Shown here one piece after another: positions 1 to 64,000 of a stretch of DNA of 64,000 nucleotides. The DNA is from Vulcanimicrobiota bacterium. Lineage in GTDB: Bacteria; Vulcanimicrobiota; Vulcanimicrobiia; Vulcanimicrobiales; Vulcanimicrobiaceae. The translations under genes were made by a program, and so were the position numbers. The notes below the pieces were generated by a model. It saw only the letters and a list, made by a program, of their open reading frames with translations, ran no database searches and had not been told where the DNA came from. Location: the NCBI GenBank assembly GCA_963777315.1, contig CAVZQC010000004.1:608001-672000 (forward strand). The letters are read 5' to 3'. Numbering within the stretch: position 1 is the first letter of the stretch; each line of letters opens with the position of its first letter.

Positions 1-2
1 GC

Positions 3-830
3 TTGGCGGTGCGCAAGATGTACAAACTCTTCATCAACGGCGCCTTCGTGCGATCGGAGTCCGGCCGCAGCGATCCGCTTTGGAACGGCGACGACTTCGG
101 CGGCAATATCGCGCGCGGGTCCCGCAAGGACGTTCGCGATGCGGTCCTCGCAGCGCGCGCCGCACAGGCGAAATGGTGGAGAATCGCTGCATCGACGCGC
201 GGACTGATCCTCTATCGCGTCGCCGAGATGCTGGAAGCGCGCCGCGCGGAGTTTATCGAATTGCTCGGCGACGCGCAGGAAGCCGATGCGGCCATAGACC
301 GCACCGTCTGGTACGCGGGCTGGTGCGACAAGTATGCCGTGCTGCTCTCGACGCGCAACCCCGTGGCCGGTCCGCACTTCAATTTTTCCACCGCCGAGCC
401 CATGGGCGTCGTCGGATTGCTCGCGCCCGACGAGCCGTCGCTGCTGGGGCTGGTTTCCGTGCTGCTGCCGCCGCTGGTCGCGGGAAACGCCGTCGTGCTG
501 ATTGCCTCAGAAAAAGAACCGCGCACAGCCGTGCTGTTTGCCGAGATCCTGTCGACGGGCGACGTTCCGCCGGGGGTGGTCAACGTCATCACCGGCCTTC
601 GCAGCGAACTGGGACCGGTGCTTGCCAAACACATGGACGTCAACGCTCTGGGATTTGTCAACGGCACGCAAAGCGCGCAGCTCCAGACGCTGGGCGCCCA
701 GAACGTCAAGCGCACGCACCGGCTTACGCAGCTCGATCGAGCTGCATGGTTTGCGCCGCAAGCGCAGAGCCTGGACGAGATTGCGGCATACAGCGAGATC
801 AAGACGATTTGGCACCCCGCCGGCATTTGA
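3..830 (+). CDS. Aldehyde dehydrogenase family protein, short NAD-binding-domain type (may start upstream of the window)
   Basis: YKLFINGAF, EPMGVVG and PPGVVNVITG motifs; no ELGGK or catalytic Cys region. Confidence 0.85.
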   Translation: MAVRKMYKLFINGAFVRSESGRSDPLWNGDDFGGNIARGSRKDVRDAVLAARAAQAKWWRIAASTRGLILYRVAEMLEARRAEFIELLGDAQEADAAIDRTVWYAGWCDKYAVLLSTRNPVAGPHFNFSTAEPMGVVGLLAPDEPSLLGLVSVLLPPLVAGNAVVLIASEKEPRTAVLFAEILSTGDVPPGVVNVITGLRSELGPVLAKHMDVNALGFVNGTQSAQLQTLGAQNVKRTHRLTQLDRAAWFAPQAQSLDEIAAYSEIKTIWHPAGI

Positions 831-904
831 GTGCACGCGGTTAAGTAAAGTCTTGGATATGCGGTAGGCCGGGGCGCCGGGCCCAGCCAAGTTACTGGTC
901 CGTT

Positions 905-1717
905 GTGAGCTATCGCCTCGTGCCCTTGCATCAACGCTTGGCCAATGCGTTGAGCTACGGCGAATTTCAGGTATTTTATCAGCCGGTCGTCAAGGTCGCG
1001 GATGGTGCGATCGTCGGCGCCGAGGCGCTGTGCCGCTGGCCGCAGCGCGATCAGACGTATGCCACGCCCGAAACGTTCATCGCGCAGGCCGAGGCTTCAG
1101 GTTTCATCATTCAACTCGGCGAGTGGGTACTGCGCACCGCGTGCGAGCAGATGCAGCGCTGGCACCGGCGATTCGCACGGCCGCTGCGGCTTGCAGTCAA
1201 TTTGTCGGGACGGCAGTTCCTGCATTTCAATTTGGTCAAACACGTCGAAGCGGCCCTGCGATCGAGCGGGCTGGACCCGACGACATTGGATTTTGAAATC
1301 ACCGAAACGATTGCGATGCACAACGGTGAAGAGAGCGTGGGCGTGATGCGCCAGCTCAAATCGATGGGCGTGGGCCTTTCGCTGGACGACTTCGGCACCG
1401 GTTACTCGTCCCTGAGCTATCTCAAACGCTTTCCGATCGACGTGCTCAAGATCGACAAGTCGTTCGTGCGCGACATTCCCGAAGACGCCAACGATTTGGC
1501 GATCGTTTCCGCCATCATCGCAATGGCGCATGCGCTCGGGCTTAAAGTGATCGCCGAGGGAGTGGAAACCGGCGCGCAGTGGCATTTTCTGCGCGACTGC
1601 GGCACGCAGTTCGCGCAAGGCTATTACTTCGGCCGCCCGGCGCCGGCTGCCGATTTCGAATCGCTGCTGGCGGGCGAGAGCGGCGAATCCGTAGGCATTT
1701 CCGCTTCGGGCGCTTAA
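905..1717 (+). CDS. Stand-alone EAL-domain c-di-GMP phosphodiesterase
   Basis: YQPVV, EALCRW, DDFGTGYSSLSYL, KIDKSF and AEGVET motifs. Confidence 0.93.
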   Translation: MSYRLVPLHQRLANALSYGEFQVFYQPVVKVADGAIVGAEALCRWPQRDQTYATPETFIAQAEASGFIIQLGEWVLRTACEQMQRWHRRFARPLRLAVNLSGRQFLHFNLVKHVEAALRSSGLDPTTLDFEITETIAMHNGEESVGVMRQLKSMGVGLSLDDFGTGYSSLSYLKRFPIDVLKIDKSFVRDIPEDANDLAIVSAIIAMAHALGLKVIAEGVETGAQWHFLRDCGTQFAQGYYFGRPAPAADFESLLAGESGESVGISASGA

Positions 1718-1750
1718 ACGTGAGGTGCCTCCGCGATATGCGCAACTTGC

Positions 1751-1838
1751 GGAGAGGTGGCAGAGTGGTCGAATGCACTCGCTTGGAAAGCGAGCAGAGG
1801 TGTTGAGCCTCTCGGGAGTTCGAATCTCCCCCTCTCCG
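1751..1838 (+). tRNA. tRNA-Ser(GGA), CCA not encoded
   Basis: Acceptor stem GGAGAGG/CCTCTCC, anticodon arm CTCGC-TTGGAAA-GCGAG, long variable arm, T-loop GTTCGAATC. Confidence 0.95.
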
Positions 1839-2174
1839 AATCGTACGGCCCCGCCTCCGAATCGTACGGCCCGTTGCCGAACTCCCGTAGAGGCTCACGT
1901 TTCAACGTCGCCAATGGCCGGCTGCGAAGCAGACGACATTGGCCTCTCGGGAGTTCGAATCTCCCCCTCTCCGAATCGTACGGCCCCGCCTCCGAATCGT
2001 ACGGCCCGTTGCCGAACTCCCGTAGAGGCTCACGTTTCAACGTCGCCAATGGCCGGCTGCGAAGCAGACGACATTGGCCTCTCGGGAGTTCGAATCTCCC
2101 CCTCTCCGAATCGTACGGCCCGTCGCCGAACTCCCGTAGAGGCTCACGTTTCAACGTCGCCAATGGCCGGCTGC
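1807..2174 (+). repeat. tRNA-linked tandem repeat, 135-bp period (about 2.7 copies, starting at 1807, 1942 and 2077)
   Basis: Each unit starts with the tRNA 3' end GCCTCTCGGGAGTTCGAATCTCCCCCTCTCCG; copies 1 and 2 contain an internal 21-bp duplication. Confidence 0.95.
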
Positions 2175-2184
2175 CGGTAGCGTC

Positions 2185-3021
2185 ATGTCCAACATCTTGC
2201 TTCAGACGACGATTCCGTACGCCGAAGATGACTGGCACGTGGGCCGTTTTTCGATGCTGGTGCGTCTTCTGACTGCGGACGGGCATTCGGTCGTTGCACG
2301 CGACCGCATGACTCGCGCGGACGGCAGCGACCCGATGCTTTCAGCGCTTGCCGAATCGGAATTCGACCAGCTGTGGCTGATAGCGGTGGACACCGGTAAC
2401 GGACTTGCGCCGGCCGACGTGCGTGGAATCCTGCGCTTTCGTGAACGCGGCGGCGGGGTGCTCAGCGCGCGAGACGCCGACAATCGCGGCGCGTCGCTGC
2501 TCAACTTAGGGACGATCGGAACGGTCAACAATTTTTCGACGTACAATCGCCGTCCGGAGCGCCGGCGGTTTCCGCGCGCCGGCCGCAGCATACCCGAACC
2601 TGCGAGCGACAATTTCCAGGGCGATGGCGAGTTCGTGCGGATAGTCGCCGTGGAACCGGTGCACGAATTGCTTCGCAGCCCGAGCTCTCCCAGCGGTTTG
2701 GTCGAACATTTTCCGGCTCATCCGCAAGATGCCGCACTTTCGGTTCCCGGCGCAATGCCCTACGCTCGCGTCATTGCGACTTCAAGCACCACCGTCAACG
2801 GCCGCTCCTCCAACTTGGTCGTCGCGATTGAAAACGAACCGGCAGCCCGCGGACACGCAAGCGGACGAGCCGTCGCGCTTTCGACGTTCCACCAGTTGGC
2901 GGACGTAAACTGGGATAAAGGAACACAGGCGTCGAGCTCGCAGCCGAGCAAACTGGACGTTTACAAAGACTACGTTCGTAACCTCGCGCGCTGGCTTTCG
3001 CCGCAAGGCCACGCCGCGTAA
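2185..3021 (+). CDS. Conserved hypothetical protein (possibly class I glutamine amidotransferase-like fold)
   Basis: 278-aa ORF with FDQLWL..D and F.ERGGGVL pattern; fold assignment is an inference. Confidence 0.65.
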   Translation: MSNILLQTTIPYAEDDWHVGRFSMLVRLLTADGHSVVARDRMTRADGSDPMLSALAESEFDQLWLIAVDTGNGLAPADVRGILRFRERGGGVLSARDADNRGASLLNLGTIGTVNNFSTYNRRPERRRFPRAGRSIPEPASDNFQGDGEFVRIVAVEPVHELLRSPSSPSGLVEHFPAHPQDAALSVPGAMPYARVIATSSTTVNGRSSNLVVAIENEPAARGHASGRAVALSTFHQLADVNWDKGTQASSSQPSKLDVYKDYVRNLARWLSPQGHAA

Positions 3022-3029
3022 CGCACGCA

Positions 3030-3770
3030 TCACAGACTTTCTTCAATTGCGGCCTGGGCGTGCGCGAGCCAAAAATCGAACGACGCGCGGGCTTGCGCCT
3101 CCAGCATCAGATCGCCTTTGACGATTTCGCGATGTACCTGCCGGCCCAGCGTCGATCGGGCGCCGTAGTTCGTGTCCATGACGTAATCGGCACCCAGAAG
3201 ACTCTGCACGAGATCCTCGGGCAGTTTGCTGTGCGGAGGCAGCGTCGAGATCACGATTTCCGGCGGCGTGGCGGGCCACGGGCGCGCTTCAAATCGTTCG
3301 CACACCGCCTGCACTTTTTCGAGATCGCGCCCCCAGACGAACGTGTAGGCGTCGGTCTCGCGCAGCTGCGCGAAGATTGCGCGCGCCGTCGCGCCGGTAC
3401 CCAAAACTCCGATCCGTTCGAGCGCTACGGGTTGTCCGAGCATTTGCTCCACCGCACTGCGCGCGCCGACTCCGTCCGTGTTGTGGCCCAGCACGCTCGA
3501 GCCGAAAAAAATCGTGTTTACCGCCTGCGCGAGCTCGGCGTCCTCGCTGAGTTCATCGCATGCGCGCAGGACTTCTTCTTTGAGCGGATACGTCACGTTC
3601 ACACCGGTGTACCCATCCATGCGCATGCGGCGCACGACGTCCAACCCGTTGCCGCGAGGGACGCGAATCGCGACGTAACTGCCGTCAATTTCCTCCGCGC
3701 GTAAGAACGCGTTGTGCATGCGCGCACTGCGGCTATGCGAAACGGGATCGCCGATCAGGGCCAGTTTCAC
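3030..3770 (-). CDS. aroE: Shikimate dehydrogenase
   Basis: GDPVSHSRS, GVNVTYPLK, AVNT, NTDG and GTGATA motifs; GTG start overlaps the upstream stop. Confidence 0.92.
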   Translation of the reverse strand: MKLALIGDPVSHSRSARMHNAFLRAEEIDGSYVAIRVPRGNGLDVVRRMRMDGYTGVNVTYPLKEEVLRACDELSEDAELAQAVNTIFFGSSVLGHNTDGVGARSAVEQMLGQPVALERIGVLGTGATARAIFAQLRETDAYTFVWGRDLEKVQAVCERFEARPWPATPPEIVISTLPPHSKLPEDLVQSLLGADYVMDTNYGARSTLGRQVHREIVKGDLMLEAQARASFDFWLAHAQAAIEESL

Positions 3771-4255
3771 CGCCTGCGGCGCTCCGGCAACATCACTCTT
3801 TCGAAAAAACGGAACATCATCGTAATCGCAAAGTCTTTGCTCTCGATCGGCTCGGTCAAAATCGTGTACAGGTTTCCGCTGAGTTTCGCGCCGAGCACGT
3901 CGGTGAACAGCTGATCGCCGACGACGGCGATTTGCTTGCGCGGAAGGCCGAGGTGCCTCATGGCGCGCCAAAAACCGAACGGGAGCGGTTTGAGGGCATT
4001 GGGCACGCATTCGATCCGAAGCTGCCGCGCGATTGCGCGGACGCGCTCGCTAAAGTTGTTGCTCACCATGACTATTGCAAAGCCGCGTTCGTGCGCCTCT
4101 TGCACCCATGCCAGATGCTCTGCGGCCAATTCGGTTTCGCGAAAACCGAGCAGCGTATTGTCCAAATCGACGATCAGCCCGCGGATGCCCACGCCGGCCA
4201 GTTCCCCCAGCGAAATATCGTGCAGGCGCGGAGCGAACCGGTCGGGACCGAGCAT
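3767..4255 (-). CDS. yqeG: YqeG family HAD IIIA phosphatase
   Basis: DLDNTL, VSNN, KP and VGDQLFTDVLG motifs; adjacent to aroE. Confidence 0.9.
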   Translation of the reverse strand: MLGPDRFAPRLHDISLGELAGVGIRGLIVDLDNTLLGFRETELAAEHLAWVQEAHERGFAIVMVSNNFSERVRAIARQLRIECVPNALKPLPFGFWRAMRHLGLPRKQIAVVGDQLFTDVLGAKLSGNLYTILTEPIESKDFAITMMFRFFERVMLPERRRR

Positions 4256-4398
4256 GCGGCTTGCGATTGCGCCAGTTTTCCCCACTATCCTCGGAAATCT
4301 CCACAGCACGCTCACCCAGGAGACACCTTTGCCGCCGCCGGACCGCCCGGGGTCCACAACTTTCGTACCTTGTGAACACCTTGCGCACAAGGAGGGTT

Positions 4399-4446
4399 AC
4401 CCTATATCTTGTATCCCGATTGACGCAGCAGTACAATCTATGGGCG
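4399..4446 (+). promoter_or_regulatory. Tandem NrdR boxes (4399-4414 and 4431-4446) overlapping a sigma70-type promoter (TTGTAT 4409-4414, 17 bp, TACAAT 4432-4437)
   Basis: accCtAtATcTtGtat and gtaCaAtcTaTgGgcg resemble the NrdR consensus acaCwAtATaTwGtg; 32-bp spacing; upstream of an RNR gene. Confidence 0.75.
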
Positions 4447-4537
4447 GCGTTCGCCAAACCAAAGCCTTTACGAACAGGTGTTCGATACTGCTCGCTGTAA
4501 GTAACCCGTTCCTCTGCCATCGGGAGAAGGAGCCGCA

Positions 4538-7500
4538 ATGAAATTCCATCGCACGTATTCGGCGCCCGGCGACACATACGCCGGCTTGGCGTTCGAGCCG
4601 CGCACGTCGCGAATCGTCAATCCCGACGGCTCGGTGATTTTCGAAGCGGCCGACGTCATGGTCCCCACCGGCTGGAGTCAGGTCGCGGTGGACGTCCTGG
4701 CACAGAAGTATTGCCGCAAAGCCGGCGTTCCCAAAACGCTCAAACGCGTGCCGGAAGCCGACGTTCCGCAGTGGCTGTGGCGCAGCGAGCCGGCCGACGA
4801 TGCCCAGTTCGGGGGCGAACGGGATTCGCGCGAGGTGTTCAACCGGCTTGCGGGCTGTTGGACGTACTGGGGATTCAAACAAGGCTACTTCGATTCCGAA
4901 GACGACGCCCGCGTCTATTACGATGAAATGTGCGCGATGCTGGCTCGGCAAATCGCCGCGCCCAATTCCCCGCAATGGTTCAACACGGGGCTGCACTGGG
5001 CGTACGGCATCGCGGGTCCGGCTCAGGGACATTACTATGCGGATCCGGTTAGCGGTGAAGTCGTACAATCCACCAGCGCATTCGAGCATCCGCAAGTGAG
5101 CGCGTGCCTTCCGTACCACGCGCTAATAACGACGCCTGAGGGGCCGATGCCGATCGGCGAAATCGTAGAACAAAACCTTGTCGGTCAGTACGTGTTTGAC
5201 GCCAACGGCCTAACGCGCGTCGTGGCAGTGATGCGGAATGGAACAAAGCCGGTCATGCGGCTAAATCTTTCCAACGGCAATTACATTGAAGCCACGCCGG
5301 ATCATCGGGTCCTGGTTCGTACTGAGAAAACCAAGGCGGCAACTTGGAAGCAAATCGACGAATTGTCCCCTGCCGATAAGCTGATCCAAAAGACGAACAC
5401 GGCGATTTTCAAGCGTTCCGCCACGCTTGGCGACATGGCTCAGGCGTCGCTCGCAGGCTGGGTCCAAGGCGATGGCTTCCTAGGGCAGTACAAGCATGGG
5501 ACTAATCGCAGCCTCACGCTTGAGGCGATGGCAGTGACACGGCAAGAGCAAGCCCACGTCGACAAAATCTCGAGCGTTGCGTTACGTGATTCGCACTATA
5601 ACGAACGGATTACGGCGACACCCAAGGGCAACGTGCAGGTGTATCGCCGGAGGTACTACGGCGAGGTCCTTCGTCCATTCGTAGAGCGGTTTGAACTCGA
5701 GCGGCGCAGTGATTCTCTTCGAATACCGCGTGCCGTGATTTTGCTTGGGCGTGAAGCGGTGTGCGAGTACCTTAGTTCGCTTTTTCAAGCGGACGGTTGC
5801 GTTACTGGAAACGGCGCCGTAGAGTTCGGAACGGTGTCTCGAGCCTTCGCGGAGGACGTCTCCGCGCTGCTGCACAACCTCGGCATCGGGAACACCGTCC
5901 GAACGCATCGTTCGTACGATGGCATCCGCAAGCAATTCACGAAAATACGGATCGCGCGCCAGTCCGACCGTCAGCGTTTCGCCGAGCTCGTCGGATTTGT
6001 TGACGACGCAAAGACAGAGAAGCTGATGGCGACTTTTTTGCGTCCCGGCAAATGCAGCCGGCTCGAACGGCTGCTAGATGTCGTTTCGATAGAGCCGCTT
6101 GGCGACATGCCGGTATTCGATATCCAAACGCAGAGTGGCAGCTTCCTGACGAGAAACGTCGTCGTCCACAACTGCTTTATCCTTTCCATTGAAGACGACT
6201 TGGTGAACGAAGGTGGAATTTTCGACGGCGTCCTTCGCGAAGCACGCATCTTTAAAATGGGCAGCGGCAGCGGCGCGAATTTTTCGAAAATACGCGGCGC
6301 CGGAGAAAAACTCAGCGGCGGCGGCACGAGCTCCGGCTTGATGTCGTTTCTCAAAGTATTCGATAGGGCCGCAGGGGCGATCAAGTCGGGCGGTACGACC
6401 CGTCGCGCTGCGAAAATGGTGGTTCTTAACGCGGATCATCCCGATATCGAAGAATTCGTGAACTGGAAAGTACGCGAGGAGCGCAAAGTTGCCGATCTCG
6501 TCATCGGCTCGAAGATGTTCGAGAAGCAGATGAACGCGATCATTTCCGCCGCACATGATACGCGCGTGCCGCACAATGCGCGTCTGGATCTGCATCTGAA
6601 TCCGCACCTTCGCGACGCGGTCCGCTCGGCGATGAGCGTCGCCGTGCCTTCCGGTGCGATTCAAACTGCGCTGGATTACGCGCGTCAGGGCTACACATCG
6701 CTGCACGTTGAGAAGTACGACACGAATTGGGATTCGGATGCGTACGGTACCGCTTCGGGGCAGAACTCGAACAATTCGGTGCGGCTTACCAATGCGTTCT
6801 TTGCGGCGGTGGACCGTGAGTCGGAATGGGAATTGACGGCACGCACCACGGGAGCCGTCGTCAAACGAATCAAAGCGGCAGATCTCTGGGAAGAGATCGC
6901 GCTTGCCGCTTGGCAGTGCGCAGACCCGGGACTGCAATTCGACGATACGATTCAAGAATGGCACACCTGCTCGAACGACGAGCGCATCAACGCGACCAAC
7001 CCATGCAGCGAGTTTGTTTTCATCGATTCGACCGCGTGCAATCTCGCCAGTTTGAATCTGGTCAAGTTTTTGGACGACGCCGACTCGTTCGATCAGCAAC
7101 GGTTCGCCGATGCCACCCGAATCTGGACGACGACGCTCGAAATCTCCGTGGCCATGGGGCAAATGCCCTCGAAGGAGATCGCCAAAAAGAATCATCAGTA
7201 TCGCACGCTCGGATTGGGCTATGCGAACCTCGGCACTCTGCTCATGCGCATGGGTCTGCCGTACGATTCGGAAGAAGCCTTCGGCTGGTGTGCCGCCATT
7301 ACGTCGCTCATGACGGGGGCAGCATATCGCACCTCCGCCGAGCTGGCGCAGCAGACTCGGCCCGTTCGTTCGTTTCAACGCGAACGCCGAACCAATGCTC
7401 CGGGTCATCCGTAATCATCGGCGTGCGGCCTATGATGCGTCGAAGGGCGAGTATGAAGGCCTGAGCGTGAAACCCGTCACGCACTCGCCCACGCTTTTCA

Positions 7501-9203
7501 CGCAAAACGCCTGGGCGCTCGCCAGGAAGATGTGGGACGAAGCGCTAGCGATCGGCGAGGTGGCAGGTTTCCGCAACGCCCAAACCGTCGTCATTGCGCC
7601 GACCGGAACCATCGCTCTGGTAATGGATTGTGATACGACCGGCATCGAGCCAGATTTTGCGCTCGTCAAGTTCAAGAAACTTGCCGGGGGTGGTTATTTC
7701 AAAATCGTCAACCAATCGGTCGAGCATGCGCTGCGCCACCTGGGGTATAGCGAGCAGCAAATTCAGCATATTGAAACATTCGCTAAGGGCACAGGGACGC
7801 TCGAAGGCGCTCCACACATCAACCGCGCAACGTTGCGCGCAAGGGGCTTCGACGACGAGGCGCTGGCGCGCATCGACCAGGCGCTGCCGAGCGCTTTCGA
7901 ACTGCAGTTTGCGTTCAACCGATACACCCTTACCGATCAGTTCTGTAAAGACAAACTCGGCTTTACCGAAGAGCAGCTCGCAACTTGGAACTTCGATGTT
8001 TTGCGGGACGGTCTAGGATTCACACAGCAGCAGATACAGGAAGCTTCCGACGTCATCTGCGGACGAATGACCGTAGAAGGCGCACCGCATCTCAAAGATG
8101 AGCATCTAGCAGTCTTCGATTGCGCAACGCCGTGCGGCAAACACGGCTCCCGCTTCATTCGTCCGCTCGCGCACGTTGATATGATGGCGGCAGCCCAGCC
8201 ATTCGTCAGCGGGGCTATCTCGAAAACCATCAATTTGCCGCAAAGCGCCACGATCGCAGACGTGAAAGAAGCATATCGCTATTCATGGGAGCATATGATC
8301 AAGGCCGTCGCCCTGTACCGCGATGGCTCCAAGCTTTCGCAGCCGCTCGCCGCCACGTCCGGTATCGGCGGCGAAGTTCAGGAAAGTGATACGCTGCAGC
8401 CTGCGCCGTTCCAAACGCCGCTCCAGATTGCGGAGCGGATCGTCTACCGCTATATCGCAAAGCGCCGCAGACTGCCGGAACGCCGCAGCGGATACACGCA
8501 AAAGGCCGTTGTGGGCGGCCACAAAGTGTATTTGCGCACCGGTGAGTACGACGGCGGCCAGCTGGGCGAAATTTTCATCGACATGCACAAGGAAGGCGCG
8601 GCTTTCCGTTCGCTGATGAATAATTTCGCCATCGCCGTCTCGCTGGGCTTACAGCATGGAGTTCCACTCGAGGAATTCGTTGAAGCGTTCACCTTCACGC
8701 GGTTTGAACCCAACGGCCCCGTTGTCGGCCACGATCACATCAAAATGGCGACGTCGATTCTCGACTACATCTTTCGCGAACTTGCCGTCAGTTATCTCGG
8801 ACGATACGACCTCGCCCACATTCAGCCCAGCATGGAGATGGACGCTATGGGACCGCAAGTCGAGGACGACTACGTCGCCGAGGAGCCCGGCGAAGTGCGT
8901 TACGTGCCGACGGGCGTCAGAGAAAAGCTCCATCCGACGAGCAGCCATCTGCACCCGGGCCACGAAGACCACCGCGAGCTGACGCTCGGGAGCATCAATC
9001 AAGAGCATCGAGCACTCCGCGCTCCCTCGCCGGTATCAGCCGCGACGGGGGTCGCAACAGTTCCGTTAGCGGAGCAAGTCACCGCTGCCCGCGCAAAGGG
9101 CTACACCGGCAATGCATGCGTCGAATGCGGGCAACTCACAATGGTTCGCAACGGGTCTTGCGAGAAGTGCGACAGTTGCGGAGCGACGAACGGATGCAGT
9201 TGA
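4538..9203 (+). CDS. nrdJ: Vitamin B12-dependent (class II) ribonucleotide reductase with intein; apparent +1 frameshift at about 7355
   Basis: [34 protein letters not shown] and ISKTINLP motifs plus C-terminal Cys ribbon; ORFs 4538-7414 and 7395-9203 join if A7355 is removed. Confidence 0.93.
5105..6172 (+). mobile_element. Intein with LAGLIDADG homing endonuclease (356 aa) inside nrdJ
   Basis: Starts CLPYHA; block [10 protein letters not shown]; endonuclease motifs LAGWVQGDG and LSSLFQADG; ends VVHN followed by Cys. Confidence 0.95.
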
Positions 9204-9239
9204 AAGCCCCGGTTATTTCGTTTGAGGCTTAAGCTACCG

Positions 9240-9905
9240 ATGAGCGAACTCACGCGACACACTTCCCCCGTGCAAAGTCCACAAGGCCTTGCATGGGACG
9301 GTACCACGATGTGGGTGACGAGCGCCGCGAATGGCCGCCTGTATGCGATTGATCCGCAGACGTGGAGCATTCAACGTGAGTTCACTCCGCCGTCCGAGTC
9401 ATTGGGCATCACGTTTACCGGTTCGGATTTTCGGCTGATCCTGGCGCCGGCGATCGACGAACCGGATCTGGAGCGCGATCACCGTTACGTCTATACATTT
9501 TCGCCTGACGCGGGATTTACGGAGTGTTTCGTATGTCCCCAGAACTCCGGATCGTTCCTAGCATATGCAAATGGAACGCTGTATCTCTCGCAAGCTTGGG
9601 ATAAAAAACTCATCGAACTCGACGAACACGGTGCGGCGGTGCGCGAGGTGCAATTGGAGCGCCGCCCGGTCGGTATGACCATCGTCGACGGTGCGTTCTA
9701 CCTCGTGACCGTCGACGAAGAGTGGGGCGACGGACGCTTCGATCGTCTTGGCGTCGACGATGATGCATCATCGGTCCAAGCTCTTCGCTCGCTTCCGTTT
9801 AAGCCACGCAGCGTTGCATTTGACGGCGCGCAGTACTGGACTGCCGATCGCAATAACCACGCGATCGTGTCGCTTACCCTACAAGACGTTGCGCCCATGG
9901 CGTGA
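9240..9905 (+). CDS. Hypothetical beta-propeller-like protein (paralog of 19883-20548)
   Basis: Repeated GLAWDG / SVAFDG blade-like motifs; aligns by eye with the 19883 ORF. Confidence 0.75.
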   Translation: MSELTRHTSPVQSPQGLAWDGTTMWVTSAANGRLYAIDPQTWSIQREFTPPSESLGITFTGSDFRLILAPAIDEPDLERDHRYVYTFSPDAGFTECFVCPQNSGSFLAYANGTLYLSQAWDKKLIELDEHGAAVREVQLERRPVGMTIVDGAFYLVTVDEEWGDGRFDRLGVDDDASSVQALRSLPFKPRSVAFDGAQYWTADRNNHAIVSLTLQDVAPMA

Positions 9906-9951
9906 AGCTTTCGATGACCCGTACCGTGCCATGCTTTGGTTACATGAATAC

Positions 9952-10263
9952 TGAAGCTGGTCCGGTTTGGTGGACGGTTGCAGTTTAGACATCAGGCGGC
10001 TTGACTCATCCGATTCCAGTACTCCTGTTCGAACTGTACCGGAGATATGTCCCCGATCGACGTATGCCGGCGGCGCGGATTGTACCAACCTTCAATGAAG
10101 CGGAAAATCGCAATTTCTGCTTCTCGCCGGTCCTTAAAAGCGGTGTTTGACGAGCAATTCGCACTGGAGCGCCCCGTTGAGGTTGAAGCTGTCGCACATA
10201 GCGTTATCGCGTTCCGCGGTAGGCTCCGGCGCGAGCTGGCCGGAGAAGCGCGATTTCTTCATG
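9952..10263 (-). mobile_element. Internally deleted IS3-family remnant
   Basis: Minus strand reads MKKSRFS (orfA start), DNAMCDSF and AIFRFIEGWYNPRRRHTSIGDISPVQFE (integrase C-terminus); IS3-like end ...CCGTCCACCAAACCGGACCAGCTTCA. Confidence 0.8.
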
Positions 10264-10342
10264 GCGCCTACCTTTCCAAAGGGTGCAGTTCGCTGCCCTT
10301 GAAGCATTTCATCAACGGAGGCCCACATTGCGACACACCGGC

Positions 10343-10696
10343 ATGGTAAAAGAACTTTCTTTCATCGCGTATTACGTCCGCGATATGCCGGCCGCCAGAC
10401 GGTTCTACGGTGAGGTCCTAGGGCTTCCTCAGGGCGAGTGGTTCAACGACGAGTGGATCGAGTTCGATCTCGGAAATGCGACCTTCGCCCTCGATGGTAC
10501 GGGCGCAGAACTGGGCGTCTGTGCGGGAACGTCGGCAGGAGCCGGGTTTGAAGTGGACGACATTCACGCCATGCGCCAGCGGCTTGTCGATGCCGGCGCA
10601 CAGGTAACCGAAGTCCACGAATTTCCTCCATGCTGGGCCTGCTTCGCGCGCGATCCGGAAGGCAACCGGTTCACAGTCCACCAACGCAAGGGATGA
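10343..10696 (+). CDS. VOC/glyoxalase family protein
   Basis: VRDMPAARRFYGEVLGL, FEVDDI and RDPEGN motifs. Confidence 0.9.
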   Translation: MVKELSFIAYYVRDMPAARRFYGEVLGLPQGEWFNDEWIEFDLGNATFALDGTGAELGVCAGTSAGAGFEVDDIHAMRQRLVDAGAQVTEVHEFPPCWACFARDPEGNRFTVHQRKG

Positions 10697-10711
10697 AACG
10701 CCTGAGGCATT

Positions 10712-11191
10712 ATGAATAAAACCAATACGAACGATCTTGAAGAGCTGTCCTGGTCGTCGCCTTCAGGAAAATTCGCCGGCGCCGGAAAGCAGGTTTCGGA
10801 AGCGCTGGGCCGCGACCGCTCGTCGACGGACGTTATGAAATGCCATCCTTTCGACGTGGAGATCCAGCGTCTCGAGCCCGGAAAGATATCGTGCCCATAT
10901 CACGTGCACACGCATCAGTGGGAATTCTACCATGTGATCTCAGGACATGGGTACGCGCGTAACACGGACGGCAACACGCCGATCGGCCCTGGCGATGCGT
11001 TTCTCTTCAAGCCGGGCGAGGCGCATGCAATTGGTAACGATGGTGACGAAGATTTGATCCTCTATGTTGTCGCGGATAACCCTTTCAGCGAAGCGTGCTA
11101 TTATCCGGACAGCCGTAAGTGGGCAATCTACGATCGCATCATCCGTGCGGACCAGGCGGCGTCCCTCGACTACTACGACGGCGAAGAGTGA
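10712..11191 (+). CDS. Cupin domain protein
   Basis: PYHVHTHQWEFYHVISG and GEAHAIGN motifs. Confidence 0.88.
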   Translation: MNKTNTNDLEELSWSSPSGKFAGAGKQVSEALGRDRSSTDVMKCHPFDVEIQRLEPGKISCPYHVHTHQWEFYHVISGHGYARNTDGNTPIGPGDAFLFKPGEAHAIGNDGDEDLILYVVADNPFSEACYYPDSRKWAIYDRIIRADQAASLDYYDGEE

Positions 11192-11197
11192 CAGGCG

Positions 11198-11449
11198 ATG
11201 CTGAAACAAGAACGCGCCCATGGCGTGGTGCACAGCATGCCGGCGGATTTCCGCAAAGCAATTGAATCGGATTCTATTGCCAAAGAAGTGTGGGCTGACA
11301 TTACACCGCTATCGCGCAATGAGTGGATCTGCTGGGTGACGTCCGCTAAGAAAGATGAGACGAGAAAACGCCGGATAACCGTCGGCCTTGATAAAATGCG
11401 CAAAGGCATGCGCCGGCCTTGCTGTTGGCCAGGTTGCCCGCATCGCTGA
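11198..11449 (+). CDS. YdeI/OmpD-associated family protein
   Basis: WADITPLSRNEWICWVTSAKKDETRKRRI and C-terminal RRPCCWPGCPHR. Confidence 0.8.
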   Translation: MLKQERAHGVVHSMPADFRKAIESDSIAKEVWADITPLSRNEWICWVTSAKKDETRKRRITVGLDKMRKGMRRPCCWPGCPHR

Positions 11450-11470
11450 TCTCCAAATCATCCGCGATGT

Positions 11471-11750
11471 TTACGGATGACGCGCTTGCGTGACAACCTC
11501 GTTCACAGCGGAAGGGACGACAGTGGGCCGGTCCAACTGGATGTAATGTTCTGAATGGTGGACGATGAAGTTCACGCCTACCGATGAAAGCCGCGCGATG
11601 CGATCGTGCCCCGCCGTCCAGGCACGTTCAATTGCCTTCATTTCGGCTGGCGGGAACGGAGACGGACCTGTGTCATTGGCTGCCGTAAACACAATCAGTG
11701 GCATCGCGCCCCTGCACGAGCGTTTCCGGCGCGTTGAAAGGTGAGCCGCG
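11471..11750 (-). pseudogene. C-terminal fragment of an alpha/beta hydrolase
   Basis: PLIVFTA...HSEHYIQLDRPTVV is a typical hydrolase C-terminus; no N-terminal domain. Confidence 0.6.
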
Positions 11751-11951
11751 AACAGCCGTGGCTGCTTTCCGTATACTTTCCGACAGGTCGCGACGGATAA
11801 GGCTGAAAGCATCCCGTGACTTTAAGTCGAGCCCGATCGTCGCGGTAAGCCCGCCGATGATCCTTCCGGCGCCAATTTTTCCGGCCGATGTCGATTTCGT
11901 GCCGTTCCGTTCGACGGGTAGGTAGAAAACAACCAAACGAAGAGGAGACCC

Positions 11952-12332
11952 ATGCGATTCTTGGTCATGGTTAAACCGAATAAGGACGAAGTTCCCCGCT
12001 ATGAAGCCGGGAGCTTCCCGGAGAGCTTCAACGACGACTTAGCCAGAATGGGGGCGTTCAATTAAACGCTCATCCACGACGGCATGCTCCGGGAGATGGG
12101 CGGCTTGAAGCCGACCTCCGCGGGCGCCCGCATCGACTACTCAGGGGCAAAGCCGCAGATAACCGACGGGCCCTTCACGGAGACAAAGGCGTTGGTCGCC
12201 GGATTCTGGCTCCTTGAAGCCAGCTCGAAGGAAGTGCTCGTCGAACGCCTTTTGCGGTGCCCTTTCTCGTACGGCGAGTCGGTCGAAATTCGTCCGTTGT
12301 TTTCGGACGAAGACCTCGAGGCGTTCACCTAA
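11952..12332 (+). pseudogene. YciI/DGPF family protein with in-frame TAA at 12063
   Basis: RBS GAGGAG, MRFLVMVK... then GAFN* followed by TDGPFTETKALVAGFWLL in the same frame. Confidence 0.8.
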
Positions 12333-12384
12333 GAGCATCGTTACAACTCAACATCCCGACGAAGAGCTTATAAAAAGAAATTAA

Positions 12385-13026
12385 ATGACTAAAGTAAAAG
12401 TTGCCGGGTTCGGTGTCTCGCTCGATGGCTTCGCTGCGGGAACCGCTCAGAGTTTAGATCATCCGCTTGGTTTGCGGGGCGACGAGGTCTTTCAGTGGTT
12501 TTTCCCAACGCGAACGTTTCGTCAGATGCAAGGAAAAGAGGGCGGTGAAACTGGCCTTGATGACCAGTTCGCCCGACGCGCAATGGAAGGTTTCGGTGCA
12601 TTCATCCTGGGTCGCAACATGTTCGGACCTGTTCGTGGGGAATGGCCGGACGATCGATGGAAAGGCTGGTGGGGCGACAATCCGCCCTATCATGCGCCAA
12701 CGTTCATATTGACACATTTTCCACGGCCGCCAATCGAGATGCTAGGCGGAACGACATTTTATTTTGTCTCCGGCGGCATTGAGGATGCGCTGCAAAAAGC
12801 GCGCGAAGCGGCAGGTGCAAAGGACATCAAGATTGGGGGCGGTGTCGACACCGTGAGGCAATACGTTCAGGCCGGCTACGTGGATGAAATTCACCTCGCT
12901 TTTGCTCCAATTGCGCTTGGCCAAGGCGAATCGCTCTTTAGGGGCTTGGATCTCCGCACTCTGGGATATCGGACAGTCGAGCATGTTCCGACGGACCGAG
13001 CCACGCACATTGTCCTCGCGAAGTAA
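12385..13026 (+). CDS. Dihydrofolate reductase family (RibD C-terminal-like) protein
   Basis: SLDGF, ILGRNMFG, GGG and GQGESLF motifs. Confidence 0.9.
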   Translation: MTKVKVAGFGVSLDGFAAGTAQSLDHPLGLRGDEVFQWFFPTRTFRQMQGKEGGETGLDDQFARRAMEGFGAFILGRNMFGPVRGEWPDDRWKGWWGDNPPYHAPTFILTHFPRPPIEMLGGTTFYFVSGGIEDALQKAREAAGAKDIKIGGGVDTVRQYVQAGYVDEIHLAFAPIALGQGESLFRGLDLRTLGYRTVEHVPTDRATHIVLAK

Positions 13027-13399
13027 AGTTCGATGAGCCGATCCGAACCATTGCGCTGGCTACAACCGGCACGTGCCGCGGAGCCCGTTATCACGTTGTT
13101 GTCAACGGTCTGGCGCGCGAATATATTCGATTTGGAATACCCGCACGTTACCGGTAAAGCCCCGCATTCCATATGGCGCAACATTATCGCGTTTGATGGG
13201 ACGCTCGCGACGGTTCCAGGGGCTGCCTTCGGGGCGCCCCTTATCATTCGGGATCCTTCACGTCTCTCGGGTTTATATCATCCGGAAGCTTAAAAATCGA
13301 ACGGCTTTTCTCGTCCGGCACCTGAACGACGATTCCGTGGAGCGCACTCTCAATCGGCAGTAAGACTCTCGTATGTGATGCGCCGAGTGCTCAATCGAT

Positions 13400-13644
13400 T
13401 GTGACGGTCACAGAGCATCGGTTACGGCCACAAGCGTGTCCTCCGACACGCCGAGCGCCTCGCCGTTTTCAAACGCGGCGTACCACGCCACTCCAATGCC
13501 GGCAAGCGAGGCCACCTCTTCTCTGCGCAGTCCACGCCCGCCGCGCCGTCCCGTCGACGGTAGCCCGACGTCTGCCGGGGTAACTCGTTCACCTCATGCT
13601 TTTAAAAATCGGCGCAACTGGCCAAGGCGCTCTTGTTCCCTCAT
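13400..13644 (-). pseudogene. XRE/MmyB-like transcriptional regulator pseudogene
   Basis: Manual translation MREQERLGQLRRFLKA*GERVTPADVGLP...GLRREEVASLAGIGVAWY; premature stops; not in the ORF track. Confidence 0.75.
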
Positions 13645-13713
13645 CCTTACAGTGCCAGTAGCACCGTTAAGGCGTATCTTCCTCGCTTCTCTGCTCTGGG
13701 CTAAGGTTAGGTC

Positions 13714-14112
13714 ATGACAATCAAACGCGCAGGTTCTCAGGCGTCCGCTGCGGGACCCGCTCAAACATTCACGGGTTCAGTCCGAATCGACCCCCTCATC
13801 GACGCTGCCGATCCGGCGCGCGTATGGGCCGGCTACGTCACCTTCGAGCCATGCGCCCGCACCGATTGGCACACTCATCCACTCGGGCAGACGCTCATTG
13901 TTACGGCCGGCTGCGGCCGGGTTCAACGATGGGCAGCACCGATCGAAGAGATTCGGCCCGGCGACGTTGTGTGGATCGAGCCTGAGGAAAAGCATTGGCA
14001 TGGTGCAGCGCCGACGACCGCAATGACGCATGTCGCGATCGTCGAGAAACTCGACGGCAAATCCGCTACGTGGCTCGAAAAAGTCACCGACGAACAATAT
14101 AGAGGAGCATAG
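13714..14112 (+). CDS. Cupin domain protein (hydroxynitrile lyase-like)
   Basis: [20 protein letters not shown] and [14 protein letters not shown] motifs. Confidence 0.88.
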
Positions 14113-14120
14113 ACCGCAAA

Positions 14121-15735
<1,615 letters not shown>

Positions 15736-15738
15736 TAG

Positions 15739-15958
15739 CTACAGTAACTGACGTCACTCGTTGGCGGTCATTTCAAGAGTGCGAAGAATGCTTGCAAGCG
15801 TTCCACGCTTCACTGGATTGTGCAACGGTATCGAGACGTGCGCACCATCGCGAGTCATTTTGACATGCGAGCCGACCTGCGAATGCTTTGCCCAGCCGGC
15901 GCGCTCGAGTGCGCGAATGAGAGGCGGTCCCGGTTACCACGGGAAGATTACTACTGAT
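15739..15958 (-). pseudogene. hicA: HicA family toxin, degenerate
   Basis: Manual translation LIRALERAGW...GSHVKM...SIPLH..VKRGTLASIL; ATC at the expected start, a frameshift and a TGA near the C-terminus. Confidence 0.75.
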
Positions 15959-15972
15959 CGCTCAGGTCCAGA

Positions 15973-16218
15973 TCAAGCTGCCGGTACTGGGACCGTAACG
16001 CGTTCAAGCCGGACATTTTCTGCATCGCTTGGCGGGACCGGTAAACCCTTATCAACCAGATATCCCAACTCGAGTTCTATGACCTCGCGCGCATTGCGCA
16101 GCGCGTCTTCGACATTGTCGCCCTGGGTGTGCGCCATTGGAAATGCAGGAATAATGACATTAAAGCCGCCGTCGTCTCGATCCGGTTCCAGCATCACGCG
16201 GTAGGATAGGCCGTCCAT
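15973..16218 (-). CDS. hicB: HicB family antitoxin
   Basis: DDGGFNVIIPAFPMAHTQGDNVEDALRNAREVIEL. Confidence 0.88.
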   Translation of the reverse strand: MDGLSYRVMLEPDRDDGGFNVIIPAFPMAHTQGDNVEDALRNAREVIELELGYLVDKGLPVPPSDAENVRLERVTVPVPAA

Positions 16219-16244
16219 GCGGCAAGGGTTCGCCGAGAAGTGTC

Positions 16245-16478
16245 TTCATCCCCGGCGCTTGCGTAAGGCGCTGTACTTCCCAGCAATGTCGGCCATCCGA
16301 TATAACCCCATTCTGGAAGGCTCTCTACCAACGTTTGCTGGCTGCCGGCAAACCGAAGATGGCCGCTCTTGCCGCCGCAATGCGCAAGCCGCTTATTCTT
16401 GCTTACGGCGTTCTCAAAAGCAAAAGGCCCTTCGATCCGAACTACGCCGGATCCTGACCCAGCATCACGGTATCTCCG
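16245..16478 (+). mobile_element. IS110-family transposase C-terminal remnant
   Basis: LRKALYFPAMSAIRYNP, then after a frameshift YQRLLAAGKPKMAALAAAMRK...VLKSKRPFDP. Confidence 0.8.
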
Positions 16479-16687
16479 GCGCTAGCAATTTCCGACGAAT
16501 CAAGCTTGTGGGATTTAGACCAACACGATGCGTTGCAGCACGCGGTCAGCGTCATTCCAGAGTCCTTCGGAGCCGATATTTCCGTTACATTCAAAGATAG
16601 CAATCTGGTTGACCTGTTCGAGCGAATCCTGTCTCCCGCAAAGGTGGAGAACCGCCTTCATTCCGAAACTAAAGGCTCGAGTAGAAT

Positions 16688-17428
16688 ATGCCTAAAGCGT
16701 TGCCAGAGCTGAACCTCCGAAATCGCGAGCTCGAATGGGCGCGTCTCCGTTACTGGTTTGAGCGCAGACGTGAGGAATTCAAGGAACCACCGAAAGGTGA
16801 TCCTGATTCCCCGGCATACAAACGCGTCGCCCGCGTACCAGATAATCTCGAGGCGATGCGCGCACTAGATGCGGAACTTCTTCAGGCCGGCATTCCCGTA
16901 CCGTTCGCCGCTTTGCATGGTTGCAAGGTCCCTTATCCCGAGGCGATCCCGGTTCTGCTGAAGCATCTCGCTCTTCCGTACAACAGCGATATAAAGGATA
17001 GCATTCTAAGAACGCTCGCCGTCCCTTACGCGAGAGAGATCGCATTTCGCGAAATCCACCGCCTTCTTCTCTTGGAAACTGCCGAATGTGATACGCTGCT
17101 TTTCGCGTACGGAATTGCGCTTGAAGCTATTGCTGCGAAGAAACAAATACCGGAGCTTTTGTCAGTCGCAAGGGACCCTCGACTCGGACACGCGCGTTTT
17201 TTAGTGCTGAATCGTCTAGCAAAGTGGAGGGTTCCCGAGGCCGTCGACCTCGCCCGCACGTGCTTCAATGAGCCGCTTGGCGAGTGCAGGGCTATCCGAT
17301 GCCTCCGTTTACTGCGTAGTTGGAGCGATCGGGCTGAGGTTGAAAAGCGCTTGCATTCGACAAACGCCGACGTCCGCGCTGAGGCAAAGGCCTACTTAAA
17401 AGCGTTCGATAAGGCCTCTCTGCGGTAG
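16688..17428 (+). CDS. HEAT-repeat-like hypothetical protein
   Basis: Helical repeats such as EAIPVLLKHL, IPELLSVARDPRLG and VRAEAKAYL. Confidence 0.6.
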   Translation: MPKALPELNLRNRELEWARLRYWFERRREEFKEPPKGDPDSPAYKRVARVPDNLEAMRALDAELLQAGIPVPFAALHGCKVPYPEAIPVLLKHLALPYNSDIKDSILRTLAVPYAREIAFREIHRLLLLETAECDTLLFAYGIALEAIAAKKQIPELLSVARDPRLGHARFLVLNRLAKWRVPEAVDLARTCFNEPLGECRAIRCLRLLRSWSDRAEVEKRLHSTNADVRAEAKAYLKAFDKASLR

Positions 17429-17473
17429 GCCTTCAGCTCGTAAGGCATAACATGGCGACTCCGCGGTGGGACA

Positions 17474-17653
17474 ATCGCAAAACTTGAACGTGGTCACGAG
17501 CGCGACCTTAATGATGTACGGGCAACGGCGGATAGGAAACTCATCGAGCCTGGTCAGCTGACTTCCTTATTTCGACGAGATCGCACCATCGCTCTACAAG
17601 TTTCCCGCAATTGAGCGAACTGAGTTTCGGCAAGCCGTCGCCACTTTCATTGA
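17474..17653 (+). pseudogene. C-terminal remnant of a nucleotidyltransferase-like (DUF6036-type) protein
   Basis: IAKLERGHERDLNDVRA..., then after a frameshift EIAPSLYKFPAI; family recognised from memory, not searched. Confidence 0.45.
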
Positions 17654-17992
17654 TGCGGACCGGCCACGGCATTCAATCGACGCGTCGTGCGACGGTTGAC
17701 GGCACTGTCGCAACAAACGGGAGTAAATCGTTCAGAGCCTCGGCGAGGGCAGGGAATATCCCGAGGCCGCATAGGCTTCATTTACCGGTAAAGTGTCCGG
17801 TATACCGTACCCGAGAAAATGCATGCGGTGCTGCGCGAGCATGTGCATAGACGCGATGGGGACATGCGCGTTGACTCAAAGTAGACACGCGAATGGATGC
17901 ACGGTTGCAACTTACCAGTAAAGGCCCGGCTATTTCATCATATGCAAAAGCCCCCGAACCCCGAGTCGAACGCAAACTCCGCCGCTCGCTGT

Positions 17993-18097
17993 TTAAATTA
18001 CAATAACGAGCTCCGGGTACGGGAGCAAACCACGGTCGGCGGTGAGCAATCTTGCACCTTCGGTTACGGCCTGAGCGATCAACACCCGATCAAACGC
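17993..18097 (-). pseudogene. PIN/VapC toxin C-terminal remnant
   Basis: FDRVLIAQAVTEGARLLTAD motif without the N-terminal half. Confidence 0.7.
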
Positions 18098-18284
18098 TAA
18101 ATTCGCCTTTGAGGATGCCGGAGCGTGCGTTTTGACGTTCCGGCCGCAAGCGGACCGGTTCGCCGGCGGCGACGTCTTCGACGATTCTCGAAAGATGGTT
18201 TGTCGCTTCATGAATGTTGATGCTTTTCATGTAAACTAAGTCTAGTTTCCGCCCGTTCTCTGTCAACCGAACCGTGCAGGGCCC

Positions 18285-19250
18285 TCAGCTGAACGCTTTG
18301 AGGTATTTCAAAAGAGCGGCCCACGCGACGTTACGGCCATGCTCCGTTCCTTCCGGTGTCCCGCCGTACTGAAACGTATAAGACCGTCCCGCATAGGTGT
18401 AGGTTTGGCTGACCGGGCTCGGCCCTTCGCCTAAGAGCCGGTGACTAGCGTGATTGAAGACCAATAGGGTGACAGGGTAGCGGAATTTTGCCTCCCGCAA
18501 TTCCGCAGAAATCTTGCGGGCCATCATGCCGGACGGCCATACCGCGTCCGCGTTAGAGCCTACCAACAGAACTGGACCGCGGATACGCTCGACCGGAATC
18601 CCCGCGGCGGCTACTGCGGCGCGATTCTGCAAAGACGCGGTAAACAAGGTTTCACCCCTAGGAACGCCATGGACGAACGGCACGAAAGGCAGAGGGCGAT
18701 CGCGCCACGTCCACGCGCTGGGTCCTTTCGGGTCAACGCTGGTGACCGCGCCCCAAACAACAAAGGACGGCACGTACGCAATGACGCCTGCGACGTGTTG
18801 ATCGTACGCGCCGGTCAGGAGCGCCGCCTCACTCCCTCGAGAATCGCCCAAGACGACGACCCGGTTCGGATACACTTTGCCGGAGCTGCGAAGCCACTCC
18901 ACCGCCGAGGTGAAAGTTTCAATCGGCACATCGGCAAGCTTTCGTGGACCATCAACGCCGTCGTGGTAGTCGACACCGAGTACGGTATAGCCCAATGCCG
19001 CAAGTTTCGGGCCGGTGTCGTCGGCTTGGTAGAGGTGGCCCTCACTTCCACCGATGAGCACCACACCGATACGCTTGGAAGAACGGGTCGGAGCGTAGAG
19101 GCGGCCTCTGAAGCGGGGCTGTTTGACATCGACGCGCGTCACGAGCGAAACCGGTGCTGTCTGACCGACTACATGGGATGTCAGTAATAGACTCGCAACA
19201 AGACCTCCGGCCGTAAAGCGCAGAGAACGCTGAATTCCTTTAAAGATCAT
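18285..19250 (-). CDS. BAAT/acyl-CoA thioester hydrolase family protein, secreted
   Basis: GGSEG, GDSRGSE nucleophile motif, IPVERIRGPVLL and DAVWPS; N-terminal signal. Confidence 0.85.
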   Translation of the reverse strand: MIFKGIQRSLRFTAGGLVASLLLTSHVVGQTAPVSLVTRVDVKQPRFRGRLYAPTRSSKRIGVVLIGGSEGHLYQADDTGPKLAALGYTVLGVDYHDGVDGPRKLADVPIETFTSAVEWLRSSGKVYPNRVVVLGDSRGSEAALLTGAYDQHVAGVIAYVPSFVVWGAVTSVDPKGPSAWTWRDRPLPFVPFVHGVPRGETLFTASLQNRAAVAAAGIPVERIRGPVLLVGSNADAVWPSGMMARKISAELREAKFRYPVTLLVFNHASHRLLGEGPSPVSQTYTYAGRSYTFQYGGTPEGTEHGRNVAWAALLKYLKAFS

Positions 19251-19318
19251 GCGCCACTGATTTCTATGTGATCTGGAGTGGGCTCCTACACCGGTTACGG
19301 CAATAAGGATAACGGATG

Positions 19319-19804
19319 CTACAGCAACGGCAGTATCTCAGGCGTGGACTGCCGAGCGGAATAACATTCTTCAAGGAAAGCGATTTGCGCGCGTTCCGAT
19401 AGCGGAAAGCCATAGCGGACTTGTTCGTCAATCGCCGACTGGAGATTCGAGCCTTGCGCAATACGAACTAAAATCGCGAACGTAGAAGCGCGCCCATGCC
19501 CGTTCTTGCAATGGACGTAAATCCCAGCATTGTCACGGTAATGCCGGCACAGCCACAGCCACTGGCGGGCCTGATCCATCGAGGGCGCGTGGTGGTCTTT
19601 CACGGGAATGTGCACCGGCTCGAGTTGCGGCGCGTACTTTGCCATTTGCTGCGACTCCTCATGCGTTCGAAGGTCAACGACGCAGCGAATGCCGCGCTCC
19701 AAAAGCCACTGGTAGCCGTCGGGGGTAGGCTGCCCGCCGCGAAACAGCCAGGGCTCTAGTTCGCCAAATGCCGGCAGGTCGTCTGGGGACGGTGCAGCCT
19801 TCAC
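19319..19804 (-). CDS. Dual-specificity/tyrosine phosphatase family protein
   Basis: RGGQP, VVDLR and HCKNGHGR (CX5R) motifs. Confidence 0.88.
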   Translation of the reverse strand: MKAAPSPDDLPAFGELEPWLFRGGQPTPDGYQWLLERGIRCVVDLRTHEESQQMAKYAPQLEPVHIPVKDHHAPSMDQARQWLWLCRHYRDNAGIYVHCKNGHGRASTFAILVRIAQGSNLQSAIDEQVRYGFPLSERAQIAFLEECYSARQSTPEILPLL

Positions 19805-19882
19805 CGCAAAAGCACCACAAATTCAGAGGGCCTCATATGTGCTCTTACGTTCCCGGTACGGCGTCACAAGGTGCAGTCGCGC

Positions 19883-20548
19883 CTATGGCACCGAAGGATG
19901 CGCGAAAGCGACGATCTCGTTGTTGTCGCGATGACTGGTCCAAAAACGAGCGCCGTCGAAAGTGAGCCCTCTGGCCGCAAACGGAATCGAGGCCAGCGCA
20001 GTAACGCTGGGAGTTTGCCCGCGCGCGTCAATTTTCGTCAGCTGAACGTTTTCGAATTCCTCGTCCGACGTCACCAGATAGAAGCAGCCCTGCACGATCG
20101 TCATGCCGATGGGTACCCGTTCGAGCGAAATCCTGCGACTCACCGCTCCTTCTGCGTCAAGGGCCACCACCGTGCGATAGTGCGCTTGTGACAAGAACAG
20201 CACGTCCCCGTCAAATGCGAGATGCGAGCCAGTGAATTCCGGACACTGAATGCGATCGCCCTTGAAGCCGTGACCGGGCACGAAGCGGTAGATGTAGCGG
20301 TCGTCATTTTCGCCCAGACCGATCACCACCCGCAATTCTTCTCCGAGCGCCGCCATGCCGAACGGCGTGCCCGGCGTCTCGCCCTCGTCGCGCGCCGCCC
20401 AAGAAGCCGGGTCTATTGCGTAGAGCCGGTGTACTTCTCGGCTGGCCATCCACAGTGTCGTGCCGGCGAACGCGAGGCCGAGCGGCTTGGGTGCCGGCGC
20501 CGGAAGCCGTAAGATTTCGGTAACATCGCTGAGCGTTTGCATACTCAT
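19883..20548 (-). CDS. Hypothetical beta-propeller-like protein (paralog of 9240-9905)
   Basis: Shares RLYAIDP, LSQA, GMTIV.G.FYLVT.DEE and FDGA..WT with the 9240 ORF. Confidence 0.75.
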   Translation of the reverse strand: MSMQTLSDVTEILRLPAPAPKPLGLAFAGTTLWMASREVHRLYAIDPASWAARDEGETPGTPFGMAALGEELRVVIGLGENDDRYIYRFVPGHGFKGDRIQCPEFTGSHLAFDGDVLFLSQAHYRTVVALDAEGAVSRRISLERVPIGMTIVQGCFYLVTSDEEFENVQLTKIDARGQTPSVTALASIPFAARGLTFDGARFWTSHRDNNEIVAFAHPSVP

Positions 20549-20614
20549 ATCTCCCCCGATCCGCCAGAACCCCGCACATCCGCCTTTGGTTTTGGGCAGC
20601 ACGGCCGGCTCGCT

Positions 20615-21334
20615 TTAAGGGTGCTGCAGCGCGGCTTCAGGCACGGCCGCCGGAAACGTAACGCCGGTAAGCAGCAAAGTGCTCTGGAAGGCAACGTTTT
20701 TGCTGTGTGCGGACGGCAACCAGTGCGCGTCGATCTCGGAAACCCACCAGGTCGCAACCGGCCCGAATTGCCGGAACGAATAATCGATGGCGACATTCCA
20801 CCCTTGCAGCCGTTCCGCATAACTGAGCCTGAGCACATCGGCCGACGCTTCGTCGACCCACAGCTCGCGCAATGGATAGTACTGCGGATCGCCGATGGGA
20901 CGAAGCTTGAGCCGGTAAGCTTTCCGTCCGTCGATCGTGCTTTCGCCATCGAGCAAAACGTCATAGTGCAGCGCTTTCACCGAGGCAATCACGCCACGCG
21001 GGCTTCCAAACGGATCGACCTCGGTGCTCGTGGGGTATTCCGATGAAATGTTGAAGCCCAGAGGCGAGTACGCCGGCCCAACGCAATGGATGCCCATTGA
21101 TGTCTTGGGTACTGCGGAATCGGAATCCAGTTCTCGAGTAGCACACCAATGGTCGAACGTTCGAAGCACGACGTGCTCTCGGCCGGTGGTGATCGTTCCG
21201 TTCGCCTGCCGATGGCTGATGTCGACGTCGAACTCGATATATGGAGGAAGCCTACGAGCCTCCCAGGCCTTCTCGGCCCGCGCAAAGATCTGCACCGCAG
21301 TAAAGGCGGGACCCGGCGAGGCATGAGCGGTCAT
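20615..21334 (-). CDS. Hypothetical protein with YRLKLRP...LRELWVD motif
   Basis: 239-aa ORF; motif shared with 52141-53055. Confidence 0.65.
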   Translation of the reverse strand: MTAHASPGPAFTAVQIFARAEKAWEARRLPPYIEFDVDISHRQANGTITTGREHVVLRTFDHWCATRELDSDSAVPKTSMGIHCVGPAYSPLGFNISSEYPTSTEVDPFGSPRGVIASVKALHYDVLLDGESTIDGRKAYRLKLRPIGDPQYYPLRELWVDEASADVLRLSYAERLQGWNVAIDYSFRQFGPVATWWVSEIDAHWLPSAHSKNVAFQSTLLLTGVTFPAAVPEAALQHP

Positions 21335-22119
21335 TCTCCGGCGTTCTCGCGCGCAATCGGGCAGTAATCGTATCGATGGTCGTAGCAGTTTTTCACCAGC
21401 GCGTGCATGGCGGTGTCCGCCGACGCGACGTAGTCGGGAGCCGGGCCGGGGAGAGGCATGCTGTGCACTCCCCGCGCGAACGGATCGTTGTTCAACGGAA
21501 AATGGATGGGCCAGGGTACGACGCCCGTTTCAAACGTCCCGTCGGGGTACGTGACGGAATATCGCACGTAGTAGTACACCACGTCCCCGTCGGTCCAACG
21601 CCGCATCGGTGAAAGATACCCTTGACCCGATGAAGGCGTGGTCGCTATGCCGGACTGCGCGAAGCGATAATGTTTCGTTGGTTCCGGTACAACCGCTTCT
21701 CGAGCGCCCTGAACCGGATCCATTCCCGCTCGCGCTTGCGCTATCGTTTCTTGAAATTGGGTCTGCTCGCGCGCCAGCTCTTCGGAAGTGATTCGCGTGA
21801 TGCGCGCGGGCTCCACATGCCGATTGTTGGCTAGTTCGCGCTGCGGCAGATGCGCGGCCGCGACCCGGCGTCGTGCGGACGAATGTGTCGTCGGCGTCCG
21901 CATCACGCGTGGTGGTGGAGAGGGCTTGGGCGCCGGCGTTACGGTTACTGCAACTCTGCGCTCGATTTGGAGCCGGCTGATTGTGGTGATCGGCTGCTTA
22001 GCGGGTGCGCCCCAATGCAGTCTTCGCACCACCAGAGGGAATAGCACTGCAATAAGCACTATGTGAATGGCAAGGGAAAACCACAGACACTTGAGCAGTC
22101 TGCGGCGGTGCGCAAGCAT
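21331..22119 (-). CDS. Membrane-anchored protein with TonB-like N-terminus and Pro-rich linker
   Basis: SLAIH TM motif, PAPKPSPPP linker, unknown C-terminal domain. Confidence 0.6.
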   Translation of the reverse strand: MLAHRRRLLKCLWFSLAIHIVLIAVLFPLVVRRLHWGAPAKQPITTISRLQIERRVAVTVTPAPKPSPPPRVMRTPTTHSSARRRVAAAHLPQRELANNRHVEPARITRITSEELAREQTQFQETIAQARAGMDPVQGAREAVVPEPTKHYRFAQSGIATTPSSGQGYLSPMRRWTDGDVVYYYVRYSVTYPDGTFETGVVPWPIHFPLNNDPFARGVHSMPLPGPAPDYVASADTAMHALVKNCYDHRYDYCPIARENAGE

Positions 22120-22175
22120 GTGCTGCAGTATGCGCTGCTAGCCTGAGGGCAGCCTTAGGCATGCTGTGAGTAGAT

Positions 22176-22592
22176 TCACTTGAGCTCGGTCAAGACGTAG
22201 CCGGCGACATCGTGGAGGTCGCGTTTGGACATTTGCCAGCGCGGCATAACCGGATCGAGCGGTTGGCCCTCGTTGTCGACGCCGGTCGATATGGCGCGTT
22301 CCAGAAGCGCGATCGTATACGGACGCTTCTGATCGTTCACGAGTGCCTTGTAACGCAGATCTGCACTTACGGCACCCCTGGGCAAATGCACGCCGCCGGC
22401 CCCGTTGGGCCGATGGCATGCCGCGCAACTGGAGTAGAGCGGACGACGGCGCGCGACGATCTGCGTTCCCCGTGAATCACGTCCCGTTTGAAATATCGAT
22501 CGTCCGTTTGCAAGTCCGGCGTTGGCAGCGGACGAACACCCGGCCAAAAGACACGCAGTCAGCAACAGGGCAACCCGCACGGTTTGGCTCAT
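22176..22592 (-). CDS. Cytochrome c lipoprotein
   Basis: LAGC lipobox, CAACH heme motif, distal MP. Confidence 0.88.
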   Translation of the reverse strand: MSQTVRVALLLTACLLAGCSSAANAGLANGRSIFQTGRDSRGTQIVARRRPLYSSCAACHRPNGAGGVHLPRGAVSADLRYKALVNDQKRPYTIALLERAISTGVDNEGQPLDPVMPRWQMSKRDLHDVAGYVLTELK

Positions 22593-22709
22593 CGCGCAGC
22601 ACTTCGAGACCCGTGCCGGCCGGTCCCCGCGGGATAAACGAAAGGCCGCAGTACTTGCGTGCCGAACGCCGCGCCAAGCCGAGCATCGAACAGCCGTGGA
22701 GGATATGCC

Positions 22710-23933
22710 GTGGAGCAATCATCGAAAGTACGCGCGCGCAAGATCGCGGCGATGCTGATTGCCGCGATCTTGCCGTTCTGCACCTTCTCTACCGCTTTAG
22801 CCGCGGACCATTCGTCCGTCGCGACGATCAACGGTATCGCGCGCAGATCCATGGCTGCCTATCATTTAAAGGCCATGATCGTCCAGGTGCGCTCGAACGA
22901 AAGCAACGTGTACACCGGCGCCTTCGGCGATTCGATGACCGGCGTACGCGCCACCCCCGCGATGCACTTCCGCAACGGAGCAATGGCCTTTACATACATG
23001 GCGACACTGCTGCTCGTGCTCGTGGACCACAAGAAAGTCACGCTCGACACCAAGCTCTCAACCTATTTCCCGCAGCTGCCTCACGCGGGAAGCATCACCC
23101 TCAGGAACCTGGCAAATATGACTTCGGGCTACGCCGATTACGTGTATCAGCCCGAAGTGCTGCGCGGTACGGACCTCGATCCGTTTCGCCAATGGACGTC
23201 GCAGGATTTGATCCGCATAGGCGTTTCGGCACCCATGATGTTTCGTACCGGCACCAATTGGGGCTACTCGCACACGAACTTCGTCATCTTGGGCCGCGTC
23301 CTCGAGAAGATCGCCGGCATGCCGCTGGCGGACGCCATACGCACGTACGTCTTGACACTTATGGGTTTAAAGCAAACGCGCGCCTCCACGACGCCCCAGA
23401 TTCCCGAACCCGTACTGCACTCGTTCGATTCCGAACGCCGCCAAATACTCGGTGTCAGGGCCGGCGTACCGTTTCTCGAAGAATCGACCTTTTGGAATCC
23501 GTCGTGGACAACCGTGGAGGGAGCCGTGGAGACCACCGACATCACCGACATGAGCGTCAGCATGGAGGCTGTCGCATCGGGGAAGATCCTGTCTCAGGCG
23601 TCGTCGGCCGCACAAATCAAACCGCACCTCCTAGGCTTCGGCCATGCCGCGCGCAACTGTTCCGCATGCCGCGCAAACACTGCGGCCTTCAGCTATGGTT
23701 TGGGCACGATGATCCTCGGCCCATGGATAGCGCAGACGCTGGGCTTCGCCGGTGCGTCGGGAGCCGTCGCTTATTTGCCCTCACGAAAACTGACGATAGC
23801 GGTGGAAGCGACGAACGGCCCCGCTGCGTTCGACGACAAAGGCAATGCGAAGGTCGGCATCCCCGCCTCCAACGTGCTTATGGCGCTCGCCCAAGCGCTT
23901 GCGCCGAATACTCTCCCGAAGCAGCCGCACTGA
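22710..23933 (+). CDS. Serine hydrolase/beta-lactamase class C-like protein with non-canonical active site
   Basis: ITLRNLANMTSG and GYSHTNF motifs; the SxxK position reads AMAF. Confidence 0.85.
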   Translation: MEQSSKVRARKIAAMLIAAILPFCTFSTALAADHSSVATINGIARRSMAAYHLKAMIVQVRSNESNVYTGAFGDSMTGVRATPAMHFRNGAMAFTYMATLLLVLVDHKKVTLDTKLSTYFPQLPHAGSITLRNLANMTSGYADYVYQPEVLRGTDLDPFRQWTSQDLIRIGVSAPMMFRTGTNWGYSHTNFVILGRVLEKIAGMPLADAIRTYVLTLMGLKQTRASTTPQIPEPVLHSFDSERRQILGVRAGVPFLEESTFWNPSWTTVEGAVETTDITDMSVSMEAVASGKILSQASSAAQIKPHLLGFGHAARNCSACRANTAAFSYGLGTMILGPWIAQTLGFAGASGAVAYLPSRKLTIAVEATNGPAAFDDKGNAKVGIPASNVLMALAQALAPNTLPKQPH

Positions 23934-23943
23934 CCGGCGAACT

Positions 23944-24585
23944 TTAGATCCGGAAAATCTGCGCGAACCGCGCGAACAATTTGCGATCGCCTTGCACGCG
24001 CACTATCTTCTTTTTTAGCGCTTCCTGAGGCGTTATCTCGCCGGCCATCAGCGCGCGAATTCCCGGGCCGGCTTCGATCGTTACATCGGGATCGCTGAGC
24101 GGGCCCGTCCCGACGGTGATTTTTCCATTGCGCACTTTTGCGTGCACCGTCACGGGGCCGAGGTGCAGCTCGTACGACGCATTCAGGCGGTGTGCAGCTT
24201 CAGAGCGAAAGGTCGAAAGGAGGGCCACGGCCATGGAATCTGCGGTGACGCTCTCATCGGCGCGTGGATCGCCCAGGCGTTTTGCGCCCCAGCGCCCCAA
24301 GCTGATCACGGGCTCTTGGAGCTCTTCTCCCGCTTGCGTGAGCTCGTACACGACTGCACCGGACGGCCGCGGCAAGACTCGCCGCCGCACGACACCGGAC
24401 TCTTCCAGCTCCTTCAAGCGCGCCGTGAGGATGTTGCTGGGGATACCCGCCAGACCGCGCTGCAGATCGCTAAAGCGCTTGGGACCCACGAGCAAATCGC
24501 GAACGATGAGCAAAGCCCAGCGTTCACCCACCATTTCCAGGGCGCGTGCGAAGCCGCAGTATTGCCCATACGGACGAGTGGCCAT
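23944..24585 (-). CDS. HxlR winged-helix regulator with SCP2 domain
   Basis: YGQYCGFARALEMVGERWALLIVRDLL; SCP2-like C-terminus. Confidence 0.9.
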   Translation of the reverse strand: MATRPYGQYCGFARALEMVGERWALLIVRDLLVGPKRFSDLQRGLAGIPSNILTARLKELEESGVVRRRVLPRPSGAVVYELTQAGEELQEPVISLGRWGAKRLGDPRADESVTADSMAVALLSTFRSEAAHRLNASYELHLGPVTVHAKVRNGKITVGTGPLSDPDVTIEAGPGIRALMAGEITPQEALKKKIVRVQGDRKLFARFAQIFRI

Positions 24586-24620
24586 GCCGTCATTATAGCG
24601 CACCCTTGCAATGCTGCATA

Positions 24621-24653
24621 GTGCTTGCTATTTACAAGTACAGGCGCTACAAT
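24621..24653 (+). promoter_or_regulatory. Promoter (TTGCTA, 17 bp, TACAAT) overlapped by the palindrome GTGCTTG-N7-CAAGTAC, a candidate HxlR operator
   Basis: Seen in the divergent intergenic region between hxlR and the VOC gene. Confidence 0.55.
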
Positions 24654-24690
24654 CTACCGATATTCTTCAGCCGCAAAAATTGAGGTCCTT

Positions 24691-25170
24691 ATGCAAAAGA
24701 TCGTTCCGTTTCTTTGGTTTGAGAGCCAGGCCGAGGAGGCTTGCAACTTTTACGTTTCCGTTTTCAACGATTCGAAAATCGACAGCGTCAGCCGCTATGG
24801 AGAAGCCGGACCGGGTCCCAGCGGCTCGGTGATGACCGTAGAATTCACGCTCGAAGGGCAAGACTTTATGGCGATCAACGGCGGGCAGGCTGCCGGCACG
24901 GCGGGCTTGGCGCAGATAGCGCTGTTCGTCAACTGCCAAACGCAAGCTGAAGTCGATTCGTTGTGGGACAAGCTTTCCCAAGGCGGAGAAACGCTGCAGT
25001 GCGGCTGGCTCAAAGACAAGTACGGGTTTTCGTGGAACATCGTTCCAAACGGACTAGTCGAACTCGTGAGCGGTTCCGATCCCGAGAAAGCGCAGCGGGC
25101 GATGAAAGCCATGCTTCAAATGGAAAAGCTCGACATCGACGAGCTCCGGCGCGCATACGAGGGTCGATAG
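24691..25170 (+). CDS. VOC family protein (PhnB / 3-demethylubiquinone-9 3-methyltransferase-like)
   Basis: KIVPFLWF and [13 protein letters not shown] motifs. Confidence 0.92.
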
Positions 25171-25178
25171 CGTCGTGG

Positions 25179-25652
25179 TCAGGGTCCTCGATAGCCGACG
25201 TCGATGATGCGAAATACTTGGCCTCCGGGCGCGCTGAAATAAACGTGCGAACTTGCCGGATGAGCGAAGCTGCGAATGCCGGCGTGATGCAGCTTCTGCT
25301 GCACCGCCGGCACGTCGTCGGTGCGAAACTCCAGCCAGGCGCCGCGAAGCGCACGCGCATAGTCGCCGTCGCAGGGCTCTTCTGCCGCAGCGTCGGTAAA
25401 CTCCACGCTGAACGCACTGGCGTCGGGAAAAGAGACGAGCAGAATCGGAAGCGGCAAACCGAAGTCGAGCGTTCGCACGTCGCATTCGAGGACGTCGCGA
25501 AACAGGCCGGTGAACCGCTCCCGGTACTCGGGCCGCACGAACAGATGCACGCGCGCCCCTAAGCCTCCGATCACTGTGAACGTTGCGCCGTGGTCTGCAT
25601 ATGGCGACTCCTTTTTAGAGGCCCTTGCCGACACTCTACCACCCTGACCCAT
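25179..25652 (-). CDS. Hypothetical VOC-like protein (start uncertain)
   Basis: FRDVLEC, WLEFRTDD and YFSAPGGQVFR motifs. Confidence 0.6.
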   Translation of the reverse strand: MGQGGRVSARASKKESPYADHGATFTVIGGLGARVHLFVRPEYRERFTGLFRDVLECDVRTLDFGLPLPILLVSFPDASAFSVEFTDAAAEEPCDGDYARALRGAWLEFRTDDVPAVQQKLHHAGIRSFAHPASSHVYFSAPGGQVFRIIDVGYRGP

Positions 25653-25767
25653 ACGGTCCCAGACGTCCGCTTGCCTAGGCATGGTCCTGGATCGCATGAA
25701 ACGCGGCCCCAAGAGCGAATCCGCCGTGCTATAGTTCTTGCGCCCGTTCTACTCAAAAGGAGCTGTG

Positions 25768-26289
25768 ATGAACCGCTTATTGTCCTTTGCCGTTGCACTG
25801 AGCTGTGCGCTCGCCTGGGCGCTTCCCGCATCCGCCGCAACCGTGAATCTGCCCGCCGGCACGAAAGTGACCGTGCGTCTCGTAAATCAGATTTCCTCGG
25901 GGAACGCGACACCGGGGCAGCGCTTTACCTTTGAAGCAGCGGATCCCGTCACGGTCGGCAGCCGCGTCGTGATTGCCGAAGGAGCAAAAGGAACCGGACA
26001 CGTCGTGCGAGCGGTCAAGGCGCACGGAAAAAGCGCAGGCGAAATGACGCTTGCGTTCGCGAGCATTCATGCCGCGGATGGAACGCCGGTGAGCCTGACC
26101 GAAGTCAGCAGCACCAAAGGCAATCCTGAAAAGGGCAAAGCGTCGACCGCTACGATCGCAGCTACCATCGCGCTGGGCCCGATCGGACTGCTGGCGCATA
26201 ACATGGTCAAGGGCAAGGACGTCGTCGTGGGGCCGAAGCAAACGTTTCCGGCGTGGGTGAAAAACACCACGCCGATAACCTTGCCGTAA
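25768..26289 (+). CDS. Secreted hypothetical protein
   Basis: RBS AAGGAG, signal peptide, LPAGTKVTVRL..ISS beta-rich domain. Confidence 0.7.
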   Translation: MNRLLSFAVALSCALAWALPASAATVNLPAGTKVTVRLVNQISSGNATPGQRFTFEAADPVTVGSRVVIAEGAKGTGHVVRAVKAHGKSAGEMTLAFASIHAADGTPVSLTEVSSTKGNPEKGKASTATIAATIALGPIGLLAHNMVKGKDVVVGPKQTFPAWVKNTTPITLP

Positions 26290-26304
26290 GCGAAACCCCG
26301 CAAA

Positions 26305-26883
26305 ATGGCGAGCGCAGCTGCTCCATCACGGCCGGCATCCAGGCCGCTATGGCCTCAGCTGACGTGGTGGGCGCTCGCGTTCCCGGTGGTGATGATCGTC
26401 GCATTGATCACCGCGAACTTTTTCTTGCTCAATTTCGTCCACGTGCTTTCGGGCGGCCTCTGGACGGGTGCCGACCTGTTCATGGGGTTCATGCTCGGGC
26501 CCGTGATGCGGCGGCTGGAACCGCCGCAGCGCGCGGGCGTCATCGCTTATCTGGTGCCGCGCACGATGCTGTATTTCCCGATGGTTTCGCTTACCACGAC
26601 GACGGCCGGGTGGTTTTTAGCAGCCCGGCTGGGCTATCTGGCGCCGGGCAATCCGCAGTTGCCATGGGCGGTTGCAGCGCTCGTTATCGTGGCGCTGCTC
26701 ACGATTCAGGGTCTGGGCATCTTTCTGCCCAACTCCATTCGCATGTGGGTCGAACTGCAAAAACCGCAACCCGATCGCGAGCGCATCGGGCGCCTTGCGC
26801 GGGTGAATTTTTCGCTTGCCGGACTGCAAGGGATATTCCAAGTGGCGATCATCGTCGTGATGAGCCACTTCGTCGTCGGGTAA
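26305..26883 (+). CDS. Integral membrane protein
   Basis: About 5 hydrophobic segments; FVHV..G.LWTG motif. Confidence 0.75.
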   Translation: MASAAAPSRPASRPLWPQLTWWALAFPVVMIVALITANFFLLNFVHVLSGGLWTGADLFMGFMLGPVMRRLEPPQRAGVIAYLVPRTMLYFPMVSLTTTTAGWFLAARLGYLAPGNPQLPWAVAALVIVALLTIQGLGIFLPNSIRMWVELQKPQPDRERIGRLARVNFSLAGLQGIFQVAIIVVMSHFVVG

Positions 26884-26889
26884 CGGCGG

Positions 26890-27951
26890 GTGCGGTGGTT
26901 CGCACTCTTGGCTTGCATCGCCGTCTGCTGCGTGCGGCCGGTCTATGCTGCGCAGCCGCAATATGTGCACGCGCAAATGCAGAGCGCGCTGCTGAGCGGG
27001 TTTTGGCGGCAGCCGGTTTCCATCGACGCGCACGTGCTGCTTCCCGATTCATACTACAAAGAGCCGCACAGGCACTATCCGATCATCTATTGGATCCAAG
27101 GCTTCGGCGGTTTCGGGAACATCGACATGCGCAGCGAGATCGAGTGGCAAAAACCGATGCGCCGCCTGCACACGGAATTCATCGTCGTCTTCCTGGACGG
27201 TATGTTCAACGGCGGCCATCAAGAGTTTGCCGATTCGGCCAACAATGGGCCATGGGGCACCGCATTGACGACCGAATTCATTCCCAAGACCGAAGCGTTC
27301 TTTCGAGCAATCGGCACCGAGCAGACGCGCTTTGTCGGCGGCCATTCTTCGGGCGGCTGGTCGGCGTTGTGGCTTGCGATCACCTATCCAAATCTGTTTG
27401 GCGGCGAGTGGTCGATCTCACCCGACCCCGTAGATTTTCGGGATTTCACCGGCCCGGATCTGACCCGCGTTCCCCCGCAGAATTTCTTTAAGGACGGCGC
27501 GGGCCACGATTACGACATCGACGGCATGCCGCTGCGCGGATTCGTCGTCGGTCCGGGGTGGGAAAGGCGTCAGTTCGACTCTTTCGACTCGGTCTTCAGC
27601 CCGCGCGACGCACTGGGCAAAGCCGAACCGCTCTTCGACCGAAAATCAGGCCGAATCGATCCTGCCGTCGAGCAGTACTGGGACGCGCATTACGACATAG
27701 CGCGCATCTTGTCGCACAATTGGACGTCGCTGGGTCCGCAGCTGCGCGGCAAACTGCACATTATCGTGGGAACGGCGGACCAGTTTCATCTCGACGCACC
27801 CGTTCGATTGCTTCAAGACGAGCTTCGAGGTTTAGGCAGCGACGCCGAAATCGATTTCGCTCCGGGAGCGAATCACTTTACCGTGTTCGATTGGCACGGC
27901 GGGCTCATCGCCTACGTCGTGAACGAAGCGGCGGCCGAACTGCCGAAGTGA
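26890..27951 (+). CDS. Secreted esterase (alpha/beta hydrolase, enterochelin esterase-like)
   Basis: GGHSSGGWS, ADSANNGPWG and SPDPVDF motifs. Confidence 0.88.
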   Translation: MRWFALLACIAVCCVRPVYAAQPQYVHAQMQSALLSGFWRQPVSIDAHVLLPDSYYKEPHRHYPIIYWIQGFGGFGNIDMRSEIEWQKPMRRLHTEFIVVFLDGMFNGGHQEFADSANNGPWGTALTTEFIPKTEAFFRAIGTEQTRFVGGHSSGGWSALWLAITYPNLFGGEWSISPDPVDFRDFTGPDLTRVPPQNFFKDGAGHDYDIDGMPLRGFVVGPGWERRQFDSFDSVFSPRDALGKAEPLFDRKSGRIDPAVEQYWDAHYDIARILSHNWTSLGPQLRGKLHIIVGTADQFHLDAPVRLLQDELRGLGSDAEIDFAPGANHFTVFDWHGGLIAYVVNEAAAELPK

Positions 27952-27955
27952 TCCG

Positions 27956-28261
27956 TTACGTGCGCCTGGCTTCGCCTGCGCGGTAGCGATAGACGATGCG
28001 GCCTTTGGTGAGATCGTAGGGCGACACTTCGACGTCGACCCGGTCTCCGGGCAGAATTTTAATCCGGTGGCGCCGCAGCCGTCCGGCGATGTGAGCCAGG
28101 ATGACGTGCCCGTTGTCCAACTCGACCGAGAACGTCGTGCTCGGAAAAACCTGCTTGATGCTTCCAAAAACTTCCAGCGGCGCTTCCTTATTGTCCGTGG
28201 ACGGCATCTTGGGAGCGCGCGGGGCGGTGTTGCGATTCCGGTTGCGTGAAGGGATAGCCAA
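27956..28261 (-). CDS. infA: Translation initiation factor IF-1 with N-terminal extension
   Basis: [20 protein letters not shown]...[24 protein letters not shown] start after AAGGAG. Confidence 0.93.
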
Positions 28262-28268
28262 AACTCCT

Positions 28269-29460
28269 TTAGCGCCGGCGGCGGCGCGCAAACGTGCGGC
28301 GCCGAACCGTCGCGGTATTGACGATTGCTGCAGTTCCTACGTCGGAGAGCGCATGCTCTTCGCGATCCATGCGGCCGCCGATAATTCGTTCGATTAGCGC
28401 AAACTGCGGCGCCTCCTCGCGCGAAACGAACGTAATGGCGTCGCCGGCCTTTTTCGCGCGCGCGGTGCGTCCGATGCGGTGGATGTAGTCGCCCGCTTCG
28501 GCGGGGACGTCGTAGTTGATCACGTGGCCCAGATCGACGACGTCCAAGCCGCGGGCAGCCAGATCGGTCGCGACAAGGACGCGATATTTTCCCCTTTTGA
28601 ATGCCTCCAGCGCGCGCGTGCGCTGGGCCTGCGTCCTGTCGCCGTGGATGCGCTCGGCTCCGACGTTATGCTTGACCAATGCGTTTGCGACGCGCTCCGC
28701 TCGGGCTTTGGTGCGCGTAAAGACGATCGCGCTGTAAATGGCATTGCCGGCGAGCAGTTCGAGCAGCAGATCGGTCTTCTTGTGCGCTTCGACGGCGTAA
28801 ACGGATTGCACGACGGTTTCCACCGGCGTCGCGCTCGGCGCAAGGTTCACGCGCGTCGGATCGCGCACCAACTCCGCTGCCAAGCTACCGGCTTGACCGC
28901 TCAGCGTCGCCGATAAGAACAGCGTTTGCCGCTCGCGCGGAAGCTTGCTCAGAATCCGCCGCACCGCGGGGAGAAAGCCCATGTCGAGCATGCGGTCTGC
29001 CTCATCGAGCACGAGCATGCGCACGTCCTCGAACCGCGCTTGACGGCGCTCGATTAGGTCGATGAGCCGCCCGGGGGTGGCAACGATGACCTCGGCGCCG
29101 CTGCGGAACGCTTGAAATTGCGGCTCGAAACCGACTCCGCCGTGAACGGCTGCAACTCGCAGCTGCGTATATTTGGCCAGCGCGCGCAGGTGTTCGGTGA
29201 CCTGCTGCGCGAGCTCGCGCGTTGGAACAAGGATCAATGCTTTCGTGCGGGCAGCCGGGCCGTCCAGGCAACGCTGCAGCACCGGCAATCCGAACGCGGC
29301 GGATTTGCCGCTGCCCGTGGGAGCGCCGGCAAGGATGTCGCGCCCGGCCAGCGCTGGTGGTATGGTCAGCCGCTGAACGTCGGTAGACTTGGGTGAACCG
29401 AAGGTCGCTCAGGGCGCGCAGGAACGCGGGCTGTAAGCCGAAATCGCTGAAATTCGAAAT
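28269..29460 (-). CDS. DEAD-box RNA helicase (RhlE-like); apparent frameshift at about 29387
   Basis: Q-motif region [34 protein letters not shown] and HRIGRTAR. Confidence 0.9.
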
Positions 29461-29650
29461 AGAAACCGTCTTTCAAGTGGCGCAACTGTTCGACCACTCG
29501 AAAGATCGCGCGTTAGTGAGACCGCTGCAGTGTCTCATACTTGCGTAGGCGCGGCAACCACGAACGTCGGCGCGGCTAGAACTAGCAGGCTAGCGCATAT
29601 ACGCCTGCCAAGAAACCCGAACCGAGGTCTCGAAAGACCGCTCTTCAGAT

Positions 29651-30518
29651 ATGGCTAGGGTCGCCGCGATCGCCGGTATCTGGTGTCTGGCACAGCTCGT
29701 GCTGACTTTTTCATTCGCAAGCGGGGCCGCATCCGGCGGTCCCGTCGCTCTTTCGGCACTGGCTCCGGTCGATGAGTACTTCGGTCGCCAAAAGCTCAGC
29801 CCGTTCGGCGTTCGGCATAAGGTTTTTGCACTCAAAGACGATCTGCACCACGCGCGCTCGCATCCCGACGCTATAGAACACGACGCGCTGCTGACCGAAG
29901 ACGCGCTGCACGACTGGACGACGCGATTCCCGCACGATCCGTGGCTGCCGGCCACGGCGTGGAACTTGGCCACGCTGTACGAAGAGTTGCCCGGCGCCGA
30001 TGCGCAGATGCACGCGATAGACTGCCTTGCAGTACGTACGCGATCGTTTTGCGGATACGCCGTATGCCGGCTACGCAGCGCGCGATCTCGCGCGGGGCGT
30101 AGGCGTTCGTCCGTGGCCGCGCTGGGCCGGATCGCACGCGCAGCGCGTCGCAACCTCACGCATCGTCACGCCGTCGCCTGCGGCTTCCGCAGTCCCCTCG
30201 CCGGCGTCCCAAGCTTCGCCGTTCGCTGCGCAAACGCCGGGAGATCCGGCATCGTTGGTTGCCGCGATCAAAGCTCAGCACGACGCGGCATCGGCGCAAA
30301 CGTTGGAAAAGCTCTATTGGACGCTCTCGAAAAACGGTACGGATGGCGCATACGCCCGAGCCGCGTGGGAATTCGCCGCGCTGTACGAACAATTGCCGGG
30401 TGAAGATTCGCGCAAACGCGCCATTCGTTTTCTAGCGATGCTGGTCGATCGCTATCCGACTCTGGTTTACGGCCGTTGGGCGATGCGTGACTTAGAACGA
30501 GGCGTGGGCACGCGCTGA
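29651..30518 (+). CDS. Secreted hypothetical protein with two related helical modules; apparent frameshift at about 30021
   Basis: AWNLATLYEELPG and AWEFAALYEQLPG repeats; ORFs join if A30021 is removed. Confidence 0.65.
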
Positions 30519-31660
30519 ACCGGGCATTTTCACGCGCTCCAGGCTCAGCCACCGTGCCATTGCTTTGAGATCTTCGCGCAGATGCTCGCGTACGTTTGCG
30601 CGATCCACGCGCGGTTCGAAATGCACCGCCTGCACCAGCAGTGTGGAACTGCGGCGTTCCGCTTTCAGGTCCACGCGCGCGGCCAAACCTTCGTCCAAGA
30701 GATACGGCAAGACGTAATAGCCGTGCACGCGCTTATGCGCCGGCGTGTAGATCTCGATGCGATAGTGAAAATCGAAAAGCCGATGCACGCGCGGCCGGCT
30801 CCATACCAATGAGTCAAAGGGCGAAAGCAGCGCGCTCGCGCGCACGGCGCGCGGTTTGCGCGCGTCACGGTGCAGATAGGCCTGCTTCCATCCCTGCACG
30901 CAGACGGGCCGAAGCGTCCCGGCCCGGACGAGATCGACGATCGCGGCACGCGCGTCGTCGGCGGGGAGCCGGAAGTAATCGCGCAGATCAGCCTCCGTTG
31001 CCACGCCGCAAGCCCGAGCAGCGCGTTCGACCAGCTGCACGCAGGCCTCTCGTTCGCCGACGTGCTGTTGCAATAGCGGCCCCGGAATGGCGCGCTGCGT
31101 CAGATCGTAAACCCGTTCGAAACTGGGTCGCCGTCCAACCGGCGTGATCTCACCGCACCAATACAAAAACTCGACGGCACGCCTAGTGTCGCTCCATCCC
31201 CACCAGCCGCCCGTCCCTTTGGCGCCGGCTAAATCCGACGCACTCAGTTCGCCACGTTCTTCGAACGCAGCGCGCACCCGCGCGACCAAGTCGCCGCGCT
31301 CGCGCCCCACACGCGCGACGTTGCTCCACACGCCGGTTCCGCTGCGCGCGCGCTGCATTCGCCAGCGCAGCAGCGGATAGGTTTCGATCGGCAGCAGCGA
31401 GGCTTCGTGTCCCCAATATTCAAAAACGCGCCGCGGCTGCGAGTACGTTATCCGATCCAATAACGTGCGATCGTACGGGCCCAAACGTGAGAATGCCGGC
31501 AAATATTGCGAGCGCACCAGCACGCTGACCGAATCTATCTGCACCGCCCCCAAATCTCGAATGAGCGCGCGAAGCCCGGCCGCTCCCACTGCAGCGCCGG
31601 CAGCGCGGCCGAATCCCTGAGCCGCCAGCGCAATGCGGCGAGCCTGTGCGCAGCTCAGTT
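30492..31660 (-). CDS. YcaQ/AlkZ-family (HTH_42) DNA glycosylase (start uncertain)
   Basis: ARRIALAAQGF, QIDSV, FEYWGHEAS, LLSPFD and YRIEIYTP..KR.HGYY motifs. Confidence 0.88.
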
Positions 31661-31676
31661 CCGGGTACTGCTCTCT

Positions 31677-31736
31677 AACTAATTTTTTAGTTGACTTTGG
31701 GTTTCGCAGCGCCTATACTCCTAATGAATTAGTTGA
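31677..31736 (+). promoter_or_regulatory. Near-consensus promoter TTGACT-17-TATACT flanked by two CTAA-N4-TTAGTT palindromic sites
   Basis: -35 at 31691-31696, -10 at 31714-31719; AACTAATTTTTTAGTT and CTAATGAATTAGTT. Confidence 0.7.
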
Positions 31737-31751
31737 CACAGGAGGCCTGTC

Positions 31752-31856
31752 ATGAAAAGCTCTGCGGCATCGTCCCGGTATCCTCGCCCCACGCTCGAGC
31801 GTCCCACGCCCGCCACGACGATCTTTTCCGGCTGGGGACCTCGGCTAGGCCTTTAG
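31752..31856 (+). CDS. Putative 34-aa small protein or leader peptide MKSSAASSRYPRPTLERPTPATTIFSGWGPRLGL
   Basis: AGGAGG RBS 6 nt before the ATG, directly downstream of a strong promoter. Confidence 0.45.
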   Translation: MKSSAASSRYPRPTLERPTPATTIFSGWGPRLGL

Positions 31857-31907
31857 GAAAATGCGTCCCAACGGCATCCGTTCCCACCTACGGCGCGTTC
31901 TGGAAGT

Positions 31908-32480
31908 ATGCGAATGCTGCACGTCGCGATCTTTTTGGCCCTCCAGCACGTCGTCTTGGCTGGGGGGTGCTTCTGGGGCATGCAGGCGGTCTTCGAGCAA
32001 CTCCGCGGCACGACCAGCGTCGTCGCGGGTTACGCGGGCGGAAAGGCGGCCACGGCGCACTACGACATGGTCAGCACCGGTCAAACCGGTCACGCCGAAT
32101 CAGTCGACGTCACTTACGATCCCTCGCAGCTCTCCTTCGGCCGGATCTTGCAAGTCTATTTTTTAGTGGCGCACGATCCGACCGAACTCAACCGTCAAGG
32201 GCCCGATGAAGGCACGCAATACCGCTCGGAAATTTTCTATACCACTTCCGAGCAAAAGGCGCAGGCGCAGGCGTACATCGCTCAGCTGCAGCGCGACGGC
32301 ACGTTTCGCGCGCCGATCGTCACCACGCTGGCGCCGCTCCACGGTTTCTACCGCGCCGAAGAGTACCACCAGGATTTCGTCGCGCATAATCCGTTCGATC
32401 CATACGTTCTGATCAACGACAAGCCCAAACTCGCGCAGCTCCGGCGAGAGTTTCCGCAACTGCTCAAAACGGGGCGGTGA
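31908..32480 (+). CDS. msrA: Peptide-methionine (S)-S-oxide reductase
   Basis: AGGCFWG, GYAGG, HDPT..NRQG.D.GTQYRS and AEEYHQ motifs. Confidence 0.95.
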   Translation: MRMLHVAIFLALQHVVLAGGCFWGMQAVFEQLRGTTSVVAGYAGGKAATAHYDMVSTGQTGHAESVDVTYDPSQLSFGRILQVYFLVAHDPTELNRQGPDEGTQYRSEIFYTTSEQKAQAQAYIAQLQRDGTFRAPIVTTLAPLHGFYRAEEYHQDFVAHNPFDPYVLINDKPKLAQLRREFPQLLKTGR

Positions 32481-32486
32481 CGACGA

Positions 32487-32993
32487 CTACAGTATCGTAA
32501 GCGAATGGGGGTCGGCGCGTCCGACGACGTCGCCGCATTCGGTTTTGACGATTACGTAGGCGATGTCCGTGCCGTCCGGGCACATCTTTGCCGCCCACGT
32601 GCTGCGCGCTGCCGCGAGCACTTCTTGCTTGTGCGAGTTCGGCAGCGTTCGCCACGCTATCTCGTCCATGGTCAGCAGCAGCTCCTTATGCTCGGCGTTC
32701 ATCGCTCCGACCCGGACCGAGCGCACCAAGCCGCGCGGTCCGTATTGAATCTCGAGCCCTTCGACCGTATGACGTGCGGGCCGCGAGACGTTGATGCTGC
32801 CCGTTATGACGGTGGGTTCGGGCGCAGCCGGCGAAGGCTCGGGGACATGCGGCATGGGGGACTGTGAGATAGATGCTTTGCGCGAGTCTCTCTTGAGCCA
32901 CGCATATGTCATTGCCGCGCCTGCCAGCAGCGCGACGATAATCCATCCAATTTCAAATCCTACGCTCACGCTGCCTCCAGACGCACCCCGCAC
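32487..32993 (-). CDS. Membrane-anchored hypothetical protein
   Basis: N-terminal TM helix and Pro-rich linker. Confidence 0.6.
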   Translation of the reverse strand: MRGASGGSVSVGFEIGWIIVALLAGAAMTYAWLKRDSRKASISQSPMPHVPEPSPAAPEPTVITGSINVSRPARHTVEGLEIQYGPRGLVRSVRVGAMNAEHKELLLTMDEIAWRTLPNSHKQEVLAAARSTWAAKMCPDGTDIAYVIVKTECGDVVGRADPHSLTIL

Positions 32994-33042
32994 CCTCAGC
33001 GTACCCGCCGCCGGTGGAAAAATCCCTAAGGCGTTCGTCCCC

Positions 33043-33064
33043 AGTGTCCTGGGCTCAGGACACT
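33043..33064. terminator. Hairpin AGTGTCCTG-GGCT-CAGGACACT, possible terminator
   Basis: Perfect 9-bp stem that would lie right after the 33229 stop in the pre-insertion state. Confidence 0.4.
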
Positions 33065-33232
33065 AGGAGTTTGTCGGATTTGGGGCATTTTCGAATTTGT
33101 CGCTGAGTTTTGTTCGAAGACGAGGCGCGAGGACGGACGCAATGCAGCGCATTGTGGCCGCCACAGCAACGAAGTATTCGGGCAAAAGGCGGCGCGAAGG
33201 CGGAAACGTGCCTAAGTCCGACAGACTCCTAG
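33063..33232. mobile_element. Palindromic MITE-like element, 162 bp plus CTAG duplication
   Basis: CTAG-GAGTTTGTCGGATTTGGGGC ... GCCTAAGTCCGACAGACTC-CTAG, with nested internal inverted repeats. Confidence 0.75.
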
Positions 33233-35640
33233 GACGTAGAGGTATAGGACAACTCGTTGGCCGGGCCGCCGTACTCGCTCGCGCCTGAGGCGCGCCGAGC
33301 ATTGCGGGATGCTTGCAAGCCTTCCAAGGTCTGCATCAGAAAGCGCGCCTGAAACGCGATGACGTCACCGGTATTGGGAAACTTCGGATGCCGCCGGACT
33401 TCCGAAAGCGTGAGTCCTCGTTCCGTTCGCTTGACGATCCCGCTGGTTTGCAAGTTCCTCAACGCCTTTCGGACCATGGCCTCCGGATGTTTGCGCAGCT
33501 GCGGGTCCACGAAGATTTCCGGCGGCAGCGTCTGCAGACGTTCACGGATCGCTGCGACCGCCTCTTCCTGCGAAAACGCAGTAGAGCGTGCCGCGAGCCA
33601 TTCGCTCAGCAGCGCGCTGGTCGTTACCGGCCGTGCCGCCTGCAGCTCTTCCACGGCCATTTCTTTGCTGCGCAGCTCGACGACGCGATAGAGTTGAGAC
33701 AACCGCCTGCCCACGAACGGATCGTAGGCAATCGCAGCCAGGTAAACCGTTTGCACGTGCGGCGCAAGCCTGTCCCAGATTCCGCGAAAGCGCAGCATCG
33801 CACCGTCGGTGGAGTATTCTCCTTCGGGCGTAACGTAGAACGTCGCGCCACGGCGCAGCGCCTCTTCTATGCGGGCCAAATCCCGCTCGACGCCCGCGCG
33901 CGTCTCGTCGAACGATTCTTTGCGGTGGGGCTGCAGGAGTTCGGAGAGCCGCACGTACGTTTCTTGCGCGCGTTTGAACCAGCGTATCCCGAAAAGATCG
34001 GCGGTGGTCATTGCGTGCAGCCCGAGCTCATCGATCGTTGCGGGCTTGAACACCTGGTCGAGCGGCACTGCGCCGTGCCGGCGTTGAATGCCCCAGGCCC
34101 ACCGGGCGATCGATCGCAACTGCAGCTCGTTCTCGACGGGCAGCAGGCCCATTCCCTCAAACAGCCAGCCGAAGTTCACGTTGTACAGTACGCGCCAAAG
34201 CCAGGGAACGCGCACGCCCATGAAACCCGGCTCGTACATCAATTTCGCGCACGCCGCCAACACCGGCGTACGCCAGCCGCCGTGCAGCACCAGCGTGGTG
34301 ACCGGCCCCATCAGGTCCAATTCGACTTGATGGTTTGAAACGATCAACGACGGACCGCGGCCCGGTGCAAGCCATCCCCAGGAGCGAATGCGATACGCAA
34401 GGTGCACGTAGATCGAAACCACCACGCCCGACGCCAGCCGCAGAGGTACGCCCCACCACGGTATCAGCGGCTTTCCCCCGACTGCCAGCACCGTCACCGA
34501 TCCCAGCGCGAAGCTTGCGGCGGCTGCAAAGAACAACGTTCGATATCCGGCTTCCGAGTACGCGTACGATGCCAGCAGCCATCCGCCCGCGAGTGGTGCG
34601 ATCACTTGCGGAAAATTTTGCGCTATTCCCCAAATTCCCAAATCGCGCCCCACATCACGCAATTTGGGCACCGCGTCGATCGCAAGCGCCCAGCCGGTGG
34701 ACATGATCCCGCCGAAACCGATGCCGAACAGCAGTCCGAACGCGTAGATGAGATGCTGTTGCGGAAACAGCGCGAAGCCCGCGGCGGCCAACGTCATGGG
34801 GATGCCGCACACTGCGACGACGATCTTACGCGGAACGCGATCCGATAGCCATCCCAAATACGCGGCCGAAACGATCGCTCCCAGCAGCGAAGCGACTCCC
34901 ACCAACGCCGTCCCGACCGATGGATTGCCGACGTGCAGAATGTCGCGAAAGAAGTACAGCACGAACGTCATGAGCAGCGCCAGACCGAACGCCAAGAAAC
35001 CGCGCGCGATAAAGACGATGCTGAAGTCGTGCCAGTCGCTGATGCGCGCAGGCTCCTCGGGAGTATCGGCAACGGGCTGTTCGGGCTGGGCCAGCAAAGT
35101 GAGCGCGCCCACGCCGATCGCTACGGCCACCGCAACGAAAGTGGTGGGAGCCGGAGTGCCGGCTGCCACGCCGAAAGCCAAAACCGTTCCGACGAGCATT
35201 GCAACGCTTCGCACGCCCGACGCCATGCCCCAAGCTTGCTTTGGAACGACGTCGGGAATGAGCGCTTGATACGCCGCCAAACTGATATTCGCGCCCATCG
35301 TCGCCAAAAACAAGAACGTCATGAACAAGCCGAGGTTGTGGGCTTCGGCCAGCATGATCAAGCAGGCAACGTCGAGCGCGGCACCCGCCAGAATCGGCAC
35401 GCGGCGCGGAATACCGCGCCGGCGAAGCGCGTCGGACACGGCCCCGGCCACCGGCGGCACGATCATCGAGATGAACGAAACGAGCGCGACGACGACGGCC
35501 AAAACGCGTACGTGGTCCTGCGGTGCAAGCACCGCGACCGATGCGGGAATGGCGATTGCCGGCAGGGCGGTGTCTTGAAAGAACAGCGGCGCCCAAAAGG
35601 CGTTTTGGACGATCGACGTGCGAACGCCGTACGTCTTCAT
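33229..35640 (-). CDS. MFS transporter fused to a PlsC-like acyltransferase domain
   Basis: About 12 TM segments with GWLSDRVPRK MFS motif; then SNHQVELD (HX4D) and YVTPEG. Confidence 0.8.
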   Translation of the reverse strand: MKTYGVRTSIVQNAFWAPLFFQDTALPAIAIPASVAVLAPQDHVRVLAVVVALVSFISMIVPPVAGAVSDALRRRGIPRRVPILAGAALDVACLIMLAEAHNLGLFMTFLFLATMGANISLAAYQALIPDVVPKQAWGMASGVRSVAMLVGTVLAFGVAAGTPAPTTFVAVAVAIGVGALTLLAQPEQPVADTPEEPARISDWHDFSIVFIARGFLAFGLALLMTFVLYFFRDILHVGNPSVGTALVGVASLLGAIVSAAYLGWLSDRVPRKIVVAVCGIPMTLAAAGFALFPQQHLIYAFGLLFGIGFGGIMSTGWALAIDAVPKLRDVGRDLGIWGIAQNFPQVIAPLAGGWLLASYAYSEAGYRTLFFAAAASFALGSVTVLAVGGKPLIPWWGVPLRLASGVVVSIYVHLAYRIRSWGWLAPGRGPSLIVSNHQVELDLMGPVTTLVLHGGWRTPVLAACAKLMYEPGFMGVRVPWLWRVLYNVNFGWLFEGMGLLPVENELQLRSIARWAWGIQRRHGAVPLDQVFKPATIDELGLHAMTTADLFGIRWFKRAQETYVRLSELLQPHRKESFDETRAGVERDLARIEEALRRGATFYVTPEGEYSTDGAMLRFRGIWDRLAPHVQTVYLAAIAYDPFVGRRLSQLYRVVELRSKEMAVEELQAARPVTTSALLSEWLAARSTAFSQEEAVAAIRERLQTLPPEIFVDPQLRKHPEAMVRKALRNLQTSGIVKRTERGLTLSEVRRHPKFPNTGDVIAFQARFLMQTLEGLQASRNARRASGASEYGGPANELSYTSTS

Positions 35641-38600
35641 GGGTTCTTTAGAGACTGCAGTTGACCGGCATGCGCATGCAGCAGCGCTTCGACGTCTTTG
35701 GCCATAGCATCCATCTCGTCCGAATACTGTGCGATGAGGGCCTGCTGCGCCGCAGTGGGAGGCCCGGCGTACTGGGCGATTGTTGCGCGCATATAGGCAA
35801 CTTGTTCGCTGACGCCTGCAGCGCGGCGATAACCGGACTGCGGATTGCGCAGCCGGTCCAGACGGTCTTGCAGTTCCGAGTCAAAACCGGCCAGCGCCGG
35901 ATTGTGCGCACCTGCAATGCGCGACCGCACGTTCGCCACGGCCGCGATCGTGCGTTCGGCGCGTTCTTGTATCGCGGCCAGCCGTTCCAGAGCCTCGTAT
36001 TGAGCGCGCAGCGCAGCGGGCGCGGCCGTGTTGCGGGGGTCCATCACAACGCTGACCGGCGCACTCAGGTGCGCACCGGGTAAATCGACCTGCAGCTCGT
36101 ACGTTCCGGGCAGCACCTGCGGGCCTTGAATGCGCATCGGATAAAAAATATAGTATGGGCGGCTATCCTGAACCGCGCCCGCTCCGCCGGGAGCTTGCGT
36201 GGTCAGATCCCACGCAAAACGATTGATTCCCGCGTGCACCGTCGCTTCGAACTCGTTCACTTGGGTGCCGGCCCGGTCGAACACGCGCACCTGCACGGCG
36301 GGTTTGGCTTTGGGTTTGCGGGGCGCAGGCGCTCGCGGCAGATAGAGCGTCAGGAGCGCTCCATACGGCTTGTTTTCGGAAACGAACGCCCCGCGGCCGT
36401 GCTCGTGATACGGACCGTCGTTGTACCGGTACGCCGCCATCGGCGCAAACAGGTAGGGCGCTGAACCTGCGGCGACGCGCGACCATTGCTGCAGCGGCGT
36501 AAGGTCGTCGAGGATAAAGAACCCGCGTCCGTGCGAACCGACGATCAGATCGTTGTCGCGCGGATGAATCTGCAGGTCGTACACCGGGACGTGCGGCAGC
36601 CCCAGCCGAAAATCGCTCCAGTGCGAACCGGCGTCGAGCGAAACGAAGATGCCGCGCTCGGTTCCCGCGTAAAGGACGCTGGGATTGCGCGGATCTTCCC
36701 GCAGCACGTGAACGTAGCTCTGCAGCCCCGCGCCGATGGCGGTCCAGGTTTTCCCGAAGTCGCGCGTTACGAATGCATAGGAATGATAATCGTTCCACTG
36801 ATGCCGGTCGAAGGCGGCATAAGCCACGCCCGAACGCGTCGGCGAAGGAGAAATCGAAGACACGCGCGCGGGCTCAGGCAGATCCGGTACGCCGGCGACG
36901 ACGTCGCTCCAAACGCGTCCGCCGTCACGCGTTATCTCCAGGTGGCCGTTGTCGGTCCCGAACCAAACCGTGTTCGGATCCTTGGCGTCTTCGCCGATCG
37001 TATAGATCGTGCAATACGTTTCGGCGTTGGTGTCGTCATATGTAATCGGACCGCCGCTGCGCTGCAATTGCGCAGGCGAACACTGCGTGAGGTCCGGGCT
37101 GAACCGGCTCCACGTGGTTCCGTCGTCGGGCGAGCGGAACAGCACGTTGCCGCCGAAGTACAAAACGCTCGGATCGAAGTGCGAGAGCAGCAGCGGCGCG
37201 CTCCAATTGAACCGATACCGGTACGTGGACGCACCGGTGCCGAACGAAACGATCGGTTGGGGCGAAATGTAGCGGCGCTCGCCCGTTTTCAAGTTGGCTT
37301 GAACCAGGTCGCCGAAGTGCGTGTCCTCGTACACGAGCGAAGAGTTCCTCGGATCGGCCATAGCGTATTGCCCGTCGCCCCAGTCGGAAATATCCAGCCA
37401 ATCGCCGTCACCGGGGCCGTCCGAGCGGCTGAACAGTTCACTCGGGCCCCACCAGACCTCGTGATCCTGCAGGCCGCCCATGACGTGGTATGGTTCGTCC
37501 ATGTCGTATCCGACGCGATACACTTGCGCGAACGGAACGACGTCGTCATAACTCCACGTTTTTGCGCCGTCGACCGAGTAATGAAAGCCCATGTCGCTGC
37601 CGTTGAGCAGCCGCTTCGAATCCTGCGGATCGATCCACAGATCGTGGTTATCGCCGCCGCCGCCCGCGTCTTTGAACGTCCTGCCGCCGTCGCGCGAAAC
37701 CATCAGACCGCCTGCGATCGCGTACACTTTGTTGGGATCGTGCGGGTCGCAGCGCACTTGGGAAAAATAGAACGGGCGAAAATCGATGTCTTCAGCACTG
37801 CTCCGCAACTGCCAGTGCGCCCCGGCGTCCGCCGTGCGGTACAGCAATCCGGCTTTAGTCGGCACGAAGGCGTACACGACGCTGGAGTTACTGCGGCACA
37901 CGCTGACGCCCACTCGATTGATGGGACCGGCCGGCAAGCCGTTACGCAGGCGCGGGTCCGTCAGACGTATCCACGTTTTGCCCGCATTCATGGACTTGTA
38001 CAGCCCACTGCCCGGGCCGCCGCTGCGCAGCGTCCACGGCCGGCGTAAAAAATCAAAAGTGCCGGCATACACGACGTTGCGGCGGTGCGGGTCGAATGCA
38101 AGGTCGCTGCCGCCCGTCGTATCGTTGACGTACAGCACGCGCGTCCAGTGTTCTCCCGCGTCGCCGCTCCGGAAAATTCCGCGCTGACCGCCGGGAGCGA
38201 ATTCATGTCCCATCGCCGCTGCAAGCACGACGCGCGAGTCGGCAGGATCGACGGCAATTTTCGCGATGCTTCCCGCGCCGTCCAAACCTACATGGCGCCA
38301 GTGTTCGGCAGCGTCCGAGCTGGTCCATACGCCGTCGCCGTAATCTGCCGTATTGCGCGGAAAACCTTCGCCGGTTCCGATGTACAGCCGTTCGGGATTG
38401 CGCGGATCGAGTGCGATGGCGCCGATCGCACTGGTCGATCCGGCTTCGAACGACGACGTAAACGTCAGTCCTCCGTCGACGGATTTCCACAACCCGCCCG
38501 ACGAATGTCCCAGGTAAATGATCTTCGGATCGCCCGGCACGCCCGCAACGGCATCGAGCCTTCCGCCCATGACGGCCGGTCCCACTGATCGGAAATGCAG

Positions 38601-38678
38601 ATCGCCGAAGCTCGCCGGCCACCCGATCGTCGCGAGCAGCAACGCGAGCGGCAGCACAATCGCGTGCAGGCCGTTCAT
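35637..38678 (-). CDS. BNR/Asp-box (VPS10/sortilin-like) glycosyl hydrolase-related protein
   Basis: Multiple S.DGG.TW Asp-boxes; GPAVMGGR; signal peptide. Confidence 0.88.
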   Translation of the reverse strand: MNGLHAIVLPLALLLATIGWPASFGDLHFRSVGPAVMGGRLDAVAGVPGDPKIIYLGHSSGGLWKSVDGGLTFTSSFEAGSTSAIGAIALDPRNPERLYIGTGEGFPRNTADYGDGVWTSSDAAEHWRHVGLDGAGSIAKIAVDPADSRVVLAAAMGHEFAPGGQRGIFRSGDAGEHWTRVLYVNDTTGGSDLAFDPHRRNVVYAGTFDFLRRPWTLRSGGPGSGLYKSMNAGKTWIRLTDPRLRNGLPAGPINRVGVSVCRSNSSVVYAFVPTKAGLLYRTADAGAHWQLRSSAEDIDFRPFYFSQVRCDPHDPNKVYAIAGGLMVSRDGGRTFKDAGGGGDNHDLWIDPQDSKRLLNGSDMGFHYSVDGAKTWSYDDVVPFAQVYRVGYDMDEPYHVMGGLQDHEVWWGPSELFSRSDGPGDGDWLDISDWGDGQYAMADPRNSSLVYEDTHFGDLVQANLKTGERRYISPQPIVSFGTGASTYRYRFNWSAPLLLSHFDPSVLYFGGNVLFRSPDDGTTWSRFSPDLTQCSPAQLQRSGGPITYDDTNAETYCTIYTIGEDAKDPNTVWFGTDNGHLEITRDGGRVWSDVVAGVPDLPEPARVSSISPSPTRSGVAYAAFDRHQWNDYHSYAFVTRDFGKTWTAIGAGLQSYVHVLREDPRNPSVLYAGTERGIFVSLDAGSHWSDFRLGLPHVPVYDLQIHPRDNDLIVGSHGRGFFILDDLTPLQQWSRVAAGSAPYLFAPMAAYRYNDGPYHEHGRGAFVSENKPYGALLTLYLPRAPAPRKPKAKPAVQVRVFDRAGTQVNEFEATVHAGINRFAWDLTTQAPGGAGAVQDSRPYYIFYPMRIQGPQVLPGTYELQVDLPGAHLSAPVSVVMDPRNTAAPAALRAQYEALERLAAIQERAERTIAAVANVRSRIAGAHNPALAGFDSELQDRLDRLRNPQSGYRRAAGVSEQVAYMRATIAQYAGPPTAAQQALIAQYSDEMDAMAKDVEALLHAHAGQLQSLKNP

Positions 38679-38696
38679 ACCAGCGGCACTACGCCG

Positions 38697-39026
38697 CTAA
38701 GCTTCGGGAGCCTCCGGCGCGGCAATCCAGCGATTCGCCCAGCTCGCGATTTCATCGAGCGCAGGACGCAGTTCAGCGCCGCGCGCGGTGAGCTCGTACA
38801 GCACGCGCACCGGTGACGCCGGAATAACCCGGCGGCGAACGATGTGCTCGGCTTCGAGCTCTCTCAGACGTTCGGTCAGCAGTCGATCGGAAACCCCGGG
38901 AACCGCTCCCAATAGCTCGTTGAACCGGCGAGGACCGGCCATGAGCGTCCTCACGATGGCTCCGTTCCAGCGGCGTCCGATGAGTTCCACCGCGCGGTGG
39001 TAGCGCGGACACAGCTCGGTTGGCAT
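38697..39026 (-). CDS. HxlR family transcriptional regulator
   Basis: CPRYHRAVELIGRRW and LTERLRELE motifs. Confidence 0.92.
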   Translation of the reverse strand: MPTELCPRYHRAVELIGRRWNGAIVRTLMAGPRRFNELLGAVPGVSDRLLTERLRELEAEHIVRRRVIPASPVRVLYELTARGAELRPALDEIASWANRWIAAPEAPEA

Positions 39027-39089
39027 GCACCAAGGCTACCATAAGTAAGTTAAGGCCGGCAAGGAGCTTGGCTGCGCATATGAAGAGGC

Positions 39090-39572
39090 TCAAGGCGCTT
39101 GGGTCTGCAGTGCGATCGGCGTACGCCGAGGTGACGGTTTTCCCCTTACGGCGGGCCGAGGCGTCGCAAGCGGCCTGGGCGTAAACACCGCAGTCGGCGC
39201 GACGCGCGGCACGGCGGGATTGAAGGGCGAAGGCGTCGCAAACGGCGCGCGCGGCACGTCGATGCGGAGCTCGTGGTGCCGCCCATCGTACTGTACGAGC
39301 GCTCCGAACGTCCGCAGCACCGGCGCGATTTCGACGAACGTGCTGAAGAAAAACGCGGGATACGGCCGGCGCATGGGAATCTGATCGAATCGATCGCCGC
39401 GCCTTACGACCAGCATGCCGCCGCTGTACTCGATTACGTCTGCGACCCGCGTGACGAACGGATCTACCGGCGCCATGACGTGTCCGGCCTGTATGTACGG
39501 TGCGATGTACGAACGCACGACGGATCCGTCTATCGCGATGCGCAGCACCGCGGCGGCAAGTGGGAATATCAC
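39090..39572 (-). CDS. Hypothetical protein, copper amine oxidase N-terminal-like with Pro-rich tail
   Basis: APYIQAGHVMAPV pattern. Confidence 0.55.
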   Translation of the reverse strand: MIFPLAAAVLRIAIDGSVVRSYIAPYIQAGHVMAPVDPFVTRVADVIEYSGGMLVVRRGDRFDQIPMRRPYPAFFFSTFVEIAPVLRTFGALVQYDGRHHELRIDVPRAPFATPSPFNPAVPRVAPTAVFTPRPLATPRPAVRGKPSPRRTPIALQTQAP

Positions 39573-39602
39573 TGCCGGACCACGATACTACGGACGAAGA
39601 CG

Positions 39603-40472
39603 ATGCGGCTCATCTTAGCGTTCCGCGAAGCCGGGATGCGGTTCTCCCGCGACGGGTGCGCGTTCTTGTCACAGGCGATCGCTTTCAACGCGCTTTTCGC
39701 CATTTTCCCGCTGTTGGTGCTCGTGCTGACTGCGGCTTCGCTCTTCATCCCGCATGCCGAGCGGCAGATTCTCGCGTTCTTCGACACCTTCGCTCCGGCG
39801 CTGCACGATACCGTGGCGGAGAACGTGCGCACGTACGTTTACGGCCGCGGCCTTTCCAGCGCCATCGCGTTCGTGGTGGTCGTATGGGCCTCCAAAAACC
39901 TGTTCATGGGATTGGCTTATGCGCTGAACCGGGCGCTGGCCGTACCCAAGAGCCGCCCGCTGTACCACGATATGCTCATCTCGATCGTCATGCTCCCCAT
40001 CACCGGCATGATGATGATACTCGCAATCGGCATGCCGGTTGCCGTGTCGGTATTGTTTGCCAAAGCCCATCTGCAAGGCCAGTTGCTCTCGCAGCTCGTC
40101 GCGTACGGATTCTCGATGGCGCTGGTTTTTATCGTCGTCGTTTTTTTGTATACGTTCTTGCCCAACCGCACGGTGCACTGGCATTTTGCCGTACCGGGCG
40201 CAACGTTCGTGGCGCTGATGTGGCCGGGAGTGCAGTTCGCGTTTGCCTTTTACACCGTTCACGTGGACTTCACGCGCGTGTACGGCGCACTCTCGGCTCC
40301 GCTCGTGCTGCTGCTCTGGTTCTACTTGATGGGGCTCACGTTTTTCTTCGGCGCCGAACTGAGCGCGGGATGGGCCCATCATAAGGGCACCGAGGAAGTT
40401 TCACCGCTGGTCGATCCCGTCAAACCCAGCGAACAGGACATCGCCAAAGCGGAGGCGGCCGCAGGGTCGTGA
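39603..40472 (+). CDS. YihY/BrkB family membrane protein
   Basis: AIAFNALFAIFP and YGAL..LVLLLWFY motifs. Confidence 0.9.
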   Translation: MRLILAFREAGMRFSRDGCAFLSQAIAFNALFAIFPLLVLVLTAASLFIPHAERQILAFFDTFAPALHDTVAENVRTYVYGRGLSSAIAFVVVVWASKNLFMGLAYALNRALAVPKSRPLYHDMLISIVMLPITGMMMILAIGMPVAVSVLFAKAHLQGQLLSQLVAYGFSMALVFIVVVFLYTFLPNRTVHWHFAVPGATFVALMWPGVQFAFAFYTVHVDFTRVYGALSAPLVLLLWFYLMGLTFFFGAELSAGWAHHKGTEEVSPLVDPVKPSEQDIAKAEAAAGS

Positions 40473-41150
40473 CGCTGCTCTTTCTGCACGGCGCCGGAAG
40501 TACGCGGCGGGCATTCGACCTGCAAACTCCGGCATTTCCCGGTTCAGTTGCGATCGATCTTCCCGGACACGGCAGTCCCGGAACTGCAAACTCCATCGCG
40601 GATTTCGCGCAGTTCGTGGAAGATTTCATTCTGGGCAAAGGGTTGGACACGCCGGTACTGTGCGGGCACTCGATGGGAGGCGCAGTTGCGATCGAGATGG
40701 CGCTGCGCGAACGCGTAGACTCTTGCAGGCGTGGCCGTTCTGGGTTCGGGTGCGCGCCTGCGCGTTGCACCCGCGCTTCTGGCGCAGCTTGAATCGGAGT
40801 TCGAACAGGGTGCGCGCGCAATAGCGGCTTTGTGCTTTTCCGATCCAACGCAGGAACGCGTGCAGTGGGCGGTGCAGTCGATGCGCGAGGTTGGGCAGCG
40901 GCAAACGGTACGGGATTTTCGCGCGTGCGATGCGTTTGACGCCGTCGAGCGGCTCGACCAGATAAGCGTGCCGCTCCTCGCCTTAACGGGCGAACGCGAC
41001 GTCATGACTCCTCCCAAATACGCGCGCGCACTGGCCGACCGGGTTCCCGGTGCGCAAGCGCGAATAATTTCGGGCGGCCATTTCGTCATGGTCGAAAACC
41101 CGCAGGAAACAAACGCGGCACTTCGCTCGTTTACTTCGACAATCGCGTAG
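40469..41150 (+). CDS. Alpha/beta hydrolase; apparent frameshift at about 40719
   Basis: FLHGAG, DLPGHG and GHSMGG; D.MTPP and GGHF in the second ORF. Confidence 0.85.
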
Positions 41151-41170
41151 TGCACTTGGAAAGGACGTTC

Positions 41171-42172
41171 GTGCGCCGAATCGCCGCCCTGATCTTTTTT
41201 TGCTCGAGCGTAGCGCTCGTGGGCGCCGCGCGTCCCACGCCTACGCCCGCACCGGTTGCCACGGCTTCACCGGCGCCGCACAAGGCCATGCCGCTGGTGG
41301 TGGTGTTCGCCTTCGACACGAGCACCGACATAAAACCCGGCACCGGACAGAACGCCGCGCAGATTTTCGTTCAGCAAATGAACGCCGACGGCGGGGTCGA
41401 TGCGATACAGGCACCGGCCTCGGTCAAACGCGTCGATTATCTGACGTACGCGCACGGCCTGAGCGCCGACTACTACGTTGCGGGATACATGACGCCTTTG
41501 GGCAACGGCGTCTCGCTTGTCGAGCAGGTCGTCTCAACGCGCAGCGGCGCGATCGTGTACGGTCAAACGGCCCAAATCGAGTCCTTTCAGGACGCGACGG
41601 CGCAGGCTACGGCGATTCGCGACGGCATCGTCTCACTCGAACAGCAATTATCCGATGCGTATAGCGGCGCGCAGACCACTTCGACGGCCACGCCGATGGC
41701 CAACAATCAAGCCAATTTATCGAAAGGCATTTCCGGTCTTGCGGGGCTGTTCAAACGAAAGGCGAAACAGACGCCGGCCCCGGCGGCCGCAAAGCCTGCC
41801 AAAGGAATTTTTGTCGCCCGGATCGGCGGCGCGCTGCCCGCCGGCGATCTTGCGAAGGGCACGACGAGCTTGTTCGACGCACTGAGCGCTCATTACAACG
41901 TTCGCATGTCGGGCGGAACGTCCGCGAGCCTTTCCAAACAAGCCGACGGCATTTGCGGCGTCGATCGCAACAACACCGTTGCCGGCGGAACGGCGTCCGC
42001 ACAGGTTCAGCGGCGGACGCTGGGAAGCCGCACGCAATACACGTTCGTTTTGGACGTGTACACGTGCTTCGGCGCGAAGCTTGCGCAAAGCACCGGCACG
42101 GGGGACTCGCTCCCGCTGGCAGTGCGCGCTGCCGTAGACGCGTACGCGGCGGCTCATCCGCAAAACGGGTAG
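41171..42172 (+). CDS. Secreted hypothetical protein
   Basis: Signal peptide, Pro/Thr linker, two globular regions. Confidence 0.7.
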   Translation: MRRIAALIFFCSSVALVGAARPTPTPAPVATASPAPHKAMPLVVVFAFDTSTDIKPGTGQNAAQIFVQQMNADGGVDAIQAPASVKRVDYLTYAHGLSADYYVAGYMTPLGNGVSLVEQVVSTRSGAIVYGQTAQIESFQDATAQATAIRDGIVSLEQQLSDAYSGAQTTSTATPMANNQANLSKGISGLAGLFKRKAKQTPAPAAAKPAKGIFVARIGGALPAGDLAKGTTSLFDALSAHYNVRMSGGTSASLSKQADGICGVDRNNTVAGGTASAQVQRRTLGSRTQYTFVLDVYTCFGAKLAQSTGTGDSLPLAVRAAVDAYAAAHPQNG

Positions 42173-42183
42173 CAGCGCCATGC

Positions 42184-42696
42184 TCACTCGTCGTCGAGTA
42201 AGCCCGGCGGCAATTCCACGAGAATGCGGCGCGCGGTCAAGTCGATCGATTTGATGAATTGCGAAACCATCGGCACCATGCTGTGCCCAACGACGAGCAT
42301 GTCGGAGGCGGGGTAGTGTTCGACCGCACTGACCTGCCCGAGCCGTTTCCCCGATCCATCGTAGATCTCGCAGCCGGCTAAGTCCCGATCCAAATATTCG
42401 CGGGCGCCCAGCGCAATTCGGCTGCGTTCGACGCACAACTCGGCGCCGCAATACGGCTGGGCCGCTTCCAGCGAATCGACCTCGCGCAGATGAATCAGCA
42501 GACGGCCTTTGTGCTCTCGAACGGCGCTCACTTCGACGTCACGACCCGAACCGTCCGCAAACCTGGCAAAAAAAACCTCTCCCGATAAAAAAAGAGTGCG
42601 GCCCGCGTTGCTCGGGTCGCACTTCAGATCGCCGTGTAGTCCGAAAACGCCCGCAATGCGGCCGACCGGGATAAGGTCATTCGGAGTCGATGGCAT
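42184..42696 (-). CDS. rimM: 16S rRNA processing protein RimM
   Basis: VGRIAGVFGLHG and DLAGCEI motifs; gene context. Confidence 0.92.
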   Translation of the reverse strand: MPSTPNDLIPVGRIAGVFGLHGDLKCDPSNAGRTLFLSGEVFFARFADGSGRDVEVSAVREHKGRLLIHLREVDSLEAAQPYCGAELCVERSRIALGAREYLDRDLAGCEIYDGSGKRLGQVSAVEHYPASDMLVVGHSMVPMVSQFIKSIDLTARRILVELPPGLLDDE

Positions 42697-43222
42697 CGTC
42701 CGCGTCTTGCGCTTCTTCGTCTTCGAGATCGTTGGTATCGAAAATTTCGACGCCGACTTTTCCTTCAGCCGTCGCTCGCACGATCGTTCGCAGCGCCTGC
42801 GCAACGCGACCGCTGCGGCCGATGACTTTGCCGATGTCTTCCGGGTCGACGATCAATTCAATCGAAGCCTGCTCGCCGTTTTCGGGCGGGAAGTTGTCGA
42901 CGATCACTGCGTCCGGTTTCTCGACGAGTTTTTTGGCCAAAAATTCGAGCAGCGCTGCAGCGCGCGCGCGCGCGGCTTCCGGATCGGCCGGTTGCCGGTG
43001 CTGCTGCGATCTGCGCCTGGGAGCCTCGCCGCCCGGCACATAGCGTCGAGAAGTGCCGCGTGCGGGTGTATCCCGGCGCGTGCGGGCAACCTCGTCTTCA
43101 GGTTCCACGTCGTCGATGACCGTTTCGTCGGTTGCGATCTTCCGCGCGCCGAGCGTGGAACGGCGCTCGGTCTCGTCGCCTTCTTCTCCGAAGAGCCCGA
43201 ATTCGTCGTCAAAGGAGCTCAT
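42677..43222 (-). CDS. khpA: KH-domain RNA-binding protein KhpA with long N-terminal extension
   Basis: LVEKPDAV and [17 protein letters not shown] motifs; lies between rpsP and rimM. Confidence 0.88.
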
Positions 43223-43518
43223 GGCTGCGCGCCTTCACTCGACTTGGACTTGCGCTTGGTCTGCGGAACCGGACCCCGTTCCATAATGCCTTTTTCGGCG
43301 AATAAGCGGCGCACCGTATCGGACGGCTGCGCGCCTTTGGCGAGCCAAGCCTTGGCTTTTTCCTCGTTCACGACAACGGTTCGAGGCTCGGTGCGCGGAT
43401 TATAGTGTCCCAGTATCTCGATGAAGCGGCCGTCGCGCGGAGAACGGGCGTCTGCCACTACGAAACGATACGTCGGCTGCTTTTTGGCGCCCATGCGGCG
43501 AAGTCTGATTTTAACCAT
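43219..43518 (-). CDS. rpsP: 30S ribosomal protein S16
   Basis: [28 protein letters not shown]. Confidence 0.98.
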
Positions 43519-43548
43519 TACCTTGCTGTCCGTGTACGATGCTGCGCG

Positions 43549-44901
43549 TTAACCACGCGCGTGGTTGATTCCAAGCGGAAGACGCGGCCGCTTTTTGCCG
43601 CCGCCGATGCCCATCTGCTTCATCATTTTGCGAGCTTCTTCAAATCGCTTGACGAGTCGATTGACGTCGGAAACCTGCGTGCCGCTCCCGCGTGCGATGC
43701 GCTTGCGGCGCGAACCGTTCAAGACGTCGGGATTCTGCCGTTCGCGCCGGGTCATCGAGCAAATGATCGCCTCGATTCGCGCGATGTCGGCCTCGGGGAT
43801 TTCGAAGTTCTTGGGCAACGCGCGCGAAAGCCCCGGGATCATCTTTAAAATGTCGGTCATCGAACCCATCTTGCGGACTTGCCGCATCTGATCCAAAAAG
43901 TCGTCCAGCGTAAACTGCGACTTGAGCATCTTCTGCTCGAGGTCTTTGGCCTGCTCGGCGCTATAGACGTTCTGCGTGCGCTCGATGAGGGTAAGCACGT
44001 CGCCCATGCCCAGGATGCGCGATGCAAGGCGATCGGGGTAGAACGGCTCCAGTGCGGAAAGCTTCTCGCCCACGCCGATGAATTTGATCGGAGCGCCCGT
44101 CACACTGTAGATCGAAAGCGCCGCGCCGCCGCGCGTGTCGCCGTCCATTTTGGTCAGAATGACGCCGGTGATGCCCAGACGATCGTGGAAGCCTTTGGCG
44201 ACGGCGGTTGCCTCTTGCCCCGTCATCGCATCGGCGACGAGCAGAATCTCTTTGGGCCCGATCTGCGCTTTGATGCGCTCGAGCTCGACCATCAGCTCGT
44301 CGTCGATCTGCAGGCGTCCGGCCGTATCGACGATGACCGTCGAGAGGCCCAAGCGCTTGGCTTCCGCAACGCCGTCACGCGCGATCGCCACCGGATCGCC
44401 TCGTCCCCTCTCGAATACCGGCAGATCGATCTGATTGCCCAGCGTGCGCAACTGTTCGACGGCTGCAGGACGGTACACGTCCGCGGCAATCAGCAGCGAG
44501 CGGCGTCCCTGTTCTTTCAAACGCAGAGCCAGCTTGCCGGCCTGCGTAGTCTTACCCGAACCCTGCAGGCCTACGAGCATGATGACCGACGGCGGCGCAT
44601 CCGAAAATTGCAGCCGGCCGGCAGTCGAACCCGACGACGAGCCCAGCAGCTCGACCAGTTCGTCGTGAACGATTTTGACTATCGTTTGGGCGGGCGAAAG
44701 CGACGCCATGACGTCGGCGCCGATCGCCTTCTCTTTGATCGTGTTGACGAACGACTTGGCGGCCGAAAGGGAAACGTCCGCCTCGATCAACGCAACGCGC
44801 ACTTCGCGCATCACGTCGTTGACGTCGCTCTCGCTCAACCTGCCTCGGCCGGTAAGGCGCGAAAATATCGCGTTTAACCGGTCGCTGAGTTGATCGAACA
44901 A
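43549..44901 (-). CDS. ffh: Signal recognition particle protein
   Basis: GLQGSGKTT, DTAGR, TKMDGDTRGG motifs and M-domain. Confidence 0.98.
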   Translation of the reverse strand: MFDQLSDRLNAIFSRLTGRGRLSESDVNDVMREVRVALIEADVSLSAAKSFVNTIKEKAIGADVMASLSPAQTIVKIVHDELVELLGSSSGSTAGRLQFSDAPPSVIMLVGLQGSGKTTQAGKLALRLKEQGRRSLLIAADVYRPAAVEQLRTLGNQIDLPVFERGRGDPVAIARDGVAEAKRLGLSTVIVDTAGRLQIDDELMVELERIKAQIGPKEILLVADAMTGQEATAVAKGFHDRLGITGVILTKMDGDTRGGAALSIYSVTGAPIKFIGVGEKLSALEPFYPDRLASRILGMGDVLTLIERTQNVYSAEQAKDLEQKMLKSQFTLDDFLDQMRQVRKMGSMTDILKMIPGLSRALPKNFEIPEADIARIEAIICSMTRRERQNPDVLNGSRRKRIARGSGTQVSDVNRLVKRFEEARKMMKQMGIGGGKKRPRLPLGINHARG

Positions 44902-44904
44902 GAA

Positions 44905-45147
44905 CTATTCCTTGGCCGTGGCATCTTCGACGCGTTTGACCGCATCGCCGACGGTTTTGATTTTTTCAGCTTCTTCGTCCGGAATGTCGATGTTGAACTC
45001 GGTCTCGAAGGCCATCACGAGCTCGACCTGGTCGAGGGAGTCAGCGCCGAGATCGTCGGTGATTGAAGCTTCCGGCGTCACTTCGGACTCGTCGACGCCG
45101 AGCTGCTCGACGATGATCTTCTTGACTTTATCGAACGTGGTGGGCAT
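44905..45147 (-). CDS. acpP: Acyl carrier protein
   Basis: [12 protein letters not shown]. Confidence 0.98.
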
Positions 45148-45162
45148 AGGTCTCCTATCTGC

Positions 45163-45906
45163 TTACATTAAAACGCCGCCGTCGACCACCAGGGTTTGCC
45201 CCGTGATGTATCCAGCAGCTTCCGAACAAAGAAAAGTGACTACTCCGCTGACGTCTTCGGGTTTACCGGGGCGCCCCAGCGCCGTTTGTCTGAGCAAATA
45301 CTCGCGCGCCTCTTCGGGCATCTTCTCGGTCATCGCCGTTTGGATGAGGCCCGGCGCGACGGCGTTGACTCTTATGTTCCTCGAACCCAATTCCTTTGCT
45401 AGGGACTTGGTCAAGCCGAGCAGGCCCGCCTTGGCGGCGGCATAGGCCGCTTGCCCGGCGTTGCCCATGATGCCGACGATGCTCGACATCAAGACGATGG
45501 ACCCCGAGCGCTGCTTCATCATCGGCTTGGCCACCGCGCCGCAGAGATAAAATGCCGACTTGAGGTTCACCGAGAGCGCCTGCTCGATAGCCTCGGGCTT
45601 GAGGCGAAGCAGCAGCGCATCGACGCTCTGCCCGGCGTTGCCGACCGCAAAATCAACTCGCCCAAAGGCGGATAGCGTCTGAGAAACGATCTCGCCGACG
45701 GCCTGCGGATCCGCAGCATCGCCCGTGAGCACGAGCGTTTGCGCTGCGCCACGTGCGGATGTGCACGCAGCGACGGTCTGCTCGAGCGCCTCCCGGTCGC
45801 GCCCGACCAACGCAACGCAGGCGCCGTTTTTTGCGAGATCGACGGCAACCGCGCGGCCGATGCCGCGGCTTGCGCCGGTCACGATCGCGATCTTGCCTTC
45901 GAACAT
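45163..45906 (-). CDS. fabG: 3-oxoacyl-ACP reductase
   Basis: TGASRGIG, YAAAK and NAVAPG motifs. Confidence 0.96.
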   Translation of the reverse strand: MFEGKIAIVTGASRGIGRAVAVDLAKNGACVALVGRDREALEQTVAACTSARGAAQTLVLTGDAADPQAVGEIVSQTLSAFGRVDFAVGNAGQSVDALLLRLKPEAIEQALSVNLKSAFYLCGAVAKPMMKQRSGSIVLMSSIVGIMGNAGQAAYAAAKAGLLGLTKSLAKELGSRNIRVNAVAPGLIQTAMTEKMPEEAREYLLRQTALGRPGKPEDVSGVVTFLCSEAAGYITGQTLVVDGGVLM

Positions 45907-45913
45907 TGCGCGA

Positions 45914-46872
45914 TTACCGGTTCTGCGCGGGCTGCGGATCGGCGAGCATTGCGCGCAGCTTTTCTACGCCGGCGTAATCCGATACGTTCAACACTTCGCG
46001 CGCGCCCGCAATGCGTTTCATGAGCGGAGCAAGCACCGGCGCAGCGCCGAATTCCACGACGACGTCCGGTTCGTATGCCAGCAGCCGTTGGGCCGTGTCG
46101 TGCCAGCGCACTTCGTCGGTAATCGAACGCATGAGATTTCGCCTGATCGTTTCGACGTCGCGATAAGGCAACGCGTCGACGTTGGAGACCACGTCGAAAT
46201 TCGGCAGGCGCAAATTACCCGCTGCAACGGCTCGCGCAAAGCGCTCGACGGCCGGTTCCATGAGCCGGCTGTGCCACGCGCCGGATACATTGAGCGGCAC
46301 GACGCGCTTTGCGCCCGCTTCGAGCAGCGCCTCGCCGGCGGCTTGCACCGCCGCGAGATCGCCGCTGATGACGATTTGCGCGGGCGAATTGAAGTTGGCC
46401 AGCTGCAAGAGTCCCGCTCCGCGCGACGTAATGCGTTCGACGATCTCGCGAATTCGGGGTGCGGGCATGCCTAAAACGGCCGACATGCCGCCTTGCGCGC
46501 GTTCGGCCGCATCCTGCATTGCTTTTCCACGTTCGTCGACGATGCGCAGTGCTTCTACGAACGAGAGCGCGCCGGCAATCGTGAGACTGCAGAACTCCCC
46601 AAACGAGTGACCTGCGCTGGCAATGGGCTCGAGCGCATCGCCGACGGCGCGATACAACGCGACGTTGGTGGCGAATATGGCAGGCTGGCTAAACTTGGTT
46701 TCACGCAGCTTCTCTTCGGGCCCGCAGCGCTGCATCTCGAGCAGATCGTAACCCAGCACCGCAGCGCACTGCGAAAAAAGATCTGCGGCGGCTTGCGAAT
46801 GACGCGCTACGTCGACTCCCATGCCGACAAGCTGCGAGCCCTGTCCGGGAAAAATAACTGCAACGCGCTTGC

Positions 46873-46876
<4 letters not shown>
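45914..46876 (-). CDS. fabD: Malonyl-CoA:ACP transacylase
   Basis: FPGQGSQ, GHSFGE and NVSGAWHS motifs. Confidence 0.96.
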
Positions 46877-47883
<1,007 letters not shown>

Positions 47884-47886
47884 CGC

Positions 47887-48093
47887 CTACCCGTGAGAAT
47901 GGCCGGAGCGATCGTCCTGTATTTCAATGACCTCGCGTCCGGCATACGTTCCGCATTGTCCGCAGGCAAAATGCGGACGCTTGGGCGCGTGGCACTGCGG
48001 ACATTCGACCGTCGTTACCGGATTGAGCTTCCAGTTTGCCGCCCGGCGGCTGCGCGTCTTACTGCGCGGGGTTTTCCACTTGAGGTTGGCCAC
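47887..48093 (-). CDS. rpmF: 50S ribosomal protein L32
   Basis: CPQC..PKRPHFACGQCG.Y zinc ribbon. Confidence 0.95.
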   Translation of the reverse strand: MANLKWKTPRSKTRSRRAANWKLNPVTTVECPQCHAPKRPHFACGQCGTYAGREVIEIQDDRSGHSHG

Positions 48094-48558
48094 TTAATCA
48101 CTCTCCATTACACACGTGCACGCGACCGTATTTCTGTTCTCGCCGCAGGACGCGCAAAGGCCTTTACAGTCCGCTGCGCACAGCACGTTGAGCGGAACGG
48201 CGCCAAAAAGCAGTTGCGTCGCCAAATCCCGTACGTCCAATCGATCTCCGGCCAGCACGTTGCTCGTACCGAACGGATCGCTTTGCGCGTCCGGCCCGGT
48301 GTCGAGCTGCTCTTCAACGTCGACGTGCAATGTCCGATCGACGTCGGCCAAACATCGGTTGCACTCCCCGTAAAAGCTCGCGTCGATCGATCCCGCGATC
48401 TCCAGCATGTTCCCCGAAGACTGCATGGTGAGATGCACGGCTGCCGGAGCGAAGCGCACGCCCTCGAACGGCTCGAGCTCGACGTGCTGATCGAGCACGA
48501 GTCGCTGTCTGCCCCCTGCAAGCAAGCCGCCGACGTCAACTTTGTACGATGAAGCCAT
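48094..48558 (-). CDS. yceD: DUF177/YceD family protein
   Basis: CNRCL and LCAADCKGLCASCGEN motifs; upstream of rpmF. Confidence 0.93.
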   Translation of the reverse strand: MASSYKVDVGGLLAGGRQRLVLDQHVELEPFEGVRFAPAAVHLTMQSSGNMLEIAGSIDASFYGECNRCLADVDRTLHVDVEEQLDTGPDAQSDPFGTSNVLAGDRLDVRDLATQLLFGAVPLNVLCAADCKGLCASCGENRNTVACTCVMESD

Positions 48559-48666
48559 AACATAGAGGAAGGCCGCCCGGCGATTGGGGGGCCTTCTAAA
48601 CGCAGACATTGTAGACGGCGCGGAAGCGCCTTGTCAAACGACCGGCCCGGCGGGATTGAACTCCCG

Positions 48667-49392
48667 ATGAACACCATAACCAATCCGACGGCGTCCACTG
48701 CGGCCTTGGCCGGCCGCGGGGTCGCCTTCGCTCGGGACATTAGCGGCGCGGCAGCCCGGCACGGGCTCGACCCGCGCCTGCTGGCCGCGGTGGCGGCCCA
48801 AGAGACCGGCGGCCCCGGCAGCAATGCCGGCCACAATGTGGTGGGCGACGGGGGCCACGGTCACGGGCTCTTCCAAATCGACGACCGGTTCCACAGCTTT
48901 GCCGCCACGCCGGCCGCCATGGATCCTACGGCGAACGCCGATTACGCGGCGCGGATGATAACCGGACTGCTGAACCGGTACGGCGGCGACGTGCACAAAG
49001 CGCTCTCGGCATACAACGCAGGCGATCCGAACGCGCGCGGCACCGTAACCCAGTGGCCGGACGGCGCGCGTCTGGGTTACGCGGATTCGGTCTTGCGCCA
49101 TTATGCCATGCTCTCCGGGGGCAGCCCGCAAACATCCCCGAGCACGCCTTCCGTGCCCACGCACGATGCGCTATTGGATGAAATGAGCGCCGAAAGCGCC
49201 GCCGAGCAGAGCGGCGTCAATGCGCTGTCGTCGTTCGCGCTGCAGCTGCCCGCGATGCAGCAGCAGCCATCCTATTCGTATCGTCAGCTCGCGGGGTTGG
49301 ACGACAACGGCAACGGCAACCACGCTTCCGCGCTGGGCTCTATCGTCGATCCGGATTCGGACCCCGACGACGGCGCGGACCTTGTTCTTTGA
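48667..49392 (+). CDS. SLT-domain lytic transglycosylase with low-complexity acidic tail
   Basis: AVAAQETG (catalytic Glu), GLFQID and ALSAYNAG motifs. Confidence 0.9.
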   Translation: MNTITNPTASTAALAGRGVAFARDISGAAARHGLDPRLLAAVAAQETGGPGSNAGHNVVGDGGHGHGLFQIDDRFHSFAATPAAMDPTANADYAARMITGLLNRYGGDVHKALSAYNAGDPNARGTVTQWPDGARLGYADSVLRHYAMLSGGSPQTSPSTPSVPTHDALLDEMSAESAAEQSGVNALSSFALQLPAMQQQPSYSYRQLAGLDDNGNGNHASALGSIVDPDSDPDDGADLVL

Positions 49393-49439
49393 GATCGACT
49401 GCGTGATTGGCAACGCGACGAGACATGTGAGGAGCTGAA

Positions 49440-49820
49440 ATGGGTTTCAATATCGGTAGCGGCTTGATGGCCGGAATCCAAGGCTTTCTGGAAACGGGTA
49501 ATCCCGCAGCCGGAGTGGCAATGGGCGTAGCGGGCGGTCTGGCGGGCGGCGGTGCGACTGCCGGCAACCTCAGCGGCGCGCTCGGTAACGGGGAAATGGG
49601 TCTGCTCGATGCGCAAGACGAGCAGTTTCAAGTGCAGATGTACGCCGAGCAGATGCGCCATCAAGAGCAAATGCAGCTGCAGTCGCAAGCCTTCGATGAA
49701 ATGATGGACGAGAAATCAGAGCAGATGCGTGAAGTCAATACACTGCGCGACGTTCAGATGGCCCAGCGTAAAGCGGACAATCAGATCACCAAGAAGTTCA
49801 TCGAGTCGATCACCGAATGA
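49440..49820 (+). CDS. Hypothetical protein with Gly-rich hydrophobic N-half and Gln/Met-rich helical C-half
   Basis: RBS GAGGAG; 126-aa ORF. Confidence 0.85.
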   Translation: MGFNIGSGLMAGIQGFLETGNPAAGVAMGVAGGLAGGGATAGNLSGALGNGEMGLLDAQDEQFQVQMYAEQMRHQEQMQLQSQAFDEMMDEKSEQMREVNTLRDVQMAQRKADNQITKKFIESITE

Positions 49821-50023
49821 TCGACCGTACCAGGATGGCGCCGCGCGGCACGACGCCGAAAACGCCCGCCGACGGTGCGGTGGCTGCTCAGCAAGCGCAG
49901 TTCGACCAATCCATGGAGGAACGCGCGGAACTCGAACGCGAGGCCAACGTCCTGCGCGACATGATGCTCGCCCAGCTCAAAGCCGACGACGAGGTCCTCA
50001 AGAAGTACATCGCGATGATATAA
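49817..50023 (+). CDS. Small helical protein paralogous to the C-terminus of 49440-49820
   Basis: ATGA overlap; 20 of 40 C-terminal positions identical. Confidence 0.82.
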   Translation: MIDRTRMAPRGTTPKTPADGAVAAQQAQFDQSMEERAELEREANVLRDMMLAQLKADDEVLKKYIAMI

Positions 50024-50083
50024 CGACTGCCTGTGGCCCGAGCAGAGGGGGCTTGCCGCATATGGTAAAATCCTTTTCTGTAC

Positions 50084-50160
50084 GGGCCATTAGCTCAGTT
50101 GGTTAGAGCGCATGCTTGATAAGCATGAGGTCCCAAGTTCGACCCTTGGATGGCCCACCA
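50084..50160 (+). tRNA. tRNA-Ile(GAT)
   Basis: Cloverleaf; anticodon arm CATGC-TTGATAA-GCATG; encoded CCA. Confidence 0.96.
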
Positions 50161-50167
50161 TTGCGGC

Positions 50168-50198
50168 AGAGAAGCTCCCCGGGCGCGGGAGCTTTTCT
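50168..50198 (+). terminator. Intrinsic terminator, probably bidirectional
   Basis: AAGCTCCC...GGGAGCTT-TTCT between convergent genes. Confidence 0.65.
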
Positions 50199-52105
50199 CA
50201 TATCACGCGGATAATGGCCATCATGCCGTGATCTTCGTGGTACAGCATATGGCAATGGAACACGAACGTACCGCGCGGCACGTGGCGGAAGTCGACCAGC
50301 ACCTTGGTAATGCTCGGACGCATCAGCGGGGAATCCGGATCCTTGCGGTTGGGCATCAGCTTTCCGACGGGCACGAACACCACGTCGTTCGTCATGGGCA
50401 TCCCGCCAAGACCGTGCTCCAGCACGAACGCCATTTGATGAATGTGGAATGCGTGCGCTTCCAAAGTCGTGTTGATCAGATACCATCCTTCGATCGTGCC
50501 GGCTTTTACGGTGACGTCGGCATTCCGCGGAATCATGCCGCCCGCAGAGAAGACCGGCCAGAACGAATGTTCTTGGAATCGAGGATTCGTCGTGTCGGTG
50601 ACGTGATATGAAAGATGCGCCGGATTCTTTTTTGAAACGCTCGGCAGCAGATATTCCGTAAACGTGATCGCTCTTCGGTGAATCGCCCAGGGATGCGTGT
50701 GCGCGAAGGCGACAAGGCGCGCAGCAGGCGTTTGCGCGACCTGCACCGGCACGGAGGCGACGGTTTCGGGTTGGGCTTTGCCGTCCGTAGCCGCTTGAAT
50801 CCGTACAAGTTCGTGCCGCATTTGAAAGAACGCTTCCGAACCTTCACAAAAATGCTCGCTGGAGAGCGTCAATTCTTCGCCCGGCACCATGGTCAGCAGC
50901 ACGGCTGCGCGAGACGACGGTGACAGCATCACCTGATTCATCGAAACATAACGCGCTAAGGGATGCGCCGCATCGCCCGTAACCGGGATCCCGTCGAGTG
51001 CGACGACTCGCAGTGCTTGCAGCCGTCCGCGCGCATCCCGCAGCTGCAGCGCTTTCGGGGAATCGGACGTCGCGTTCACGAGCCGGAGCAGCTGCGTTCG
51101 TCCGGCGGGCAAACGCAACGACGCAGGCGTGGCGGCTCCGTCGATGTCGAGCAGAGGCTCGGGCCCTACGCCGTCGCAACCGTCGGGGTTGAGCCGGACG
51201 GAGCCGGCTTGCACCGGGGTGCTGACCGGCCACGGCGGCGGATCGAACGGATTGTAAGCAGGCGTGGGGCCGGGTTTAAGCGCTTTTACGTCGGCTTCGG
51301 CAGCATCGTCGAGCGCGGACGTGTCGGGAACGAACTCGTTGTCGAAAATAACCGGCAAGCGGTACCGCAGCACGATGAGATGTTCGTCCGACGGCGCAAG
51401 CTGCGGCGCTTTGGGATCGACGATCCACGCACCGGACAAGCCGCCTGCGACTTGCGTGCGAGACATACCGTGCGCGTGCGGGTGATAAAAATAGGTCCCG
51501 GGAGGCTGCGTGCGCGGTATCGTTATGGAGTATTCGCACGCGTGCATCGGCGTGCTCAGCGTCGAGAGAAAGACGTTCTCCTGGTCGGCCGGCCCTTGAA
51601 AGCCGTGCAGGTGGATGTTCGTATCGAGCGGGGGCAAGTGGATGTACCGATCGCTCATCGTATGGTTTAAATAGCCGACATAGCGGACCACCGGACCAGC
51701 CGGCATCGGCATGGGCATGCACTTGGGAATCGCGCCGGCAGCAACGTGCTCGCCCGCGCTTTGTCCCGCGATGTCGTTGACGATGCGAAGCGCAAAATGC
51801 TCGCCGGGACGCACGTGGACCGCGGGAGGCACCGTCTGCACTGCGCCGTGCCAGGAATACCTGTAGCAGAATCGTTCACCGTCGCGGTGAACGGCCAAGA
51901 TGAGCTCGTGCTCGCCGCGGTCGTTGAGCGGCAGATCCCGAACGTCGACGTTGGGCGGTTCGATGATGTCGTGCGACTGCGGGGGCGGCGCGCACGTGGA
52001 AACGTGCCGCAGGGGAGAAGCGACGGCCGCGGGTTGTGCGGCGATGGCACCCGGCCAAGCTGCAGCAAACACGAGCGCCGGCCAAACGATAAGGCGGATG
52101 CTCAC
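50198..52105 (-). CDS. Multicopper oxidase
   Basis: HLHG, YHPHAHG, HAFHIHQ and HCHMLYHEDHGMM motifs; signal peptide. Confidence 0.93.
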   Translation of the reverse strand: MSIRLIVWPALVFAAAWPGAIAAQPAAVASPLRHVSTCAPPPQSHDIIEPPNVDVRDLPLNDRGEHELILAVHRDGERFCYRYSWHGAVQTVPPAVHVRPGEHFALRIVNDIAGQSAGEHVAAGAIPKCMPMPMPAGPVVRYVGYLNHTMSDRYIHLPPLDTNIHLHGFQGPADQENVFLSTLSTPMHACEYSITIPRTQPPGTYFYHPHAHGMSRTQVAGGLSGAWIVDPKAPQLAPSDEHLIVLRYRLPVIFDNEFVPDTSALDDAAEADVKALKPGPTPAYNPFDPPPWPVSTPVQAGSVRLNPDGCDGVGPEPLLDIDGAATPASLRLPAGRTQLLRLVNATSDSPKALQLRDARGRLQALRVVALDGIPVTGDAAHPLARYVSMNQVMLSPSSRAAVLLTMVPGEELTLSSEHFCEGSEAFFQMRHELVRIQAATDGKAQPETVASVPVQVAQTPAARLVAFAHTHPWAIHRRAITFTEYLLPSVSKKNPAHLSYHVTDTTNPRFQEHSFWPVFSAGGMIPRNADVTVKAGTIEGWYLINTTLEAHAFHIHQMAFVLEHGLGGMPMTNDVVFVPVGKLMPNRKDPDSPLMRPSITKVLVDFRHVPRGTFVFHCHMLYHEDHGMMAIIRVI

Positions 52106-52140
52106 CAGAGGATTATGAGCGTTTGGTCTCCGGCGCTACA

Positions 52141-53055
52141 TTAATGAGGCGTAATGGCACCGTCATCCTCCGGCGGCTCGACGAGCGTTTCGGGCACCTC
52201 CCCCGAGTGGACGAGAAAGTTGCCCCACGTCTGCAGGGGCGAAATCGCGCGCGCTTTGATATCCGTAAAAGCGATCGACGCTTGGTCGTACGCGCGGCGG
52301 TCCAGTACGAATCCGGTTTGCGCGCGCTCGCTCGCAATGTAGGCAGCACCGTCGATTTGCGTAAAATCGACGGTCCATTTTACGCCCGACAGTTGCGGCG
52401 CGGTGAAGTTGCCCTGCGTGACCAGCCTATCCGTGGCGAATGTGCCGTAGTTCACCCACAGTTCGCGCAGGCGATAACGATTCGGATTAGCGACAGGCTT
52501 GAGCGACAAATGATAATCGGCATGACCCGCGATATCGTTCATGCCGTCGAACGTTATCACGTAACGCCGGCGTACGACCTCAACCGCAGCGATGGTTTTC
52601 AGCGTTGAATTTTCCGCCCGAGGCGCAGGCACGCGCGCCGGCGAATCGCCGAACTCGCGGCGAATTTGCGCTACGAGCCGCATGCCGTCGTCGGTTTGTG
52701 CGCTTTGCGCCGCGTACGGTGCAACGCCGAAAGAATAGTTTGGAGCCAGTTCCGGAACGCCCAGATAGTCGAAGGTGCGCTGCGGTGCGCTCAGCGGTAT
52801 GCTCCCCCCGAACAGATTGAGATACGTGTTTATGCCGTGGGGCGTATACGGATGCGCGATCTCTTCGTCGCTTGCCGCATTAGCGTAGACGCGATCGGTT
52901 GCAGAATCGTATGCGACGTGATAGTGCGCCTGCGCTGTTGCTCCGCCATGCACGACCCTTACCACGATTCCGTATGACAACGCCCGCGGATAAGCCGCCT
53001 GCAGCCAATGCAGACGCGCCTTGGCGAAGACGGCATACGGATCGGGTACAGTCAG
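52141..53055 (-). CDS. Hypothetical protein with YHLSLKP...LRELWVN motif (start uncertain, possibly CTG overlapping the upstream stop)
   Basis: Frame stays open upstream of 52980 (PDPYAVFAKAR); paralog of 20615-21334. Confidence 0.65.
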   Translation of the reverse strand: MTVPDPYAVFAKARLHWLQAAYPRALSYGIVVRVVHGGATAQAHYHVAYDSATDRVYANAASDEEIAHPYTPHGINTYLNLFGGSIPLSAPQRTFDYLGVPELAPNYSFGVAPYAAQSAQTDDGMRLVAQIRREFGDSPARVPAPRAENSTLKTIAAVEVVRRRYVITFDGMNDIAGHADYHLSLKPVANPNRYRLRELWVNYGTFATDRLVTQGNFTAPQLSGVKWTVDFTQIDGAAYIASERAQTGFVLDRRAYDQASIAFTDIKARAISPLQTWGNFLVHSGEVPETLVEPPEDDGAITPH

Positions 53056-53789
53056 CGAGTGAACGTCTCCGCGGTGCCGCCGAAATACGACGCCGGCAAT
53101 GCTTGCGGGAACGTGTACCCGCTCAGAGTGTATTCGCCGAAGTAATCCGAGCTCTGCGAATATTCGTGGCGCCGGTACGACCAGACGACATGATTCACGA
53201 CCAGATAAGGCCCCGAGTATCCCAGTTCAACTTCAAAGTCGGTCAGCGAATTCGGACCTTGCGTGCTGCCGTCGAAATGAACGTATCCGCTCACGATCAG
53301 CTTCCAAATCGCCTCCGTCTGGGTGTCGACCCACATCGCTTTAATCGCGGGCCGCTTGGACGAAACGCCGTTAAACGCGAGCACGTACGTCGTGTGGCCT
53401 TTGTACGATTCGATCCCCTGCACGCTGCACCCCAAGTCGCCCTGCGTTCGCACGCTGGCGATCGTCGGAAGCACGTCGCCTTGCGGCAGCCACATGTCGC
53501 GCGCGGGACCATACGGGCCCAGCACCGGCGGTCCCGGTTCGGTCCGGCGCGTGAGCACCGGCTCGAAATTGAATCGCTCGTCGCGAACGCGCGCTATGCC
53601 GTCGTCGCGGTAGTCGACGTGGGCAACGGTTTGCACCACCGGCTGCTCGTCTTGCGTGAGTGAGATTCGCTCGTCATAGCTGACGTACGTGGGGTGCGGC
53701 GACATCGCACTGTGCCGAAGCGCCGAATCGAAGATGTCCCAGCATGGCGGAATGCCGATAGCGGCTGCCAGCACGATTGAAGGGAACAT
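53052..53789 (-). CDS. Hypothetical exported protein distantly similar to its neighbour (IKAMWVD)
   Basis: GGAGG RBS; Y.L.F...WVD pattern. Confidence 0.65.
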   Translation of the reverse strand: MFPSIVLAAAIGIPPCWDIFDSALRHSAMSPHPTYVSYDERISLTQDEQPVVQTVAHVDYRDDGIARVRDERFNFEPVLTRRTEPGPPVLGPYGPARDMWLPQGDVLPTIASVRTQGDLGCSVQGIESYKGHTTYVLAFNGVSSKRPAIKAMWVDTQTEAIWKLIVSGYVHFDGSTQGPNSLTDFEVELGYSGPYLVVNHVVWSYRRHEYSQSSDYFGEYTLSGYTFPQALPASYFGGTAETFTR

Positions 53790-53882
53790 TGGAATCGCCT
53801 CCATGGTTATTATGTGGTAGACACGGCCGGATGACAAGGTGATGAACGCGGCCCGGCGAACGAGCCGCGGTCCCAATTTCGC

Positions 53883-53955
53883 GGGGATGTAGCTCAGCTG
53901 GTAGAGCGCCTGCTTTGCAAGCAGGAAGTCAGGGGTTCGAGTCCCCTCATCTCCA
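53883..53955 (+). tRNA. tRNA-Ala(TGC)
   Basis: Cloverleaf, G3:U70, anticodon loop TTTGCAA. Confidence 0.95.
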
Positions 53956-53974
53956 AGCTGCGTGACCGCGGCGC

Positions 53975-54047
53975 GGGGGCATAGCTCAGCTGGTAGAGCA
54001 TTACGCTGGCAGCGTAAGGGTCAGGAGTTCGAGTCTCCTTGCCTCCA
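53975..54047 (+). tRNA. tRNA-Ala(GGC)
   Basis: Cloverleaf, G3:U70, anticodon loop CTGGCAG. Confidence 0.93.
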
Positions 54048-54084
54048 TATCATCGACGGTCCGGCCGCGCGGAGCGCCGGACCG

Positions 54085-54112
54085 TTGCACGCCACGGCGC
54101 GTGTGCTATACT
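54085..54112 (+). promoter_or_regulatory. rnpB promoter TTGCAC-16-TATACT with extended -10
   Basis: Located 7-8 nt upstream of the RNA 5' end. Confidence 0.65.
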
Positions 54113-54119
54113 GCTCGAC

Positions 54120-54507
54120 GCGGAGTACGCCGGGCGGCCGCTCTTCCGTACGCGGAGGAGAGGAAAGTCCGGGCTTCACTGGGCAGGGTGCAGGATAACG
54201 TCCTGTCGGGGCGACCCGAAGGAAAGTGCCACAGAAACATACCGCCTCCAAAGCGCGCAGCAATTTGGGGGCAAGGGTGAAATCGTGAGGTAAGAGCTCA
54301 CGGAGCCGCGCGGTGACGCGCGCTCGGGTAAACCCCACCCGAAGCAAGACTGCTCGATTCTCCGCCGGCGCGTAAAGCGCGCCTGCGCAGCGGACGGCCC
54401 GTCCGCCCGAGCAAACGTCGCATCGAGGTCCGCGGCAACGCGGGCCCCAGAGAGATGGCCGTCTCCCGCTCTGCGGGAACAGAATCCGGCTTATAGGCGT
54501 GCTCCGC
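54120..54507 (+). ncRNA. rnpB: RNase P RNA, bacterial type A
   Basis: GAGGAAAGTCCGGGC, GAAAGTGCCACAGAAA and ACAGAATCCGGCTTA; terminal P1 pairing. Confidence 0.97.
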
Positions 54508-54529
54508 GCATCTCCCGTACATTCAATGC

Positions 54530-56246
54530 ATGAGGCCCTCGATCTGGCGTGTCCTCGCGCTGTGCTGCATTACGCTTGCAATTGCGTTTGTGCTGTACCA
54601 ACTGACCATCCCCGAGCGCGATACGTTCGGTCTAGGCAACTGGGTGCCGCTGAGCCGTCCGGAATTTCTCGTCAAATCCGTCGAGCCCAATTCACCCGCG
54701 CAACGCGCCGGTATTCGGCCCGGCGATGCGATCTCGTACGGCACCAATAGTCAAGAACGCCTAACGGCGCTTTACCCCAGTCCGGGCACTCGCGTACGGC
54801 TCAAGGTCAACGGTTCTCGGGTCGTCGTGCTCACTGCGCGCAAATTGCCGGCACTGGGAAGCGAACTCGTGCTGCCGACGCTCATACGTTTGGCATTTTT
54901 GCTCGTGGCCGCTCTACTTGCGTGGCGAAAATCCGAAGATCGATCTGCACGAGCGCTCGTGGCATTTCTCTTTTGCTACGGGCTGGGGATCAGTCTGCCG
55001 AACGGTGTGCTCCCGACGCCTCTTCTGTCGTTCATTGTTCTGCAGCTCGGCCCTTTGGCGCTTTTCCTTCTGGGAACGAGCGCCGCCGCCGTATTCGCTG
55101 CGAACTTTCCTTCGCGCTCGAACGATTACGCAACGCAGGCCATGGCGCGCATCGGGCAGTTGGTCGCGATTGCGGCATTGATCGTCGTGGTTTCAGGCGA
55201 ATCGATTCCACATACCGCGCTTGTCAGCTTTCACGCTCAACGCCATCACCATGGCGGCGTTCATTATTCTTGGCGCACTCGTGCTGGCTACACTGATTGT
55301 GGCCCACGTCCGAGGCGCGGCAGCCGAGCGCCAGCGCCGCCGATGGGTTTTCCTCATCCTCGGCCTGGGAACGAGCGGCTTACTTCTCGATATTGCCGTG
55401 AGCGGCGTCATCGGTTACCAACGCTGGCTCGACGATCTCGCGCTAGTCGTGATCGGTGCCATTCCCATCGGTCTGGCGTACGTCATTCTGCGACATCGGG
55501 TCATCGACGTGGGCTTTGTGCTCAACCGGGCACTGGTCTACACCGGCGTTTCGGCCGTCATCGTTGCGGTTTTTCTGATCGTCGAAACGCTGCTCAGCAA
55601 ATACGTCGAACAGAATAGCCGCGTCGGAAGCATCGCGGCGCAGCTCGTCGTCGCGCTCGTCTTGGGCTTCTCCGTGCGCGCGATCCACACGCGAGTGGAT
55701 CGCTTCGTCGACAGCGTACTTTTCCGCGAGCGGCATCTTGCCGAAGAGGCATTACGTCTCTTCTCGCACGACGCCGCGTACATCACCGAGGCCAACGTCT
55801 TGCTCTCCCGTTGCGTGCGGGCCATCGAACGCTATGCGTGCGCGCGCGGCGCCGGAATTTGGGTGGCAAACTCGCCGGCATACCGGCCGGCGGTAAGCAC
55901 CTTCGAAGTTGCCGCAACCGTGGATGAGAATGATGCAGCCGTGGTCGCAATGCGCGCTCGCCGCGTCTGCGTGGATTTGCCGCTGGACGAATCCGCTCTG
56001 CCCGGTTCGCTCGCCTTTCCCATGATCGTGCGGGGCGAGCTCCTCGGCATGCTTGTGTGCGGGGCCAAGTCCGATGATGAAACCTACGCGCCCGACGAAC
56101 GCGAAACGCTCGCTTCCCTTGCCACAAGCGTCGGCCATGCGCTCGATACGATTGAAGTACGCGAGCTGCGGCGCCGGCTGGAAACGCTCGGCGCGCCGGC
56201 CCTAGTCCCGCCCGTCGCAACCGATGAGGGTCGCGCGGCGTTCTAA
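54530..56246 (+). CDS. Membrane sensor-like protein (PDZ, multi-TM, GAF-like); apparent frameshift at about 55230
   Basis: VEPNSPAQRAGIRPGD PDZ motif; ILRHRVIDV..LNRALVY; LAFPM..RGELLG; removing one T at AGCTTT joins the ORFs. Confidence 0.75.
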
Positions 56247-56255
56247 CCGAAGGAT

Positions 56256-56666
56256 ATGAGCATGGCAGAACAGCGTTTTACACCCGAGATGACCGTCGAC
56301 CAAGCCTTCAAGGTGCATGCGGGAGCGCGGCGCGTTTTCGCGCGCTTCCACTTGGGGGGCTGCTCCAATTGCGCGATCAGCGAATCGCACACGATTGGCG
56401 CCATCAGCGAAGATTATGGCATTCCTCTGCCGATGCTGCTCGACAGCCTGAACGCGCTATGGGATCAAGGCACGCTGGCAGTCGGCGACCAGGTTCGCAT
56501 CCCGGATGAGATTCGCTCGAAAATCCCTCAGCTGGCGAACGTGCCCGAGGTCGGCGAGATCAAGAGCGTCGAGGCAGGGGCCTACACCGCTGAGTTCGGC
56601 GAGGTGCGGTTGCAGGGTCTAGCCGAGGATTTCATTCCGGTCCGGGCAACCGTCACTACGCCGTAA
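56256..56666 (+). CDS. DUF1858-like redox/disulfide domain protein
   Basis: FTPEMTV...VFARFHLGGCSNCA...TI motif. Confidence 0.65.
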   Translation: MSMAEQRFTPEMTVDQAFKVHAGARRVFARFHLGGCSNCAISESHTIGAISEDYGIPLPMLLDSLNALWDQGTLAVGDQVRIPDEIRSKIPQLANVPEVGEIKSVEAGAYTAEFGEVRLQGLAEDFIPVRATVTTP

Positions 56667-56673
56667 TGAACGA

Positions 56674-56700
56674 CGCCCCGGAATCCGGGGCGTTTCTATT
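56674..56700 (+). terminator. Intrinsic terminator
   Basis: ACGCCCCGG-AAT-CCGGGGCGT-TTCTATT. Confidence 0.75.
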
Positions 56701-57094
56701 CGAGGGGCTTGCGTTCGCTAAAGCCTTCGTCCATACCGTGCCAGTGCGAGATGCTCTGCTCGCCGGCTTTCCAGCACAGAAAGACTGCGCGGCCGTCGCG
56801 CATCGACGGGAAATCGAGCAGCCCCAAATCGATGTCCTTCACGATGCAGCCGTAGGCTTCGATGCGGTTCATAATGCGCACGATCTCGGCCTTTTGTTCG
56901 CTGAAACGGCCCGGGGTAAAAGGTGAACGCGGCGTCGCCATTCTGCTGTGGGGAGCGCGCTCCGTGCCGCGCAGCACCGGGTCGTTCTCGAGAAGCCTGA
57001 TCGCCAGGTCGCGCCGCTTGCGCCAAAGATCCTCCATCAATGGAGCTACCTTCGGGATGAGGGCGTTAGCCTTTTCGGGCGAAAACAGTTTCAT
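56696..57094 (-). CDS. DUF2203 family protein
   Basis: VKDIDLGLLDFP...LCWK.GE..I..WH...GF..R motif. Confidence 0.88.
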   Translation of the reverse strand: MKLFSPEKANALIPKVAPLMEDLWRKRRDLAIRLLENDPVLRGTERAPHSRMATPRSPFTPGRFSEQKAEIVRIMNRIEAYGCIVKDIDLGLLDFPSMRDGRAVFLCWKAGEQSISHWHGMDEGFSERKPLE

Positions 57095-57140
57095 GAGATT
57101 CGAACGCTCCGCCCTTCGACGGGCCGTGGGAAAGCGCTAA

Positions 57141-58002
57141 GTGGTATCGGGCCGATTGGTTTTCGTAACCGGGCTCTCCGGCGCGGGCAAGAGTCAAGCG
57201 ATGAAGACACTGGAAGATTTGGGCTTTTACTGTGTAGATAACCTTCCTCCCAAGCTCACGCCGCAAACCCTCTCACTGTTAAAAGACGCGCAGGTGCGCG
57301 AAGTCGCAATTGCGCTGGACGTCCGCAGCGGAGGAACCTTGGGCGAAGCGTTGCCCCTGCTTTCCGATCTGTTCGAGCGCAGCGTGCACCCGCTCGTGTT
57401 GTTCTTGGATGCTCGCGACGACGTACTAGTACGGCGGTACAGCGAAACGCGCCGGCGCCACCCGTTCGCTTCGGTCGGTTCGCTGCGCGATGCGATCGCC
57501 GTCGAGCGCTCCACGCTGGCGCCGTTGCGCGCTCTCGCCTCACACGTCATCGACACGACCGCTCTCACGCATGCCGATCTGAAAGAGCGCATCCTTGCTT
57601 CGTTTGCACCCGAGCACGCCGATCGTCGTCTGTCGGTGACCATCGTCGCGTTCGGGTTCAAATACGGCATACCGCTCGATCTGGACGTGCTGTTCGACGT
57701 GCGTTTCCTACACAACCCGAACTACGTTGAGCGGCTGCGCCCGCTTACGGGTGCCGACCCGTCGGTTGCCCAATACATCGAAACCGACCCGTCCACGGCT
57801 CCGTTTCTGGATCGGCTGTTCGACATGATCGACTTTTTGATGCCGCGCTTTATGACCGAGGGCAAATCGCAGACTGACCATCGGTATCGGCTGCACGGGC
57901 GGGCGGCACCGGTCCGTCTACGTAGCGCGCCGTCTGTACGAGCATTTGGAGCGCCGCGGGCAAGTCGAGCTGTATCTGGATTCCAGGGATTCGGTTCGAT
58001 GA
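57141..58002 (+). CDS. rapZ: RNase adapter RapZ (YvcJ); apparent frameshift at about 57873
   Basis: TGLSGAGKS, DNLPP and FGFKYG; corrected C-terminus LTIGIGCTGGRHRSV ends at TGA 58000-58002. Confidence 0.9.
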
Positions 58003-59348
58003 TTCGCCTCATACAGCGGTTGCCGCCGTTTCTGCGCTGGGCCGTTCCGGGTTTGGGCGTCAAGCGCTGGCTCATCGTCGCCATCGCCGGCATCCTGCTG
58101 CTCGTCAACGGAATCGATCGATACCTGGTGGCGATCGGGTACGACGTGCACGCCAACGAGCTCATCGACAGCTTCGTCGACGGTTACTTTCCACCCAGCT
58201 GGCTCAAATGGATATTCATCGCCGTAGGCATCGCCGCCATCTTCGTCGGCAGCCGCCAATGGCTGCTGGCCATTTTGCGCGCCGGCGCCATGGGTGGTAA
58301 CGATCGCATTTTAGATACGCTGTACGAAATGCGGCTGGGCAGCGGATACAAGATCGTCGCAATCGGCGGGGGCACGGGCCTTTCCACGCTGTTGCGCGGT
58401 CTCAAACGCAAGACGAGCAATCTGACGGCCGTCGTGACCGTCAGCGACGACGGCGGAAGCTCGGGACGCCTGCAGCGCGAGCTTGGCGTACTTCCCCCCG
58501 GCGACGTGCGCAACTGTTTGGTGGCGCTGGCCGACGACGAAGCAATGGTGACCGATCTGTTCCGCTACCGCTTTAGCGAAGGCGAGGGATTGAGCGGACA
58601 TTCGTTCGGCAACCTTTTCTTGGCTGCGATGACCGGCATCACCGGAAACTTCGATCACGCGATCAAGGAATCGAGCCGCGTGCTCAACATCACGGGGTGC
58701 GTGCTGCCTTCCACGCTTGGCGTTGCGCGGCTGTGCGCCCGGCTCTCCGACGGCACCGTCGTCGAGGGCGAATCGACCATCTCGGCTTCCAAACAGCCGA
58801 TCAAACAGGTCTTTTTCGATCCTCCGTACGCCGCGCCGCTGGGTGAAGTGATCACGGCCATCCGCGAAGCCGATGCGATCGTTCTCGGCCCGGGAAGCCT
58901 CTACACGTCGATTCTGCCGAACTTCTTGGTGGACCGTATCTCGCGCGAAGTCGCGTCGTCGAATGCAGTCAAAATGTACGTGTGCAACGTCATGACGCAG
59001 CCCGGCGAAACCGACCGCATGACCGCCGCGCACCACGTCGAAGCGCTGCTGGAAAATGCCGGCGCGCGCGTATGCGAGTTCGTCATCGTCAACGATCAGC
59101 CGCCCTCGAAACTCCGCGAGGCGTACGCAGTCGAAGGGCAAATTCCGGTCGAACCCGACATCGACCGCATCGTCGAAATGGGGTTGGTGCCGGTGCGCGC
59201 GCAAGTGATCAGCGAAACCGCGACCGTTCGGCACGATCCGGAGAAGCTCGCCCAAGTCGTCATGGGAATCATCGACCGATCCATCGCGCAACGCGCCTCG
59301 TACATGCGTCCCGCTCGCCTCTACGAGCGTTCCAACTCTCCGGCGTAA
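57999..59348 (+). CDS. yvcK: YvcK/CofD-like gluconeogenesis factor with N-terminal membrane domain
   Basis: GGGTGLS, DDGGSSG, PPGDVRN and GPGSLYTS motifs. Confidence 0.92.
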   Translation: MIRLIQRLPPFLRWAVPGLGVKRWLIVAIAGILLLVNGIDRYLVAIGYDVHANELIDSFVDGYFPPSWLKWIFIAVGIAAIFVGSRQWLLAILRAGAMGGNDRILDTLYEMRLGSGYKIVAIGGGTGLSTLLRGLKRKTSNLTAVVTVSDDGGSSGRLQRELGVLPPGDVRNCLVALADDEAMVTDLFRYRFSEGEGLSGHSFGNLFLAAMTGITGNFDHAIKESSRVLNITGCVLPSTLGVARLCARLSDGTVVEGESTISASKQPIKQVFFDPPYAAPLGEVITAIREADAIVLGPGSLYTSILPNFLVDRISREVASSNAVKMYVCNVMTQPGETDRMTAAHHVEALLENAGARVCEFVIVNDQPPSKLREAYAVEGQIPVEPDIDRIVEMGLVPVRAQVISETATVRHDPEKLAQVVMGIIDRSIAQRASYMRPARLYERSNSPA

Positions 59349-60414
59349 GCTGCGGCAAAGGAACGCGCCGCCTGTTCCACTCGCTGGAATCGGCGGTTCG
59401 AACCGTTACCCCGCGCTCTTCCAACGCGCGACGCCCATCGTCTTCAACCATCCCGCCGAACGCGACGACCGCGACCCCGGCGCGCCGCGCCAGCTGCGCC
59501 ACGCCGGCGACCGTTTTGCCGCGCGGCGTCTGGGAGTCGATCTTTCCTTCGCCCGTCGCGCACAGTTGCGCGCCCCGCAGCGCCTGCTCCAGGCCGCACT
59601 CTTTGGCGATCACTTGCCAGCCGCGTTCCATGCGTGCGTTCAAAAACTCCATGAGTGCATACCCCACGCCGCCGCCGGCGCCGGCGCCGGGCGTTGCCGA
59701 TTCATCGCGGCCGAGCGTTCGCGCGGCGACGTCGGCGATCCGCGCCAACGAACGGTCCAACGCTGCGATCTGTGCTTGGTTTGCGCCTTTCTGCGGCGCG
59801 AACACCCGCGCTGCGCCGGCCGGACCGCACAACGGATTGTCGACGTCGACGGCGATGACGACCGGCACGCTCGTAATGCGCGCGTCCAGGGCGCCGACGT
59901 CGATCGTTTCCAAGCGCGCGTACGCCTCGATATCGCGGCCGAGTTCTTCGCCGGGCGCTGCGATGAAGCGCACGCCCAGGGCGCGCATCATCCCGCTTCC
60001 GGCGTCCGTGGTCGCACTGCCGCCGATTCCGATGACGATCGCTTTGGCTCCCGCATCCAAGGCAGCGCGCAGGAGCTCACCGGTCCCATACGTGTCGGCG
60101 TGCAACGGATCGAGCCGGTCGCGCTCCACTAGAGAAAGCCCCGATGCGCAAGCCATTTCAAGGATTGCGGTGAGGCCTTGCATTGCGAACGGCGCGTCGA
60201 CCGGATCGCCCAGCGGGCCGGTTACCCGAGCGCTGCGCCGCTGCGCGCCCGCATGCAAAAAAGCCTCCACCGTGCCTTCCCCGCCATCGGCCATGGGTAC
60301 CAGCGCGAATTCGGCATGCGGCCATACCGCGCGCATGCCGCGGTGCAGCGCTTGCGCAGCCTGCATCGCCGTCAGCCGGCCTTTGAATTTGTCGGGCGCG
60401 ATGACGACGCGCAT
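59269..60414 (-). CDS. glxK: Glycerate kinase (C-terminus uncertain)
   Basis: IAPDKFKG, PMADGGEGT, GGSATTDAG, GAGAGGG and TGEG motifs. Confidence 0.92.
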   Translation of the reverse strand: MRVVIAPDKFKGRLTAMQAAQALHRGMRAVWPHAEFALVPMADGGEGTVEAFLHAGAQRRSARVTGPLGDPVDAPFAMQGLTAILEMACASGLSLVERDRLDPLHADTYGTGELLRAALDAGAKAIVIGIGGSATTDAGSGMMRALGVRFIAAPGEELGRDIEAYARLETIDVGALDARITSVPVVIAVDVDNPLCGPAGAARVFAPQKGANQAQIAALDRSLARIADVAARTLGRDESATPGAGAGGGVGYALMEFLNARMERGWQVIAKECGLEQALRGAQLCATGEGKIDSQTPRGKTVAGVAQLARRAGVAVVAFGGMVEDDGRRALEERGVTVRTADSSEWNRRRVPLPQLTPESWNARRGERDACTRRVARWIGR

Positions 60415-60424
60415 CGCGCGGGCC

Positions 60425-60760
60425 TCAGTGCGAAAGCGTGACGGTCAGCGCAAGCGGTTTGTCCGGCGCCAAGTGCGCGCTGCCCGAGTATGGCTTGTAC
60501 GTAGCATTGGGAACGGTCACGACGTAATCAATGGAGCCCACCGGAACCTGCGCAAACGAGAACTTGCCGCTGGGATCCGTTTGTACGGTCAGCACGGTAT
60601 CGACCGTTACGGTGGCGCCTTGGATCGGGCGATTCGTCGCAGCATCCAGCACCACGCCTTGGATGCTTTGGTACGTGCCCCCCGGCGGAAGCGAGCTGTC
60701 GTTGCATCCTACGAGCGCCGCCAATGCAACGAACGCCCAAATCAATCGTGCACGTCTCAT
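60425..60760 (-). CDS. Lipoprotein with carboxypeptidase-regulatory-like domain
   Basis: LVGC lipobox; G.V.D...PI.GATV...TD..G.F motif. Confidence 0.8.
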   Translation of the reverse strand: MRRARLIWAFVALAALVGCNDSSLPPGGTYQSIQGVVLDAATNRPIQGATVTVDTVLTVQTDPSGKFSFAQVPVGSIDYVVTVPNATYKPYSGSAHLAPDKPLALTVTLSH

Positions 60761-60877
60761 ACAAGCCTTCCTCTTCCACCACTATAGTACTCGACCCGGC
60801 CAACGTGACCAAGCGAAGGGCCACGAGCCGGCCACGCTGAACCGCGTGAGGTTCCCCCTTGGATCGGAGGCATTCCA

Positions 60878-62284
60878 GTGACGACCATGGCGTCGGACCC
60901 CGCAACCGGCATACGCTACTTCGACGACGCGCTCGAGGCGATCGGCAACACGCCGCTCATCCGGCTCAACAAGGTGACCGACGGCGTTCAATGTTTGGTG
61001 CTCGCCAAGGTCGAGTACGTCAACCCCGGCGGCAGCGTAAAAGATCGACCGGCCGTAGCCATGCTGGATGCTGCCGAGCAAGCCGGCCTGCTCAAGCCGG
61101 GCGGAACGATCGTCGAACCGACCAGCGGCAATACCGGTTCGGGTTTAGCCATGGCGGCGGCCATTCGCGGTTACCGCTGCATTCTGGTTATGCCCGACAA
61201 GATGTCCAAAGAAAAAGTCGACCTGCTTCGCGCGTACGGCGCCGAGGTCGTGGTAACGCCGTCCAACGTGGCCAATGATTCGCCGGAGTCGTATTACGGT
61301 GTGGCAAACCGGCTGGCGTCCGAAATCGCCGGAGCGTTCCAGCCCAACCAATTTCACAACCACCACAATCCGCAGGCTCACTACCACACGACCGGACCGG
61401 AAGTGTGGGAACAGACGGGCGGCCGCATTACGCATTTCGTGGCAGGCATCGGTACTGGCGGGACGATTTCCGGAACGGCACGCTATCTCAAAGAACGCAA
61501 TCCCAAAATTCACGTGGTCGGCGCCGATCCCGAAGGCTCGATCTATTCGGGCGACACGCCCAAATCGTACGCCGTCGAAGGCATCGGCATGTCGTATCTG
61601 CCCGAGACCGTGGATATGAAGGTGATCGATGAAATGGTGCGCGTGTCGGATCGCGATTCTTTCCTCATGGCGCGACGAATTACGCGCGAAGAAGGGCTGC
61701 TCGTCGGCGGCTCGTCGGGCACGGCTGCCGTCGCGGCGATGAGGCTGGCGAAAACACTGCCCGCCCAGGCGGTTCTCGTCGTCCTCTTCCCCGATTCGGG
61801 ACGCGGTTATATGTCGAAGATCTTCAACGACGAATGGATGATCGCCAACGGATTTCTCTCCGAAGGCAAACGCCGCGCTACGGTGGGCGACGTCCTGCGA
61901 AGCAAGCGGCCTCTACCGCCCCTGATTACGGTGGAGGATACCGACGTCGTCAAAAACGCATTGGATCTTCTGCGTCAGTATGAAATTTCGCAGATTCCGG
62001 TCATGCGCGCGCACGAACAAATCGGCAGCATCAACGACGTGACGGTCATGCAGGCAGTTTTCGACCAAGCCGACATCATTCACAAACCCGTCCGCGAGGT
62101 GATGGGACGTCCGTTTCCCGTGCTCGATCAAACCGAAGAGATCGACCGCGCGTACAAATTCCTGACGCTGGCAAATCCGGCGGTCGTGGTGACGGATGAA
62201 GACGAGCCGATCGGCGTACTCACGCGACAAGACATCATCAGCTATCTGTCGGTGGCCAGCGACGCCCCCAAAGGCCACATCTAG
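60878..62284 (+). CDS. cbs: Cystathionine beta-synthase with C-terminal CBS domains
   Basis: IGNTPL, NPGGSVKDR, PTSGNTG, GTGGT and PDSGRGY.SK motifs. Confidence 0.93.
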   Translation: MTTMASDPATGIRYFDDALEAIGNTPLIRLNKVTDGVQCLVLAKVEYVNPGGSVKDRPAVAMLDAAEQAGLLKPGGTIVEPTSGNTGSGLAMAAAIRGYRCILVMPDKMSKEKVDLLRAYGAEVVVTPSNVANDSPESYYGVANRLASEIAGAFQPNQFHNHHNPQAHYHTTGPEVWEQTGGRITHFVAGIGTGGTISGTARYLKERNPKIHVVGADPEGSIYSGDTPKSYAVEGIGMSYLPETVDMKVIDEMVRVSDRDSFLMARRITREEGLLVGGSSGTAAVAAMRLAKTLPAQAVLVVLFPDSGRGYMSKIFNDEWMIANGFLSEGKRRATVGDVLRSKRPLPPLITVEDTDVVKNALDLLRQYEISQIPVMRAHEQIGSINDVTVMQAVFDQADIIHKPVREVMGRPFPVLDQTEEIDRAYKFLTLANPAVVVTDEDEPIGVLTRQDIISYLSVASDAPKGHI

Positions 62285-63463
62285 TTGCGATTCAGTACGA
62301 AAGCCATTCACGCCGGGCAGGATGCCGACCCCACTACCGGCGCGACGATCGTCCCAATCTATCAGACTTCCACCTATACGCAGGACGCCGTCGGCGCGCA
62401 TAAAGGTTACGATTACAGCCGGACGATAAATCCGACGCGCGTCGCGCTCGAAACGCAGCTGGCGGCTCTGGAGAACGCGGAATACGCCTGCGCCTTTGCC
62501 AGCGGGATGGCTGCAACGTCTGCGGTGCTCAACGTGCTTTCCGCCGGCGACCACGTCATCGTGACGGATGATTTATACGGGGGAACTTACCGGCTGTTCG
62601 AGCGCGTGCTTACACGCTACGGTTTGGAATTCACGTACGTGGACATGGCCGACATGCAAGCCGTGCGCGCAGCGCTTGCGCCGAACACGAAAATGTTTTG
62701 GATCGAAACGCCGACCAATCCGCTGCTCAAACTGATCGACATCCGCGAGATCGCTTCGCTCGCGCGCGCCGGCGCAGGCAAGGTCATCGTCGCGGTCGAC
62801 AACACCTTTGCTACACCCTACTTTCAGGAGCCGCTCGCGCTGGGCGCCGACGTCGTGGTTCACTCCACGACCAAGTACATCGGCGGACACAGCGACGTGG
62901 TCGGTGGAGCAGCGGCCGTCAACGACAAGAGCCTCTACGAAACGATCAAATTCCATCAAAATGCCGTAGGCGGCATCCCGGGACCGCATGACGCTTGGTT
63001 GACGATGCGCGGCGCCAAAACGCTTGCGCTGCGGATGGAACGGCATGCCGAAAACGCGCAGGCCGTTGCCGAGTTTCTGCAGGCGCATCCCCAGGTACGG
63101 CGCGTGCACTATCCGGGCTTGCCGACCCATCCGCAGCACGAGCTGGCCAAGCGCCAAATGTCCGGATTCGGCGGAATGGTGTCCTTCACGCTTGCGGGTG
63201 AGCCCGAGCGCGCGATCGATTTCGCCAACCGAATGAAATATTTCAGCTTGGCGGAAAGCTTGGGCGGGGTCGAGTCGCTCGTTTGCCATCCGGCGCGCAT
63301 GACGCATGGGTCGATCCCAAAGCAAGAGCGCGAAAAACGCGGAGTCACCGATGGATTGCTGCGGTTGTCGGTCGGTATCGAGGACGTTGAAGACTTATTG
63401 GACGACTTACGCAGCGCCCTGGACAGCGTCAGAAACGATCCTTTGGATACGCTACGGCACTGA
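62285..63463 (+). CDS. metB: Cystathionine gamma-synthase/gamma-lyase
   Basis: YSRTINPT, FASGMAA, ETPTNP, HSTTKYIGGHSD and SLGGVESL motifs. Confidence 0.9.
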   Translation: MRFSTKAIHAGQDADPTTGATIVPIYQTSTYTQDAVGAHKGYDYSRTINPTRVALETQLAALENAEYACAFASGMAATSAVLNVLSAGDHVIVTDDLYGGTYRLFERVLTRYGLEFTYVDMADMQAVRAALAPNTKMFWIETPTNPLLKLIDIREIASLARAGAGKVIVAVDNTFATPYFQEPLALGADVVVHSTTKYIGGHSDVVGGAAAVNDKSLYETIKFHQNAVGGIPGPHDAWLTMRGAKTLALRMERHAENAQAVAEFLQAHPQVRRVHYPGLPTHPQHELAKRQMSGFGGMVSFTLAGEPERAIDFANRMKYFSLAESLGGVESLVCHPARMTHGSIPKQEREKRGVTDGLLRLSVGIEDVEDLLDDLRSALDSVRNDPLDTLRH

Positions 63464-63968
63464 CGTCGCTCAGGTCCCGCTTCGCTTTCGCCTCGTCGAG
63501 CTCCCCGAAACGTGCCGTCTCAAAGAGCTCCACTCCCCGCACGCCGTCCGCCCAGATGTACTCGTACGTTTTGACTTGACTAAAGCCGCTGCCGTAAGAA
63601 ATTTCCAGCCAGTACGCGGGCATGCCGTTGGACAGTTTCGTGGCGGTTTTCTTGATGAAGACGCTGTCGGCACGGGTGCGCATATCGTTTTCGACGGTCG
63701 TGTCGAAACCGTCGGCGGACCCGTCGAAGTTCTGCATGCGCAGTCCGATGTTGGACATGTCGGTCTTGTTCGGATGACGAACGAATGCGGCGACGATCGT
63801 CGGCTGATCGAACGCAGCCGGGTCGTGCGGCGGAGCGCCGAGCGAGATGAAATCCGGCGGCGCGGTGAACGACATCGCCGGATCGTTATACGTGTTGCCG
63901 GCGGCGATCGCAAGCGACGGCAGCAGATAAAAGAAAGCAGCCAAAACGGCGGCGGCAACGCGATTCAT
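63429..63968 (-). CDS. Secreted hypothetical protein
   Basis: Signal peptide; 179-aa ORF. Confidence 0.65.
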   Translation of the reverse strand: MNRVAAAVLAAFFYLLPSLAIAAGNTYNDPAMSFTAPPDFISLGAPPHDPAAFDQPTIVAAFVRHPNKTDMSNIGLRMQNFDGSADGFDTTVENDMRTRADSVFIKKTATKLSNGMPAYWLEISYGSGFSQVKTYEYIWADGVRGVELFETARFGELDEAKAKRDLSDVSAVAYPKDRF

Positions 63969-64000
63969 GCACTCTCCAGCACGCCGGCCAGCGCCGGCAG

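Follow-up and report, generated by a model that had tools for sequence, protein, structure and literature searches.

In flagella, the class III genes are expressed late, with flagellin driven by sigma-28 and exported after the FliK/FlhB switch. The filament-less hook-basal bodies of Buchnera and the flagellar remnants of Chlamydia are flagellum-derived export structures that have neither motor nor flagellin. The injectisome is held to have derived from the flagellum once, an intermediate with an intact rod not being seen today, according to the portion of PMC3459982 available to us, which also uses the absence of flgB, flgC and fliE as a criterion for a non-flagellar type III secretion system and describes the Myxococcus non-flagellar system as having no FlgB/C/D/E/K, FliE/G, FlgH or SctF. 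The Myxococcus T3SS* is secretin-less and is used together with Tad pili against other bacteria (PMC10469934, in the text accessible to us). Hrp pilins, the subunits of another type III filament, are 66-113 aa long and almost all-helical, with little sequence in common (PMC3973906, in excerpt).

Here we describe a locus within a 64,000-nucleotide stretch of DNA (the window) from a genome, G000, that belongs to the Vulcanimicrobiota/Eremiobacterota by the source names of its homologues. The locus encodes a lytic transglycosylase (SLT) and two small proteins, B and C, whose retention and decay largely follow those of a second export machine, for which the genes lie at other loci. We propose, with a probability of about 0.6, that B and C are late-exported filament subunits of a flagellum-derived, non-injectisome secretion pilus; that the trio belongs to the machine in some role is highly probable. 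The literature searched contained no published description of the machine or of B and C; the supplements of PMC9259500, a study whose available text reports a secretion-system scan on a sister family, lie outside that scope. Throughout, a prime (FlhA', FliA', flgG') marks the copy that belongs to the second, flagellum-derived machine.

A gene trio between yceD and tRNA-Ile

The three co-oriented genes occupy the positions given in the initial annotation, between yceD and a tRNA-Ile gene. The SLT (P0001, 241 aa; 48667..49392, +) is followed by B (P0002, 126 aa; 49440..49820, +), which combines a Gly-rich variable N-terminus with a conserved long C-terminal helix, and by C (P0003, 68 aa; 49817..50023, +), in which a Pro/Ala-rich variable N-terminus precedes the helix shared with B. 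The ATGA overlap reported for B and C is borne out, C starting at 49817 and B ending at 49820. On the upstream side, yceD (48094..48552, -; Pfam YceD, E 5e-16) is a divergent neighbour outside the module that adjoins it in most loci of families f1 and f2 and serves as a landmark of synteny; on the downstream side, tRNA-Ile(GAT) (50084..50160, +) is a second landmark, by which the decayed locus of one relative, G012, was located. The description of a compact trio holds insofar as synteny is kept in relatives, but the trio is not invariant: the SLT stands before B in 18 of 30 loci and is missing from the other 12, C follows B in 25 of the 26 loci of f1 and f2, and in family f3 one B-like gene lies elsewhere, beside rpmE. 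Among the loci examined in this class, the locus never adjoins the export cluster. Right behind tRNA-Ile, the window carries a multicopper-oxidase-like gene (50198-52105, -) that is absent from the other 29 loci and is likely a later insertion.

Pfam confirms that the first protein is an SLT: the domain covers residues 27-124 (PF01464, E 9.5e-10, 38.5 bits against a cut-off of 21.3). It includes Glu46, which, going by its motif, we take to be the catalytic residue; the motif is conserved across 42 loci, and the catalytic role is a prediction from sequence. The tail of the protein is of low complexity, with a conserved short motif and an acidic end. One tail segment (49174..49227, +) had been noted as a weak echo of the B/C helix and does lie in the same register, but it aligns no better than shuffled columns (score 9.2-9.3 against a shuffle maximum of 11.7), and homology of the tail to the helix is rejected. 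In some relatives a small ORF of its own, located between SLT and B, encodes the tail module (L062:4999-5280 in G123, L154 in G118, L069 and L080); in G123 its N-terminus is like that of B, and the module may represent a third subunit.

Proteins B and C

The claim that B and C share 20 identities over an ungapped 40 residues is correct, and 300 shuffles of C gave no more than 12. Profiles of the two families match at 99% probability over 48 columns. The shared helix corresponds to residues 85-124 of B (49692..49811, +) and to 49901-50020 (+) in C. Column conservation in B increases along the protein, from 0.47 in residues 1-50 to 0.61 in residues 51-84 and 0.79 in residues 85-124, and C varies between 60 and 120 aa in relatives. 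B is found in 37 of 41 relatives and, by profile, in 77 of the 79 genomes of the class; the same B/C profile search gave no match in 51 genomes of other classes. A dN/dS of about 0.02-0.1 indicates purifying selection. A profile of the helix searched against 1.84 billion representatives retrieved 233 clusters at E<=0.001, and in nearly all of the best 150 of these the helix lies at or near the C-terminus.

The 3' end of the shared-helix segment of B is an integration site in some relatives, where mobile elements sit inside the gene (L065 in G099, L069/L070 in G107, L067/L068 in G127 and L013 in G007) and bring along a replacement 3' end of B. A serine-recombinase-like ORF is present in the elements of G099 and G107, B is truncated by the element in G107 and G127, and in G099 a second copy of C lies 58 kb away. 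Either a simple hot spot of integration or a switch controlled by excision could account for this.

Searches of Pfam, NCBIfam and PDB sequences gave no useful match for B or C, the PDB sequence search with both profiles returning nothing, and neither protein was found to belong to a known cytoplasmic family. A WXG100-type pair was considered and dismissed on the basis of the missing WXG motif and Pfam match. No match at E<=1 was seen to the needle, HrpA and HrpE families (PF09392, PF09589 and PF28047), and needle or pilin families are absent from the 25 families shown for 44 members of the B/C family; as a positive control, SctF was recovered by the same family search at 2e-10. The B/C profile compared with one SctF gave 1%, Foldseek against the PDB found nothing for B or for the X proteins described below, and B and C, as proteins of 60-140 aa, have no flagellin match. 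The homology to SctF, SctI or HrpA that had been suggested thus finds no sequence or Foldseek match; since Hrp pilins themselves share little sequence, a missing match is expected even for an analogue.

The SctF monomer is a helix-turn-helix hairpin, and a hairpin of the SctF/SctI/HrpA kind had been anticipated for B. Instead, the monomer is predicted as one long helix (residues 41-125; pTM 0.26, a low global confidence), and monomer models of polymer subunits can mislead. The predicted complex of four copies of B residues 41-126 scores 0.31 against a mark of 0.42 and is given no weight here. By a crude charge and hydropathy test, no Sec-type signal is evident in any of the three proteins, as the initial annotation had stated: the first 8 residues of SLT and B contain no K or R, and the best 19-residue hydropathy is 0.8 for SLT, 1.2 for B and 0.4 for C. 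B and C have in common with pilins that they are small and helical, with a variable N-terminus, a conserved C-terminus and no evident Sec signal. B is a candidate major filament subunit, and C a candidate minor, adaptor or tip subunit.

The locus resembles the Hrp pilus systems (HrpA, HrpE, HrpY and NopA, with SLTs of the HrpH/EtgA/IagB type) in its small helical subunits with a conserved C-terminal helix, in the lack of an evident Sec signal and in the co-occurrence of a type III gate and an SLT. The likeness extends to the nearest neighbours in a protein language model (Atlas), which are HrpA pilin (0.89) and HrpE-like (0.85) for B, and HrpE, needle or HrpA clusters in all five named rows shown for C (0.84-0.89); scores below 0.9 are, by the tool's own mark, leads only. 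It differs from them in that B and C have no detectable sequence match to the Hrp pilins, the machine is flagellar by gene content and phylogeny, no secretin, SctD or translocon was found for it, the trio is unlinked from the export cluster in this class, and the organism is a soil bacterium with no known host.

A second, apparently motor-less export machine

G000 contains two genes each for FlhA, FliP and FliF. One export set is that of a full flagellum (on C4), and the second is a cluster at C6:30566-48785. In order, the genes of this cluster are flgB-like, flgC, fliE, fliF with a FliG-middle-like tail, fliH, fliI, an SLT, an aspartyl protease, fliK-like, a short flgE/F-like gene, fliM-like, fliN, fliP, metF, fliQ, fliR, flhB and flhA. 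A third locus contains flgF', flgG', a rod-binding (FlgJ) fragment and a FliA (sigma-28) paralogue. The gene order of the second cluster is kept within the class and is found again in other classes. FlgC is recognized by TIGR01395 (E 5e-15), and FliE, FlgF/G and an ORF in the flgB position are present too. Thus the type III-like export apparatus that had been expected elsewhere in the genome exists, as a second set of homologues of SctRSTUV, SctN, SctJ and SctQ, but it is not the non-flagellar sctRSTUVN machine that was envisaged: it has flagellum-specific rod genes, and in trees FlhA' falls with the flagellar FlhA proteins. Two trees were built, a quick one of 29 rows and a second one that left out 6 of these and added 3, with few reference sequences and a long branch. 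The FlhA' proteins of the phylum make up a single clade, nested among flagellar FlhA and separate from three SctV; its support of about 92/91 comes from the second tree, read after correcting a one-node label shift from re-rooting.

Flagellin occurs in 16 of 41 genomes, and the second type of FliF in 37 of 41. B and the second machine are both kept in 22 of the 25 flagellin-less genomes, so the machine stands without a flagellum. FliG_C and FlgH were not found in any of the four flagellin-less genomes tested, and a borrowed L-ring is on this ground rejected for flagellin-less carriers. A search of the second cluster revealed no MotA/MotB and no dedicated secretin SctC, and the four secretins of G000 all lie in type IV/Tad-type pilus clusters. 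With flagellar rod genes, a flagellar FlhA and no secretin, the machine falls outside the injectisomes, and, having neither its own flagellin nor a torque domain or L-ring, it falls outside the flagella too.

The machine has the flagellar FlhAB, FliPQR, FliI/H, FliF, FliM/N, FliE, FlgB/C/F/G, FlgJ fragment, FliK and FliA, and its putative late genes resemble flagellar class III genes: they are unlinked, a sigma-28-like motif stands before them, and some lineages have several copies. In contrast to a flagellum, the flagellin-less carriers have no FliG C-terminal torque domain or FlgH, the FliF' tail is FliG-middle-like, and the hook gene is reduced to a D1-type domain. The needleless T3SS* of Myxococcus is likewise a secretin-less type III system of a free-living organism, and G000 too has several Tad-type clusters; unlike T3SS*, the machine described here keeps a flagellar rod, has candidate filament subunits and sits on the flagellar branch. 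It shares with the Buchnera and Chlamydia structures a flagellum-derived export apparatus without flagellin and apparently without motor, but is a conserved duplicate beside a working-type flagellum, phylum-wide in free-living bacteria, with its own sigma factor and candidate substrates.

Several further features of these genomes were observed. FliF' (G000 C6:46497-47960) ends in a FliG-middle-like segment, that is, as a FliF-FliG fusion without the torque domain, in f3 as well. The protease gene encodes a double aspartyl-protease domain (G000 C6:42635-44152) and lies within the cluster in f1 and f2; in four of the six genomes with the cluster deleted it has been retained, which makes it a probable passenger. 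A conserved ORF of 93-104 aa with no Pfam match lies behind fliA' (G000 C6:145417-145713; L115:10583-10897) and is a candidate regulator or further component. The 2.8 Mb of G000 include three Tad/Flp pilus clusters (C4:730-742 kb, C2:392-402 kb and C2:634-644 kb). One genome of the class, G028, contains a complete canonical Hrp2-like injectisome with SctV, secretin and HrpB2 (L056/L057, C346 120-153 kb), which we ascribe to transfer or bin contamination.

Decay of the trio in genomes that lost the export cluster

The export cluster is deleted in place in six genomes (G012, G019, G072, G118, G105 and G130), with metF left standing in all six and the aspartyl protease in four. Four of them have lost the trio or carry it damaged, and two keep it intact. 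In G012 a C pseudogene occupies the usual position ahead of tRNA-Ile, and no B, SLT, flgG' or fliA' was found. In G019 (unpublished), B, C and flgG' were not found, in a locus that ends at a contig edge. G072 has a Leu102Pro change at a nearly invariant leucine in the helix of B, a promoter displaced from the trio by an insertion, and no detectable flgG' or fliA'; in G118, a frameshift interrupts B, and flgG' is broken in two close to its end. G105 and G130 lack the export cluster and have both the trio and flgF'G'-fliA' intact; as the latter genes would be useless without the gate, these two deletions look recent. The state of the trio mirrors that of the unlinked rod/sigma operon in all six genomes, which, being related, are not independent samples. 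A clean two-by-two co-loss seen with G012 and G019 was revised, given that four more cluster-less genomes carry B and C.

B is also broken in some genomes that have the machine. Frameshifts, possibly read errors, affect it in G001, G006 and G015, and it is truncated at the 3' end in G007, G107, G127 and probably G119 and G136, all with at least part of the machine present, and the frameshift in G118 is therefore weak evidence. In G018, which has the machine, B is missing, as is yceD; this and the other mismatches between B and machine (G008, G011, G017, G018 and G036) fall on assembly gaps. Overall, the initial view of an export module of an envelope-spanning machine with its core encoded elsewhere is partly supported: none of its three refuting conditions came true, and trio and export apparatus are lost together, whereas its assignment to the injectisome lineage, with homology to SctF, SctI or HrpA, is unsupported.

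A shared promoter-like motif

A motif, CT(A/T)G(A/T)C-N13/14-GCG(T/G)GAT, precedes SLT or B. The window has one copy before SLT (CTTGTC-N14-GCGGGAT; 48630..48656, +) and a second directly before B (CTTGTT-N14-GCGTGAT; 49381..49407, +), which rank 1 and 4 of 2812 upstream regions. G000 and G001 were kept out of motif training for this ranking of 2812 genes, and these two ranks are expected from orthology; in the training set, 43 of 47 regions score >8. In f1, the upstream box of the first copy overlaps the -35 element of an opposite-strand, sigma-70-type yceD promoter (TTGACA at 48637-48632, TACAAT at 48613-48608). The motif also occurs before the SLT of the export cluster, ranking 12 of 2812 in G000 and present in 4 of 4 f3 genomes; in f1/f2 genomes other than G000 it was not found there. 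Against the f3 background, the six top rows that were kept comprise three B genes (from the training set), two cluster SLTs and one unrelated gene, the remaining 6 of the 12 top rows having been dropped as locus-edge artefacts.

The spacing of the motif resembles that of sigma-28 promoters, and we infer that it may be read by the sigma-28 paralogue FliA'. It differs from the canonical box before the flagellin gene of G000. Several promoters of the X genes (see below) also read as TTGACA-N17-GATAAT, and so the motif could be a sigma-70 variant.

Helical genes behind flhA in sister classes

In other classes, the flhA of the second system is directly followed by small genes, here called X, for helical proteins in which the N-terminus varies and the C-terminal helix is conserved; longer Pro/Gly-rich paralogues accompany them. 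Of 25 genomes, 24 carry X, in 2-9 copies each that often lie in tandem, and tandem copies of the short genes are near-identical; G078 has the machine and no X. X genes lie behind flhA in 5 of 11 second-system loci as against none of 9 other flhA loci, and in 16 of the 20 genomes for which both coordinates were available, they follow a flhA at a distance of up to about 6 kb. The motif matrix, trained on the present class alone, scores 12 of 30 X genes at >=8, compared to 8 of 276 background genes; these counts include kin and are not independent.

The X protein is modelled as a single helix (residues 3-86). In a flush C-terminal alignment, X matches B/C with P 0.0013 and 18% probability, the score of 19.5 exceeding the maximum of 15.3 in 60 column shuffles; with most pairs of X and B/C subfamilies falling within the shuffle range, the comparison is only suggestive of homology.

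Two other observations were made in sister classes. An unnamed conserved ORF of 80-110 aa lies directly behind the second-system flhA (L145:9356-9598, with matches in L127, L136, L138, L143 and L144) and is a candidate chaperone or export regulator. In family f10 (G047, G052, G056 and G061), each genome has seven to eight FHIPEP-family matches, several of them outside any export cluster (L131, L139 and L140).

Alternative interpretations

FlgM is sigma-28-driven and exported, with a variable N-terminus and a helical C-terminus, and B and C would share these traits. It is conceivable, if rather unlikely, that B and C serve the same machine as something other than a filament, namely as FlgM-like anti-sigma factors, membrane-inserting translocator-like proteins, effectors or a cap, all of which the co-loss, linkage and promoter evidence would fit equally well. 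No flgM is seen beside fliA', as the anti-sigma version would have it, but B and C have no FlgM match. The translocator version draws on the Gly-rich hydrophobic stretch in B, which is absent from the f3 and X proteins, and on weak matches of 7 of 44 B-family members to the translocator family SctB2 (best E 0.0043). The near-identical tandem X genes are better suited to a bulk structural subunit, a flagellin-less machine would otherwise have no distal subunit among the genes examined, and the Atlas neighbours are pilins and needles; each of these points favours a filament.

We regard it as improbable that the trio is unrelated to the machine and forms an operon for envelope, stress or dormancy functions that is specific to the class and controlled by an alternative sigma factor, its co-loss reflecting general genome reduction. 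G012 and G019 are indeed small genomes (1.9 Mb), but the match between decay of the trio and of the rod/sigma operon holds in 6 of 6 cases, genomes of normal size included. Likewise, the trio is unlinked to the cluster in this class, is intact in G105 and G130 and is without its SLT in many loci; against this, the motif precedes the SLT of the cluster, and in other classes X genes, weak as their homology to B/C is, have the same motif and layout inside the cluster.

Lastly, that B and C are true SctF/SctI/HrpA homologues of a canonical injectisome is very improbable, and for the machine this reading is already largely refuted by gene content: the Atlas neighbours, a weak match of the SLT to IagB (E 1.9e-4, far under cut-off) and the slightly better scores of FliI' and FlhB' with Sct than with flagellar models favour it, whereas flgB-like, flgC, fliE, flgF, flgG, fliM, fliN and fliA mark flagella (PMC3459982, in the part available), FlhA' lies with flagellar FlhA, there is no dedicated secretin and no hairpin fold, and a canonical injectisome is seen in only one genome of the class, G028.

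A model for a putative flagellum-derived pilus

In the secretion-pilus reading that we prefer, FlhA'B'-FliP'Q'R', FliI'/FliH', FliF' and a reduced C-ring would form a non-rotating basal body. A rod would be built from FliE', FlgB', FlgC', FlgF', FlgG' and the short FlgE/F-like protein, with FliK' as length ruler and switch. After rod assembly, FliA' would transcribe the SLT-B-C operon. B would then pass the channel unfolded, by way of its variable N-terminus, and polymerize through its C-terminal helix into a thin pilus replacing hook-junction and flagellin, with C as a minor or tip subunit. The signal-less SLT would be exported in the same way and open the cell's own wall or that of a neighbour. 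Our searches revealed no outer-membrane exit, neither an L-ring nor a dedicated secretin, and the structure may not reach beyond the periplasm, or it may make use of a Tad secretin.

More tentatively, the machine may represent a phylum-wide second, independent conversion of a flagellum into an injectisome-like device, with a new family of single-helix pilins (B/C, and X in the sister classes) and with the SLT and other cargo delivered to neighbouring bacteria. On this equally tentative broader view, a duplicated motor-less basal body would have kept the rod and the sigma-28 timing, and hook and flagellin would have been replaced.

A cultured member of the phylum has no flagellin and no flagella, pili have been seen on it, and the word secretion is absent from the portion of its description available to us (PMC9758169); as such a strain exists, the question may be open to experiment. 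If the preferred reading is true, a phylum-wide, motor-less duplicate that has a flagellar rod, a dedicated sigma factor and a helical subunit other than flagellin would offer a present-day counterpart to the transition from flagellum to injectisome, and the way in which a flagellar export gate gains a new filament would become testable. The abundant soil Eremiobacterota would then have a previously unrecognized contact or secretion organelle.
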